DNA from: Mustelus asterias
Taxonomy: Eukaryota
Direction of reading: 5' to 3'
Length of the DNA stretch: 64,000 nt
NCBI RefSeq assembly: GCF_964213995.1
Contig: NC_135816.1
Span: 47,430,001 to 47,494,000 of the forward strand
This document shows positions 1 to 64,000 of the stretch, piece after piece. A program made the position numbers and the translations under genes. The notes under the pieces were generated by a model. That model was not told the origin of the DNA. It was given only the letters and a program-made list of their open reading frames with translations, and did not search any database. The first letter of the stretch is position 1. Each line of letters starts with the position of its first letter.

Positions 1-460
1 TGTTCACTGCATTATAGGAAGGATGTGATTACACTAAAGAGGGTGCAGTTGAGATTTGGGGATGATGCCAGGAGTATATAACTTTAGCTATGAGGATAGA
101 TTTGAAAGGTTATTTTCTTTGGACCAGAAGGCTAAATGGGTAATGTGAAATTGAGACCTAAAGTATTAAAGACCCATTTCCCTTGGATATTGATAAATGG
201 GAATGTAGATTTAATATTCTTGCTAGAAAGGTTGAGAATCTTTTTCATCCTGAGGGTGGTAGAGGGGTGTCCTAAGAATTCTGCCTGAAAGGGTGGTGGA
301 GGCAGAGACTTTAAATGTCTTTTTTAAAAAAAGAAAAATTACTTGGATGTTAAATGCTATAACCTACAGGGACTGGTCTACATTCCGAGATAGAAAGTGG
401 GATTGGGCAGGATGCATTTCTTCAGCTGATACAATGGGCTCAATTATTTCCTTTTCTGCC
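1..460 (+). mobile_element. Degenerate CR1 LINE 3' fragment
   Basis: Decayed CR1 ORF2 C-terminal sequence (..CATTATAGGAAGGATGTG.., AGCTATGAGGATAGATT, GAGGGTGGTAG..GGTGGTGGAGGCAG) followed by a CR1-like 3' UTR; boundaries approximate. Confidence 0.7.
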
Positions 461-964
461 GCAAGTGTTTCTGTTTCACTTGTTTTGAAATTATTCTGCT
501 GTATGCTATTGGCAAGATTGCTGCAGAAATTAGCATGAGATTGCAGCCATCCCAAACGTTATCAGAATCCAATTTGATATGCTACCTCAAACCTGAGAAT
601 ATTTTGGTCCATTTGACCTTGCAGAATGAAAGGCAGCTATCTTAAATAATTTAAGCATCTTGTTGGTGTTGGCTACATATTAGAATACCTTCATTAGGCA
701 GATCAAATTGTATTCTGAGCACATGACCTCTACAGCTATTGAGTATCTATTTTTGCTTTGCACTTGAGCATTACATATTGCCCTGAAATGTCAGTTAATG
801 AAAACAAAATTTGCATGTCTTGTGTACTACTACCCTATTAAGCAATAAGTTTTTAGGACGCTGAATGATTCAATTTGTTTCCAAAGTTGAATAATCCAGT
901 GCAATCAGCATTCGCAGCACTCTGTCATTGACAGAGCTATTGGGACAGATTTTGCTGTAGTCTG

Positions 965-1630
965 GTTTACAGCTTGGAAACAGGCCCTTTGGCCCAACTT
1001 GTCCTTTTTCTTTTAAACCCCTAAGCTAATCCCAATTGCCTGCATTTGGCCCATATCCCTCTATACCCATCTTATCCATGTAACTATCTAAATGCTTTTT
1101 AAAAGACAAAATTGTACCTTTCTGCTACTTCTGGCAGCTTGTTCTAGACACTCACCACCCTCTAAGACAAAATTGCCTCTCTGGACACTTTTCTTTGCAT
1201 CTCTCCCCTCACCTTAAACCTATGCCCTCTAGTTTTAGACTCTCCTATCTAGCTGATCTGTGTCATTATTTTAGACCTCTATAAGATCACCTCTCAGCCT
1301 CCTATGCTCAAGGGGAAAAATTCCAGCCTCTCCTTATAACTCAAACCAAGTCCTGGTTGCATCCTAGTAAACCTTTTCTGCGCTCTTTCTAGTTTAATAA
1401 TATCCTTTCTATAATGGGGTGACCAGAATTGCACACAAGATTCCAAGTGTGGCCTTAACAATGTCTTGTACAACTTCAAGATGTCCCAACTCCTGACTTC
1501 AATGTTCTGGCTGATGAAACCAGCATGCCGAATGCTGCCTTCACCACTCTGTCCACCTGTGACTCCACTTTCAAGGAGCTATGAACATGTACCCCTAGAT
1601 CTTTGTTCTGTAACTCTCCCCAACACCTTA
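965..1630 (-). mobile_element. CR1 LINE 3' fragment
   Basis: Minus ORF 1294..1479 reads LYKTLLRPHLESCVQFWSPHYRKDIIKLERAQKRFTRM, the typical CR1 ORF2 C-terminus; CR1 tail near 965-1000. Confidence 0.9.
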
Positions 1631-1908
1631 CCATTACTTCCTGAGTAGAAGTAACATTGAACCTAATAATTTTTGTGGCATGAGCAGCAAATTTTGGCAC
1701 CCATGTGCAGCTAAATGTGGACATCACAATTGCTGTGATGCCCTATTTGAAGCTGTATAAAGAATATATCGTGCTGGCTTCCCCACTCAAATACATTGCT
1801 TTGAAGTTACTGTGTTGCCTTAGGAACTAATTCCACAAATGAACTTGTTTCAAGAAAGACTTGGATTTATTTGGTGACCACCAGACACCAAAATACCTTG
1901 CAGCCAAT

Positions 1909-2214
1909 GGGCAGCATGCTGGCAGTGGTTAGCACTGCTGCCCCTCAGTACTGGGGACACTGGTCAATTCTGGCCTTGGGTGACTCTGGAGTTTGCACAT
2001 TCTCCCCATGTCTGTGGGCATCCTCGGGTGCTCTGGTTTCTTCCCACGGTGCAAAGATGTGTGGGTTAGGTGGTTTGGCCATGCTAAATTGTCCCTTTGT
2101 GTCCCAAGACGTATGGGGTAAATATGTGGGGTTATGGCATAAGCCTGGGTAGGAGTTGGTGCAGATTAGATGGGCTGAATAGCTGCCTTCTGTGCTATAG
2201 GGATTCTGTGATTC
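1909..2214 (+). mobile_element. HE1-like tRNA-derived SINE nested in an older Deu-type SINE
   Basis: tRNA-like head (GTGGTTAGCACTGCTG), body TTTGCACATTCTCCCC..GGTTAGG, CR1-derived tail ending GGATTCTGTGATTC; it splits an older minus-strand SINE (approx. 1850-1908 and 2215-2540). Confidence 0.85.
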
Positions 2215-3256
2215 TGAAGTGCAGTCACTATATTGTAGGAAATGTAGCAGTCCACTTGTACACAAACAGCAATGGGATAATGACCAAATCTCCTTTATGG
2301 TATTGATTGCAGAGCAAATATTGATTTGATCACTGGGGATAATCCTCACTCTTCAAAATACTAGTGAGTTTTTATACATCCACCTGAGGGCTGATGGGGT
2401 TTCACTTTTATTGTCTCATTACAGCACCTCCAGCAGTGACGCACTCAATGCTGCACTCGAGTGTTGATCTTGGAGGGTTTTTTTTAGCTGAAGTTCTGAT
2501 GAGACTTGAATCTACTTGGATGAGTGCTACCAGCAGCCATGGATGATTGTTGGTACCCTTTAATGATGCAGTTTAGCTTAATTACTGCTAGTCTCTAGCA
2601 CTGAAATTTAACTTGTGGAATCCTTTTATTAATTTTGTTAGATATCAGTACATCTGTTTTTTAGACCTGACTCAACTTTGAATTCACTACTTTAATTGAC
2701 ATTTGCTAGTTTGGACCCTTGCTGTACGCTGCTGCTTTTGCTGGTCCTGGATACTTTGTAGAAGCTGCTACTCTTTTTGGATATTGTAGTTCGTGTAAAA
2801 TCCCATAAGTTTAACCTTAAGGTTAAGAGTAATGGCTTGCTGCTCACTGCAAAATGTATCCGAACATGTTCATTCTGCAAGCAAGCTGTGCAGTGGATTT
2901 CAGTTGAACTTTAATCTTTCTCTCCGTATCTGAGTCACACCATGGGACTTCAGGAAGCAATTCCATACTCCTTTAGCGTTGAACCATGGCAATTGTCAAG
3001 TATGGATTTCATTTCTCCATGATTTTTGAAGTTTACGTGCCCTATTCTGAATAGTTGTGATATAAACCATTAATGAAATTTTACATTGCAGCCTTGAAAT
3101 CAGATGAACTGAGACGTTGCTTCAGAAATGGTACATTTGGCAAGAGCTGTCTGTAGCCTAGATTTTTAGTGCTATTGCTTTTCAACTTGACAATGTTTTC
3201 CCTCTGTTTGTCATTAAGCATTGTTGCATCTTCATAGTCAATTTTTTTCATTTCAG

Positions 3257-3303
3257 GTGATTTTGAAGAGGAACTAACTGCTGTTAATGGAGAAGTATAC
3301 CAG
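3257..3303 (+). CDS. CLTB: Clathrin light chain B, exon 2 (47 nt)
   Basis: tttcag|GT GAT TTT..GTA TAC CAG|gttggt; encodes (G)DFEEELTAVNGEVYQ; 47-nt size and VNG-x-V-x-Q end match CLTB exon 2; phase fits the next exon. Confidence 0.85.
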
Positions 3304-4383
3304 GTTGGTGTGGAAATAGTTTTTTAAAAATCCAGTAATTAAAACACCTTCTGTAGTTTCTCTGATTTTGTTTAATATATCAAACATCAAATTTGATTTG
3401 CAGTGAGTGAATTACTAGAGATGCTGAAATTAATTGTTTAGCAGATTTAAGTAAAATTGTGATGCACTGATTTTAGTTGTAAAACTTTATATAGTATATT
3501 AGTTTATATGTATATTAGTTAAAATATTCACTTGGTTTTTAAAAAAATCTTTACCCATTTGCAAATATTGTCCTTGTAACAATATATTGGCTTTGATAGT
3601 TGCTGTTAATTTTGGGTTTCGATCAAGAAGTTGACAGTGATTCAGAATGAAATGTTAGAATTTCAGTTCTAGGTTTTCCATAAAGCGCTGGCGAAGTTTG
3701 AAGTTTTTTACCCACAGGGTGAGGGTGGTTTGGAATTTGACTATTTGAAAGTGAGTGTTTAAATCCTAGAGAGCTATGAATGAATAGCTGGAAAGTGTGA
3801 TTAACATGGATAGCTCTTCCTTAGCCAGTATAGACACAATAGATCAAATGCTGTAAATTCTCTAGTGCACAAATTTTGAAGTGCATATACTCCAAATCTT
3901 CAGATTTTGTCATTAAACATCTTATTTCCAATTTGATTAGAATTGTTTCCAAGTGAACATGAGTTACTCTGGTGTGAAATTATGTGCAATGTGCCAGATG
4001 CTGGTGGAATTTACAATGCCCTTCCAGCAGGCAATCACCAGAATAAAAAGGCTTGGTGATTGACAGCAGGATGTGAATGTCATAGTTTGAAATCACTTAG
4101 GCATTGATGTCATAAATCACTATGCAAGTGGCTGATGTCACAAAGCTTAAGTGACTGCAACATATGGTGGACTAGTGTTCAAGGGATAAACCATCTTCAA
4201 AATGAAGAGAATAAAAACGCTGATTGGACCCATCAGAATGTTCTGGGTACTATAATATGCATATTTTAGCATAACATGAAAGACTTGAGAGTTGTCCATA
4301 TTCTTGTAGATTTAAGCAGCAGTTAATTGCAAGGTCCATGAACACAAATTGAGTTGTACTTGTGTAATCATCTGTTGATACAG

Positions 4384-4501
4384 GAATCAAATTGTTCAAA
4401 TGATAGTTATGCAGCAATAGCTCGAGCAGATCGCTTGAGCCAGGAACCAGAGAGCATTCGAAAATGGAGAGAGGAGCAGATAACTCGCCTAGAAGATCTT
4501 G
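4384..4501 (+). CDS. CLTB: Clathrin light chain B, exon 3 (118 nt)
   Basis: atacag|GAA..CTT G|gtaaga; ESNCSNDSYAAIARADRLSQEPESIRKWREEQITRLEDL, containing the conserved EPESIRKWREEQ heavy-chain-binding helix. Confidence 0.97.
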
Positions 4502-5102
4502 GTAAGAGGAACATTTTTGTTTAACATTGCATTAAACTGTCTTGTTTCTAATCAAAGCTTATCCACATTTTTTTTTCCTGCTACTATTTGGCCTAAAAAT
4601 TAGGAACTAAATTCTATTATTGTAGATGAGCACCTTTAACTCAAGAGAAAGAAGTTTGAAATGTAAATGCTACTAGTGTGGTAAAAGATTGCCTACACTG
4701 AAGAATATCCCTGTGTATTGCAGCTTGTGATTAACTTAGTCCCTGTATATTTTTCAATTTGCAGCAATTTTATTCAATTATACATGACAATTATTTGGTC
4801 ACTGAATTAACAATCTGTGGCAATCTTTTATTCTCAAAACCAAGATGTCCAACTTTTTTCTCTTGAAGAAAGCATATTCTGAGGGAAACCTTCAAAAACT
4901 GAAATTGGGGAATGTGAATGAATTTTGCTCTTTGTTTTGGACATTGGCCTGTTCTGTCCAAGAAAAGGTGTTGACCTGGAATTTAACTAGTTTATGCCAT
5001 GTGTGGAAGCTTTTCTCATCTGAATGACTGAAAAGATTATTCATCTAAACAAGTTTTTCACTTGCTGCTCCACAACTGTAGCATTGTTTTTCCTGTCCTT
5101 AG

Positions 5103-5214
5103 ATGCTGCTTCTCGGAAAGCAGAAATAGAATGGAAAGAGAAGGCAAGAAAGGAACTAGAAGAATGGTATGTTCGACAGAATGATCAGTTGGAGAAAATA
5201 AAAAAGAATAACAG
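5103..5214 (+). CDS. CLTB: Clathrin light chain B, exon 4 (112 nt)
   Basis: ccttag|AT GCT..AAC AG|gtatgg; (D)AASRKAEIEWKEKARKELEEWYVRQNDQLEKIKKNNR. Confidence 0.97.
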
Positions 5215-7111
5215 GTATGGCTAAAAAATTAATCTTTGCATTTTTTACAAACAAATCATTATTGTAAATGAGAATTGGTTCTCACCTAGTTAAATATATT
5301 GTAAAGTCTTGCCAAAAACTGACAACCTGCTGATTTCAAGTCAGTTATGAACCATAAATGGCACCGTATACATTTAGGTCCTAACCATTCTGCATTGATG
5401 ACCAAACTTAATGTCTGTCTGCAGAATGAAATGATTTCATTCTTGCCAAGTACAAGTGATGACACAATTGGAGTTTCAAAGTTGGTGAATTAAGCAATAA
5501 CCTGAACATTCAAAAATTGAATCCAGTGTAGTCTGAATTTAGTATTGCCATTTAAGTACAATTCACAAATTCTCACATTTGTTATACTACAGCTGGATGT
5601 CACATCTTCACTATGTACAGTTAAGAGTACGCTTTTTTTATAAGATCTCTTATGAAGGGGTTCATTTGCCTATACTATGTCTACAGCATGCTTGGAGTAT
5701 GATTAAATCTTGTGTTTTGGGTGGGGGGAGGTGGGGAGAAAGAGAAATGAACACCAGTCTGGATATTTGCATTTTGTCAACTGAAATAAAACTCTTTTCT
5801 TTTTTTAACTTGCAACATGTATTTCTCCAGTGCACCTTGCAGTTGCCAAACACCTGCTCTGGGGAAGCAGATCCCAAAAATATAGGCAAGAGTTGCTGAG
5901 GAACAGCTACACATTTATACAGGTTCTAAAATCTCTGGTGGTTATTGCAGAACTTTGTATGAGATGTTGATTAAATTCTAAACCAATGATAATACCTGTA
6001 AAGCAGATTTTTAATAAGCAATGCAAGTATTGAGCATTGGTTACAGAAGAATAATCAAACACTGCCATTTGGCAATTAGATCTCTAAAACCATGCACTTT
6101 TCAGAATTGGATCTCCAAGACCGTGCACCTTGCAGAATGTAGATATTAAGCCAATTAATACTAACCATTTGAAGGACTTCATTTCTCCATTTATGGGTAT
6201 TTACATCCAGGCACAGATCTCTGAAGGTGACAAGACAAATTGCCTTTTTTAATAAAGTCCTTTGCTTTATGGCAGAGTTCAAAAGCAAGCAAGGAACACA
6301 ATCCTTTTCGACTTGGTGGTGGGCCTTGGCCAAAGTGTTGTCCAACACACAGTTGTCAAAACCTCGGGTGCAGAGGACATTGGACTACTGCCGGGGAAAT
6401 GGACTTCCAATTGTGGAGGGGTTGGGGGGAACCTTTTTGCATAAAGTTGGTAACCCAGAGGGAGCAGATTTGAAAACCAACAAAATTCAGGACCAGTGAA
6501 GAAATTTAAGCTTTAATCTAGGTTCCACTGCCTGAAAAGTTGGGTGAAGCAGATTCAATGTCGCCATCTCAAAAGGAAATTGAGCATACAATAAGTGGAG
6601 TTGGATAATTGGATACACCATTATGATTCTCTAATTTGCAAAAGATCTCTTTTGAGCGAGAGCAATATTGTAACATTTGGGGGAAATCTGCAATACAATT
6701 TGGACAATTATTTGGGATGATTTGACTTTTATAAAGCATGCTTAGAGGCTTAATGTTTTGACAAATAACAATGTATAGCTGTTTGTTTCTGGAACTGTAT
6801 GCAGAGATAACAGATTTAGTGAAAATGGGGATTGCAAATTTAGTAGTCATTGTAAAATCCACTTTGCTTAGTGCTCTAATACTCTTTTCAACTGTAGATT
6901 TCCAAAAGATGACTTTCAACTTAACAATTCTAGTTTTATTACAGGCAAAGGTGAAATACTTGCTACTGCAAATACTAAACTCTTATTAAAATATTAACAC
7001 TGTCCTTCCTCTTTTTTCCTTTATCTTTCTCTACCCACCTGTTGCAACTTCTGTGCTCCTTTCCTGTTGGTCTGCGGGTTCACTTTCTGGACTAACATGC
7101 ATGTGCACTAG

Positions 7112-7165
7112 GATCGCTGATGAAGCTTTCTACAAACAGTCCTTCGCTGATGTGATAGGCTACGT
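7112..7165 (+). CDS. CLTB: Clathrin light chain neuron-specific cassette exon (54 nt, 18 aa)
   Basis: cactag|G ATC GCT GAT GAA GCT TTC TAC AAA CAG TCC TTC GCT GAT GTG ATA GGC TAC GT|gtatgt; IADEAFYKQSFADVIGYV, homologous to the 18-aa brain insert; symmetric phase 2. Confidence 0.93.
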
Positions 7166-10100
7166 GTATGTTTGCTACTTATTTTTCTTAGTTCTATAGC
7201 ATTTAATTTAGAATTCCATAGCTCTTTCAAATCTTAATGGAAGCACTCTGAGACTTGAAGGTGTTTTTACTATGTCTGCATTTTATTGAACAGTCCAGTG
7301 GACACATCCAATGCTTGTAGAACCAGATTTTTAACAGAGTTTTTTAATATGGGAATTTTAGTTCCACAAGGTGTAGATTAATTTTGAGGCTAGTTACATT
7401 GTTATAGGCATGGTTCCATTGTCTTTAACTAACTGTACTGCCTTAAGTGATGGCTACTCTGGTGATATTAGATGGAGCTAATTTGACATGCTGTTAAATC
7501 TCATTTTATCAATAGATGTACAGTACCTTTCAGAAGTCCATGAGTGATCATAGCACTGTCCCTAGCTACTCATCTGCACGGAGGCTAATTAAAATATCTG
7601 AGCTGGTTAAAGTCAGCTAGCTTAGTATGAACTGGGGATTGAATGCAAGACTCTTGAATGTCTTTTCTAATTCCGATGTTCAAACTTCATAGCGATCCAT
7701 TGAACTTTTTTCAATGTACTATTCAAGTACACACCCATTTAAAGACTATGCATGAATTTAAATACTGAATAAAGTATATCCTTGTTGTGGCAATTCCTTA
7801 GTTTTACAGCAAGCCTTCATTTAACATGTCAAAGACCATCATTTGAATATCATGCAGTTTTGGGCTGTCTGCTAAAGGAAGGATTGAGGCAAAGAAGAAA
7901 TTGATAAATATGTATAAAAGTTAATGTTTGGATACTGAGTTGTTTAACAATGAAATAATACAGTAGCAAAATGAGTTCTAGTGTTTTGAGTCTTGTAGAA
8001 CAAGATGTGGATGTAACCTAAGGTTACATTAAGACAAGATTTTTTTATACTTGGCTGTAGGGCTGTGAAACATATTATAGTTGGATGAAAGCAGAAACGA
8101 GGTTAGCTTCTAAGAATCAAGATGAGATGCTGGAAAAACTGAGCATCTTCAGGAGAGCAATAGCTAAAGAATAGTGGGTTGAAAAAAATATAACTAGTAG
8201 TTGAAATATTGGGCAACTAATGCCAGTTTAAAAATTCAACACTGCTGTACTATTTATAATTGTCTGATACCTCCTTTCCAGCTATCATTGCCCACTGTTT
8301 GGTCACCAATTGAAGCCAGTAGTCTTCAAACAAAGGCTATTGCTTCTGAATTTGTGCATTTCCCCATCTTTGGTGAAGGTCGAAGAAACAAAGTCAGGGT
8401 CAATTTGTGCACCAAAGTGGATAGCATTGGCCTTTGAGCATACTACTCTTCAGCAAAAGAGTAGTTGAGAACGTGCAGACCTGAAGTTATTTTACAACAC
8501 AATGCTAACAGTAAGCCAAGATTGAAGTAACTGAAATGGTGATGCTTGATACTGGCCTTGTACACAGGAATTTTTGAGCAGAGCTAATAGCTATATGATT
8601 AACTAAGAGCATCCAATGAGCCATGTGACATCTAATGTTCAAATAAGTTTTGGCTCCAAGTCACTAGGTCAAATTGGAAGTACTGGCTCCAATACTGCTG
8701 TTTTACCTATAGTTTTTTTGCAGTGAAGGTACCATATTTTCTATTTTAGATCTCAACGACTTGTCTGCATTTCATCTCTTAATTTCTTCATGGTTCAATG
8801 ACTACAGTAAGTCAAGATGTACTTGACCCATTTGTCTCCAGATATTCTGATCAAACTCCATCCCTTCATTTCAGTTCTATTCTTCATGCTGTAATCCTGA
8901 AAGTGTCTAACCTCTTAATCTGCTTTCAGACACATCTGTCCAAGCTGATCTTCACCCTCCTGGTAATGAGCGCAAAGGATATTTGGCTTTTGATTTCTGA
9001 CGTAACAAACTAAATTCCATACACTCTGGTTTGAAGACAAGTGTAAATCCAGAGAAATGGATACTATAAATGTTAATCTTAGATTTTCAATCCCAATTGA
9101 ATGAAATTTTGATAGTCCTTGTCCAAATTGGTATGTATTGTGATTGCAGTTTTTTTCACAAATTTGAGTACTTGTGACTTGCAAAGTCTTGCCCCCCCTT
9201 GTGTAAAGGAAAGTGACAAGGAGCTGAAAATGGAATATTTCTGTTCTTTTGCCGAACTGTGAAAAATTGGTTCAGTAGTTTAGTGGTTGATTCTGGACTA
9301 AACTTTAAATTAAGACATCACATCTCAATGCTGAGCTGTGATGTGAATTTAATAAATGCTGCACAGCCATAAATGGCATTAGCTATAGCTCAATCATTCC
9401 ACTTGCATGCAACAAATTACTCGGAACAAACATTATTTTAATGCACAGCTTGTTTGTTATGTTGTCATTTCAGTTTTCCATCAAATTATGCATTTCTTTA
9501 ACAATCCATCCTTTTAGTCAGTAGTGAATTTAAAATGTAGTCTAGGAGGAAGTGATATTGAATGGAAAGCTTGCTTTATGCATTGGTAATTCGGATACAT
9601 GCGAACAAATCTTGAAGTTAAGTTTAATCTGAGATTGAATTCTGTCCAGGTTGTTAACTTTCAAGTTTAGAGCAGCAGTGATGCTTTATTGAAAAAGTCT
9701 GGAAAATCAATATGAAGCCTTAAACTGTTGAGTTTTTATCTTCAGTATTATACAGAATGCTTGTGACTAAGTGTCTAGCCATACAGACATGAAGGTTCTA
9801 GATTCAATCCCTAGTCTCTTACTAATGCAATTGCTCTTGCTGGAGTAATGTTGAGAATACAAGTTATCCCATTTCCAGTTAAAGGACTGGAATTGCCCAG
9901 AATTTGTGCTCCCAATTGCTATGGCCAATCCTTGCTGGAACATTTTCTATTAAGCATCTGAAGGTGGGGTGGGGAAAAGAGATGGAATGCTAGGCTCTGC
10001 TGTAATAATTGATTAACCTGCCAGCTTGCCTGCTGAATAGCAACTGCAAGTATTGTAGGGCATCATTACTGCCTGCAACTATGCCAAGGAAGGATGCATT

Positions 10101-10251
10101 TCTTCAGAAGGTGGGGAAAATATTTGTAATCTTCAGTTGTAAATTTGCCAGAAGTAAGTAAGCTTCCACATTGAGCATGTATCAAAGTTTTGTTTGAAAA
10201 TATTCTGATGTGCTGTGTTAGTCTTGCCTCATCTATGGCTTATCATTTCAG

Positions 10252-10423
10252 AGCTGCTGAAGAGGCCTTTGTCCAGGATTGCAATGAAGATACACCTGGA
10301 ACAGAATGGGAGCGAGTGGCACGCCTTTGTGATTTCAATCCCAAAACCAACAAGCAGTCAAAGGATGTATCTCGTATGCGTTCTGTACTGATATCACTTA
10401 AGCAGTCACCATTAGTCCGCTAG
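10252..10423 (+). CDS. CLTB: Clathrin light chain B, last coding exon
   Basis: tttcag|A GCT GCT GAA..CGC TAG; AAEEAFVQDCNEDTPGTEWERVARLCDFNPKTNKQSKDVSRMRSVLISLKQSPLVR*, the conserved light-chain C-terminus. Confidence 0.97.
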
Positions 10424-10796
10424 ACAGATGTTACATAACACTATTTGTGTGGGCTGCCTTACTAGCTATATCTAGTTGGATCCCACAAATTGATGGCCAT
10501 TAGAATAGAAGGATGTGTTAGTCATTCCTGTTTGGACCAAACCATTGTAAATTACAAGATCTGTTTAAGTGATTTTTTTCTTTCAACTGTTCGTGTGGTT
10601 TAATGCCAATTTCTTGAGTTATTGGGCAATCCAGTAAAATGGTTACCTTCATACACTCCTGAATCTTAATGTTTAACTTTCTCAATTATTGATATCCCCA
10701 CACTGTCCTTGTGCTGCATCACATTACTATTTATGCATGAATTATGAGTGCAATCTATTGGCCCTTGTTTAAAAATCATGTTGACTACACTTATGC

Positions 10797-12560
10797 ATTA
10801 AAGGTTAAATATTAAATTGTTGTTTTCTTGTCTGTTTAAAACACTACATTGAACTAATGAAATTATTCCTGTGAGCATCCAAAACACTTCAGACACAATT
10901 ATCAGATCTGTGTATGATCACCCCCACCTTAAGGATCATGAAATACAGTATCTTTCCTTTGACTAACGTGTGGCCAATTTTAAGCATTTATGATTTCTGA
11001 TTCTGAAGCTCGGGCAATCTTGAAGTACCAATATACGCTTCCCCCCCCCCCCCCAACCACCTCCATATGTTCTAATTGACAGTATGGGGCTAAAGGATCA
11101 CCTTTGATAGACTGTGCCTCAGTGGGGCTTCTACATTTGTTTCTCAAATCTCTTGAAGTGTATGTGGCTGGGGGGAAAAATCTATTGCCCTAAAATTTGA
11201 GGATTGTCACTGCACAAACCTTTTGGCTATTCTAAAAATTCTTAGCATCTGGGAAGTTGCATCTAGTTGAAGTTTAAATCCTGAGTCCAACATCAGTCTA
11301 AATATTGGGCCTAATGTATGTCATTGGCATGGGTCTGGTCCTAGGTGAGGACTAGAGTTCAAATCCTAGTGCAGCTTACTGATTCAATAAAGCTGGAAGA
11401 GAATACATTTGAAAAGAATCTTTAGGGTTGTCTTTCTCCAACACAAGTGACTATCACTTGTCAACCTAGATGCACTACTTTGCATTCATTGAAGCCATGA
11501 TTCCCATCTTTTCTATTTACCCCCCACACCATGGGGGGTAATAAGACTATGATGCCCAAGCTAGTCCTATAGTTTGCATCCCATAAACACCCCAAGTGAA
11601 ATACCAAACTCAATGGCTGAAAAAGTCTATCTCCAGTGCTGTTTTTAATAGTCTTGTTCTCAACTAATGTTATACTCTTATTTTCTCCTTCCCCGTTATG
11701 TCTAGATCCTCCAACTGACAAAATGGCTAGTAAGTGACAGCTGCTACATAGCCCAGGATTAGGTTGTCTTTTCACATTCTGGTGCCCCATTCTGACAAAA
11801 TCTACATTGTCAAGGTCTGACTAGTGCACTCCTGCAAATATACTGGATTATGATTTCTTAGTAGTAAACACGTTTGACCTTGAATCTTCATTGCACTGTT
11901 TAGATTCCAGATGTTGAGGTAAAACATATGAAGTAATAGGCTGGCCTTGTTGCTTATTTCATACCCATACTCTGTGACACTGCACTAAAGTTCACGAGAT
12001 TGCATGTTGAGTAATTATTGACCATCACTAATGAGTAATGTTATCAAAGCCATGTTTAAGTAGTGAATCTCCAACTAGTCTAGACTACCAACTTAATTCT
12101 GACATTTGGAATGCTTTGTTAGTGCCTGTTTCTCCAGCTGCTCTAAAAAATGTAGTGACCAGCTGCTTCTGTGCTTCCTTAACTAACCATTGCAGCTTCT
12201 AACTCTACTGAAGTGTAAACAATCCAGGTGATTTCCTTCAATGATCCACCAATTTCTGTACCATTCCTATCTTGTGTGCTGTTCATTGTTTTGCTAAACC
12301 ACAATGTCCCAAAACACGAGCAAATGAAGTACTTTTTGAAGTGTTGTCACTGTCTTGTTAATAAAACTAGTACTATTTCTCCTGGTACACTGCTTCAGGG
12401 AACAAGAACTAAACTCCAGTGAATGAACTGATTATCTGAACAGAGTTATGTAGTAAATTCACCAATATTATTACCAAGGCTGCACAAACCAATTATTCAA
12501 ACTTCTATTTGTGGGTTTTTGGAACTTTCTCACTAAATACCATGTTTGATCTGCAATAAA
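10797..12560 (+). terminator. Candidate CLTB polyadenylation signals
   Basis: ATTAAA at 10797 and 10811; AATAAA at 11386, 12360 and 12555 in a repeat-poor stretch downstream of the stop; actual usage unknown. Confidence 0.45.
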
Positions 12561-14059
12561 TTGAATTATAGCCATCTGAATTAGCATCTCTCTTTATTCT
12601 GGGGACTGGAATGAAATGCTGTCTGCTTCACTTCTGATCTGAAATATGTATTAAAAACATTCTGGTCTAGGGTAGAGGCGGTGTCTGAGAAGGACATCTG
12701 GTTGATGGAAGAAGGTTGCTTTTTGGGGGGTGTTGGAAGGATGAGGTGATTGTCCTACTCTTTGTCTCCCTCCCCCCCCGACATTGGCAGACCCAGATAT
12801 TATTCCTTCCAATTTCCATCATCTCTTTGACATTGTGTCTTGGTGTTATTTTGCCATTTGTTCCAATTACCTGTTTTATCATGTCTTAAATCAAAGTGAA
12901 AGTAATTGAACCTATTAATTCAAGTTTCCCCCTTAATCTGTTTTATCTTTTGGTCTCTTCTGTGAAAGGATTCCACTTGCAAGCTAGCCAATTTTGCTAT
13001 AGTTGAGTGCTTTTGTATTTTCATCTCTTTAGATTGTCAAATGACTTAAAATAAACTTGCAATCCAGGTTGAATATTTTCCCATACAGATTTCACTTGTT
13101 CAGCATCTTTGAAAATGCTCCAGCTGTTTATTGGGAAGAAGAGCCCTTGTACAGCTGTGACAGTTGAAATTTGATTCTTAGGCTGACCTAACTGGTGCCT
13201 AAGGAATGCATGTGACAAAAGCCAGGGAGGGTTCAGTACACAAGGCAAGTAAATTCTTCCCCAACCAGTTGGAAATCATTACGCTCTAGTATGCTTAATA
13301 TTTACCCATACTTGGCACAGGAATTTGGTTTAGCAACTTGTTTACCTCAAATTGTACCACACCTTTAAATAGCTATTTTGCCCTTCCCTGCATTTGAGAT
13401 ACTTATCCACCCTGATATCTGTTGAGCCTGCAGTTAATGTGATTGTGTTTTAAGGCCAGGCAAAAAAATAAACTGGACAGTGATTGAGATGCAGTAAGCA
13501 CAAGCAACATTTCCTCCAATTTCAGTGCTCCTGTTTTATTTTGGGCAGGGGTAATGTTTTGTTCAATTTAATGTTTTGCTGTTTTAGAATGGGGATTTTA
13601 AAAAAAATTAATTGCATTGATGTTTCCAGAGGGGAGATAGTTGGGAGATGAAGCATCCGGTTGTGCGCAGACAATAAGCTGGCACCCACCTCTATTCTCA
13701 AAGAATATGCCCAAAATTCAGTAATCGATAAACTGGCATAACTTTTTTTTCTTTAAAAAGCCAAGTACTCTACCATTATGCAAAGGTGGGAAGGCATTGC
13801 AAGGATACAAAAAAAAACAGGTTAAATTACCTTTCACAAGTTCTTACACAGCTTGAAAATGGGTGGGAGCTCTGCATGAATTTCTTTGTAAAATTTCATA
13901 AAGGCGTGTTGTATTGTGAACTTTCAGTCAGTCCCTTGCATGGAATTCCAGTTTGCATTAATCAGTTATGGGTTTTGCTGTATGCCAAATCTTTATCAAC
14001 TCCCACATTTGAAGACAAAATAAGAGTACTACAACTGTGAAATTACATTTCCTTTGGTT

Positions 14060-14440
14060 TTTATTCATTCCCGGCATATGGACATTACAGCTAGGCCAGC
14101 ATTTTTATTCCCTTGAAGGTAGTGAACCACTGCAGTCTGATTATAGGTACCCCTGCAATGCTGTTGGGAACAGTTCCAGGATTCCACCTGACGAAGGGGC
14201 AGCACTACCAAATAAACCTGTTGGACTTTAACCTGGTGTTGTTAAACTTCTTACTTTGCTATTAAAGACACAGGGCTAGTCCGGTTCAGTTTCTGGTCAA
14301 TGGTTTAACACCCCCCTCCCCGGCCTCAAGAATGTTAACAAGGGATTCATCAATAATGATGCTATTGAATGTGAAGGGGAGATGCCCAAGGCAGGTCTTG
14401 CTTCAGTATCTGAGTTGTGGTGAGTCATGAACAATTTTGC
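14060..14440 (-). mobile_element. Degenerate CR1/L2-superfamily LINE fragment with a Penelope-like remnant inserted at approx. 14184-14255 (+)
   Basis: GGCCAGCATTTTTATTCCCTTGAAGG tail resembles 40800-40850; the inserted CCACCTGACGAAGGGGCAGC..AAATAAACCTGTTGGACTTTAACCTGGTGTTGT resembles a shark Penelope-like terminal sequence recalled from memory. Confidence 0.5.
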
Positions 14441-15380
14441 CACTGGAAATTTTATTTCTCAATCCATGTCTGCCTATGCTAGCTTTTTGCAACATCAAAC
14501 AAAGCCCCAAGAACTTAATTGCAAGTGATCAACATATTCAATGTTAATTGTCCCTTGACTGAGATGAAGGTATCCTAACATACAAATTAGATTTATCCTA
14601 CTAGAAAATTAAACAAAACTACTTGAGTGGTCTTGTGTAAAAAGTTGGAATGTGTTTACCGCTGTGATAGTTACTCTTAGGATAGATAGGCACACACTTG
14701 TGCCTTTCTGAAGATAATTGATTAATAGCTCTTGGAACTCCAGCTTGCTAGGCTGTACATTCATTTGGCACAGTACGTCCTATAGGTACTTTGAATCAAC
14801 TACTTCCATCTGTGGACAGATTTTTGTCTGTGGAAGTGCTGTGCAAATTATTCACTGCCTTTCCTTGAATTGTTTTTAAACATGATCCTGCTACTTCTAC
14901 TATCTATCCACTACTAAGTGGAACAGGTTTTATTCACCTACTTCCTGAAGAATATGGAATTTCTGTTCCAATTTATCTGGCAACTGTTCAATTTATTTTT
15001 AAAAAAAACAAGATTTGGTCTGTCAATTTGTACTTTTGCAGCATAACAAGGTCTCGTAATATGATCAGTTGAGCTCTCCATCCTCCACATTTTCCATGGT
15101 TTCATTTTTCACCACTAGTACTGCATCACCTATCATTTGTTTTAACTGTTAATTCTTGTACTGACTTAATTCAAGTCGGAGAACATTCCCACCCTCAATT
15201 GGTACCTGCCATGTTCAAGTGAACAATCAGTACAAAGCCCAGGCCCTAGATTTTTGATTGTACCTGAGGTTGTGCTGGATTTTGGGTTGGGTGAGACCTA
15301 CACTTTCCCATGAGGGGAAATAGCCCCTTAAGAATATTATATGTTCATACCTCATTCTTCTAAATTCTAATGAGTATTGA

Positions 15381-15846
15381 GACTTGAGAAAGGATATACT
15401 GGCACTGGAGGGGGTGCAGAGGAGATTCACTAGGCTGATTCCAGAGTTGAGGGGGTTGGCTTATGAGGAGAGACAGGCTATACTCATTGGAATTCAGAAG
15501 AATGAGATTTTATAGAAACATAATTGTTTCCACTGGCGGGTGAAACTAGAACTAGGGTGCATAGCCTCAAAATAAGGGGAAGCAGATTTAGGACTGAGTT
15601 GAGGAGGAACTTCTTCACACAAAGGATTGTGAATCTGTGAAATTCCCTGCCCAGTGAAGCAGTTGAGGCTACCTCATTGTTTTTAAGGCAAGGATAGATA
15701 CATTTTTGAACAGGAAAGGAATTGAGGGTTATGGTGAGCGGGCAGGTAAGTGGAGCTGAGTCCATGAAAAGATCAGCCATGATCTTATTGAATGGCAGAG
15801 CAGGCTCAAGGGGCCAGATGGCCTACTCCTGCTCCTAGTTATGTTC
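15381..15846 (+). mobile_element. 5'-truncated CR1 LINE inserted into an older minus-strand CR1 (approx. 15300-16270)
   Basis: Closely similar to 24030-24540; the flanking minus-strand CR1 sequence is continuous across the insertion. Confidence 0.85.
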
Positions 15847-16383
15847 CAGTCACAACCTGTTTAACCTTTCCTCATAAGACAATCCTTCCAGACTGGATCA
15901 TCCTAGTGAACCTTCTCCAAACTGCCTCCAATGTAATCTCTTTCCTTACATAAGGGACCAAAACTGCTCACAGTACTCCAGATGTGGTCTCACCAGTACC
16001 TTGTACAGTTGCAGCAAAACTTCCCTACCTCTATTTTTCAACCCCCTTGAAATAAGGGCTGATATTTCATTAGCCTTCCTGATTACCTGCTGCCACTACA
16101 AGCTAGCTTTCTGTGTTTCATACACAAGTACCCCCAATTCACTGTTGCAATTTTTCTCTTCCAAAATGATCAATTTCCCATATTATACTCCACTTACTTA
16201 TCAATATCTTTGTGAATTGTTTGTATCCCTCAACTTGCCTTTCCACCTATTTTTGTGTCATCTGCAAATTTGACTGCAGTACATTTGCTTCCTTTCTCCA
16301 AGCCAGTGGGGAGAGGTGTTTTGAATTGTATACAATCAGTCACTACTTTATTTTTATTCATCACATTTTATGTATCGTGTGCT

Positions 16384-16722
16384 ATGGCTCAGTTGATAAG
16401 ACTCTTTCCTGAGTCAGAAGGTTCTAGATTCAAGTCCCTTTCTATGACTCGAGTACAAACCTCAGCTACCATTCTGGGACATGCTGTTTATCTGAGATAA
16501 CCTGAGGCTGTCTTCAAGTCGTTGCAAAGAACAAGGTTGTTATCCTTGATATCCTGGCCAACATAAATCCTTCCTCCAATATTGTTAAAACTTATGTGGT
16601 CAGTTGTCACATGGCTATTTGTTGGAGCTTGCATTTCCTACATTTCAACAGTGACAATACTTTGGCTGTAAAGTGCTTCCAGATGGCCCCGTGGTCATAT
16701 CTGCTTTATAAATGCAAGTCTT
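16384..16722 (+). mobile_element. Old tRNA-head Deu-type SINE (SacSINE1-like)
   Basis: A box TGGCTCAGTTGA, B box ATTCAAGTCC, central ATCCTGGCCAACAT, tail TATAAATGCAAGTCTT; related copies near 31176-31480 (+) and 28525-28830 (-); family name from memory. Confidence 0.65.
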
Positions 16723-17639
16723 ATACTTTGCTCCACTCTTATTTGGCTTCTACTGTAAGCAGTATTCTTTTCACCAGGAAAATGACAAGGGAACTGAAAA
16801 ATGAACATTACAATATCAGTGAAGATCATGACAGGGGCTTCTGGTTTCCTGCAAATACCAGTCATATGCTCAATGAAAAAACTAGCAGTTTCTAACAATT
16901 AGCAACGGTTAATTTTTTTATAGAACACAATTCAAATTACTATAACTTTTACTCTTACGCAGAGCATGTTTGACACTTTACAGCACTCAAGTTACTTTTA
17001 CTATTGAACTAAACTATCAAAACTGTCTGCTGGATGAAATGCTAAGTTGAGACCATGTACTTTTGTAGGTGAATATAAAAGATGCCATTGCACCATTTTA
17101 AGTGACAGAATTTTCCTGGTGTAGCTGCAGACTCTGAAATTCCAACAAAAACAGTAAGCAATGGAGGCACTTGATAGAAATGATTACCTGTCATCTGACT
17201 TATTTAAATAGATACTACCCAACCTGCGGAGTTTAATTGATGTCAAGCTAATATTTTTATCCCACTTCTAGTACTGCTGGAAAACAAATGTAATTGCAAT
17301 GCTTTGTGCCGAGTAATAATTGTATTTGCGAGCTTAAAAACAGCAACTTACTTGAAATAATTTACTGGATGCAAATTATTTGGGATTGTTGTGAATGTAA
17401 TGAAAATATGCAAATATAAACTGGGAAAAACCCCAGGGTCTTTAGAGTCAGTTAACTTGGTAGGTGTAGTACATGTGGTTCATAGACAAAGGAAGTGATG
17501 GGTTACTGGAAACTAGAGGTTTTTTAAAAAATGAGGCTATTTGAGGGGAAGGTGATGGCCTCGTGGTATTACCTTTAGAATATTAATCCATAAACTCAGC
17601 GAATATTCTGGGGACCTGGGTTCAAATCCCGCCACAAGT

Positions 17640-18660
17640 GTTGGGGCCTCAACTATTAAGGATCTATATTAATGTCTATGACGAAGAGACCAAGTAATGT
17701 ATCTAAGTTTGCTGATGATGCAAAGCTTGGTTTTAAAAAAGTCTTCTGCTGAGATATAGACAATGATGAACAATTGTTTTCTGTACTGGATGAAGGTTTC
17801 CCAGAGTAGGTATAGGACTACTGCTTTTCTTGATCTATAATAATCCAGACTTGAGTATACAGGGCACAGTTTCAAAATTTGCAGAGGTCAGAAAACTTGG
17901 AAGTATTGTGAACTGAGAAAGATGGTGATTGACTTTGAGCTGACATAGGCTGGTGAAATCAGCAGAGACACAGATTAAATTTAATGCAAAGAATTTTGAA
18001 ATGATGCATTTTGGTAGGATAGAAAGAACTATAAAAGGATACAAATCTAAAATGGGTGGAAGAGCAGAGGAATCTGGGGTATACATGCATAATCATTGAA
18101 GCTGGCAGGGCGGGTTGAGAAAGCAGTTAATAAACCAGACAGAATTGTAAAGACATGGTGTACAAATGGAAAATAAGTTATGAACTGAGTACTGTAGGAA
18201 GGATGTGAAGGCAAGTATAATTTTAAGGGTGAGATACTTCAGTTATGAGGGTAGATTGGAGAAGCTGGGACTGTTCGCTCTTTGAGATGGATGAGAGGAT
18301 ATTTGATAGAGGCATTCAAAATCATGAAGTATCTGGAGAAAGAAGATAGAGGGGAAATGTTCCCATTGGCAGAAGAATCACAAGAATTTTTTTTTTGCCA
18401 GTCACTTTTACTCATTGGTACCAAAGCAAAATCCTTTTATGTCGCAGTAACTGGGATCCAGAACGCATTGCCTGAGAATGTGGTAGAGGCCAATTCAATG
18501 GTGCCTTTAAGGAGGGAATTGGATTATTCTTCACCAGAATACAATTGCTGGGCTACAGAGAAAAGACAGGAATGATACAAACCGAGTTACTCAGAGAGCC
18601 AGCATGAACACAATGGGCTGAGTGGCCTCCTTTTGTACTATCGCTATTCTATGATTCAAA
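17640..18660 (+). mobile_element. Degenerate CR1 LINE
   Basis: AAGTTTGCTGATGAT (FADD), AAAATTTGCAGA, RGYLIEAFKIMK-type translation and a tail ending ATTCTATGATTC. Confidence 0.75.
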
Positions 18661-19589
18661 TGACTATCAATGATTCTAATGACCATCAAACTAATTGATA
18701 CAAATCATAGCTTGCTCTTCCTTATGGATAAACCTATCGCCTGATACAGCACCCAAACAGACCAGGCTCAGGCACACACATCCCAATAAATTAAGTGACA
18801 CTTTGCAGAGAAAATTCTCAATGTAGATTAGCCCCTGGAAGGATATGCTTAGTCTGGTGACCACAAATGGGCAACGAATTTTTGGTTAACCAGTGGTACT
18901 TCTTGAGCTGATTTTATTTTAGATACGCCTCAATGATTGGTTAGTCGGTGTTGGAGGCAGCATTGACACGTTAGTCCGCTTTGAGGTCAAGTCTTAAACA
19001 CTACCCACAGTGTTGACACTTTAGCGAAGGTTCATAACCACGGTTCCTGGACCCTGCACAGGGACCAATTTTCAGTGAATTAAAGACTGTGTAAACTATT
19101 CTATAAGATGAACAGCTCTGTTCCATCACATATCTTGTGATTTACTACATACAGCAAGACCCATTCTTTGCATCATGGCACTTTTGAAGTAGATGCACTA
19201 TTTACTAAGCATAACTGACAGCCTTATCTGCATTTAAGAACTAAAAAGGATAAAGGGAAGACTCAATGACCCATATACATTCTCATTCAAAACTTGGTCA
19301 TATTTAGAGACAACTAAGGATCTACTGGCAGGCCATGTTCATTTTCAGCACACAACTGATCATAAAAATGTCAAATGTGAATTGTAGCCACTGGTTGAGC
19401 TCTTATATTGTCTTGATGGAATTGGGGTATAGTTAAACGTTTCCTTGCCATTTCTTCCCCTTTTAAAAGCAAAGTCTTGCCAGGTAGTTAATTATAAACA
19501 TGGATTCAGACAGCACTATATTTAAAACTCAATAACAAACTACAGACACAACTAATTTTGAACAGCAAGAGTTGTAATTTTAAGATAAC

Positions 19590-19876
19590 AGAATTCCTAC
19601 AGTGCATAAGGGGGCCATTCAGCATCTTTAACCAGGCCCACTCCACATATTTACCTGACTAATCTCCCTAACCTACACATCTTGGGACACTAAGAGGTAA
19701 TTTAGCATAGCCAATCCACCTAACCTACACACCTTTGGAGTGTGGGAGGAAACCGGAGCACCTAGAGGAAACCCATGCAGACACAGGGAGAACGTGCGAA
19801 CTCCAACATCCAAGGCTGGAGTCGAACCTAGATCTCTGGTGCTGTGAGGCAGCAGAGCTAACCACCGTGCTACCCC
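19590..19876 (-). mobile_element. HE1-like SINE
   Basis: Reverse complement of the same head, body and CR1 tail seen at 57007-57360. Confidence 0.9.
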
Positions 19877-20083
19877 ATAAAATATATACTTCACACTATG
19901 CTTTTTAAAACAACTAAACTAACTATTTTCTCCTTAATGAATTTCTTATATCTATTTAATCCTGCTCACAAAGAACTTCCAAAAATTACTTTCATCTGTG
20001 TTCAATGTCCGAAAGCGGTTGAGATTCCTGAATGGAGAAGATGCAACACATTTTCCAAAGCAGTATGGAAGAAAGCATTGCAT

Positions 20084-20124
20084 TTTATTCTAGATAGTAA
20101 ACTTTAATCATTAGTAATTTTATT
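20084..20124 (-). terminator. Candidate HIGD2A poly(A) signals
   Basis: Two minus-strand AATAAA (plus-strand TTTATT at 20119-20124 and 20084-20089), approx. 0.8 kb past the stop. Confidence 0.5.
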
Positions 20125-20908
20125 TCCATTGCAACATCTCAAACATCTATTTCAAAACCATTCTTGAAGCACATTTCAATATGATGAAGATTGAACTACA
20201 AAATAAATGTTATCTAAGATACATTATGGGGTCTTAAAAAAGTTCTCAGACATTTAGGATGTGTGCAAGCTATTACCAGAAGTATTAAATTAAAAGGAGT
20301 TTGCTACTCATCAGCTTGGTCTTATTACAGCCTTTATACTGATGCTATGTGTTTTTCTTTTAGAAAGTGCAGCACATTGGCAGCAGGAAGCCTATACTTC
20401 TTGACAAGACAAAACCAAACCTCAGTTGTGAAAAGTGCAGAAGGGTGGGAGCCTGGCATTTCTCCACAGGATGAATCAGAAACAGCAAGTCATCTCAGGC
20501 ACAGATTAGCAAAGGTGTGGGGCTGAAATTTACTCGCTCAATGTCAAGATCGGTGAATTGCGCATGGCAAAATAAAGTGCACATGGAAATGGGAGAGAAT
20601 GTGAAACAAGCTTTGGAATCTTGGCCTCGTCACAAATCCGCTCTATTAGGATTTTTTTGCCACAGAAAAATCAAGTTATAGTGTAGCCAACATTGTTCAT
20701 ATTGAAATACGTTTGGTACTTGAAACTCCTTAAAATCGAGTTGTCACCAGAAAGTTGAATGCTGAAATTGTATTCCTGGAGTAAGTTTCAATCACTTTCA
20801 TGTTTCAGTTATTAGAAAGGATTTACAAAGTAACTTCCTCCATTTGCTATTTTGAATTTGCCAGTTTCAGATGCTCCTGTACAAACTCCAACAGTGCAGA
20901 AGATTCAC

Positions 20909-21075
20909 TTATTTCTTCTGTTTCACTGCAGTAACTACCACACCCACTAAGATAGCAGCAACAGTGAAACCTTGGGCAAAGATACGTGCTCGCATTAGCA
21001 GCTGAGATTGTCGTGTCTTGCCATGTTTGAAAGCGATCAAACCATAGGTAAGAGCACCTGCTGTGCCGAGCATCC
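20909..21075 (-). CDS. HIGD2A: HIG1 domain family member 2A, exon 2
   Basis: Polypyrimidine tract then tatag|GG ATG CTC..; (G)MLGTAGALTYGLIAFKHGKTRQSQLLMRARIFAQGFTVAAILVGVVVTAVKQKK*; type-2 HIG1 QRRQ motif Q-x3-R-x-R-x3-Q present. Confidence 0.97.
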
Positions 21076-21648
21076 CTATAAAAAAGAAAAAAAATTCATT
21101 ATTCATCTTGAAACATTTAAAACTAAAGACCAAGATATTTCAAACTTTAGTTTTGTACATGGAGCCTTAGGAATTAAAAGTTAAAATTGTGTTCCTGTGA
21201 ATTTGCAGAAATCTCAAGCTGTTGACGTCACCAGATCCTGATGTTTTGTTTTAAGCTTTGACCTTAATGAGACAGCAGTGTAAAATATACCCTTTGTAAA
21301 TCTCCACGGTCATCAAATATAAGATAAATAACCAGCAAATCCCAACTAGAACATAATTATCTGGCTTTTTTTTAAGGTGGCTCTCAATTTTGACATCTTG
21401 GTTTACATTATTTCACCAACAAAATATTACTTTTCACCAGTTAAACACTGCATTAAAGTCAAATTTGAAGTGTAACTTGACAATTCAACTGCTTTCTCAG
21501 GATAAAATAAGCCATTTGGACAAATGAGGAATAATTAAGGAAAGCCAGTATGGATTTATCAAGAGCAGAATGTGTCAAGTTGACTTGATTGAGTTTTTTT
21601 TGTTTGAGATGGGGTTGATGAGAATAATGCAGCGGATGTGGTATACAT

Positions 21649-21787
21649 GGGCTGAAATTCTCCAGTCTCGCCTGCCGTAGGAATCGTAGCAGACAAGACA
21701 GAAAATTTGGTGGACCATTCAACGGTCCATTGAGATTGGGGTGGGAATTTACAGTCTTGGGGTGCACACGCCCAAAGAATCCTGCTC
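21649..21787. mobile_element. ~135-bp MITE-like element (copy 1)
   Basis: Interrupts CR1 ..TACATG|GATTTCC.. with duplication of CATG/ATG; imperfect TIRs; homologous to 32506-32634 and 57628-57756. Confidence 0.65.
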
Positions 21788-21921
21788 ATGGATTTCCAAA
21801 AGGCGTTTCGTAAAGTGCCACATAACAGATTTATCAGCAAAGTTGAAGCCCATGAAATAAAAGGGATGATAGCAGCATGGACATGAAGTTGACTGAGTAA
21901 CGGAAAAGAGAGATTAAAGTT

Positions 21922-22195
21922 AAAAGTTTATTTATTAGTCACAGGTAAGGCTTACATTAACACTGAAATAAAGTTACTGTGAAATTCTCCTTGTCACCAC
22001 AGTCTGGTGCCTGTCCGGGTCAACGCACCTAACCAGCCCATCTTTCAGACTGTGGGAGGAAACCAGAGCACCTAGAGGAACCTTATGCAGACACAGGGAG
22101 AATGTGCAAACTCCACACAGACGGTGATCCAAGCCAGGAATCGAACCTGGATCCCTGGCGCTGTGAGGCAGCAGTGTTAACCACTGTGCCGCCCC
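21922..22195 (-). mobile_element. SINE with HE1-type head and an alternative (non-CR1) tail
   Basis: Same head as HE1, but tail ..CACAGTAACTT..AGTGTTAATGTAAGCCT..CTAATAAATAAACTT; same type as 30056-30348 and 43390-43669. Confidence 0.85.
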
Positions 22196-23444
22196 TAGTA
22201 TGAGTAGATTAGTAGTGATTGGTTGTTTTCTGGACTGAACAAAGCTTTTTGGTGAGGTTCTCCAAGGTTCGGTGAGACGGCTGCTTTTCTTGATCTATGT
22301 TAATGATCAAAAAACCCAGGTATACGGGGCACAATTTCAAAATGTGTGGATGGTAGAAAACTTGGAATAGTCACATTCTTCAAAAGGACATAGAATCTGG
22401 ATTTAGAAGAGGTGGAATTTGATAGCAGGTCACAAAATCGAATGCAGAGAAGTGTGAAATGATACATTATGATAGTAAGAACAAGGAGAGGCAATTTGAA
22501 ACAAAGGATGCAATTCTAAAGGGGTTGCAGGAGCAGAGGGAGTTACATGCACAAAGTGTTGAAGATGGCACCTTTTAAAGTGGTTTTGGACTCTAAATAG
22601 ACACCAAAGAATACAAAAGCAAGGAAATCTACATGAACCTTTATAAACACTGCTTCGGCCTCAATTGGAGTAATGCCCAATTCTGGGATGTGAAAACTTT
22701 AGAAAAAGAAAAGATTTTGAAGGATGGTTATAGAGCTGAAGCACTTCAGTAACGTGGTTATTTAAAAAAAACTGAGGCTGTTCTCCTTAGAGAAGGTTGA
22801 GAGAAGATTTAACAGAAATGTTCAAAATCATGAGGGACGTGGACAGAATAGATAGAAAGCGTTCCCACTGGTGGAAAATTGATGAGAAGTAGAGAATACT
22901 GATTTAAGGTAATTGGCAAAAGAACCAGAAGTGAGTTTTTATGCAGCAACTGGTTAAGATCTGGAATGCACTGGAGGAAGACTCAATTGTGGATTTCAAA
23001 AGGAAATTGGATAATTGCAAGGTTACAGGAGAAAATGTAGGAGAATGGGACTAGCCGATTTGTCGTGCAGGGAGCCAGCAAAGGCACAACAGACTGAATG
23101 GTCTCCTATATTGTAACCATTCTATGATTCTCTGATAGGTTTTGGTGGATTGGGCACGGTATGACGGTGGGACATTACTGTCTTGAGTATGAATTAACGT
23201 TGATGTGTTGTGATTGTATCGTTGATGTGTTGTGATTTTCTTTTTGCTCAACATAATAGTCTGACCACTAAACTCCTATAATGAACTAAAGAGCACCATA
23301 TAATAACATTTTATATCATCGGGATCCTGAACAATAATTAATTTAACACCATTCATCACTGTGGTTAACAATAGTGATTAAATTAGGCTAAATTTTTCCA
23401 GTCATATCTGCAGGGTGATGATTTTGCTCCTCAGAGTAGCACCA

Positions 23445-24785
23445 AAATGGAGTTGGGGGTAAAGTGTTAGCATGGATTGAGGATTGCTATCTAACAGGAA
23501 GCAGAGAGTTGGAATAAATGGGTGCTTTTCTGGTTGGCAGTTGGTGACTAGCGGCGTGCCGCAGAGATCGGTGCTGGGGCCTCAACTGTTTACCATGTAC
23601 ATAGACGATCTGGAGGAGGGGACCGAGTGTAGGTAACAAAGTTTGCAGATGATACAAAGATGAGTGGGAAAGCAAATTACGTGGAGGATGCGGAAAGTCT
23701 GCAGAGAGATTTGGATAGGCTAAGTGAGTGGGCGAGGATCTGGCAAATGGAGTATAACGTTGACAAGTGTGAGGTTATCCACTTTGGAAGGAATAATAGT
23801 AAAATGGACTATTATTTAAATGGTGAAAAATTACAACATGCTACTGTGCAGAGGGACCTGGGGGTCCTTGTGCATGAATCGCAAAAACTCAGTTTGCAGG
23901 TGATCAAGAAGTCAAATGGAATGTTGGCCTTTATCGCGAAGGGGATGAAGTATAAAAGCAGGGAAGTCTTGCTGCAATTGTACAAGGTACTGGTAAGGCC
24001 GCAACTGGAGTAGTGTGTGCAATTTTGGTCCCCTTATTTGCGGAAGGATGTATTGGCCTTGGAGGGAGTACAGAGAAGGTTCACCAGGTTGATACCGGAG
24101 ATGAGGGGATTAGCTTATGAGGAGAGATTGAGTAGATTGGGCCTGTACTCATTGGAGCTTAGAAGGTTGAGGGGAGATCTCATAGAGACATATAAGATAA
24201 TGAAGGGGCTAGACAGGGTAGAGGCAGAGAGATTCTTTCCACTTAGAAAGCAAACAAGAACTAGAGGACACAGCCTCAAAATAAGGGGGAGTCAGTTTAG
24301 GACAGAGTTAAGGAGGAACTTCTTCTCTGAGGGTAGTAAATCTCTGGAATTCTCTGCCCATTGAAGCAGTGGAGGCTACCTCGTTAAATATGTTTAAGTC
24401 ACAGGTAGATAGATTTCTGAACAATAAGGGAATTAAGGGTTATGGGGAGCGGGCGGGTAAGTGGAACTAAACCACTATCAGATCAGCCATGATCTTATTG
24501 AATGGCGGGGCAGGCTCGAGGGGCGAGATGGCCTACTCCTTGTGGTGAACCGCTGTAGTATTGTCTGTTTGTGTGATATGCCTGGACACCCCCCTGCTGC
24601 CTCAATCCAGGACTCCACCATTCTCTGGGTATAAAGGCGACTGCTCTCCGCCCCTTTTGTCTCAGTTCGGATTAACTATCGGTTCGGGTGTGCTCCAATT
24701 CTTTCGTAAATAAAAGCCTGTTATTTCGCAACAACGAGTCTTTGCGTAATCAATGGTGCATCACTCCTATTTCTTATGTTCTTAA
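23445..24785 (+). mobile_element. Relatively young 5'-truncated CR1 LINE
   Basis: ORFs 23660..24013 and 24017..24364 give CR1 ORF2 RT/C-terminus (SLQRDLDRLSEWARIWQMEYNVDKCEVIHFG..LRGDLIETYKIMKG); the 3' tail is split by a solo LTR. Confidence 0.95.
24541..24763 (+). mobile_element. Solo LTR (223 bp) with 5-bp TSD
   Basis: TG..CA termini (TGTGGTGAACC..GGTGCATCA), perfect TSD CTCCT at 24536-24540 and 24764-24768, TATAAA 24630-24635, AATAAA 24709-24714. Confidence 0.88.
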
Positions 24786-25374
24786 AATTAAGACTATTGA
24801 ACTGTACAAATTTGTATTTGAACAGACGAAGGAAAGTGACAGCACTTTTCACTTGTATACAGTGCAAAGGAAAATCACCAATACGTTAAAAAAAGTTACG
24901 GAAGTAATTATTTTCTTTACAATTTTAACAGTAATACAGTTTTCGGGACATAATGAAAAGTTAATAAACGCAATATCTGATTATCAGTATTTATCTTCAC
25001 TCTTGAACAACAGCTCCACATACCAAGTGAAGTGCTGTTTAAAAGTGCACAACCAACATTGACAAACTGAATGTTAACTCCTTTCATTACCGGACTCTCA
25101 CCTTCTTTGCCCTCTTTTTAGGTCAAACCAAATAAACAAACTCAGATTAAGTCAGGACAAAGTAAAAGGGGCAGCTCCCCAAAAGGAGGGGGAACAGCCT
25201 GAACAGAAATCAAAGTACAAAAGAAACTTAAAACATCAAATTAAAATGTGATTGTCAGGGTCAATAACGCACCCCCTCCTTCGGTGAATTATGATTTCAA
25301 TCGGCCCTTTCCCCCCCCCCTCTCCCAAAGTCATGACCCGATAACTTTCACTTAGTCCCTGGGGCCCCACTCAC

Positions 25375-25525
25375 CGATTGGCACAAACGGATTTTCCTTC
25401 GTTTTCCTGATAAACTTGTCCCGAAACGCTTCTTCATTGAGTCTGGCCGCCGGGGCAAAACCGTCGATATTGGGCGGCTTCGTCAAATCCAGCACCGAAG
25501 CTGCAGAAAACCGCTTCGCCGCCAT
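25375..25525 (-). CDS. HIGD2A: HIG1 domain family member 2A, exon 1 coding part (151 nt)
   Basis: ATG at 25525; MAAKRFSAASVLDLTKPPNIDGFAPAARLNEEAFRDKFIRKTKENPFVPI(G)|gtgagt; phase 1 joins exon 2; total 105 aa. Confidence 0.95.
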
Positions 25526-26360
25526 CTTCCTCCCCCTCCTCCGAGCTGGGGGGGGGGCAGGTGACCAGAACCGGAAAGAGGGCGGAGACACCCGGCCTGT
25601 GATTGACAGCTCACCGCATCGCCCATCACCCCCCCACCAAAAGGCGGGGCCTGGGTCTGTGATTGACAGCTCACCGCATCGTCCATCACACTCCGAAAGG
25701 CGAGGCCTGGGTCTGTGATTGACAGCTCAGCGCTCCGCCCATCACTCCGAAAGGCGGGGCCTGGGTCTGTGATTGACAGCTCACCGCTCCTCCCATCACC
25801 CCCGAAAGGCGGGGCCTGAGTCTGGGATTGACAGCTCACCGCCCCACCCATCATTCTGAAAGGCAGGGCCTGGGTCTGTAATTGACAGCTCACCGCTCCT
25901 CCCATCATTCTGAAAGGCGGGGCCTGGGTCTGTAATTGACAGCTCACCGCTCCTCCCATCATTCTGAAAGGCGGGGCCTGGGTCTGTAATTGACAGCTCA
26001 CCGCTCCTCCCATCATTCTGAAAGGCGGGGCCTGGGTCTGTAATTGACAGCTCACCGCTCCTCCCATCATTCTGAAAGGCGGGGCCTGGGTCTGTAATTG
26101 ACAGCTCACCGCCACCAATTGTTGTTTACGTCATCGTATTATTTTTCTCTGTCGTATTATCTCAAAACCGAATTATTTAATCAAAGGTTTACTGAGAATA
26201 TTAATGATCAGATTGCTAGCCGTATGATTATTTTTATTGTTAATTAAAAGGGAATTCTGGGAGTGACCGGTTGGGGGAGGGGTCAGAGGTCGGAGTTCAG
26301 ATCGGCGGCGGCGCGGGGGTTCAGACACGCGGCTGAGCTCGAGCGGACACTTGCTGAAAA
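25526..26360. promoter_or_regulatory. HIGD2A/NOP16 bidirectional promoter region
   Basis: Divergent ATGs 835 bp apart in GC/CpG-rich sequence; GC boxes, CCAAT at 26115-26119, CRE-like TTACGTCA at 26126-26133. Confidence 0.8.
25594..26113. repeat. Minisatellite, 10 copies of a ~54-bp unit
   Basis: Unit GGCCTGGGTCTGT(G/A)ATTGACAGCTCACCGCTCCTCCCATCATTCTGAAAGGCGG; decamer cores start at 25600, 25660, 25716, 25770, 25825, 25879, 25933, 25987, 26041 and 26095. Confidence 0.98.
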
Positions 26361-26467
26361 ATGCCGAAGGCGAAAGGGAAAAACAGGAAGAAGAAGTTTA
26401 ATTATAAATCCGATCGGAAAAAGCTCAAAAGGAAGATGATGAAGAAAGTGGCCCCGCGGATCGAGTG
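26361..26467 (+). CDS. NOP16: Nucleolar protein 16, exon 1 coding part (107 nt)
   Basis: MPKAKGKNRKKKFNYKSDRKKLKRKMMKKVAPRIE(C)|gtaagg; matches the NOP16 basic N-terminus MPKAKGK..APRIEC. Confidence 0.96.
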
Positions 26468-26625
26468 GTAAGGGTGGCCGGGGCCCCGGGCTGGCAGCCG
26501 GGCAGCCTGTGTTCACTGAGCAGGCGGCTGCTGCTGCTGCTTATCAAAACATCCATCAGGCACAGGATTGTTCCGGCGCAAGAAAGAGAGCCATTTGGCC
26601 CATCGTGTCTGTATTGGTGACACCA

Positions 26626-26897
26626 TGGTTAGCACTGCTGCCTCACTGCGCCAGGGATCCGGGTTCGATTCCGGTGTCTGCGTGGATTTGCACGTTCTCA
26701 CCGTGTCTCCGTGGGTTTTCTCCGCGTGCTCCGGTTTTCTCCTACAGTCCAAAGATGTGCGGGTTAGGTTGATTGGCTATTGCTAAATTGTCCCTTGGTG
26801 TTAGGGAGTTAGCAGGGTAAGTACGTGGGGTTAAGGGGATAAGGCCTGGGTGGGATTGTTGCAGGGCCAAATGGCCTACTTCTGCACTGTAGGGAGT
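26626..26897 (+). mobile_element. HE1-like SINE in NOP16 intron 1
   Basis: TGGTTAGCACTGCTGCCTCAC..GGTTCGATTCC B box; CR1 tail AAATGGCCTACTTCTGCACTGTAGGG; sits within a minus-strand CR1 tail. Confidence 0.9.
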
Positions 26898-29590
26898 CTT
26901 GAAAGGAGCACCTTTGACTTCAGGCCAACCCCTGCCTTTTCTCTTTACCATCTATTGCCATCTGGTATGCCTTGATTGGACCTATCTCCATCACACTTCA
27001 AGGCAGTGGATTCCGGAAATGAACCACTTGCTCTGTGAAAGTTTTTTTCCCTCACATCTCATTTGATTCTTTTATAAATCATTTTAAATCTGTGCCCTCT
27101 TGTTCTTGATTCTTTTATGAGCGGGAACAGTTTCTACTCTGTCCAGGCCCCCTGCTTGAATCCATGCTCAATCAGAAAATGAGGATGACTTCTGATAGTT
27201 ATTTAATCTCTGGGTAACAGTTTGACTTTTCCCCGTCTATTGGGCTTTTTTAACAGGCTGCCTGTAATCCAACTCTCAGAGTTTCTCTTTGGCTTATGTC
27301 GCTGTTTTAACATGGGTAATACCAGCTGAACCATTATTTGAGTGATTTCCCTCAATGCGGGTATTGAGGGAGTGCTACATTAGCACAAGTGCTATTTTTC
27401 AATCAGACAATAAAGAAAACCAAGACATTCTCTAGTGTCCTATCCAACATTCAGTTTTGAATGCAGACCACACTTCTGCACTTATCACTTATAACACTTA
27501 TCACAAGCGGGGAAAGGAATAAAAGGATAAGTTGATGGGTGAGATGAAGGAAACAGTGAGAGGAGGAGGTTTTTGTTGAGCATAAACAATGTGTCACACA
27601 TTTAATCTAAAATACATTAACTGGTCATTAGTTTTATTGCAATTTTTGGGCAGAGGGCTTACACCATGTTAGCCAGTGAGTTGGAAGTGAGATAGCACTT
27701 ATGACTGGATCCGCAACAAATGGTCAAAAAGCAAGTCAGCAAATAGTTATTTAAAAAGCCTCTACAGCAAACAAAACTTAAGACTAAAGTAGGGTGATTA
27801 GGCCTCCCAATAAAAATTGTGATTTTTGATTAAAATGTAATTAATGTATCTAAAATCAATCCCAATCACTTAGTGATTGATGACAGTATGACCCAATCAA
27901 TTGAATTCTGTACTAAACAACAGTGACTACATTTCAACAAGTCATTGGTTGTGGAGTAGTTTGGAATACCTTGACGACATGAAAGTTTTTGTGAGAAAAA
28001 AATCAAGTCTGTTTCAATTTCTCCCAATTAATCCACAGATTGGATGGCATGAAATGGACAAAACTGAGTGGTTTTGAAAATTTGTGAAATCAGAGGAAGA
28101 AAGAGACAGTTGTAAAAAGAATTCTTTCACATGGCAAGGAACCAAGAGTGGTGTACCACATATATAATTCCTAAGGTCATAGCCATTGAGGCACAGAATG
28201 ATTAAAAAAGGCTGTGGACAAAAACATAGCTGACTTAACTAGGCAGTCGATAAACCTGCAGAGATTGGGAAGGTGGACTGAAGATGGCAAATTATATTTA
28301 AGGTGCACACCGCAAGGAAATTAAACTCAGGAAATAATTTGTGGTAAAATAAGTCAACTGCTTTTAGGTTACAGAACACATCACAAGAGAAGGATCCATG
28401 GATATTGGTGCATTGTTTACCAAAACCTACAACACAGTGAGGTATTAGAGCTAAATGAATTGTGGTTTATAGAGCCAAAGGATAGACATGATATAAGACA
28501 CTGATATGTTTCATTTGGAATAAAGATAAAGGCTTGCATTTATATAGCTCCTAACATCTTACGTTTACAGCCAATTAAGTATTACCTTTAAAGCGTAGTT
28601 ACTGTTATACTGTAGGAAACATAGCAGCCAATCTGTGCACAGCAAAGATATACAAACAGAAAACTAAATAATCTTTCATGTTGGATGAGTGATATATATA
28701 TTGCCAGGACACCAGGGAGAACTTCTCCACCCTTCTCAAAATGGAATCTTGAATTCTTGATGTCCCAGAGAGCGAAGATGTGACCTCACTTTAATGCTTT
28801 AATCTAAAAGACACCACTTCCAAAGGCATACCCATACTGGAGACAGGGCAGAATTGGGCAATGAAATTGATATCTAACTGGTATCTGGTACAGGAAGGTT
28901 GAGGTGCATGGTGTTGCTTACTTTGGAGAAAACGCTTGGGTGAGATTTATTCAAGAGTCTTAAGGGAATAGAAAATTAACAATACAGTCAATATTTTCAC
29001 AAATTTCAGGGGATACAGTCTGAAGCTTAGAAGAGGGAAGATATGCAGATATTTAGATTTAACTACCTGATGTAGAAGGTGGTGAATGTCTGAAATTGAC
29101 TAGCAAGGGAAGTATTATAGGTGAAACTACTTTGAGTACTGTGCCCGAAGGTAGGTTCTTGGAGATTATTTTCTGAACTACAGCTAAGTGTTGTGATGGA
29201 TAGGTTGAGGAGACAGGCCCCGAGTTTACCTTAGCCAAAATGGCAATCAAATCCTATGTTGTTAGTATTAATCTGATCCACATGCTAGCCAATAAGCCAA
29301 TTTAGCTAACCAGGCCCCTTTTCAGCAGATATTAGAGGCAAATATTCAAGGAAAACATTGATTAGGTATCTGAGGGAGCTGTCAGTTTGTAGGACTGGCC
29401 TGATAAATTTCAGATTATTTTCTGACTCTACTCCACTTGGTTATCCTGTTGTAATATTTATTTGCAGTAGTCTCTAAATTATTGTGCTGGAATGTTCCAG
29501 ATAATATTTCTCGATACAAGTTGAACAAATGATGAATTAATGCTTAATAATTGAGCAACATGTTTAACTGAAGATTTGTTTTTTTTTAAG

Positions 29591-29699
29591 TGAACAAGTA
29601 AGAAAAGCATGGAATAGCAAGAGAACAGTTGCTCAGAATTTAGCTGACATGGGTTTGGCATATGACCCAAACCGTGCAATTCCCATCAAGAAGAACAAG
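29591..29699 (+). CDS. NOP16: NOP16 exon 2 (109 nt)
   Basis: ttttaag|T GAA CAA..AAC AAG|gtgtgt; EQVRKAWNSKRTVAQNLADMGLAYDPNRAIPIKKNK. Confidence 0.96.
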
Positions 29700-30055
29700 G
29701 TGTGTACAACTATTATTCTATATCAATGCTAAAATCTTGTCTTTTTACTGGCAAACTCCTGAAATCTTTGTAATAGATGTGACAAAGGATCATAGAATGA
29801 GAATTATTCCATGATTAATAATAATGACTGCATGACCTACATAGTGATTTATTACTTGTGTCTAAAATGAAAAAAAAATCTTCTTCTACAGTCTCCCGCT
29901 TATGTTAATTTATGGGTCCTTGACACAAGGGTGTTTTCCACACTATGAAGATAGGAATAAAATCGGGATGCTTGCAACATTGCAAGAGCTGATGAGAGCC
30001 ATGTTTTAAGGAGGCAGATACATACTGAAGATCAGCCTCTCTGTTCCAGTTTTTT

Positions 30056-30348
30056 TAAAGTTTATTTATTAGTGTCACATGTAGGGCTTACATTAACACT
30101 GCAATGAAGTTACTTTGAAAATCCCCTAGTCTCCGCACTGTCTGTTCGGGTACATGGAGGGAGAATTTAGCATGGCCAGTGCACCTAACCAGCACATCTT
30201 TCAGACTGTGGGAGAAAACTGGAGCATCCAGAGGAAACCCTTGCAGACACAGGGAGAACATAGACCCCACACATACAGTGACCTAAGCCGGGAATTGAAC
30301 CTGGGTCCTTGGCGCTGTGAGGCAGCAGTGCTAACCACTGTGCCACCC
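30056..30348 (-). mobile_element. SINE with HE1-type head and alternative tail, NOP16 intron 2
   Basis: Homologous to 21922-22195 and 43390-43669. Confidence 0.88.
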
Positions 30349-31896
30349 ACTAAAGGCTCAGCCAAGCCTTCAGCAGCTGAGCGTTGAAGGATTAATGGAC
30401 GTATATCAGGGCAATTACTGCTGTTTCCTAGGACCTACAGCTAGCTTTACATGGCAGTTCTGCAAATTGGCAGTTGGACTCAGGATCTGGGTCTTTCTGC
30501 TACCAACTTTTGTGTTGTCAATACAAGCAGCAAGTAGGGAAATACAGATCAGGCATCGGACGGGTGGGCCTGTCAGCTGTTTTCTTCCTTTGCTATTCTG
30601 CTTACATTGCTTTAAAAAAAATCCTGCTCTAGGTTTCTGTAGAACGTTATGATGTAGATGACCCAGATGGTTTCTCTCAACCATTATCTTTTGATCAACC
30701 GTGTCATTGAAAGTGTTGCAAAACAAGAATAGTTTTTAAACTAGCTGCTCATTTTCTATGGAAGCAAAGTTGTACCAATTATGCTGAAAAGTAATGGAAT
30801 AATCCCACATTCCATGAACTTCAGTGATTGTAGATTGGTTCACAGGTTACATTTTTTAAAATGGATGCTTCCTATGCCTTGTGTGCGGAAAGACAGGTGA
30901 GTGGATATTCAAGATTTTTATGACTTCAAGCCAAATCACATAGGTGCATATGGGAGAATTGTACTCTTTTTGTCAGCCCCTTTGTTTATGACCCATCATT
31001 AAACTGGTTTTGAATATTGGTTGACTGAAGAGTCGGGCCTCAACTGAAAAGCGTGTTAGATCAGGGCATTAAATTCCAAATTTATTAATGCACCCGTCTT
31101 TAATATTTCTATTGATATTTATTTTTGAGTGCAGCTAGTCTGACTTCATTGATTTTTGAGCTGTGAACCACTTACCTTGGTTCAATTGGTAACACTTCTG
31201 CCTTTGGATTAAAGGACTTGTAATAGATCTAGGCTCACCTTTTGTCCTGCTATCCAGGGAATGCTGCTTTGTCAGAAGTGCTGTCCTTTGAGTGGGACCT
31301 CAAATCACATCTGCCTGTTTAGGTGAATGGTCAGTGACCCATGGCACAATTCAAAGAACTTCAGACAATTCTCTTAACGTGGCCAAAATTCACATTAGCA
31401 AACATCATCCAAAACAAATAGCTGGTAATTCATCTCATTATTGTTTTGTGCAAAATAGTCGCAACATTCACCTACATTAATGGTGTTCAACTTGCACCTA
31501 AAAACCTTGTGTGTGCTTGTTACTTCTTAGTTTGCCCTGTTTGAATTTGGAGAGCCTGGAAGTTTGCAAAGGGCTCTTTCTGGTATGTGTCTCATTGGTG
31601 CATACATCTTAATTCATCTCCAAGATTTATTTTTGTGTCTACAGTTGGATATGCACATTAATCAAAATATGGATTAATGCATTTTTTTGTGACTCGCGAT
31701 TCAGCTACCCCCACATCCTGTTAAAGAATAAAAATAAACCAAGTCTTTTGTACTGTTTCTGTGTATAAATTCATCTAGTATTTCTTTTGCAAAATCATTT
31801 TTTTTGCTAAAATTATGCCATGCTTATAAAGTGTTGTAGACAAATAATGGCAGATTGTAAATTATTCTTAATTCCTGTGTTTAATTTGTTTTACAG

Positions 31897-31963
31897 CAAA
31901 TTAAAATGGAAACAGCAACAAAAGATGAAAAACGTGTCATTATTAAGCCATACGTCATTAAGG
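31897..31963 (+). CDS. NOP16: NOP16 exon 3 (67 nt)
   Basis: ttacag|CAA ATT AAA..AAG G|gtttgt; QIKMETATKDEKRVIIKPYVIK(E), with the conserved KPYV. Confidence 0.92.
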
Positions 31964-32265
31964 GTTTGTATCCAGTTATTTATTTTAGATGCCTTTCTTT
32001 ACAGCTGTTACTATTTCCACCAGGGAGGCTGTGACCTATTTTTGTGCATGGATTAGCAGGGGATGAGTGTAATAGATGCAAGAAAATTTGTTTTACATTT
32101 TAGTGTTGGAGTGCTTAATTCATATTCATCTCTTGGTACAAGTAATACTGAATAAATACCTGATTATAAAGTGTTTAAACTGACATAGGGGAAGCTTGGT
32201 TAATTTTATGAATGTGAAATTTTGTGAAGCAAAATAGAAACTATCCCAAACTTTCCCCATTTCAG

Positions 32266-32372
32266 AACTGGAGGCAGAGGCTAGCCTCCCAGCAGTAAAA
32301 AATACTACCCTGTCCAAAGAATTCATTGACTACGTGCAACATATGATTGAGAACTACAAGGAAAATTACAAG
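32266..32372 (+). CDS. NOP16: NOP16 exon 4 (107 nt)
   Basis: ttcag|AA CTG GAG GCA..TAC AAG|gtatga; (E)LEAEASLPAVKNTTLSKEFIDYVQHMIENYKENYK. Confidence 0.96.
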
Positions 32373-32505
32373 GTATGAAATGTCTCAAAAATTTCATGTA
32401 ACATTGCCCAGCTTTCAGAAGCTAGAGCTGGCAGGACACAAAGCTGACCAACAAAATATTCAATAATTGCTCTTCGACAGAAGCGTTGTCTTAGTCATGA
32501 GATTT

Positions 32506-32634
32506 GTGCTGGTATTCTACCGTCCTGCCCGCCACGAGAATCAGAGCAGGTGAGGGATGTATGATGGGATGGTTCGTTGACCTTGGGTGGGATTTTCTGG
32601 TCTCTGGTCGAGCGAGGCTGGAAAATCCCATCCC
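32506..32634. mobile_element. ~130-bp MITE-like element (copy 2)
   Basis: Homologous to 21649-21787 and 57628-57756 (GAATCAGAGC, GTTCGTTGACCT, GGTGGGATTTT, AAAATCC). Confidence 0.6.
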
Positions 32635-33203
32635 TGGTGTTCTGTGGAGGTGAATAGTTGCTATATTTAAACAGTTCAGATTAGAACTAAATTTCTTAAT
32701 AAGAAATGAAATTAAAGTTGGATGAGACTAAACCTAAAATCAATTCTAGAACCAGAAGATTACACAATTGTCTACAACCTTTGGAACATCGATATCTGTT
32801 GTTGTTAATACACCAGTTTTTCTTATTTTTCACCATCACTTGTGGCCTTAATTTGAGAAATAAAACAGTTGATATTTTAAAAAATATTTAGAACAAAGGC
32901 TGGTAAAGTTAGAATGTGAAGCAATAGTGTTTTACAGCATCTTCAGTAAAACATTGAAGTTAGTATGATCAGTCTGGGTGGGCATTGCCTAACAGTGCAT
33001 GCGTCATCACTCCCCCATCTGGGTTTTCTTCAAAGTTGTGATATCATTGCAGTTCATGAGTGGCAGGCCCTTCTTCACAGTGAACAGACGTTCTGGAGGT
33101 GGGGAGATGGATGATAACTGATCCACAGGTGGATTTCACATGTGGTCAGCATTGGGAGGGGTTGGTGGAACAATGATAGATTAGCAAAATAGTTGGGAAG
33201 ATC

Positions 33204-33227
33204 AGAGAGAGAGAGAGAGAGAGAGAG
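33204..33227. repeat. (AG)12 microsatellite
   Basis: Direct reading of the sequence. Confidence 0.95.
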
Positions 33228-33492
33228 TAGGATGGGCAGTTGGGGCAGTTGTGGGTTGCTGCTCCTAAGCAGGTGTTTAAGAGGGCCGTGTTGCCTTTCC
33301 TGGCATCCTCCAAAGGGTCCAATCAAGAAAACTGGGCTTTTCTAAGCCAAGTCTGGTATGGTAGCAGGAGTGTAGGAAGGTGAAGGAGCACAATATCTGG
33401 GAGGACACAGTACTATTTGTGCACTGATTTCCAATCACAATATTGTTTTAATATCAGAGTCATTGAACTTGTGCTTTTCTTTTTTCATTTAG

Positions 33493-33633
33493 GCAATGGC
33501 AAGAGATGAGAGAAATTATTACCAGGACACACCAAAGCAGATCAAGCAAAAAATTGAATCTTACAAACGTTTTTATCCAAGTGAATACAATGATTTGGTT
33601 GCTTCTTTACAGGGAAAGATGGATACAGCTTGA
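33493..33633 (+). CDS. NOP16: NOP16 exon 5 coding part
   Basis: tttag|GCA ATG GCA AGA GAT..GCT TGA; AMARDERNYYQDTPKQIKQKIESYKRFYPSEYNDLVASLQGKMDTA*; total CDS 531 nt = 176 aa. Confidence 0.97.
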   Translation, partial: AMARDERNYYQDTPKQIKQKIESYKRFYPSEYNDLVASLQGKMDTA

Positions 33634-33881
33634 GGCTGGATTTTTTTTAAAGAAACTAACTGTACTATTCAAGAACAACATTATCAGCCTTGAACTAGAT
33701 TTCTTCTGTAGTTCAGTTCTTGCATACCATTCTATTTTGCAAGGGGATTTGTATGCATCTTTCCCTAATGGACCATTGTAACTTGAGACAAGAACTATTT
33801 GTAAATTTCTGTTCCTAGAATTGAGAGGCACGGCCTACTTGTCATTAAAATTGTGGATCTGAATATTGCTTTTTGATAATG

Positions 33882-33887
33882 AATAAA
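33882..33887 (+). terminator. NOP16 poly(A) signal
   Basis: AATAAA approx. 250 nt after the stop, followed by TG-rich sequence. Confidence 0.65.
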
Positions 33888-34644
33888 TTCTGTGTTTAAA
33901 AGTAACTAGCAGTTGAAGGTGATGATTCTGAGGTGGATATATGTCGGTCAAACTTGCATATTCTATAGCAATACTTGGGCAGCTGTTGCTTTGGATCAGC
34001 AGAAAACCTCATGTGTGGCCTGTGCTACAGCTCAGCTGGTAGTTGATATTGATTTTAATTACTAAAAATGGGCAAGGTCAGATTGAGGGAATATTGAACA
34101 TGTTTCTATTTCCTGACATCTATTTATTAAGTTTTAAATTATAAACTTCAAACTAGATTATGTCTCTAAAGGATGATGTGCAGTTGATTTTGGTAAGTGA
34201 AAATAACAAATCTACTTTAATCAGCATAAATCCCATAGTTGCATTGAATACTGGGATCAATTTATATATTAATGGGGTTGATTTTTCCAGTTAGAAGGAA
34301 CATCAGCACTTAAGACCATAAACATAAGTTAGTCACTGAATTCCAACAGGGAACTCAGGAGAATCACCGTCACCTGGAAAACATGGAACACTCTACCATA
34401 AGGAGTAATAGACGCAATTAACATTGATGCATTTTAGGGTGAGCTTGATAAGCAAATATGAGACGGGAATACAGGATATGTTAGGGCTAGATAAAGGAGG
34501 ATGAAAGAAAGCTTGTGCTATGAATCTACTTGACATTATGGCCTGTTTGTGTGCTGTAAATACGATGTTGTAAAAATAAGTACAATTTAAACACAAAGCC
34601 TGAAGGGCAGTGTTTTTGGAAGTATGTTGAAATTGCCAATGTCA

Positions 34645-35725
34645 AAGAAGAAAGAAAATTACACCATGGGAACAGGCCCTTCAGCCCTCCAAGTCTGCAC
34701 TGACTATGCTGCCTGACTAAACTAAAACCCCCTACCCTTCTGGGGACCATATCCCTCCAGTTCCATCCTATTCATGTATTTATCAAGACCCCCCTTAAAA
34801 GTCATATCGTATCTGCTTCCACTACCTCCCCCGGCAGCAAGTTCCAGGCACCCACCATCCTCAAAAAAAAAACAACTTGCCTTGTACATCTCCTTTAAAC
34901 CTTGCCCCCTAGTAATTGACTCTTCCACCTTGGGAAAAAGCTTCTGACTATGCACTCTGTCCATGCCCCTCAATCTTGTCTGTGAAGTTGTATGAACCAT
35001 GGAATAGCATGATGGGAAAATTGGTCAGCTATTTGGTACAAAATAAGCAAGGCTGAATCCGCATAACTTTAAGACTGCATGAGTAAATAAAACAAGATAA
35101 GATCAGGGATGATGGAGTCACTGACCTTCTGTTACACCAAAAGGACAAGATAAGGGTATGAATAATGAGACAAAGTTCTAGGAGGTCAGCAGGTTGTGTC
35201 ATGATTAATGATATTGCTTATGATTCTTATCGAATTCCTGAATAAGCTCTGGTCATGCAACCTGACAATGATTATGTATAAATACTGAACTGATTGTGTA
35301 ATTGCAGACTTGGAGGAATTAGCAAGTTGTACCAACTGCTCTCTGAACTCAAGTTTTCAGCCAAAACTGCATGCAGTCTTTCGTGAATAAAGGCTAGTTA
35401 TTTTGTCTGAACAAACTTTGTTGAGTTTTTCTATCAGTCAAGAAGCAGGAAAGTTTCCACTTCAACATGTTGACTTCTATCAGGTTGCCCTTCAACCTCT
35501 GTCGTTCTAGTGAGAACAAGCCAAGTTTCCCCAACCTCCTCATAGCTCATGCCCTCCATACCAGGCAACATTCTGGTGAATCTTTTCTGTACCCTCTGCA
35601 AAGCCTGTGGTAGTGTGGCGACCAGAATTGAACACTATATTCCAAATGTGACTTAAGGTTCTATAAAGCTGCAACATGACTTGCCAATTTTTAAACTCGA
35701 TGCCCAAACGATGAAGGCAATGTCC
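34645..35725 (-). mobile_element. CR1 LINE 3' fragment interrupted by a solo LTR
   Basis: ORFs 35540..35731 (GIEFKNWQVMLQLYRTL) and 34722..35000 (RGMDRVHSQKLFPKVE) are CR1 ORF2 C-terminus. Confidence 0.9.
34981..35467 (+). mobile_element. Solo LTR (487 bp)
   Basis: TGTGAAGT..ACTTCAACA inverted termini, imperfect 4-bp TSD (TGTC/TGTT), TATAAA 35277-35282, AATAAA 35386-35391; CR1 is continuous on both sides. Confidence 0.8.
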
Positions 35726-36930
35726 ACTCACTTAAATAGAATGGGTAGTTATTTTCATCCAGCCATGTACATTAATAGCTCAAATGTACTATCAAAGTAG
35801 GAAATCCAAAGTAAGTAATTTATTACAAATAATTTTAAGCAAATATTTTTATTCCCTCAATTTGTGGTACTTCCACAGTTGAAATACTTCATTTCCATAA
35901 TTTAAAAAATAAATCTTCCTCCACGACATGTTCTGCTATAGTAGTAAGCAATTTGTCAACTTCTGTCCTTTTTTAATAATGATTTACATCAATTTGATTT
36001 TTAAAGTTAAGAGAACCCATTGCACCTGGCACTACCACAAGATTCTACAATTGTCTACACAACCATTATAATGTAAGCAGTGAATATTGAATTATTTTAA
36101 CAGTTTGGCAAAAGATTAGTGAAACTCTTCAATAATAAATACATTCAAGAAAGAAATTTGAATATTAAATTAGAAAAATCAATGGGAGGATTAAGACATG
36201 GAGAAAGACCAACTTAAAACAATGCAGATCATTTGACAAAAAAAAAACCTTAGTAATATATATAGGCTTTCATGCTTCCCAAGTGTTAGAAAGTCCTGTA
36301 TAGCCAATTATTTTGTTTTGAAGAGCAATCACTTATCAGGCAAACATGATAGTCAATTTGCTACTGTTAATTGAAAGCACCAAAGGAAGTTGGGTAACAA
36401 TTTTGTAATAATTATGTGTTTCTGTAAACGTTTTCACACAAGTGCTTTGGGTCTGGAATTCACTGCCTGCAAGTGTAGAGGCAGATTTAGGTGAAGCATT
36501 TGAGACAACATTAGATGATTATTTGTAATATAAACAATGTGCAGAGGTATGGGGAAAGGACCGGAATGGCACTAAGCCATGATGCTCATTTGGAGAGCAT
36601 GATGGCCACCTGCTGCACCATGATACTGTAAGTAGGATAAATTTCACTACCACAAAAATATTAATGTCAAAAATACAATACATCCTACTCGAGGATACTG
36701 AAACTCAGTGTTGCTATGGAAGGTTGTTCTTGCACTCTAGGAGGCTGATTTAAAAAAAATATACATACTAGTACTTCAATTCTCGCAAAGGTAAATCCAT
36801 TCCTTTTCCCCATTCCCACCAACCTTACTTGGTTAAATAATATAATTCATCTGTATTTTCATTAAGTATTACAATATTATTCAGTTAGTAAATTTCTAAC
36901 AATCCTCCAGAAATATGAACTGATATTTGC

Positions 36931-37110
36931 TCAGCCTTTTTGAGAAATCAACTGAATGAGAAGTTCCTTAACACCCTGGATGCTTTTTGGGATTTCTGTT
37001 CCATTCTCAGTGACATTAGTAGCCATGAGGAAAAGCTTTTTTTCATAATTCACATCATGGAGTAGAAGCTTTCTATGAAGATCAGAAATATTAAGAGCTC
37101 CTTCAAGGTC
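36931..37110 (-). CDS. ARL10: ARF-like GTPase 10, exon 4 coding part
   Basis: ttcgtag|GAC CTT GAA..GGC TGA; DLEGALNISDLHRKLLLHDVNYEKKLFLMATNVTENGTEIPKSIQGVKELLIQLISQKG*; completes the G4 motif NKQD. Confidence 0.9.
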   Translation of the reverse strand, partial: DLEGALNISDLHRKLLLHDVNYEKKLFLMATNVTENGTEIPKSIQGVKELLIQLISQKG

Positions 37111-37527
37111 CTACGAACAAAAATAATACAACTATTGAAATAATGGTTAAAAGATTTTTTACTTAAGTACAATTAATGAATGGTGAGTTTATTCATCAGT
37201 GTTGGTTAAAAAGTGGAATTGTTAGTCAAAGATGTAATGCAAACATCTATAAACTCATGTTATAATAGAGCAGCGCAGATTTTAAAAGGGAAGGTCATGC
37301 CAGACTAACTTTGAATTTTTGAAGTAACAGAACACTGCTAAGGGTAACACAGTAGACAATGCATTGGGATTTCCAAAAAGTGACCGATGACTACAGTTAG
37401 AACCCATGACTGACTAGTCAGAACATGTGCAGTCAGGAGATAAAGAGCACTACAAATAGTGAACTGACTACAAACCAAAAGAGAGAAGGGATAAAAGGTA
37501 GTTGGACTGACAAGTAGGTAGTGGTAT

Positions 37528-37834
37528 TAGAACATAGAACATAGAAAGCCACAGCACAAACAGGCCCTTCGGCCCACAAGTTGCGCCGATCACATCCCCA
37601 CCTCTAGGCCTATCTATAGCCCTCAATCCCATTAAATCCCATGTACTCATCCAGAAGTCTCTTAAAAGACCCCAACGAGTTTGCCTCCACCACCACCGAC
37701 GTCAGCCGATTCCACTCACCCACCACCCTCTGAGTGAAAAACTTACCCCTGACATCCCCCCTGTACCTACCCCCCAGCACCTTAAACCTGTGTCCCCTCG
37801 TAGCAACCATTTCAGCCCTTGGAAATAGCCTCCA
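37528..37834 (-). mobile_element. Young short CR1 3' fragment inserted in an older plus-strand CR1 (approx. 37270-37980)
   Basis: ORF 37610..37888 contains TRGHRFKVLGGRYRGDVRGKFFTQRVVGEWN; tail (TTCTATG)n at 37528-37546. Confidence 0.9.
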
Positions 37835-37989
37835 TGTGAAAGATTGACTCTGGGTCCTCTGTTCACAATTTACATAAACAATTTGCACTCAGGACTTGGA
37901 AGTAGCATTTTTAAATTTGTCAATGACACTAATTTTGGGTTTGTTCAATAAAGACTACATTAAAAGAGTCATTAAACTTATACAATTTG

Positions 37990-38915
37990 CCTTGAAGGAA
38001 ACGGAGAAGGGCTGATATAGTTCCAGGTTAGGATGCTGTGTGGCTTGGCAGGGAACTTGCAAGTGGTGGTGTTCCCGTGGGTCGGGTGCCATTATCTTTC
38101 TAGGTAGTAGATGCCATGGGTTTCAATGGTGCGATCGAAAGAGCCTTGGTGAGTTTCTGCAGGGCATCTTGTATATTGTACATACTGTTGCCATTTTGCA
38201 TCAGTGGTGGAGATAGTGAATGTTTTAAGTTGCTGGATTGCGTGCCAATTGAGCAGACGGCTTTGCTTTGTTGGAATTGCACTCATCCAGACAAGTGGAA
38301 AGCATGCCTTCACACGCCTGACTTCTGCCTCATGAATGGTGGACAGGCTTTAGAAAGTCAGGTGGTGAGTTACATAGCTCAGAATTCCCAGTCTCTGACC
38401 AGATCTCGTAGCCCCAGTATGTATATGGCCAGTCCTGTTTCTGGTCAATGGTAATCCCCAGGATATTGATAGTGGGGGATTTAGTGATGGTTAGGTTCAA
38501 TCTTGTTGGAGCTGCATCGGCTACTGAATGGGAATTGGAGATGGGCTTTGCCTGGCACTCGTGTGTTGCAAACGTTAACTTGCCACTTCTCAGCCCAAGC
38601 CTGAACGTCGTCAGGTCTTGCTGCATTGGCACAGAATACTTTAGTATTTGAAAATTGTGAATGGTGCTGCAGTGAACATCCCCACTTCTGATCTGATGAT
38701 GGAGAAGTGGGTATTGAAGAAGCAGCTGAAGATGGTTGAACCTAGGACACTCACCTGAAGAACTCTTGCAACAATGTCCTGGGACTGAGGTGATTGGCAT
38801 CCAACTACCACGACCATCTTAGTTTGTGCTAGGTATGATTCTAATCAGTGGTGAGTTTCCCCCCTGATTCTCATTGCCGGGGCTGCCTTGATGTTAGGGG
38901 CAGTCACTCTCAGGG
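37990..38915 (-). mobile_element. Degenerate CR1/L2-superfamily LINE (second family)
   Basis: Remnants such as INILGITIDQK and FPLVWMSAIPT; same family as 40775-41330. Confidence 0.7.
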
Positions 38916-39128
38916 CTGTATCTTAGAACATAATAGCCACAAATTTAGTATGTTTAATAGATTCTCAGCTGAAATGCCACATGTATCATCCATGGAATGA
39001 AAATGAGAGAAGTCGTACTCCCAGGAGATGAATTTCTTTTAGCGAATAAGACTATTCTCAGCAGTCCATTTTCATTTCCACTTTCCTGCTGTCCACACAA
39101 CAGAAGGCTTCCGTCCAATGCACCTTAC

Positions 39129-39304
39129 CTGTTTATTTGCCAATAGCACTAGTGGTAGTAATGGATCTTGTTTCAGCAGCCGATGCAGCTCCTGCCCAGC
39201 AAGAGGCAAACGTTCCTCGTTTGCAGAATCCACCACATAAATTAATATTTGGGCTTTGTTTAGGTAGAGATTCCAGTAGGAGCGCAAGTTGCAGCTACCT
39301 CCAA
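39129..39304 (-). CDS. ARL10: ARL10 exon 3 (176 nt)
   Basis: ttacag|TT GGA GGT AGC..AAA CAG|gtaagg; (I)GGSCNLRSYWNLYLNKAQILIYVVDSANEERLPLAGQELHRLLKQDPLLPLVLLANKQ. Confidence 0.96.
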
Positions 39305-40774
39305 CTGTAAAATAAAATGTATCTTCAAGAACTAAACAGGATATTTTGTGCATTTTTTAAGATTAAAAGGAATGTACTATTCAGATTGCAACTTGCATTT
39401 TCTAGCATTCCTTAAATGCTGCCAGGTGTCTCAAAACACTAAGTGAACGCTGTAATGTCCTAATCATGTTAGGGGGTCATGGGTTTGAAACAAAAAGGAA
39501 AAAAAATGTGGTTTGCACACAGATTCAAAGTAACTCACAACAGATTAATTAAAAGAGATGTTCCCTGCACAGAGCAGAAACGAAACTAAACGTCTGTGAA
39601 ACAGTCCAATGACATCACCATCAAATCATACAATCAGCTCTTAAAGCAATCATGCAACTACTCAAATATATATCAAATATCAGGCTGGAGGGAAAAGGGC
39701 AAGAATCTGAAATTAGTTGTGAAGAAAAGGTTTTTATTCAATAGAGAGGATGGCGGTAACGTTGAAAATAAATAGATATTTTCAGAGGACAGGAAGATTA
39801 TGATTAAACCTGCCAATAACGATGAAACAGAAGTCAAGGTGTAACAGCGTTAAAGCAAAGTGTGTATGCAGAAACATGAAACTGGAAGAATCAGCAATGC
39901 CATGGAGGAGTTTGAAAACCAAGAATGTGAAAGAATGTATTTGGTCTCTGGGAACCAGCAGAGCTTAGAGGAAATTCTGAGCAAGGACACAGACTGCCAG
40001 ATTCTCAATGGATTGTAACTGGTTGAAGGAGCATGGTCAAATCAATTCAACAAAGTTGTGCCTCGATGCTGGGATGCCTTCACCTGAACTGTGCTGTAAC
40101 CAGTGTCACAGTGAATATACAGATATGCATTTTATAGAATGGTCATTTACATCAAACACACAAAAAATTTAATAAATGTATTTGAAAGATTGTATTATAC
40201 AATTCAGAGGTTTTGGGGTACTGCAAGCTGTTCTCTAATAGCAACTCAATCAAACAGGAGCAGCATCACCCACAGCCAAATATTAACTATCTTCCTTACA
40301 AATGTGTCCCCTAATGATTTAAATATCCAAGAATTTGGCTATACCCTGGGTCTGTTGACCTACAAACACTTAATATTTCACAGAGATCACTCCAGTGACC
40401 TTTGACTTAGTTTACTTCTAAAACATGAGCAAAGACATCAATAGAGAAAATAGATGCTACTTGTTCAATATGCTAATAGATTAACCGATTTGCAAATAAT
40501 TACAAATAACTGAGCCAAAGAAAATGGTGAGGCTGAATAAAAACTGAACCTGTGTATCCATGTTAATTGGACAATATAATTCAGAGAACGATAACTGCAA
40601 TTTAATTGAAATTATTCTTTCCACTTCTTTAACAGTCCCCACTGCCTCTAGTCATGTCAAAGCTGCTTTGTTAGCTTCCTCGCCATCTTTATTCAATGCT
40701 GTTGGAATAATTTACGCTATAGTAAAAGCGGATTGAATGTCAATGATAAATGTCACACCAACATTCCCCATATT

Positions 40775-41330
40775 TTTGTATTCATTCGCGGGATGTGGGC
40801 TTTGCTGGCAAGGCCAGCATTCATTGCCCATCCCTAATTGCCCTTGAGAAGGGTGGCGAGCTGCCTTCTGAAACCATTACAGTCCATTTTTGTAGTTACT
40901 AACACAGTGCTGTTAGGAAGGGAGTTGCAGGATTTTGATCAAGCGACAGTGAAGGAATGCCGACATAGTGTCTTCCATATAAGTCAGGATGGTGATGTTC
41001 CCATGTATCTGCTGCCCTTTTCCTTCTAGATGGTGGTGGTCATGGGTTTGGAAGGTGCTGTCTAAGGAACCTTGGTAGGTGGTACACACTGCTGCTACTG
41101 CGTGTCAGTGGTGGAAGGAGTGAATGTTTGTGGAAGGGATGCCTATCAAGCGGGCTGCTTCATTCTGGATAGCGCCTTGGTTCTTGGGTGTTGGAGCTGC
41201 ACTCGTTGAAGCAAGGGGAGAGTATTCCATCATACTCCCGAATTGTGCCTTGTAGATTGTGAACAGGCTTTGAGGAGTCAGGAGGCAAGTTACTCGCCAC
41301 AGGATTCCTCGTCTCTGACCAGTATAGCCT
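40775..41330 (-). mobile_element. CR1/L2-superfamily LINE 3' fragment (second family)
   Basis: ORF 41105..41341 LTPQSLFTIYKAQFGSMMEYSPLA..IQNEAARLIG; 3' tail GGGCAATTAGGGATGGGCAATGAATGCTGGCC shared with the SINE at 46721. Confidence 0.8.
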
Positions 41331-42702
41331 AACTGCTGCATGAACCCATCTGCCTATATAGTTATAACTTATGAATTTCTATACTACTTACCACAACAAG
41401 CTGTGTAGCATCTGTAAACCTCCATTGATTGGTTACAACCATTGTATTTCTGTATGGTACAGTAAAATATTGGGTGGTTGTATGTTGTGCAGGTGGGACA
41501 CATGCAATTTAGTAAAAGACTGATTTCTTAAGTACTGTATTGTTGTAAATAATCTTCCTCCATTGTTCCAACCTGCTCAAACAGCAGGGTTTACATCAAT
41601 TTTAATTTCTGCCAGATCTGCTGGATTCTCCACCGTTGAAACTCCAATAGGAATTCTGCTCCTTCGCTGCTGAATGTTGATAATTTGTATAATTAAGATT
41701 GTACAGTTATCAAGATTAACTTAAATTATCCGTCATCTTGAAAGTTCTACACCAAAGATTACCAGCATGCTTGTTTGCCAAAATTATGCACCTCACACAA
41801 ATTTCTGCTTATAGACTGCAGTAAATGACTTTTAAAAAAACCCTCGTTTTCATTAGCTTAGTGATTCTCAATTTTTCTTTCCTTTTTTCATCATTAATGG
41901 CCTTCCAAATTCATAATCTAATCTACTAAGAATTCAATTTTACATTCAACAGCTTCCTTCATAGGACATTCCCTTGAATTTCTTTATCAATGTGATAGCT
42001 GAATCACTATTGTTCTCTATTCGGCTTGGTGTGTTTACAGTTCCTCAAATCTCTCATATCTCTCGCTGGTATAACTAGAATCTATACTTTAGAAGGTCCA
42101 CCTTTACCCCTTCATCTGTGAAAATGTTGACCTTGCTATCGCTGACTTCAAACAGCATTCCATAGCTCTCTCTTTTATGCCAAATACCTTTCTGTTCAAA
42201 ATTTGAATATTGCTCCTATATCTGTCAAGGTTCTGTTAGGATTCTTATACTTATGGGAAAAGCTAGGCTTTTCCTCCTCAACTGAAAATATTCCATTCTA
42301 TAGATTTTCCCTCTTTCTTTAACCTCAATGTTGCAATTATTTAATAATTTGTTTCCCAGACTTGTAAAAACTAATTTTGGCTTTACCTAATCACCAATAT
42401 TGTGTCTCCACTTACTCTGTTGAACTCTGTGATGTACCTTTGCATTTTGCTTTGGCATCATGCATCTTATTGACAACCTCATGTAACAGGATTGCTTTTC
42501 CTGTGGATAACAAGTTATATTCAAGTAGCGTCTTTAAAGTAATAAAATGTTTCAAGGCACTAAACACTGGAGGATTATGAAACAAAATATAACATGAGAT
42601 GTTAGAGCCAATGAACAAAAGCTTGGTCAAAGAGAGATTTTGAAGAACATTTTCTTTGAACAATTCTTCTGAATCTTGCATCTTGTATCATGTTGTACTC
42701 AC

Positions 42703-42871
42703 TTTCAAGGAAATCCAATTTGCAGCCTCCTGCGTGTATGCAGACTGCATTAAAGCCTTGAGTAGGTGATGTGCTTTGCTTCACTGTGTGATCGGCCAAA
42801 CAGTTGAGAATGCTGGTTTTTCCTGCACCATCTAAACCAAGAACCAGAATCTGCTTTTCCCTAGGTTGGAT
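42703..42871 (-). CDS. ARL10: ARL10 exon 2 (169 nt)
   Basis: aaacag|ATC CAA CCT..GAA A|gtgagt; IQPREKQILVLGLDGAGKTSILNCLADHTVKQSTSPTQGFNAVCIHAGGCKLDFLE; P-loop GLDGAGKT and switch I PTQGFN. Confidence 0.96.
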
Positions 42872-43389
42872 CTGTTTGAAAAAAACTCCAATTAATAAAG
42901 AAACTAACTATGCAATTAAATAAACATCAAGCTAATGAAATCACAATACATAAGAGTTAAAAAGGGTAACGGTTATTACATGTAACAAAGAGACAAAACC
43001 CATCTAATATGCTGGACAAATATTGATTCTTCCATCATCAATATATCTTCGAGCCACAAATCTTAATTTGCTGTGTAAGACTTCCACTTTACCCCACTAT
43101 CAGCATACATACATTACTTCATTGTCCATTCCAATATAATGCTAGCTGCTGAGATTATGGATAAAATATTCTGGGATGTATGCCAGTTTACTGCTACTGA
43201 AATTATGTCACAGTATCCTAATCAAGCCTTCTCCCATACATACAAGGAAAGCAACAAAGAAGCTAAAATCAGAAGTGTAAAGGATAAATTAAAAGAAAAT
43301 ATATATGAGAGGCTGTGGAAGAGATTCACCAGAATGGTTCCAAGGATGAGTGAATTGAGCTACAAGGTTAGTTTTGAGAAGCTAGGGTT

Positions 43390-43669
43390 GGGTGGCACAG
43401 TGGTTAGCACTACTGCCTCACAGTGCCAGGGACTCAGGTTCGATTCTTGGCTTGGGTCACTGTCTATGCGGAGTCTATACGTTCTCCCCATGTCTGCGTG
43501 GGTTTTCTCCGGGTGCTCCAGTTTCCTCCCACAGTTTGAAACATGCTGGTTAGGTGCATTGGCCATGCTAAAATCTCCCTCAGTGTACCCAAACAGATGC
43601 TAGAGTGTGGCGTCTAGGGGATTTTCATAGCAGTATAAGCCTACTTGTGAGATTAATAAATAAATAAAT
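43390..43669 (+). mobile_element. SINE with HE1-type head and alternative tail, nested in a CR1 (approx. 43300-44045)
   Basis: GGGTGGCACAGTGGTTAGCAC..GGTTCGATTC; tail ends TAATAAATAAATAAA. Confidence 0.88.
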
Positions 43670-44359
43670 TTGGAACAAGAGGTAGATGGGGAGATCTGAT
43701 AGAGGTAAACAAGATTATGACAGGCTTAAGACAAGGTAAAAAGCTGTTCCTATTAGCTAAATCATAAGAACTATGGGACAGAGATTTATGGTTTTGAGCA
43801 CGAGATACAGAGGGGTGTGAGGATTTTCTTTATGCAGCAAGTTCTAATGACCTGGAACTTACTGCCCACAAGAAAGCAGAGATGATTAATGATTTCAAGA
43901 GGAAACTAAATGGACATTTGAGGGAAATAAACTTGCAGGGCTACAGCAACAGAATGGGACCACTGGAAACTAACTGGATTGCTCTACAGAGAGCCAGCAT
44001 GAAATTGATGGAACAAATGGCCTCCTGTGCCATAATGACTATGACAATTAAGTAACTGAAGTAGAAAGCATGTTTAGGTTAAAGGAAAACACTGCCGATG
44101 CAGGAATCTGAAACTAAAAAAGAAAATGCTGGAAAATCTCAGCCGGTCTGACCACATCTGTGGAGAGAGACTAGAGCCAAGCATCTTTAGGTAGTGGACT
44201 GTTTAAAAATATCAAAATTGATCGATGATAGATCACAGAGGCTTTCAACTTTCTCCAATCAATTCACTGCTGAGGCTACTTTCCACCTGCTGTTGAATAG
44301 AACAAAGAAAAAGTATAAAATGTTAAATTGCAGTTGAAATAAGCTTTTCCTGTAACTCC

Positions 44360-45860
44360 GCTTGTCCCACTCATGCCAATTCCACATAGAACTACAAATA
44401 TCTTCTCTTTGGGTGTATGTCCACTTCCGTTTTGAAACCCATGATTAAATCTGCCTCCACCATACTCTAGGGAAGTGCATTCCAGAACCTAACTATTTGC
44501 TGCATAAAAGAGTTTTTCCTCATGTCACCATTGACCAAAGAAACAATCACTTTAAAATTAATGCCCTATGGGTTCCTGATTCTTCCACCAATAGGAACAA
44601 TTTCTCCACTTACTCTGCCTAGATCCCTCATGATGTTGAGCACTTCTATTACATCACCTCATCTCTTCTGTAAGGATAACAACCCCAGATTCCCCAATCC
44701 ATTCACGTAACTGAAGTGCCTCAACTCCAGAAATATTCTCACAAATCACTTCTGAACCTTATCTAAAACTGTCACATCCATCCTGAAGTGTGGTGTCCAG
44801 AATTGGGCATAGTAATCCACTTAAGGTTGAACTGGTGTTTTATACATGTTGATCAGAACTTCCTTGCTTTTGTACCTCTATTCATGAAGCTCAGAATCCC
44901 ATATTGCATTTAACCACTTACCTGTCACCTTCAATAATGTGTGCATATACCCCAAAATTTCTGTGTATCCTTTATTTTATATTGTCTCTACTCATTCTTC
45001 CTACATAAATGTATCACTTCACTCCTTTCTGCATTATATTTAATCTGCCACATGAGCACATATTCCACCAGCCTGTGTCCTCTTGAAACAAGTTTTATGT
45101 CATCTGCAAATTTTGAAATTGTGCCCTGTACACACAAATCTAGTTCATTTATAGAGATCAAGAAATGGTATACTGAACTCTGGGAAACCCCACTGTGTAC
45201 CTTCCTCTAAGAAGCTACCATTCACCACTACTCTATTTCATTACTGCCACTGTCACATTTATTCCATGGGCATCAGCTTTGTTGGCATTGTGTTGCATTT
45301 GTTTAAATGCCCTTTAGAAGTCCAAATACACCAGATCAGCCTCATTACCCTCGTCAATCCTGTTACCCCATCAAAAAATACAATCAATCATAGTTATTAA
45401 ACACAATTTGCCCTGAACAGAGTTGATCACCATGCCACACACTATGGTCTGAGCTGATGTCTGTGTTGTCTTTCTTAAGGAGCAATTTGCTACTTCCCTG
45501 GCTTCTCCCCATAGTCCTGCTCATTCTTCCTTTTCAGATAATAATCCAAGCTCCTCTTGAATGCCTCAATTGAACCTGTCTCCACCACACTCTCAGGCAG
45601 TGCATTCCATATCCTAGCCAGTATATGCATGAGAAAGGTTTTCCACATGTCACCATTGCTTCATTTGCCAATTCTTTTAAATCTTTGCTCTCTGGTTCTC
45701 GATCCTTCCACTCATGGGAACAATTTCTACTCGCTGCTCTGTCCGGACCCCTCACGATTTTGGATACCTCTACCAAATCATTTCTCAACTTTCTCTTCTC
45801 CAAGGAGAATAGCCCCAACTTCTGCAATCTTATCAATGTAACTGAAATTTCTCATCCCCG
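44360..45860 (-). mobile_element. Two adjacent degenerate CR1 fragments
   Basis: ORF 45534..45836 contains RLQKLGLFSLEKRKLRNDLVEVSKIV; FAD-type remnant (CATCTGCAAATTTTGAAATTGTGCC) near 45100. Confidence 0.75.
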
Positions 45861-45864
45861 TTTT

Positions 45865-46369
45865 ACCTCGCGGCTATTAAAAAGCTGAAATTGCGCAAGT
45901 AGAGGTTGGAAGCTGCGCAGTCATTAAGGCAGTCCGAGTTGGAGCAGGTTTGAGGGAATTCAGAGGCTTGATCTTCGAAAGTGAAATGTTTGAAGTCCCT
46001 CATAAGGGAGGCAGAGTTTCAATAAGACCGGTTCACTCAGTGTTAACTGATGTCGCCGGATGGATTGCTGAGAAATCTGTGGGATCTTGGTGATATTTGC
46101 TATTTACTGTAGTGTGTAGTGTTCAACCACAGTTTACCTGTTAATTCACTTGTTATTCATATTAATCCTGCATGTTAGAATACAAGAGATTAGCAAGTTT
46201 TTTTTTCTAATAAAGTTTATTTCTGTTTCTTCAAAGCCTGTGGAATCTTGAGTCTTTATTCCCTTAGCAAGAGTCTTAAATCTCAAACGTTGTCAATCTT
46301 AAACAGAATATTATTGGTCCCTAACTGAATCTTACCAATAACCTGGGGATCTGGTCCAAGATCATAACA
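45865..46369 (+). mobile_element. Probable partial LTR
   Basis: AATAAA near 46209 and a 3' end ..GATCATAACA typical of LTR termini; no 5' TG end or TSD found. Confidence 0.35.
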
Positions 46370-46720
46370 CTCCCTAGGTTATAAAAAGGAGAATAATTTG
46401 GGATGATGCCCGCTGATATCTGCTATTGAGTGATCCCTTTGGAAAATGCATGTTTGTGGCTGTTTTGTGATTATCCACATGGAATAACATGCCAAACTCA
46501 CTATCTTGACTCGCATCTAGAAAACAGTCCTTTGGGTGAGCGGGTGAAGGGCTGTATACAAGGAGTTGGCATAATCTGGAAAGAGAAGCAGAAAACCTGG
46601 GAAGGGCAGAACATAGACTTTATGCTTTGGAACCTCATCCAATTTGCTGCAGCAATGGCTGCACATGCTTAAGAAATACATAAAAAGCCAAGCAACAGAA
46701 GTAGGCTGTTCAGCCCCTTG

Positions 46721-47075
46721 AGGGAGGCAATGGCTTAATGGTATTACCGCTAGACTATTAATCCAGAAACTCAGCTAATGTTCTGGGGACCCGGGTTCGA
46801 ATCCCGCCACGGCAGATGGTGGAATTTGAATTCATTAAGTAGCATCTGGAATTAAGAATCTGCTGATGACCATGAAATCATTATCGATTGTTGAAAAAAA
46901 AACTTCTGGTTCACTAATACTCTTTAGGGAAGGAAATCTGCTGTCCTTACCTGGTCTGGTGTACATGTGACTCCAGACCCACAGCAATATGGTTGACTCT
47001 CAACTACCCTCTGAACAAGGGCAACTAGGGATGGGTGATAAATGCTGGCCAGCCAGCGACGTCCAAATGAATTTT
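46721..47075 (+). mobile_element. tRNA-derived SINE with a tail from the second LINE family
   Basis: A box TGGCTTAATGG, B box GGTTCGAATCCC; 3' end GGGCAACTAGGGATGGGTGATAAATGCTGGCC matches the LINE tail at 40800-40846; head fragment also at 17545-17635. Confidence 0.85.
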
Positions 47076-47684
47076 TAAAAATCCCTATTTCACCATTCAG
47101 TGAAATCACAGTTTTTGTATCTTAACTCTGTCCATCTGTCTTGGTCCATATCCTTTATACTCTTCTAGCAAAAATCTCAAAATCAAAACTATTAATTGCA
47201 CTTACATCTAGTTTTTGTGGGACAAAGGTCTACACTTCTAACAGCTTTTGCATGAAGAGATATTTAAAGTTATGTTCCCTTGCCCGAGACTCCACTGCCA
47301 AGAGAGAGAGATTTCCCTCTATCCCATCAATTGCTTTCAAAATCCTAAAGAAAGCTCAAAATCACCCCTTAACCTTATATATGCCAAGAAATACAAGCAC
47401 ATTTGATGTAATCTCTTCTCATTATGTAACCCCAGGAGCCCTGATAATATTCTGGTGAAACCATGCTGAACTCATTCCAAGGCCGACACATCCTTTCTAA
47501 GGTGTGCTGCCCAGAACCATACAGAGTACTCCAGATTAGTCCAACCAGGCCTTTGTATTGCTGTAGCAAAACTTCACAACATTTATATTCTGACACTCTA
47601 GTTATAATGGCTAACATTCCATTAACATTTATTTCCACTTGTCTAGTACATTTTAATGATCGGTGTGCATGACTCCCTAGTAGC

Positions 47685-47963
47685 TACAGCGCAATGGTTA
47701 GCGCTGCTACCTCATTTCTAGGGATCTGGGTTCAATGCCGGCCTTGGGTGACTGTGGAGTTTGCACATTCTCCCTGTGTCTGCGTGGGTTTTCTCCGAGT
47801 GCTCCGGTTTCCTCCCACAGTCCAAAGATGTGCGGGTTAGATGGATTGGCCATGCTAAATTAACCCTTAGTGTCCCAAGATGTTAGGTTAGGGGGGGAAA
47901 ATATCAGAGTTGGTGCAGACTCAAAAGGCCGAATGGCCTCTTCTGCACTGTAGGGATTTTATG
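47685..47963 (+). mobile_element. HE1-like SINE in ARL10 intron 1
   Basis: Head, body and CR1 tail as in the other copies. Confidence 0.9.
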
Positions 47964-48360
47964 AACATTCAATCATAATTTCATACGAGGTTTATAATTC
48001 CAGATTTATTAATGGAATTTAAAATCCCACCACCTACCATAGTAGAATTTAAACTCATATCTTGGGCCCCTGGATTACTAGTCCAGTGAAATTCACCACC
48101 ACCTCTCTCCTGATGGTGGGACAGGACATATTTAGGAATGGTAATGTGGTACTCTGGAACATTGACCGTAATATATGATCTTCATGTCTGACCGTGTCTT
48201 CAGTGGTAATGTCACTGGACTAGTAATCCAGCATCCTAGGCTGTTGCTTGACTTGTTTGTGGGATAACTCTCCCAATTGCCTTCTGGAAGGCTATTTTAA
48301 CTCCATTCATTGAAATTCCCCACCTGCTACTTAAGTAACTTCATCAAAAAAAAACCAAGG

Positions 48361-48481
48361 TTAGGCTCATTAGACACGACTTACTCTTTACAAATCTATG
48401 TTAGCCTTCATTAAAAAAAAGATTAGGCTCATTAGACACAATTCACCCTTTATCAATCTATGTTAGCCTTCTGTAATCGGC
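48361..48481. repeat. ~62-bp tandem duplication (CR1-derived)
   Basis: TTAGGCTCATTAGACAC..ATCTATGTTAGCCTTC occurs at 48361 and 48423. Confidence 0.85.
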
Positions 48482-49241
48482 TAAATCACTCTACAGTATT
48501 CAACTATGCTAACCAGACTATTTATTTCCTTTTTAAAGCAAATGCATGCAGCATTTTTAGCCACATTTACTCATTGAATAATTTAACTTTGGCACCATGG
48601 TCTATTGCAGGCAAAATATACTACTAGGGAAATGTTTAATGATAGTTCTGAAATTAATGAATTTGTACTTCACTTAAATATAAAATCATTAACAGACGCG
48701 ACTAAGCTGGATGAAGTCTGAATCATACCACAGATATTGTTTTATCAGTTATGTTAGTGTATCGTAATTTTCAGAGCTTTAATGAATTTCAAATTCAGCA
48801 AAACAAACTTATTTTGAATACTAGTAACCCAAAACATGATCATTTCTATAACTTTTTCCCTAATGGTTTCTTTGTTCAGTAGATTACAGCATATTCTTTA
48901 GTTCATGTCTGAGCCTCCTTATGTCATTCATCGCTGTTTATGGCTGAGAAGGAAGTAATTCGGCCAATCATAGATCCGTACCAATTCTTTATTTGGACAA
49001 TCCAAAAAAAAAACGCCTCCTACCTCCCCACAGTCCTACATCTTTCTGTATCAATTGCTCCACCACCTTTCCTTGAAAGATGCCATGATGCCTGCCTCAG
49101 TTTATGATAAAGCATTTAATTTTCTGTACAAAGAAATACCAAACCACATAATCGTAATAGGATTTTATATCGACCGCAGCCAGTTCCCGTCTCCTCCTTA
49201 TGCACAGAAGAAATGCACCTAGTTTTTTCCTTGCTTTTTAC

Positions 49242-49376
49242 CTCTTTGATACGCTCGTACTCTTCCTCGAAATAGCATCTTTTGCCGTTGAAGTACTTCC
49301 AGGAGATGAGCAGAACGCTGCCCAAGATTGCAACTACAGCTCCTATTGCAGCTCCGATTTGGCGCAGGTGACCCAT
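49242..49376 (-). CDS. ARL10: ARL10 exon 1 coding part (135 nt)
   Basis: ACCATGG Kozak context at 49376; MGHLRQIGAAIGAVVAILGSVLLISWKYFNGKRCYFEEEYERIKE|gtaaaa; N-terminal hydrophobic segment like human ARL10 (LGSVLFILWK); phase 0 fits exon 2; total 219 aa. Confidence 0.85.
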
Positions 49377-49439
49377 GGTTCCACGTTGAGGAACCAGCAC
49401 AAGAAACGTCGCCTCGCTTCTGCGCTCAGCCACTACTTG

Positions 49440-49600
49440 CTGCTTGGACGTCACGCCGCAAACTCACACCCAGCAATGATTCAAGCTCTTTCATTCTGAC
49501 AAGTAACGTGCAACACGGACCAAAGAAAGTTAAGAGACGGGTTTAGCATTTCCTGTGCACAGAGCGATTCTACTTACGGTTTGATTGGCCCAAAATCTTC
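49440..49600 (-). promoter_or_regulatory. Candidate ARL10 promoter
   Basis: CpG-rich stretch with a CRE-like GACGTCA (approx. 49447-49453) and a minus-strand CCAAT (plus ATTGG near 49584). Confidence 0.45.
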
Positions 49601-49619
49601 ACTGTAGGGATTCCCATAG

Positions 49620-49929
49620 AAGTCATATAATCCCTACAGTGCAGAAGGAGGCCATTTGGCCCATCAAGCCTGGACCAACAACAATCCCACCCAGGGATAT
49701 CCCCATAATCACACATATTTGCCCTGCTAATCCCCCTGAATGAACAATTTAGCATGGCCAATCAACTTAACCAGCACATTTTTGGACTGTGGGAGGAAAC
49801 CAGAGCACCCGGAGGAAAACCAGGCAAACGCAGAGAATGTGCAAACTCCACACAGACAGCGACCCAAGCTGGGAATCGAACCCAGATCTCTGGCACTGTG
49901 AGGCAGCAGTGTGAACCTCTGTGCCACCC
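49620..49929 (-). mobile_element. HE1-like SINE
   Basis: Reverse complement of the HE1 head, body and CR1 tail. Confidence 0.9.
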
Positions 49930-50541
49930 ACAATGAAATAGAAGAAACATCCTCAGATCATAGACAAGGGAAGATGATAACTCAAACCCTGTAGCAGTAC
50001 GCGCTCATTATTTTTCATGGATTTTCCAGATTATCGTCAGTGGCAAATATTAGTGTAATCGTGACTTCTTATCTTTCAGTGTCTGCTAAGGAAATAGCGT
50101 TTGCCAAAACAGCACATTATGTAAAGTATCATCAACTCAGATGTTATATCTCATCAAAAATTATTTATCATTTTGTTCATGACAAAAAAAACTTTTAATT
50201 CCATTCGAAGGATCTATTTATGGGGTAGGAAGGAAAGGTTTTGAAACAAAATGAAGTATTTCCCATTACCAAAAATATTGTAAGCAAGATATCCCATGTT
50301 TTCTCCATGTTAGTAAATGGATTATATATGTAAAGAATAAATTATAAATAGCCCCAGTTAATATATTGTATTCCTGGATAGAAATTCAGTAGTTTCTTCT
50401 ACTAAAATGCTCTTCAGATTTCTAAATGGGAAAAGGCTTTGGAAATCTGAAGCACAAGGGGACTTGGGAGTCCTGGCTCAGGACTCTCTTAAGGTTAACA
50501 TGCAGGTTCAGTTGGCAGTTAGGAAGGCAAATTCAATGTTA

Positions 50542-50810
50542 TCATAGAATATCATAGAAACCCTACAATGCAGAAAGAGGCCATTGGGCCCATCGAGTCT
50601 GCACCGACCACAATCCCACCCAGGCCCCACCCCCATATCCCTACATATTTACCCGCTAACCCCTCTAACCTACGCATCTCAGGACACTAAGGGACAATTT
50701 TAGCATGGCCAATTAACCTAACCCGCACATCTTTGGACTGTGGGAGGAAACCGGAGCACCCGGAGGAAACCCACGCAGACACGAAGAGAATGTGCAAACT
50801 CCACACAGAC
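50542..50810 (-). mobile_element. 5'-truncated young HE1-like SINE with 7-bp TSD
   Basis: TSD AATGTTA at 50535-50541 and 50811-50817; tRNA head missing. Confidence 0.9.
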
Positions 50811-50993
50811 AATGTTAGCACTGATTTCTGAAGGGCTATAATACAAGAGCAGGGATGTACTGCTGGGGCTGTATAAGGCTCTGATCGGACCCCATTTGGA
50901 ATATTGTGGGCAGTTTTGGGCCCCATACTGAAGGAAGAGTGTGCTGGCCTCGGAGGAGGTCCAGAGGAGGTTCACAAGAATGATCCCAGGAAT

Positions 50994-51345
50994 CATAGAA
51001 TCATAGAAACCCTACAGTGCAGAAGGAGGCCATTCAGCCCATCGAGTCTGCACCGACCACAATCCCACCCAGGCCCTACCCCCACATATTTTACCCGCTA
51101 ATCCCTCTAACCTACGCATCCCAGGACTCTAAGGGGCAATGTTTTTTTTAACCTGGCCAATCAACCTAACCCGCACATCTTTGGACTGTGGGAGGAAACC
51201 GGAGCACCCGGAGGAAACCCACGCAGACACGAGGAGAATGTGCAAACTCCACACAGACAGTGACCTGAGCCAGGAATCGAACCCGGGACCCTGGAGCTGT
51301 GAAGCAGCAGTGCTAACCACTGTGCTACCGTGCCGCCCACGGCAC
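50994..51345 (-). mobile_element. Full-length young HE1-like SINE
   Basis: Near-identical to the reverse complement of 57007-57360; GAAT duplicated at the flanks. Confidence 0.92.
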
Positions 51346-52672
51346 GAATGAAAGGTTTGTCGTATGAGGAATGGTTGAGGAGTCTGGGTCTATACTCAAT
51401 GGGGTTTAGAAGGATGAGGGGGGATCTAATTGAAACTTACAGAATACTGAGAGGCCTAGATAGAGTGGACTATTGGTAGAGACTAGAAATCGAGAGCACA
51501 ACCTCAGAGTGAAGGAACGCTGCTTTAAAACTGAGATGAGGAGGAATTTTTTCAGCCAGAAGGTGGTGAATCTGTGGAACTCTGCCACAGAGGCAGTGGA
51601 GGCCAAGTCACTGAGTGTCTATAAGAGAGAGATAGATAGGCTCTTGATCAATAAGTCGATCAAGGGTTACGGGGAGAAGGCAGGAGAATGGGGATGAGAA
51701 TCAGATCAGCCATGATTGAATGGTGGAGCAGACTCGATGGGCCAAATAGCCTAATTCTGCTGCTATATCTTATGGCCTTAACAAGAACTTGTATTTTATC
51801 ACCTGTTATTTAGTGAGCTAAACCGGTTACAGAAAAAAATGTCAGCGTGAATGAGTAGCAATAATTACAATGATTTTAATATAGAATAGGATAGTAACCA
51901 TGCAAAGGACAAAGAGTGGCAGGAGCTCCTGAAATGTGAACAATAACTTTCTTGATCAGTGTGTTTCCAGCCCATCAAGGAAGGAAACTGTGAGGATTTA
52001 GCTCTGGGGAACGAGGTTGGCCCAGTGGAACATGCTTTACTGCGAGAGCATTTGAGGAATAGTTATGAAAGGACAAGGCACAGTCAAGTAAAAAAAACTT
52101 CACTGGAGAAGGACTGACTTGAGTGAGTTGAAAAGGGTCTGGTTCAGGGAGGTTGGAATCAAAGATTCGTGTGCAAAACAGTAATTGTGCAATGGGAGGC
52201 TTTCAAAGAGGAGATAGTTTGGTTTGTGTATTAGACACTTCCCTTTAAGGGGTAAAGGACGAGCATCCAAAACTGGAACACTTAAGTTACAGAGATTAAA
52301 ATGGGACAGAAAAGGAAGGCTAATGGTAATTGTAAGGCTCATAATACAAACTGAATATAAAAAATACAGAAGAAATAGGGCAATGAGGGGGCAATGAGGG
52401 GGGCAAAGAGTGAATGTGAGAATAGCTTAGTGGCTAATGTACCAGGGAGCCCAAAAATCTTTTAGAAACTTATTAACAGTAGAAGTGTAGTCATAGGAAA
52501 GGTGGGGGCAATTAGGGACCAAGAAGATATCCTGGAGAGGCAGAAGGCATGGATGAACTACTAAATGCGTTATTTGTATTTGTCTTCACTGGAGAAGATT
52601 CTGTCAGTGTTATAGTAAAGGAGGAAGCAGTAATGATCAATGTTGGATTGGATAAAAATAGGTAAAGACGAT

Positions 52673-53786
52673 GGGCCCGATTTTACCATTGTGTTGCGCC
52701 CGTATTCGGGCGTGAAAACGCGGTAAAGTCGGGCATGAGGCCATTAACGGGATCCGCGCCCATGTCCACACAGATGGCCACTTTACCGAAACACGGGAAT
52801 GGCCGTGATCCGCTTCGCGCTCGAAACGGACGCAACGGCGATTAAAATGTATTTGCATGTATTTCAATTGAATTAACGAACTGCCCGCCCAACTTTATCA
52901 GCATTTCCCCCTTTACCACCACATTCGCCGATCCGGAATTGTGCTGAAATGAACCTGCTGAATAAAAGTCTGAATCGGGCGCTCCAGCTGCTGAAGAGTG
53001 AATTCAGAGCTTCCAACGGCTCTCTGACTCTGACCGGTGGTGGGGGGGAGGAGGGAGGGGGGTCAGATCATTCTCTGGTTTTGGGGGGGGGGGGGGAGGA
53101 GGAGGAGGTGGGTCAGATGTATCTCTGGTGGGGAGGAGGGGGGGCAGGGAGGGCCAATTGTTGTCTGGTGGGGAGGGAGGAGGAGGTGGGTCAGATGTTC
53201 CTCTGGGGGGGTGGGGGTGAGTGAGGCCAGATCGTTCCCTGGGGGGGGGGGGAATTGAGGCCAGACCATTTCTTGGGGGGGGGGGGGAGGAGGGAGGTGG
53301 ATAAGATCTCTGTTGGGGGGGAAGGCCCGATCGTTCACTGGTTGGTGGGGGGGGGGGGCAGATGGACCTCTGGTGGGGGGGAGCAGGGGGGTCCGCTGCC
53401 ACTTTGCGGGTGATCGGTGGGGGGGGGAAAGGGGCCAGTGAGTCGCGATCGGTCTGGGTAGTGGGGGGGGGGGTGGAAAAGGGGGACAGTGATGTCTGTG
53501 GGGGCCATCGCTCCCACTTTTCGCTCACGGGCACTTTCTCCACTTCCTGCGGCCCGGGAGCGATGTGACATGGGCGCGCTTTTTCAAATTTGTTTCTAAC
53601 TGCGCATGTGCAGTTCAGTGCTCCGGTCATTTCAGGCGTGCTAAGCCCCGACCACAGCGCAAATGGGACCCGTGATTTTTTTCTTCAGGCTAAGTGTTAA
53701 TGGGGGTGCCTGAAAGCAGATTTCCAAGTCAGATCTGAATTACGCTCAGATTCAGCACTTAGAATGAAAATGGTAACATCAGGCCC
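52673..53786. mobile_element. Non-autonomous TIR DNA transposon (PIF/Harbinger-like), 1114 bp
   Basis: Left end GGGCCCGATTTTACCATT versus reverse complement of right end GGGCCTGATGTTACCATT (16/18); 3-bp TSD GAT at 52670-52672 and 53787-53789; no transposase ORF; superfamily inferred from the GGG ends and 3-bp TSD. Confidence 0.78.
53036..53485 (+). repeat. G-run-rich degenerate tandem region (G-quadruplex prone)
   Basis: Many G6-G13 runs alternating with GGTCAGAT/GCCAGAT-like spacers. Confidence 0.85.
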
Positions 53787-54264
53787 GATGTATTTAAAAG
53801 TTGGACAGTCTTCAATGAAAATAGTCACCTAGTCCGGACAGGATGAATCTGAGATTTCGGAGGGAAGTAAGGGTGGAAATTGCTGAAGCTTTGGCCACAT
53901 TCTTTCAGTCCTCCTAGATACAAGAGTGATGCCAGAGGACTGGAGAATTGCATATGTTACACCTCTATTTAAAAAGGGGACAAGGGATAAACCTGGTAAA
54001 TACAAGCCAGTCATTTTAATATCAGTTGTGGGAAAACTTTTAGAGATAATAATTCAGGACAAAACAAACTGGCATAATTCAAAGGCATAGACTAATAAGA
54101 GGAGGGATTTGTGCCACAGTGGTAGTGTTCCTATCTCTCAGCCAGACACTCTGGGTTCAGGTCCCACTCAGGACTTGGTATCCCAGGAAGATGAATTTAT
54201 AATGTGGCCAAACAGGTTGGGTGTCAACTTATAAATCCTTCCAATGTACACCAATGGCAAGCCA

Positions 54265-55205
54265 AAACAAAGAAACTAGAAGCAGAAGTAGGCCATACGG
54301 CCCTTCAAGCCTGCTCCGCCATTCATTTTGACCATGGCTGGTCATCAAATTCAATATCTTGATATCCCTTTCCCCCCATATTCTTTGATCCCTTTAGTCC
54401 CAAGAGCTATATCTAATTTCTTCTTGAAATCAGACGTTTTGGCCTTAACTACATTCTATGGTAGTGAATTCCACAGATTCATCACCCTCTGGGTGAAGAA
54501 ATGTCTCCTCACCTCAGTTCTGAAAGGTTTACCCCTTATCCTCAAACTATGACCCCTAGTTCTGGACTCCCCCACCAGTGGGAACATTCTTTCTGAATCT
54601 AGCCTTTCTAACCCTGTTAGAATTTTATATGTTTCTATGAGATCGCCTCTCACTCTTCTAAACTCCAGTGAACATAATCCTAACCAACTTAGTCTCTCCT
54701 CATATGACAGACCTGCCATCCCAGAAATCAGCCTGGTAAACTTTGCTGTGCTCCCTCTATAGCAAGGCCATCCTTGCTCAGATAAGGACACCAAAACTGC
54801 ACACAATACTCCAGGTGTGGCTTCACCGATAACCTATACAATTGCAGCAAAACACTCCTATCCCTATACTCAAATCCACTCGCATCCCTAAAAAGGGGTC
54901 AAATCCACTCGCTATGAAGGCCAACATACCATTTGCCTTCTTTACTGCTTGCTGTACCTGCGCGCTTACTTTCAGTGACTGATGCACGAAGAGACCAAGG
55001 TCTGGTTGAGTATCCACCTCTCTCAATTTACACCCATTCAAGTAATAATCTGTCTTCCTATTATTGCTACCAAAGTGGATAACCTCACATTCATCCACAC
55101 TATACTGCATCTCCCCACACATTCAGCCTGTCCAAATCACACTGAAGCATCTCTGCATCCTCCTCACAGCTCACCCTCCCACCCAACTTTGTATCATCTG
55201 CAAAT
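54265..55205 (-). mobile_element. CR1 LINE 3' fragment
   Basis: ORFs 54823..55122 and 54456..54806 (CEVIHFGSNN..; LSYEERLSWLGLCSLEFRRVRGDLIETYKIL). Confidence 0.93.
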
Positions 55206-55874
55206 CTGAGATAAGATTTTTCAGATTACAGTTACTTCAGTCTCTGATTTATGACTTCTGGTGTCCCATGTGGCAGGCTTATGATTTCATCAATGGATTT
55301 GATGATTTAAATTTGAAGTGAGGTAAAGCAATTGGTTTGCAACAGGTTGTGAAGTTTCTTGTCGTCAGATATCAAGGATTTTGGTTCTCAGGTGAACATT
55401 GAAACTAGACAGGTTAGGCTGCTTGATGACATGCAGATGGTTTGAGTCTAGTTCTCAGACTGGCTGACAACTGATGGTTCTGCTGGATCTGTTGGGTCCT
55501 GGGGTAATAAGGGTGAAATCCATGAAATCAGCTTTGATCACATGACTGCCTCTGTGGCCAATCTAGTTTGGATGGGGCAGGCCATTGTGTTGCAATAGGA
55601 AGTTGATAGTGTTTGTTGAGCTCCAATCTTCCCTTTTTAGTGCAGTATGAAACATGGAGAGAGACATTCTCCATAGTCTTCAGGTGTTGGTCCGTCCTTA
55701 CACAATGACATGTGTGAATTCCACAAATGGTTGTAAGGTACCCTCACCAATGTCCATATTTCATTAGGTATTCACTGGAGACTTGATACTGTCTGTGGTT
55801 CAAATGCCAAAAGTTACATGATTTGCAGCAGCCATTTAACAGATGGTTTGTGTCCAATTTTTAAAAGTATTGAA

Positions 55875-56783
55875 ACTATCCTCCCATCCTCTAGTTGGCT
55901 GGACTTGCGGATAGCGATGAGCATTGTCGGGCAATACAGCAGGATATAGATAGGCTGGAAAATTGGGCGGAGAGGTGGCAGATGGAGTTTAATCCGGATA
56001 AATGCGAAGTGATGCATTTTGGAAGAAATAATGTAGGGAGGAGTTATACAATAAATGGCAGAGTCATCAGGAATATAGAAACACAGAGGGACCTAGGTGT
56101 GCAAGTCCACAAATCCTTGAAGGTGGCAACACAGGTGGAGAAGGTGGTGAAGAAGGCATATGGTATGCTTGCCTTTATAGGACGGGGTATAGAGTATAAA
56201 AGCTGGAATCTGATGATGCAGCTGCATAGAACGCTGGTTAGGCCACATTTGGAGTACTGCGTCCAGTTCTGGTTGCCGCACTACCAGAAGGACGTGGAGG
56301 CGTTAGAGAGAGTGCAGAGAAGGTTTACCAGGATGTTGCCTGGTATGGAGGGTCTTAGCTATGAGGAGAGATTGGGTAAACTGGGGTTGTTCTCCCTGGA
56401 AAGACGGAGAATGAGGGGAGATCTAATAGAGGTGTACAAGATTATGAAGGGTATAGATAGGGTGAACAGTGGGAAGCTTTTTCCCAGGTCGGAGGTGACG
56501 ATCACGAGGGGTCACGGGCTCAAGGTGAGAGGGGCGAAGTATAACTCAGATATCAGAGGGACGTTTTTTACACAGAGGGTGGTGGGGGCCTGGAATGTGC
56601 TGCCAAGTAGGGTGGTGGAGGCAGGCACGCTGACATCGTTTAAGACTTACCTGGATAGTCACATGAGCAGCCTGGGAATGGAGGGATACAAACGATTGGT
56701 CTAGTTGGACCAAGGAGCGGCACAGGCTTGGAGGGCCGAAGGGCCTGTTTCCTGTGCTGTACTGTTCTTTGTTCTTTGTTCTT
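55875..56783 (+). mobile_element. Young 5'-truncated CR1 LINE with an uninterrupted 269-codon ORF2 C-terminus
   Basis: ORF 55895..56704 is open throughout (IQQDIDRLENWAERWQMEFNPDKCEVMHFG..RPHLEYCVQFW..RGDLIEVYKIMKG); tail (GTTCTTT)n. Confidence 0.96.
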
Positions 56784-57006
56784 TATTGACTGAAAGTTCA
56801 TAATATGACATGCCTGTATTGTGCATGACAATAATTCTGTTAGCAAAATTAAAGTTGATGGGACTAAAGGACAGTAGGGGAATACAAAATTGCCTTCGGG
56901 ACAGAAAGCAGAATCTTAATAGTTGTTTTTCATTCTGGGGGAAGGATATAGTGGTATTCCCCAGGGGTTGATACTAAGACCACTGTTCTTTTTGATATAA
57001 GAATAA

Positions 57007-57360
57007 GGGTGGCACGGTAGCTCAGTGGTTAGCACTGCTGCTTCACAGCTCCAGGGTCCCGGGTTCGATTCCCGGCTCGGGTCACTGTCTGTGTTGAGTT
57101 TGCACATTCTCCTCGTGTCTGCGTGGGTTTCCTCCGGGTGCTCCGGTTTCCTCCCACAGTCCAAAGATGTGCGGGTTAGGTTGATTGGCCAGGTTAAAAA
57201 TTGCCCCTTAGAGTCCTGAGATGCATAGGTTAGAGGGATTAGCGGGTAAAATATGTGGGGGTAGGGCCTGGGTGGGATTGTGGTCGGTGCAGACTCGATG
57301 GACCGAATGGCCTCCTTCTGCACTTTAGGGTTTCTATGATTTCTATGATGATTTCTATGA
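57007..57360 (+). mobile_element. Full-length young HE1-like SINE within an old CR1 (approx. 56830-57970)
   Basis: A box GCTCAGTGGTTAG, B box GGTTCGATTCCC, CR1 tail GCAGACTCGATGGACCGAATGGCCTCCTTCTGCAC plus (TTCTATGA)n; GAATA duplicated at the flanks. Confidence 0.95.
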
Positions 57361-57627
57361 ATAGTGCATAACTTCAACATTTGCAAATGACATGAAACTC
57401 AAAAATGTAATAAACATTGAGGAGCATAGTAATAGATGCCGGGTGGACATATACTAACTGGTGAAACGGGAAAGTCCATGGCATCTAAAATTTAATGTGA
57501 GGAAGTTTTAAGTAACATATTTTGGGGGAAAGAATGAGGAGAGGCAATATGAACTATATGGGAATCTTAGTAAGAAAGTTATGTTAAAACTGTATTAAAA
57601 CACTGGTTAAGCTTCATTTGAAGTAAT

Positions 57628-57756
57628 GGCTGGAATTTTACCGCCCCTCACCTGTCACAGGAATCAGAGCGGACAAGAGGCGGACAATGGGAACGTCCGT
57701 TGACCTCAGGTGGTATTTTACAGCTTCTGGACGAGCGTGGCCGTAAAATCCTGGCC
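57628..57756. mobile_element. ~130-bp MITE-like element (copy 3)
   Basis: Imperfect TIRs GGCTGGAATTTTACCG / CCGTAAAATCCTGGCC; inserted in a CR1 remnant. Confidence 0.7.
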
Positions 57757-59866
57757 ATTATGTTTCGTTCTGGGTATCATATTTTAGGAAGGATGTCAAG
57801 GCCTTTTGAGAATATGTAAACTTGAATGATATAAAAAAGGACTTCAGCTCATAACATTCAAAAATCAGACGGATACTTGAAGGGAAAGTATTTGCGGCAG
57901 TGTATTGGGATTAATTGGATAGCTCTACCACATATACGATGTTCGCCTTCTGTATTCTATTATTCGGTTCCTATATTTTTATTCAATACAGCATTACTTT
58001 TAACTCTATATATATATATATTATATTTCTAAACATTCATATTTGATCATTTGATGTTTATCAAGATATTTCTTTCTCCAAAGTAGGTCTAGAATTTTTT
58101 GATTTTTTTCTATTCCTTTCCCAGGTTCATTTCAAAATGGATTCTCAAGAACTATTAGCAATTTCTCTCAGCTACTTTATAAATAAATGCATGTTCAGTA
58201 AATCTGAACTAGTTTACTAAAATCATTGTAGGAAATAATGGTTTAAAAATGACATAGTGTGTGTTACTTTAAAGTTACTTTCCCTTTTAGGTTCTCTACC
58301 TTTGTACATTAGTTTCCCAGGTAAGCACTCCGAGGCCCTAACAACATGTTTGGTCTCTTCAAGTAACTTATGAGTTTTCTTGGGTCACCCAAAAACACAG
58401 ATTCAATCAGAAACTGAAACTCTATTGCCTATGAAATGGTGTGTGAAATAAAACACATGTTAAAGAGTAGACTTTGCGTGTAGTCTTTTGGAAGAAATCT
58501 TGACACATTTTGACTTGGACTAGTGCCATTTCTACATTACTGCACACACAATTGTTTTTAGTTTCTACTGTTTCATGCTAATATTTTGTCATACAGGATT
58601 CCTTTGTAGAGATCTCCAGTCATAACATGGTTGCTGCCGCTGGCTGCAATTTTAACCCCACATAACCATTTCATTGTGTCTTCAAAGACTGTCATGGATT
58701 TGGAGGAGTTCATGAAAAGGGGAGAGAGGCGTTCGTGCTGGTTGCTTCACCAGGTGCTGCTTACAGATAGTGGAACCGCCAACCGTCGATTCTCTCTTGA
58801 TGATTGTGGGTATCTTCTTTAAAAACATACTAACGTGAAAGTGGCAGGAAAGGGCCAACTGGTCCATTGAGCCTGCCAATTCCAGCATGGTGTAACTTCT
58901 TGTCAGCATCAAGCCTCCCCATACCCAGCACAATCATGTAATCTCCTACAAAAGGGGGGAAAAATTGGAGAAACCTCTGAACAATTCGTCTTCTACTCTG
59001 AAGATGATCAAGCATCTCTAACAGGCGTAAGTAACTGGGTGACAAATACCATCCCCCTCAAAAATTACCTGTCTTCTACACAGAGATAGTTTACCTCTCT
59101 TAGTAACTCATCCAGATTCCATTTAATGTTTGAAGTGAATCTGCATTTGCCTGCAACTTATTACAGCGGGCAACTACTCATTGCAAAGTAAGTATTTGTG
59201 AGCATCTAAACTAGTTCTAAGCTTTTGTAACTTATACTTAATTATCCTGGTCCTCCCTAACCATCTGGATCAAACTGCCTACCTGCCGAGGCTGAGACTC
59301 ATACTTTCATTATTTTGTATAAATAACTTATATCTCTTCAAACTATGCTTTTTCAAAGCAAAAAGTCCCATCTTTCTAAGCCAGTACCAGTAACTAAAGA
59401 TCCTTAAACTAGATGTCAATTTAGTGGCTCTCCTCTAAACCTTTTTCCACATCCTTTATATCACCCAGTATATGAGGGAAGTAAAACTTGACACAAGGCT
59501 CCTATATAACAAATAGATCATGCGCCTGTTTGTATACTTAATTTTTAAATCTTGACAGTCCATTCACTTCTACATTATTTTCACTGCACCAATCAGGAAC
59601 TATCACCAAATCATGCAAGAAAAACAGATACTTTCAGCATGAGGATGAAACATGGCTCACATTCCAATGATCAGCTCACATTCTACGTGATGTTAAAAGA
59701 TGATTACAGAGTATGCAAGAAGTTTGAGGAGCCATAGCAACCGGGTGATAAAACAAGCAGCAGTTATGTGAGGTAAGGAAACCTGTCCCTTTGGCAGCTA
59801 AATGGGCAGGAAGAGATGTGGCCCCTGCATCAAAAGCTACATGGCTGATACAACACAACAGATTTG

Positions 59867-62800
59867 GCCGAAACCCCGGACAGCAGGAACGAGGACACCG
59901 ACAACGCCCAAGGCGGAGATCGGCCCGCAAGCCCAGCACCAACCGAGGGCTACACGACACCGACCATGTCACCCAGTCGTGGTCGGGGCCCTGACGCAGG
60001 GTCGGACTGCTACCTCAGCCCTGCAGCCCTGCAGAATTTCGTCAGCGCCACAGGAATGCAGCACCTGGAGGAGGCTGACTGAAGGACACGTAAGAACTGA
60101 CAAACCTTTTAAACATTAAAATGTCTTTAAAGTTTGCATCCTTAAATGTTCGCAGTGTTAAAGACAGCCTGAGATGTGCGGCCAGCTTGTCCTACCTGGC
60201 CAAGATCAAGGCCGACCTGCTGTTCCTGCAGGAGTGTGGAATACCACACCTCAGCAACTACAGGCGCTGGTCGAGTGTGTGGTCCCACGGACCGTCCATC
60301 TGGTCAGGGGGGAACGACTGCCGTTCATCCGGCCTAGGCATTCTGCTGCGGGGGGGGCAACTTCACCGTCTCCGAAGTTAAGGAGGTGGTGGGAGGACGC
60401 CTCCTCGTAGCAGATGTCACGTACAAAAACTGCCCTCTCAGGCTGATTAATGTGTATGCCCCTGCCGTCAAGACCGAGCGGCTGGCACTCTTTGAACAGC
60501 TGCCACTGCTACTCACCACCTCCAGGCCAATCATACTGGGTGGGGACTTTAACTGCATCATTGACAAGGCCGGCCGATCCAACAGGGCCGAAAGTAAACT
60601 GGACGCTACGTCCAGAGCCCTGCTGGAAACAGTCAAAGATGCCAAGCTGCTCGACGTCTTCAGCAATCCAGCAGACGGAGGGCAGCGTAGATACACGTGG
60701 TCGCGGCCAGACGGGTCTGTCCGCTCCAGGATCGACTTCATGTTTGCATCCCGCGCGCTCACGGTCAGGTCCACCGACGTCAAGCCGGTGTTCTTCTCTG
60801 ACCACTGCCTCCTGCTGGCAGACTGTCAGCTGGAGGAAAACCAGAAAGTGGGCAGGGGGTCCTGGAAGCTTAATGTAGAACTGTTGACCCCAGAGAACCT
60901 CGAGGAACTCAAGAGGGTTTACCACGGTTGGAGAACCGTGAAACCCTTCTTTGAGTCTCCATCGCTCTGGTGGGAAACCATCAAGGGCAACATCAAGAGG
61001 TTCTTTATCCGAAAAGGGGTTCAGAAGGCCAGGGAGAGACGGGGGGAAATGTCCCGACTCCAGAAAAGCATGCAGGAGCTACTCCAACTGCAGTCGATGG
61101 GGGTGGATGTCAAGGAGGACCTCCGGGAGGTGAAGAGCCAGCAAGCCTCGCTCTTTGCCTCGGAGGCCTCCAAGGTTATCTTCCGGTCCAGGGTCCGCTC
61201 CGTGGAGCAGGACGAAACGTGCTCGCGCTTCTTCTTCCAGAAGGTGCACAGAGAATCCTCTGTGATCACAAGCCTGAAGGAAGAAGATGGCTCTGTAGGG
61301 TCATCGCAGTCTGACATTCTGAGGATCTGCTAATCCTTCTATGCCAGACTGTATGACCTGAAGCCAACAGACAGCACGGCCTCCCAGTCTTTCCTGTCGT
61401 CTATCACGCAAGTCTTGGACGACGGCGAGCGGGAGAGCCTGGACAGACCGGTAGCTCTGGATGAGCTGACAAAGGCAGTCGAGTCCCTTCAGAAGGGTAA
61501 AACTCCCGGTAGCGACGGCTTACCGGCTGAGTTTTACTCGGCGTTGTGGGACTTGACGGGCCCGGACCTCCTGGAAGTATACGAGAGTATGCTTCTGGAA
61601 GGCAGCATGTCAGAATCCATGAGGAAAGGCATCATTACCCTCATCTACAAGCAGAAGGGGGAAAGGGAAGAAATTAGAAATTGGAGACCTATTTCACTAT
61701 TGAATGTGGATTACAAGATTCTGGCCAAGGTCATCGCCAACCGGGTCAAGTCTGCTCTGGGGTCAGTAATCCATCCTGATCAAACCTGTGCTGTACCCGG
61801 CAGGAAGATCTCTGATAGCCTCGCACTACTCAGGGATACGATCGCCTACGTGCAGGACAGGCAGGTGGACACCTGCCTCATCAGTCTAGACCAGGAGAAG
61901 GCGTTTGACAGAATATCGCACAGCTACATGATGGATGTGCTCTCCAAAATGGGATTTGGGGAGGGAATCTGCAATTGGATCCAACTGCTCTACACAGACA
62001 TCAGTAGCGCAGTTTCAATCAATGGGTGGGAATCAGATATGTTTCAAATCAGGTCTGGAGTCAGGCAGGGCTGCCCTCTCTCCTCCGTCCTTTTTGTGTG
62101 TTGCATTGAACCCTTTGCCGAGGCCCTCAGAAGCGACCCAGGCATCAAAGGGGTCACAATCCCAGGCAGCGGAGGGACGCAAGTCAAAGCCTCCCTCTAC
62201 ATGGATGACGTGGCTGTTTTCTGCTCGGACCCCTCGTCTGTTCGCAGGCTTCTTCGAGTCTGTGAGCAGTTCGAGCTGGCCTCGGGAGCCAAAGTCAACT
62301 AGGGTAAGAGTGAGGCCATGTTCTTTGGGAACTGGCCTGACACATCCTTTGTCCCTTTCACCATTAGGGTAGACTACCTCAAGGTGCTGGGAATATGGTT
62401 CGGAGCGGCAGGGGCATGCGCCAAAAACTGGGAGGAGCGCATCGCCAAAGCCAAACAAAAATTGGGATTGTGGGAGCAACGCTCCCTCTCCATCACTGGG
62501 AAGAACCTTGTGATCCGATGCGAGGTTCTGTCCGTGTTGTTGTACGTGGCGCATGTGTGGCCTCTCCCCAAGTCCTGCGCAGCAGCAGTGACCCGGGCCA
62601 TCTTCAAGTTCATCTGGAGATCAAAGATGGATCGTGTCCGCAGGGAGGCGATGCACAAATCTCCAGAGAACGGAGGGAAAAGCGTTCCCAACGCCGCCCT
62701 CATCCTGATGGCCACCTTTGTGTGCGGCTGCATCAAGCTGTGTGTAGATCCTCGGTACAGTAACAGCAAGTGCCACTATTTTTTGAGGTTCTACCTGTCC

Positions 62801-63819
62801 CAAGTGTTGCGGAGGATGGGTCTGGCCACATTGCCGCGGAACGCTCCAAGTAGTTGGACCGTACCGCAGCACCTGTCCTTCGTGGAGAAATTCTTCCGGA
62901 AACACACCCTTGACCACATGGCTATCAAGCAGTGGTCAGCACGTAATGTCCTTGAGGCCCTGAGAGAAAAGGAGACGGCAGATCCTGTCGGATGGTTCCC
63001 TGAGCGGACTGTCAATGTCATTTGGCAGAACGCCTCATCACCAGAACTCACAAACAAGCACCAAGACCTGGCTTGGCTGGTGGTGAGAAGGGCACTCCCC
63101 GTCAGATCCTTTATGCACGCCCGGGGTCTCAACCTCACCGCACGCTGCCCTCGAAGCGGCTGCGGGGCTGATGAGACGGTCGCACACCTCCTTGTGGAAT
63201 GTGCCTTTGCAAAGAAGGTCTGGAACGAGATGCAGTGGTATTTGTCGCGGTTCGTCCCGGGCAGCTCGGTGACGCAGGACTCTGTGCTCTACGGGCTGTT
63301 TCCGGGGACGCACACCGAGACAAATATCAACCGCTGCTGGAGGGTCATCAACTCGGTGAAGGACGCGCTTTGGTCCGCCCGAAACTTGCTGATCTTCCAG
63401 CTGAAAGAATTGTCCTCGACCGAGCGTTGCAGACTGGCACATTCCAAGGTCCAGGACTACGTGCTCAGGGACGCGCTCAAGCTTGGGGCAGCCGCCGCCA
63501 AGGCACAATGGGGAAAAGCCACCGTGTAAAGCGTCTCAACCGAGGCAGATCGAGGGCCGGGTAACTGCAGAATACCCTCGGCCTGCGTAACTGTGTGCCA
63601 ACCTGAAAAATAACAGCACACAGAAAACTCTGACACATGTATATAGTTTTAAGAAATGAAATGTAACGGAATGTAATGTTTTTTGTAAATGAGCACGGTA
63701 TTGGACGGTAAAAATGATTCTTTTTTCCACTGTTTATGACTTTTGGATCTGTAATTTTACAATGTTTTATTGGAGAGTTTTTTTTTGTGTGAATAAAGTA
63801 TATTTTTGAAATTAAAAAA
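59867..63819 (+). mobile_element. 5'-truncated Tx1/L1-clade non-LTR retrotransposon with 15-bp TSD
   Basis: TSD AACACAACAGATTTG at 59852-59866 and 63820-63834; ORF1 C-terminal remnant ending 60082; ORF2 60121-63529; AATAAA 63792-63797 and a short A tail. Confidence 0.95.
60121..63529 (+). pseudogene. Disrupted Tx1-type ORF2 (APE endonuclease, RT, CCHC knuckle), approx. 1135 aa if repaired
   Basis: APE motifs SLNVRS, LQE, NVYAP, GGDFN, SRIDF, SDH; RT motifs KTPGSDG, NWRPISLLNVDYKI, LDQEKAFD, GVRQGCPLS, YMDD (62198-62209); C-x4-C-x7-H-x4-C knuckle; lesions are +1 G in a G8 run at 60350-60357, TAA at 61331 and TAG at 62300. Confidence 0.95.
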
Positions 63820-64000
63820 AACACAACAGATTTGCTCTCAGTGCTTGATCCATGCATGTTATACATGCAGTCTTTTCCTTCAATTGGGCCTATTTTAACC
63901 AACCCAACATTAGCAAATCTCCTCAGTTCCATAAAGCCCTTCAATCTCTGCTCTACATAATCCAGCAGTGCATCCAGACTTTCCACAATGAAGGGAGCAA

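Follow-up and report, generated by a model that had tools for sequence, protein, structure and literature searches.

A minisatellite carrying TALE-type decamers and GC boxes between the divergent HIGD2A and NOP16 genes of Mustelus asterias

Results

A tandem array between two divergent start codons

In the window (the whole stretch of Mustelus asterias DNA analysed, 64,000 nucleotides), HIGD2A on the minus strand and NOP16 on the plus strand are arranged head to head, with their ATGs at 25525 and 26361, and 521 of the 835 bp between these start codons form a minisatellite of ten units with a period of about 54 bp (Table 1). Our preferred reading, which we place just on the probable side of even, is that this is an old, locally amplified promoter minisatellite, whose clustered TALE and Sp/KLF sites would act redundantly, most strongly beside HIGD2A, and would tolerate alterations of their number and sequence. 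Ten copies covering about 520 of the 835 bp had been described in an earlier sequence-only reading, and its counts of unit spacings, decamer types, junctions (seven of nine), the single CCAAT and the following TTACGTCA were all reproduced here.

Table 1 Features of the HIGD2A-NOP16 interval and flanking exons (positions in the window)
Feature	Position	Strand	Basis or content
HIGD2A coding exon 2 (5' edge approximate)	20909..21076	-	PF04588, E 8.6e-18; best named homologues are elasmobranch HIGD2A
HIGD2A coding exon 1	25375..25525	-	ATG at 25525, GT donor after 25375
Repeat-derived ORF, 195 codons	25483..26070	-	Overlaps the HIGD2A start in a different frame; no Pfam match
Unique HIGD2A-proximal flank	25526..25591	-	GC box 25580-25585, CCGGAAA 25571-25577, pyrimidine run CTCTTTCC on the minus strand
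Minisatellite of about 54 bp, ten units (nine full and a partial tenth)	25592..26112	+	Tandem Repeats Finder, unit alignment
Units 1-4, diverged (60, 56, 54, 55 bp)	25592..25816	+	Intact TGATTGACAG at 25600, 25660, 25716, 25770; GC box of unit 2 broken
Unit 5	25817..25870	+	GGATTGACAG; GC box broken
Perfect period-54 block, 247 bp (units 6-9 and partial unit 10)	25866..26112	+	All TAATTGACAG; GC boxes intact
Sole decamer-CCAAT pair	26095..26119	+	TAATTGACAG, GAC to CCAAT 12 bp
CRE-like TTACGTCA	26126..26133	+	Lost in organism C through G>A at 26130
AT-rich spacer, then GC-rich NOP16 5' region	26134..26360	+	Sequence
NOP16 coding exon 1	26361..26467	+	GT donor at 26468; splice at 26467 in run X5

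Tandem Repeats Finder reports the array at 25640-26112 (8.7 copies, 93% matches), far above all the others of the 13 rows it returned for the window. The 12-mer ATTGACAGCTCA occurs ten times between 25602 and 26097, with spacings of 60, 56, 54, 55 and then five times 54 bp, and GGCGGGGC is present at seven of the nine unit junctions. The decamer within the units has three forms, TGATTGACAG in four units, GGATTGACAG in one and TAATTGACAG in five. Units 6-9 are identical, with unit 5 differing from them by 3 edits and unit 1 by 14, and the perfect block at 25866-26112 looks like the recently homogenised part of the array. Head-to-tail units within the range of about 6-100 bp (period 54, score 763, unit alignment), lying between two divergent start codons in CpG-rich DNA, a promoter region as judged from the start codons, make this a promoter minisatellite; it is not a canonical DECA-CCAAT element.

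The divergent gene pair proposed earlier was confirmed on both sides. The HIGD2A exon-1 peptide is identical to the first 50 residues of Mustelus asterias XP_078087193.1, and exon 2 matches PF04588. For NOP16 the exon-1 peptide is too short for a homologue search, so the identification rests on splicing and Pfam: PF09420 is matched by two of the five exon pieces scanned, both under the curated cut-off because the pieces are short, and a relative's contig (run X5, which covers NOP16 exon 1 only) follows the genome up to the GT donor after 26467, where it passes into the next NOP16 exon. This spliced contig starts at 26337, 24 bp before the ATG, a position that, coming from a contig, does not map the transcription start.

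Bidirectional promoters are those of divergent genes whose 5' ends lie less than 1 kb apart, and the two start codons, 835 bp apart, fall within this distance. The ratio of observed to expected CpG is 0.55-1.0 over the promoter, compared with about 0.2 in the intron beyond. The first decamer stands 75 bp from the HIGD2A ATG; on the other side about 255 bp, including the AT-rich stretch, separate the last decamer from the NOP16 ATG, and 250 bp the array itself. The layout is thus asymmetric, and the intact decamers of units 1-4 face HIGD2A. The unique flank beside HIGD2A is likely the start region of this gene, and its pyrimidine run CTCTTTCC resembles a TCT-type initiator. Between the start codons there are 17 minus-strand ATGs, of which 16 lie inside the array, none of these in the HIGD2A frame; the 195-codon ORF is relevant only if HIGD2A transcripts start within or beyond the array.

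Motif content of the units

The intact decamer TGATTGACAG is the published DECA motif, made up of a PBX (TGAT) and a PREP (TGACAG) half-site, which in zebrafish accompanies CCAAT and Sp/KLF motifs (PMC6023610; 10.1101/720102). The mouse consensus, tGAxtGaCag, is found mostly at promoters (PMC4395233), and cooperative binding of PREP1-PBX1 to the decamer has been confirmed in a study whose available part does not cover the TAAT variant (PMC5240567). The consensus TGAnTGACAG is found in units 1-4 only (4/10), and is absent from the recently multiplied units, with TAATT in units 6-10 and GGATT in unit 5, whose decamer still fits the looser core GAnnGAC. The five youngest copies, TAATTGACAG, alter the strongly conserved G of the PBX half-site, and this change is predicted to break it. 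The array of PBX-PREP sites seen by the sequence-only reading thus holds as far as TGATTGACAG is concerned, but six of the ten copies miss the consensus, and the copies multiplied last are the mutated ones. Departures from consensus affect these six decamers and two of the nine GC boxes. The expectation for one exact decamer in 835 bp is about 0.001, and the ten decamers are not ten independent events, because one motif was multiplied.

A single CCAAT is present between the start codons, at 26115-26119, and in eight of the nine other copies CCCAT, at 14 bp, stands in its place. The TALE/NF-Y/Sp2 element described previously consists of GAnnGAC, 11 bp and CCAAT, and structure models tolerate 12 bp but not more (10.64898/2026.02.16.706105). 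The NOP16 end of the shark array resembles this element in having the decamer followed by CCAAT in the same orientation, with GC boxes nearby (10.64898/2026.02.16.706105; PMC6023610; 10.1101/720102). It differs in its spacing of 12 instead of 11 bp, in a paired decamer that fails GAnnGAC, in four intact decamers that have no CCAAT at the right distance, and in its tandem multiplicity. The composite (GAnnGAC, 10-12 bp, CCAAT) occurs in none of the ten units: unit 10 has CCAAT at 12 bp but reads AAnnGAC, and the remaining units have CCCAT at 14 bp or nothing. The decamer-CCAAT pair at the array end appears to be what is left of such a composite. Units 6-10 match exactly TAATTGACA, a reported MEIS1-DRGX preference, determined in vitro with human proteins (PMC11325038). 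No G-quadruplex consensus was found in the array.

The period had been proposed to keep the sites in phase on the helix, which it does not. A step of 54 bp corresponds to a rotation of 34-69 degrees at 10.6-10.4 bp per turn and of about 51 degrees at 10.5, and at the latter value the ten decamers stand at 0, 257, 17, 69, 154, 206, 257, 309, 0 and 51 degrees, spread round the helix.

Constraint on the motifs is only hinted at. Among the six distinct units, the motif columns carry 4 changes in 18, compared with 14 in 36 elsewhere (p=0.23), and the 22-bp core round the decamer carries 4 changes, compared with 14 in the 32 other columns (p=0.08), six gap-rich columns being omitted from both counts. 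The left flank, whose likeness to the unit would point to an origin in place, resembles it weakly: a score as high is found in 138 of 1040 real control windows, and the score is reached by 23-637 of 2000 shuffles with the six decamer-side bases and by 187-1297 without them. The 44-residue N-terminal extension of the zebra shark protein was back-translated, and can encode no exact decamer and no TGACAG, while a one-mismatch decamer is encodable; shuffles reached its match in 16 of 150 cases for the flank and in 24-108 of 150 for the unit. A window frame, GRVSPPSFR (25523-25618, minus strand), resembles GLVYPPVFR at the start of this extension. Some 56 nt further on, an offset the size of one unit, GSGH is repeated in the extension, and the stretch in between may hold a one-mismatch decamer, a CCAAT and a GC box; these likenesses are not significant on unbiased tests.

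The array in another sample and in a second species

Contigs from 4 of 11 runs were compared with positions 26033-26600 only, differences near piece ends not being listed. Run X4 is another sample with the same species label, run X6 is organism C, a second species, and the coverage of run X10 is 26174-26313 only. We took run X4 as DNA, because intron and exon are covered alike. In this run an 84-bp contig with 0 differences is the 54-bp unit closed into a cycle, and other contigs have differences that fit the diverged units 3-5. Since the units are recovered in another sample, the array is no assembly artefact.

Organism C differs from the window by 32 letters and 22 gap letters over about 493 bp, with flanks about 4-9% diverged; the 24 differences listed are distributed as 9 over 248 bp of upstream sequence, 5 over 107 bp of exon and 10 over 113 bp of intron. 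The NOP16-side edge of the array is the same in both species, and one contig of organism C spans NOP16 intron 1, the CCAAT box and the last decamer, with no change listed in the CCAAT or in the decamer-CCAAT spacer. We also found in organism C a tandem joint that goes back 78, several unit variants, and a 1535-bp contig with three consecutive units, of which one ends in a unit-1-like C-run and the next has the GCGAGG variant of unit 2; this contig probably derives from the HIGD2A side. In another contig, unrelated sequence gives way to a match at 26061.

A multi-unit array with the same edge is present in organism C, and the array is therefore old; only the identical block looks recent. At 26073, 101 of 122 of the unit depth in organism C has C, as in units 1-4, so that both the T variant carried by units 5-9 and the perfect block seem specific to the lineage of the window. 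The recent polar expansion proposed earlier survives in part: the NOP16-side block was recently homogenised, but organism C, with flanks diverged to this extent, is already multi-unit, which goes against a recent expansion from one module, and the polarity reflects homogenisation of one end and not the birth of the array. With the mutation rate of the epaulette shark (7e-10 per generation, PMC10587355), the divergence of 4-9% would correspond very roughly to tens of millions of generations, a figure from hand arithmetic with a wide interval that is likely too high. No species with a single module was found in the contig comparison, and none of the 59 loci from a vertebrate HIGD2A alignment and metagenome scan had a NOP16 exon or promoter match. 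At 26249-26262 the stretch GGGAATTCTGGGA, for which no difference is listed in organism C, resembles a degenerate site for ZNF143/Staf, a factor linked to bidirectional promoters.

Summed unit depth was 23-35 in run X4, against 4.2 for unique flank, and 96-121 in run X6, against 11.7, sums that overlapping contigs inflate and that are not a copy number. At 80% likeness the unit depth is only about 5-10 times that of unique flank in the two species, about one array's worth in both, unlike that of a dispersed family. No other copy of the unit was found in the 64-kb window, viral contigs gave 0 matches and Rfam gave none for the array; the many copies elsewhere that mark a dispersed satellite or transposon are thus not seen, as judged from the unit depth in X4 and X6 and from the window. 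An assembly artefact, a dispersed element and a module absent from orthologous promoters were named beforehand as findings that would count against a promoter array, and the results for the two shark species are in its favour in all three respects: the units recur in another sample, the related organism C has the module, and the unit is, by its depth, of low copy. In run X4 the perfect-unit contig has a depth of 11.8, compared with 4.2-5.7 for single-copy contigs, which is 2-3 fold where the window predicts 4.0-fold; for this lower depth simulations gave P values of 0.004-0.19 over nine settings, depending on baseline and read length, and contig depth is not copy number.

Orthologous promoters in other vertebrates

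Mouse Higd2a has a head-to-head partner, D13Wsu177e, which we take to be Nop16. The arrangement is the same as in the shark, and the annotated starts are 116 bp apart (PMC4395233), leaving no room for such an array. Prep1-null ES cells show Higd2a lowered by 7% and its partner by 8% (adjusted p 0.03 and 0.04). The ES-cell Prep1 table of that study, of about 3,900 rows, names no peak for either gene and lists no peak start or end at chr13:54.60-54.69 Mb (PMC4395233), which argues, for this one cell type, against a PREP module common to all vertebrates. Symmetric co-tuning of the two genes, as suggested earlier, does not follow from the layout of the shark array, nor is it backed by a Prep1 peak at the mouse promoter in the ES-cell table. 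Work on the human HIGD2A promoter points to E2F1 (PMC7074167). Seven files of a zebrafish Prep supplement, one of them truncated, gave no higd2a or nop16 text, and the peak files among them may carry no gene names. In HEK293 cells, only one of seven DECA/NF-Y elements drove a reporter (PMC6023610).

Discussion

How the array may have arisen and may work

The data can be combined in the following model. A piece of about 54 bp of the HIGD2A-NOP16 CpG-island promoter, with a TALE decamer and a GC box, would have been tandemly duplicated in place; the array is found in both species, and this duplication would predate the split from organism C. Later turnover, latest on the NOP16 side, may have proceeded by slippage or unequal exchange, as minisatellites generally do, and in its course one mutated unit, with TAATTGACAG, appears to have been copied into half of the array, where it is now found. 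PBX-PREP/MEIS binding to units 1-4 beside HIGD2A and Sp/KLF binding to seven GC boxes would keep the promoter open, and for NF-Y the single CCAAT at the far end would be the only place to bind. Promoter output would probably be saturated by few sites, and copy number and single-site losses would therefore be tolerated, not selected as a dial.

This redundant-cluster model is backed by the gradient among the units, the array of organism C, the low copy number, the CpG-rich promoter and the p value of 0.08 for the core, and also by the co-occurrence of DECA sites with Sp/KLF and CCAAT motifs in zebrafish (PMC6023610); the tolerance of loss is backed by the six of ten decamers and two of nine GC boxes that are off consensus. 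It is weakened by the p value of 0.23 for the motif columns, the weak likeness of flank and unit, the lack of a listed mouse Prep1 peak, and a search that found no single-module species, and further by the low proportion (1/7) of DECA/NF-Y elements that are active as reporters (PMC6023610).

Alternatives

A neutral passenger is the alternative that we take most seriously, while considering it unlikely: an unstable GC-rich repeat would be tolerated between two core promoters, its inner copies idle, and only outer elements would matter, namely the flank beside HIGD2A, possibly together with unit 1, the terminal CCAAT and the NOP16-proximal region. Motif columns that are not significantly constrained (p=0.23), a consensus-breaking variant that spread through five of ten units, and the loss of the CRE-like site in organism C all fit this view. 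The mutation rate of sharks is moreover low (7e-10 per generation, PMC10587355), so that the array could persist under little selection, and promoter repeats are common, with only about 6-7% of human UTR or regulatory VNTRs associated with expression (PMC8024321). Both lineages nevertheless retain the array, the visible variation is mostly in the spacer and not in the core, and the intact decamers are those nearest a start region, where human VNTRs (<=100 bp from the TSS) are twice as often eVNTRs (PMC8024321).

It is less probable still, and in our view improbable, that the array is a dial, in which unit number and the TGAT/TAAT ratio segregate and jointly set the output of HIGD2A and NOP16, the TAATTGACA copies swapping PBX for a TAAT-binding homeodomain partner of MEIS/PREP. 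The 247-bp perfect block should be mutable, human promoter VNTRs act as eQTLs, 65% with positive sign (PMC8024321), among them the TRIB3 33-mer (10.1101/2020.12.16.423078), the MEIS1-DRGX preference for TAATTGACA is on record (PMC11325038), and both mouse genes fall together in Prep1-null cells, by 7-8% (PMC4395233). But the decamers are out of phase, the layout is asymmetric, the added copies lack CCAAT and the PBX half-site, and the mouse change is small, with no Prep1 peak listed behind it. More doubtful again is a bolder version, according to which concerted evolution is rewiring an array of TALE sites that has persisted over tens of millions of generations: the change from TGATTGACAG to TAATTGACAG, copied through the NOP16-facing half including the CCAAT-paired site, would there have replaced PBX-PREP/NF-Y input by MEIS/PREP and TAAT-homeodomain input, HIGD2A would keep the old sites, and unit number and composition would set the balance of the two genes.

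We give very little weight to a long HIGD2A 5' leader, in which upstream ATGs and the overlapping 195-codon ORF would damp translation in proportion to copy number. The array does hold 16 minus-strand ATGs, none in the HIGD2A frame, and the ORF overlaps the start codon, but a period divisible by 3 generates such ORFs of itself, this one has no Pfam match, and the HIGD2A ATG is preceded, at a distance of 50-60 bp, by a GC box and an initiator-like run. Hardly more credible is a dispersed satellite, a transposon or LTR fragment, or an assembly artefact; the organism C contig that matches from 26061 after unrelated sequence would suit a dispersed element, which is opposed by the diverged units and perfect cycle in another sample, by a unit depth of about 5-10 times unique flank, and by the lack of a second copy in the window and of viral or Rfam matches.

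Relation to known promoter repeats

Human eVNTRs such as the TRIB3 33-mer, the AS3MT 36-mer and the CSTB 12-mer share with the shark array GC-rich tandem units by the start site, the presence of transcription-factor motifs in each unit, and motif variants among units (PMC8024321; 10.1101/2020.12.16.423078). Unlike these known expression QTLs, the shark array is known from sequence; it differs also in its head-to-head promoter, its TALE decamer and its presence in two shark species. Among 10,264 human VNTRs genotyped 163 were eVNTRs, twice as frequent <=100 bp from the start (PMC8024321), and a 7.9-fold enrichment near starts has been reported (10.1101/2020.12.16.423078). The kind is thus not new, because promoter repeats that bear binding sites are well known in humans; for the HIGD2A-NOP16 array itself, a search of titles and abstract openings, with most subscription papers outside its coverage, returned no published description. 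What makes the array useful is its age, a turnover that can be followed from one unit to the next, and a variant that alters the motif and is caught in the act of spreading. Should binding and expression turn out to depend on which units are present, the locus would offer a clean natural case in which homogenisation of a repeat changes the factors acting on a two-gene promoter, in a lineage that mutates slowly. Otherwise it serves as a marker locus and illustrates the amount of structural alteration that a housekeeping promoter can bear.

Other features of the window

Frames resembling exons of a small GTPase of the ARL9/ARL10 type, with LVLGLDGAGKT at about 42600-42900, lie on the minus strand at 39072-49499, convergent with NOP16, which matches the human order HIGD2A-NOP16-ARL10. 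NOP16 intron 1 contains an interspersed SINE-like repeat at 26616-26895, to which at least 10 copies found in the window are related, and HIGD2A intron 1 an insertion of about 220 bp in a LINE 3' end (24541-24764) with TATAAA and AATAAA, like a small solo LTR. A near-intact LINE ORF2, whose endonuclease, reverse transcriptase and C-terminal part occupy successive long frames interrupted by stops or frameshifts, is found at 60094-63529 on the plus strand. Many shorter reverse transcriptase fragments, presumably CR1-like, occur elsewhere in the window (for example 23633-24364 and 55895-56704), and a degenerate G-rich tandem array, with periods of 34-50 bp, lies at 53042-53293.
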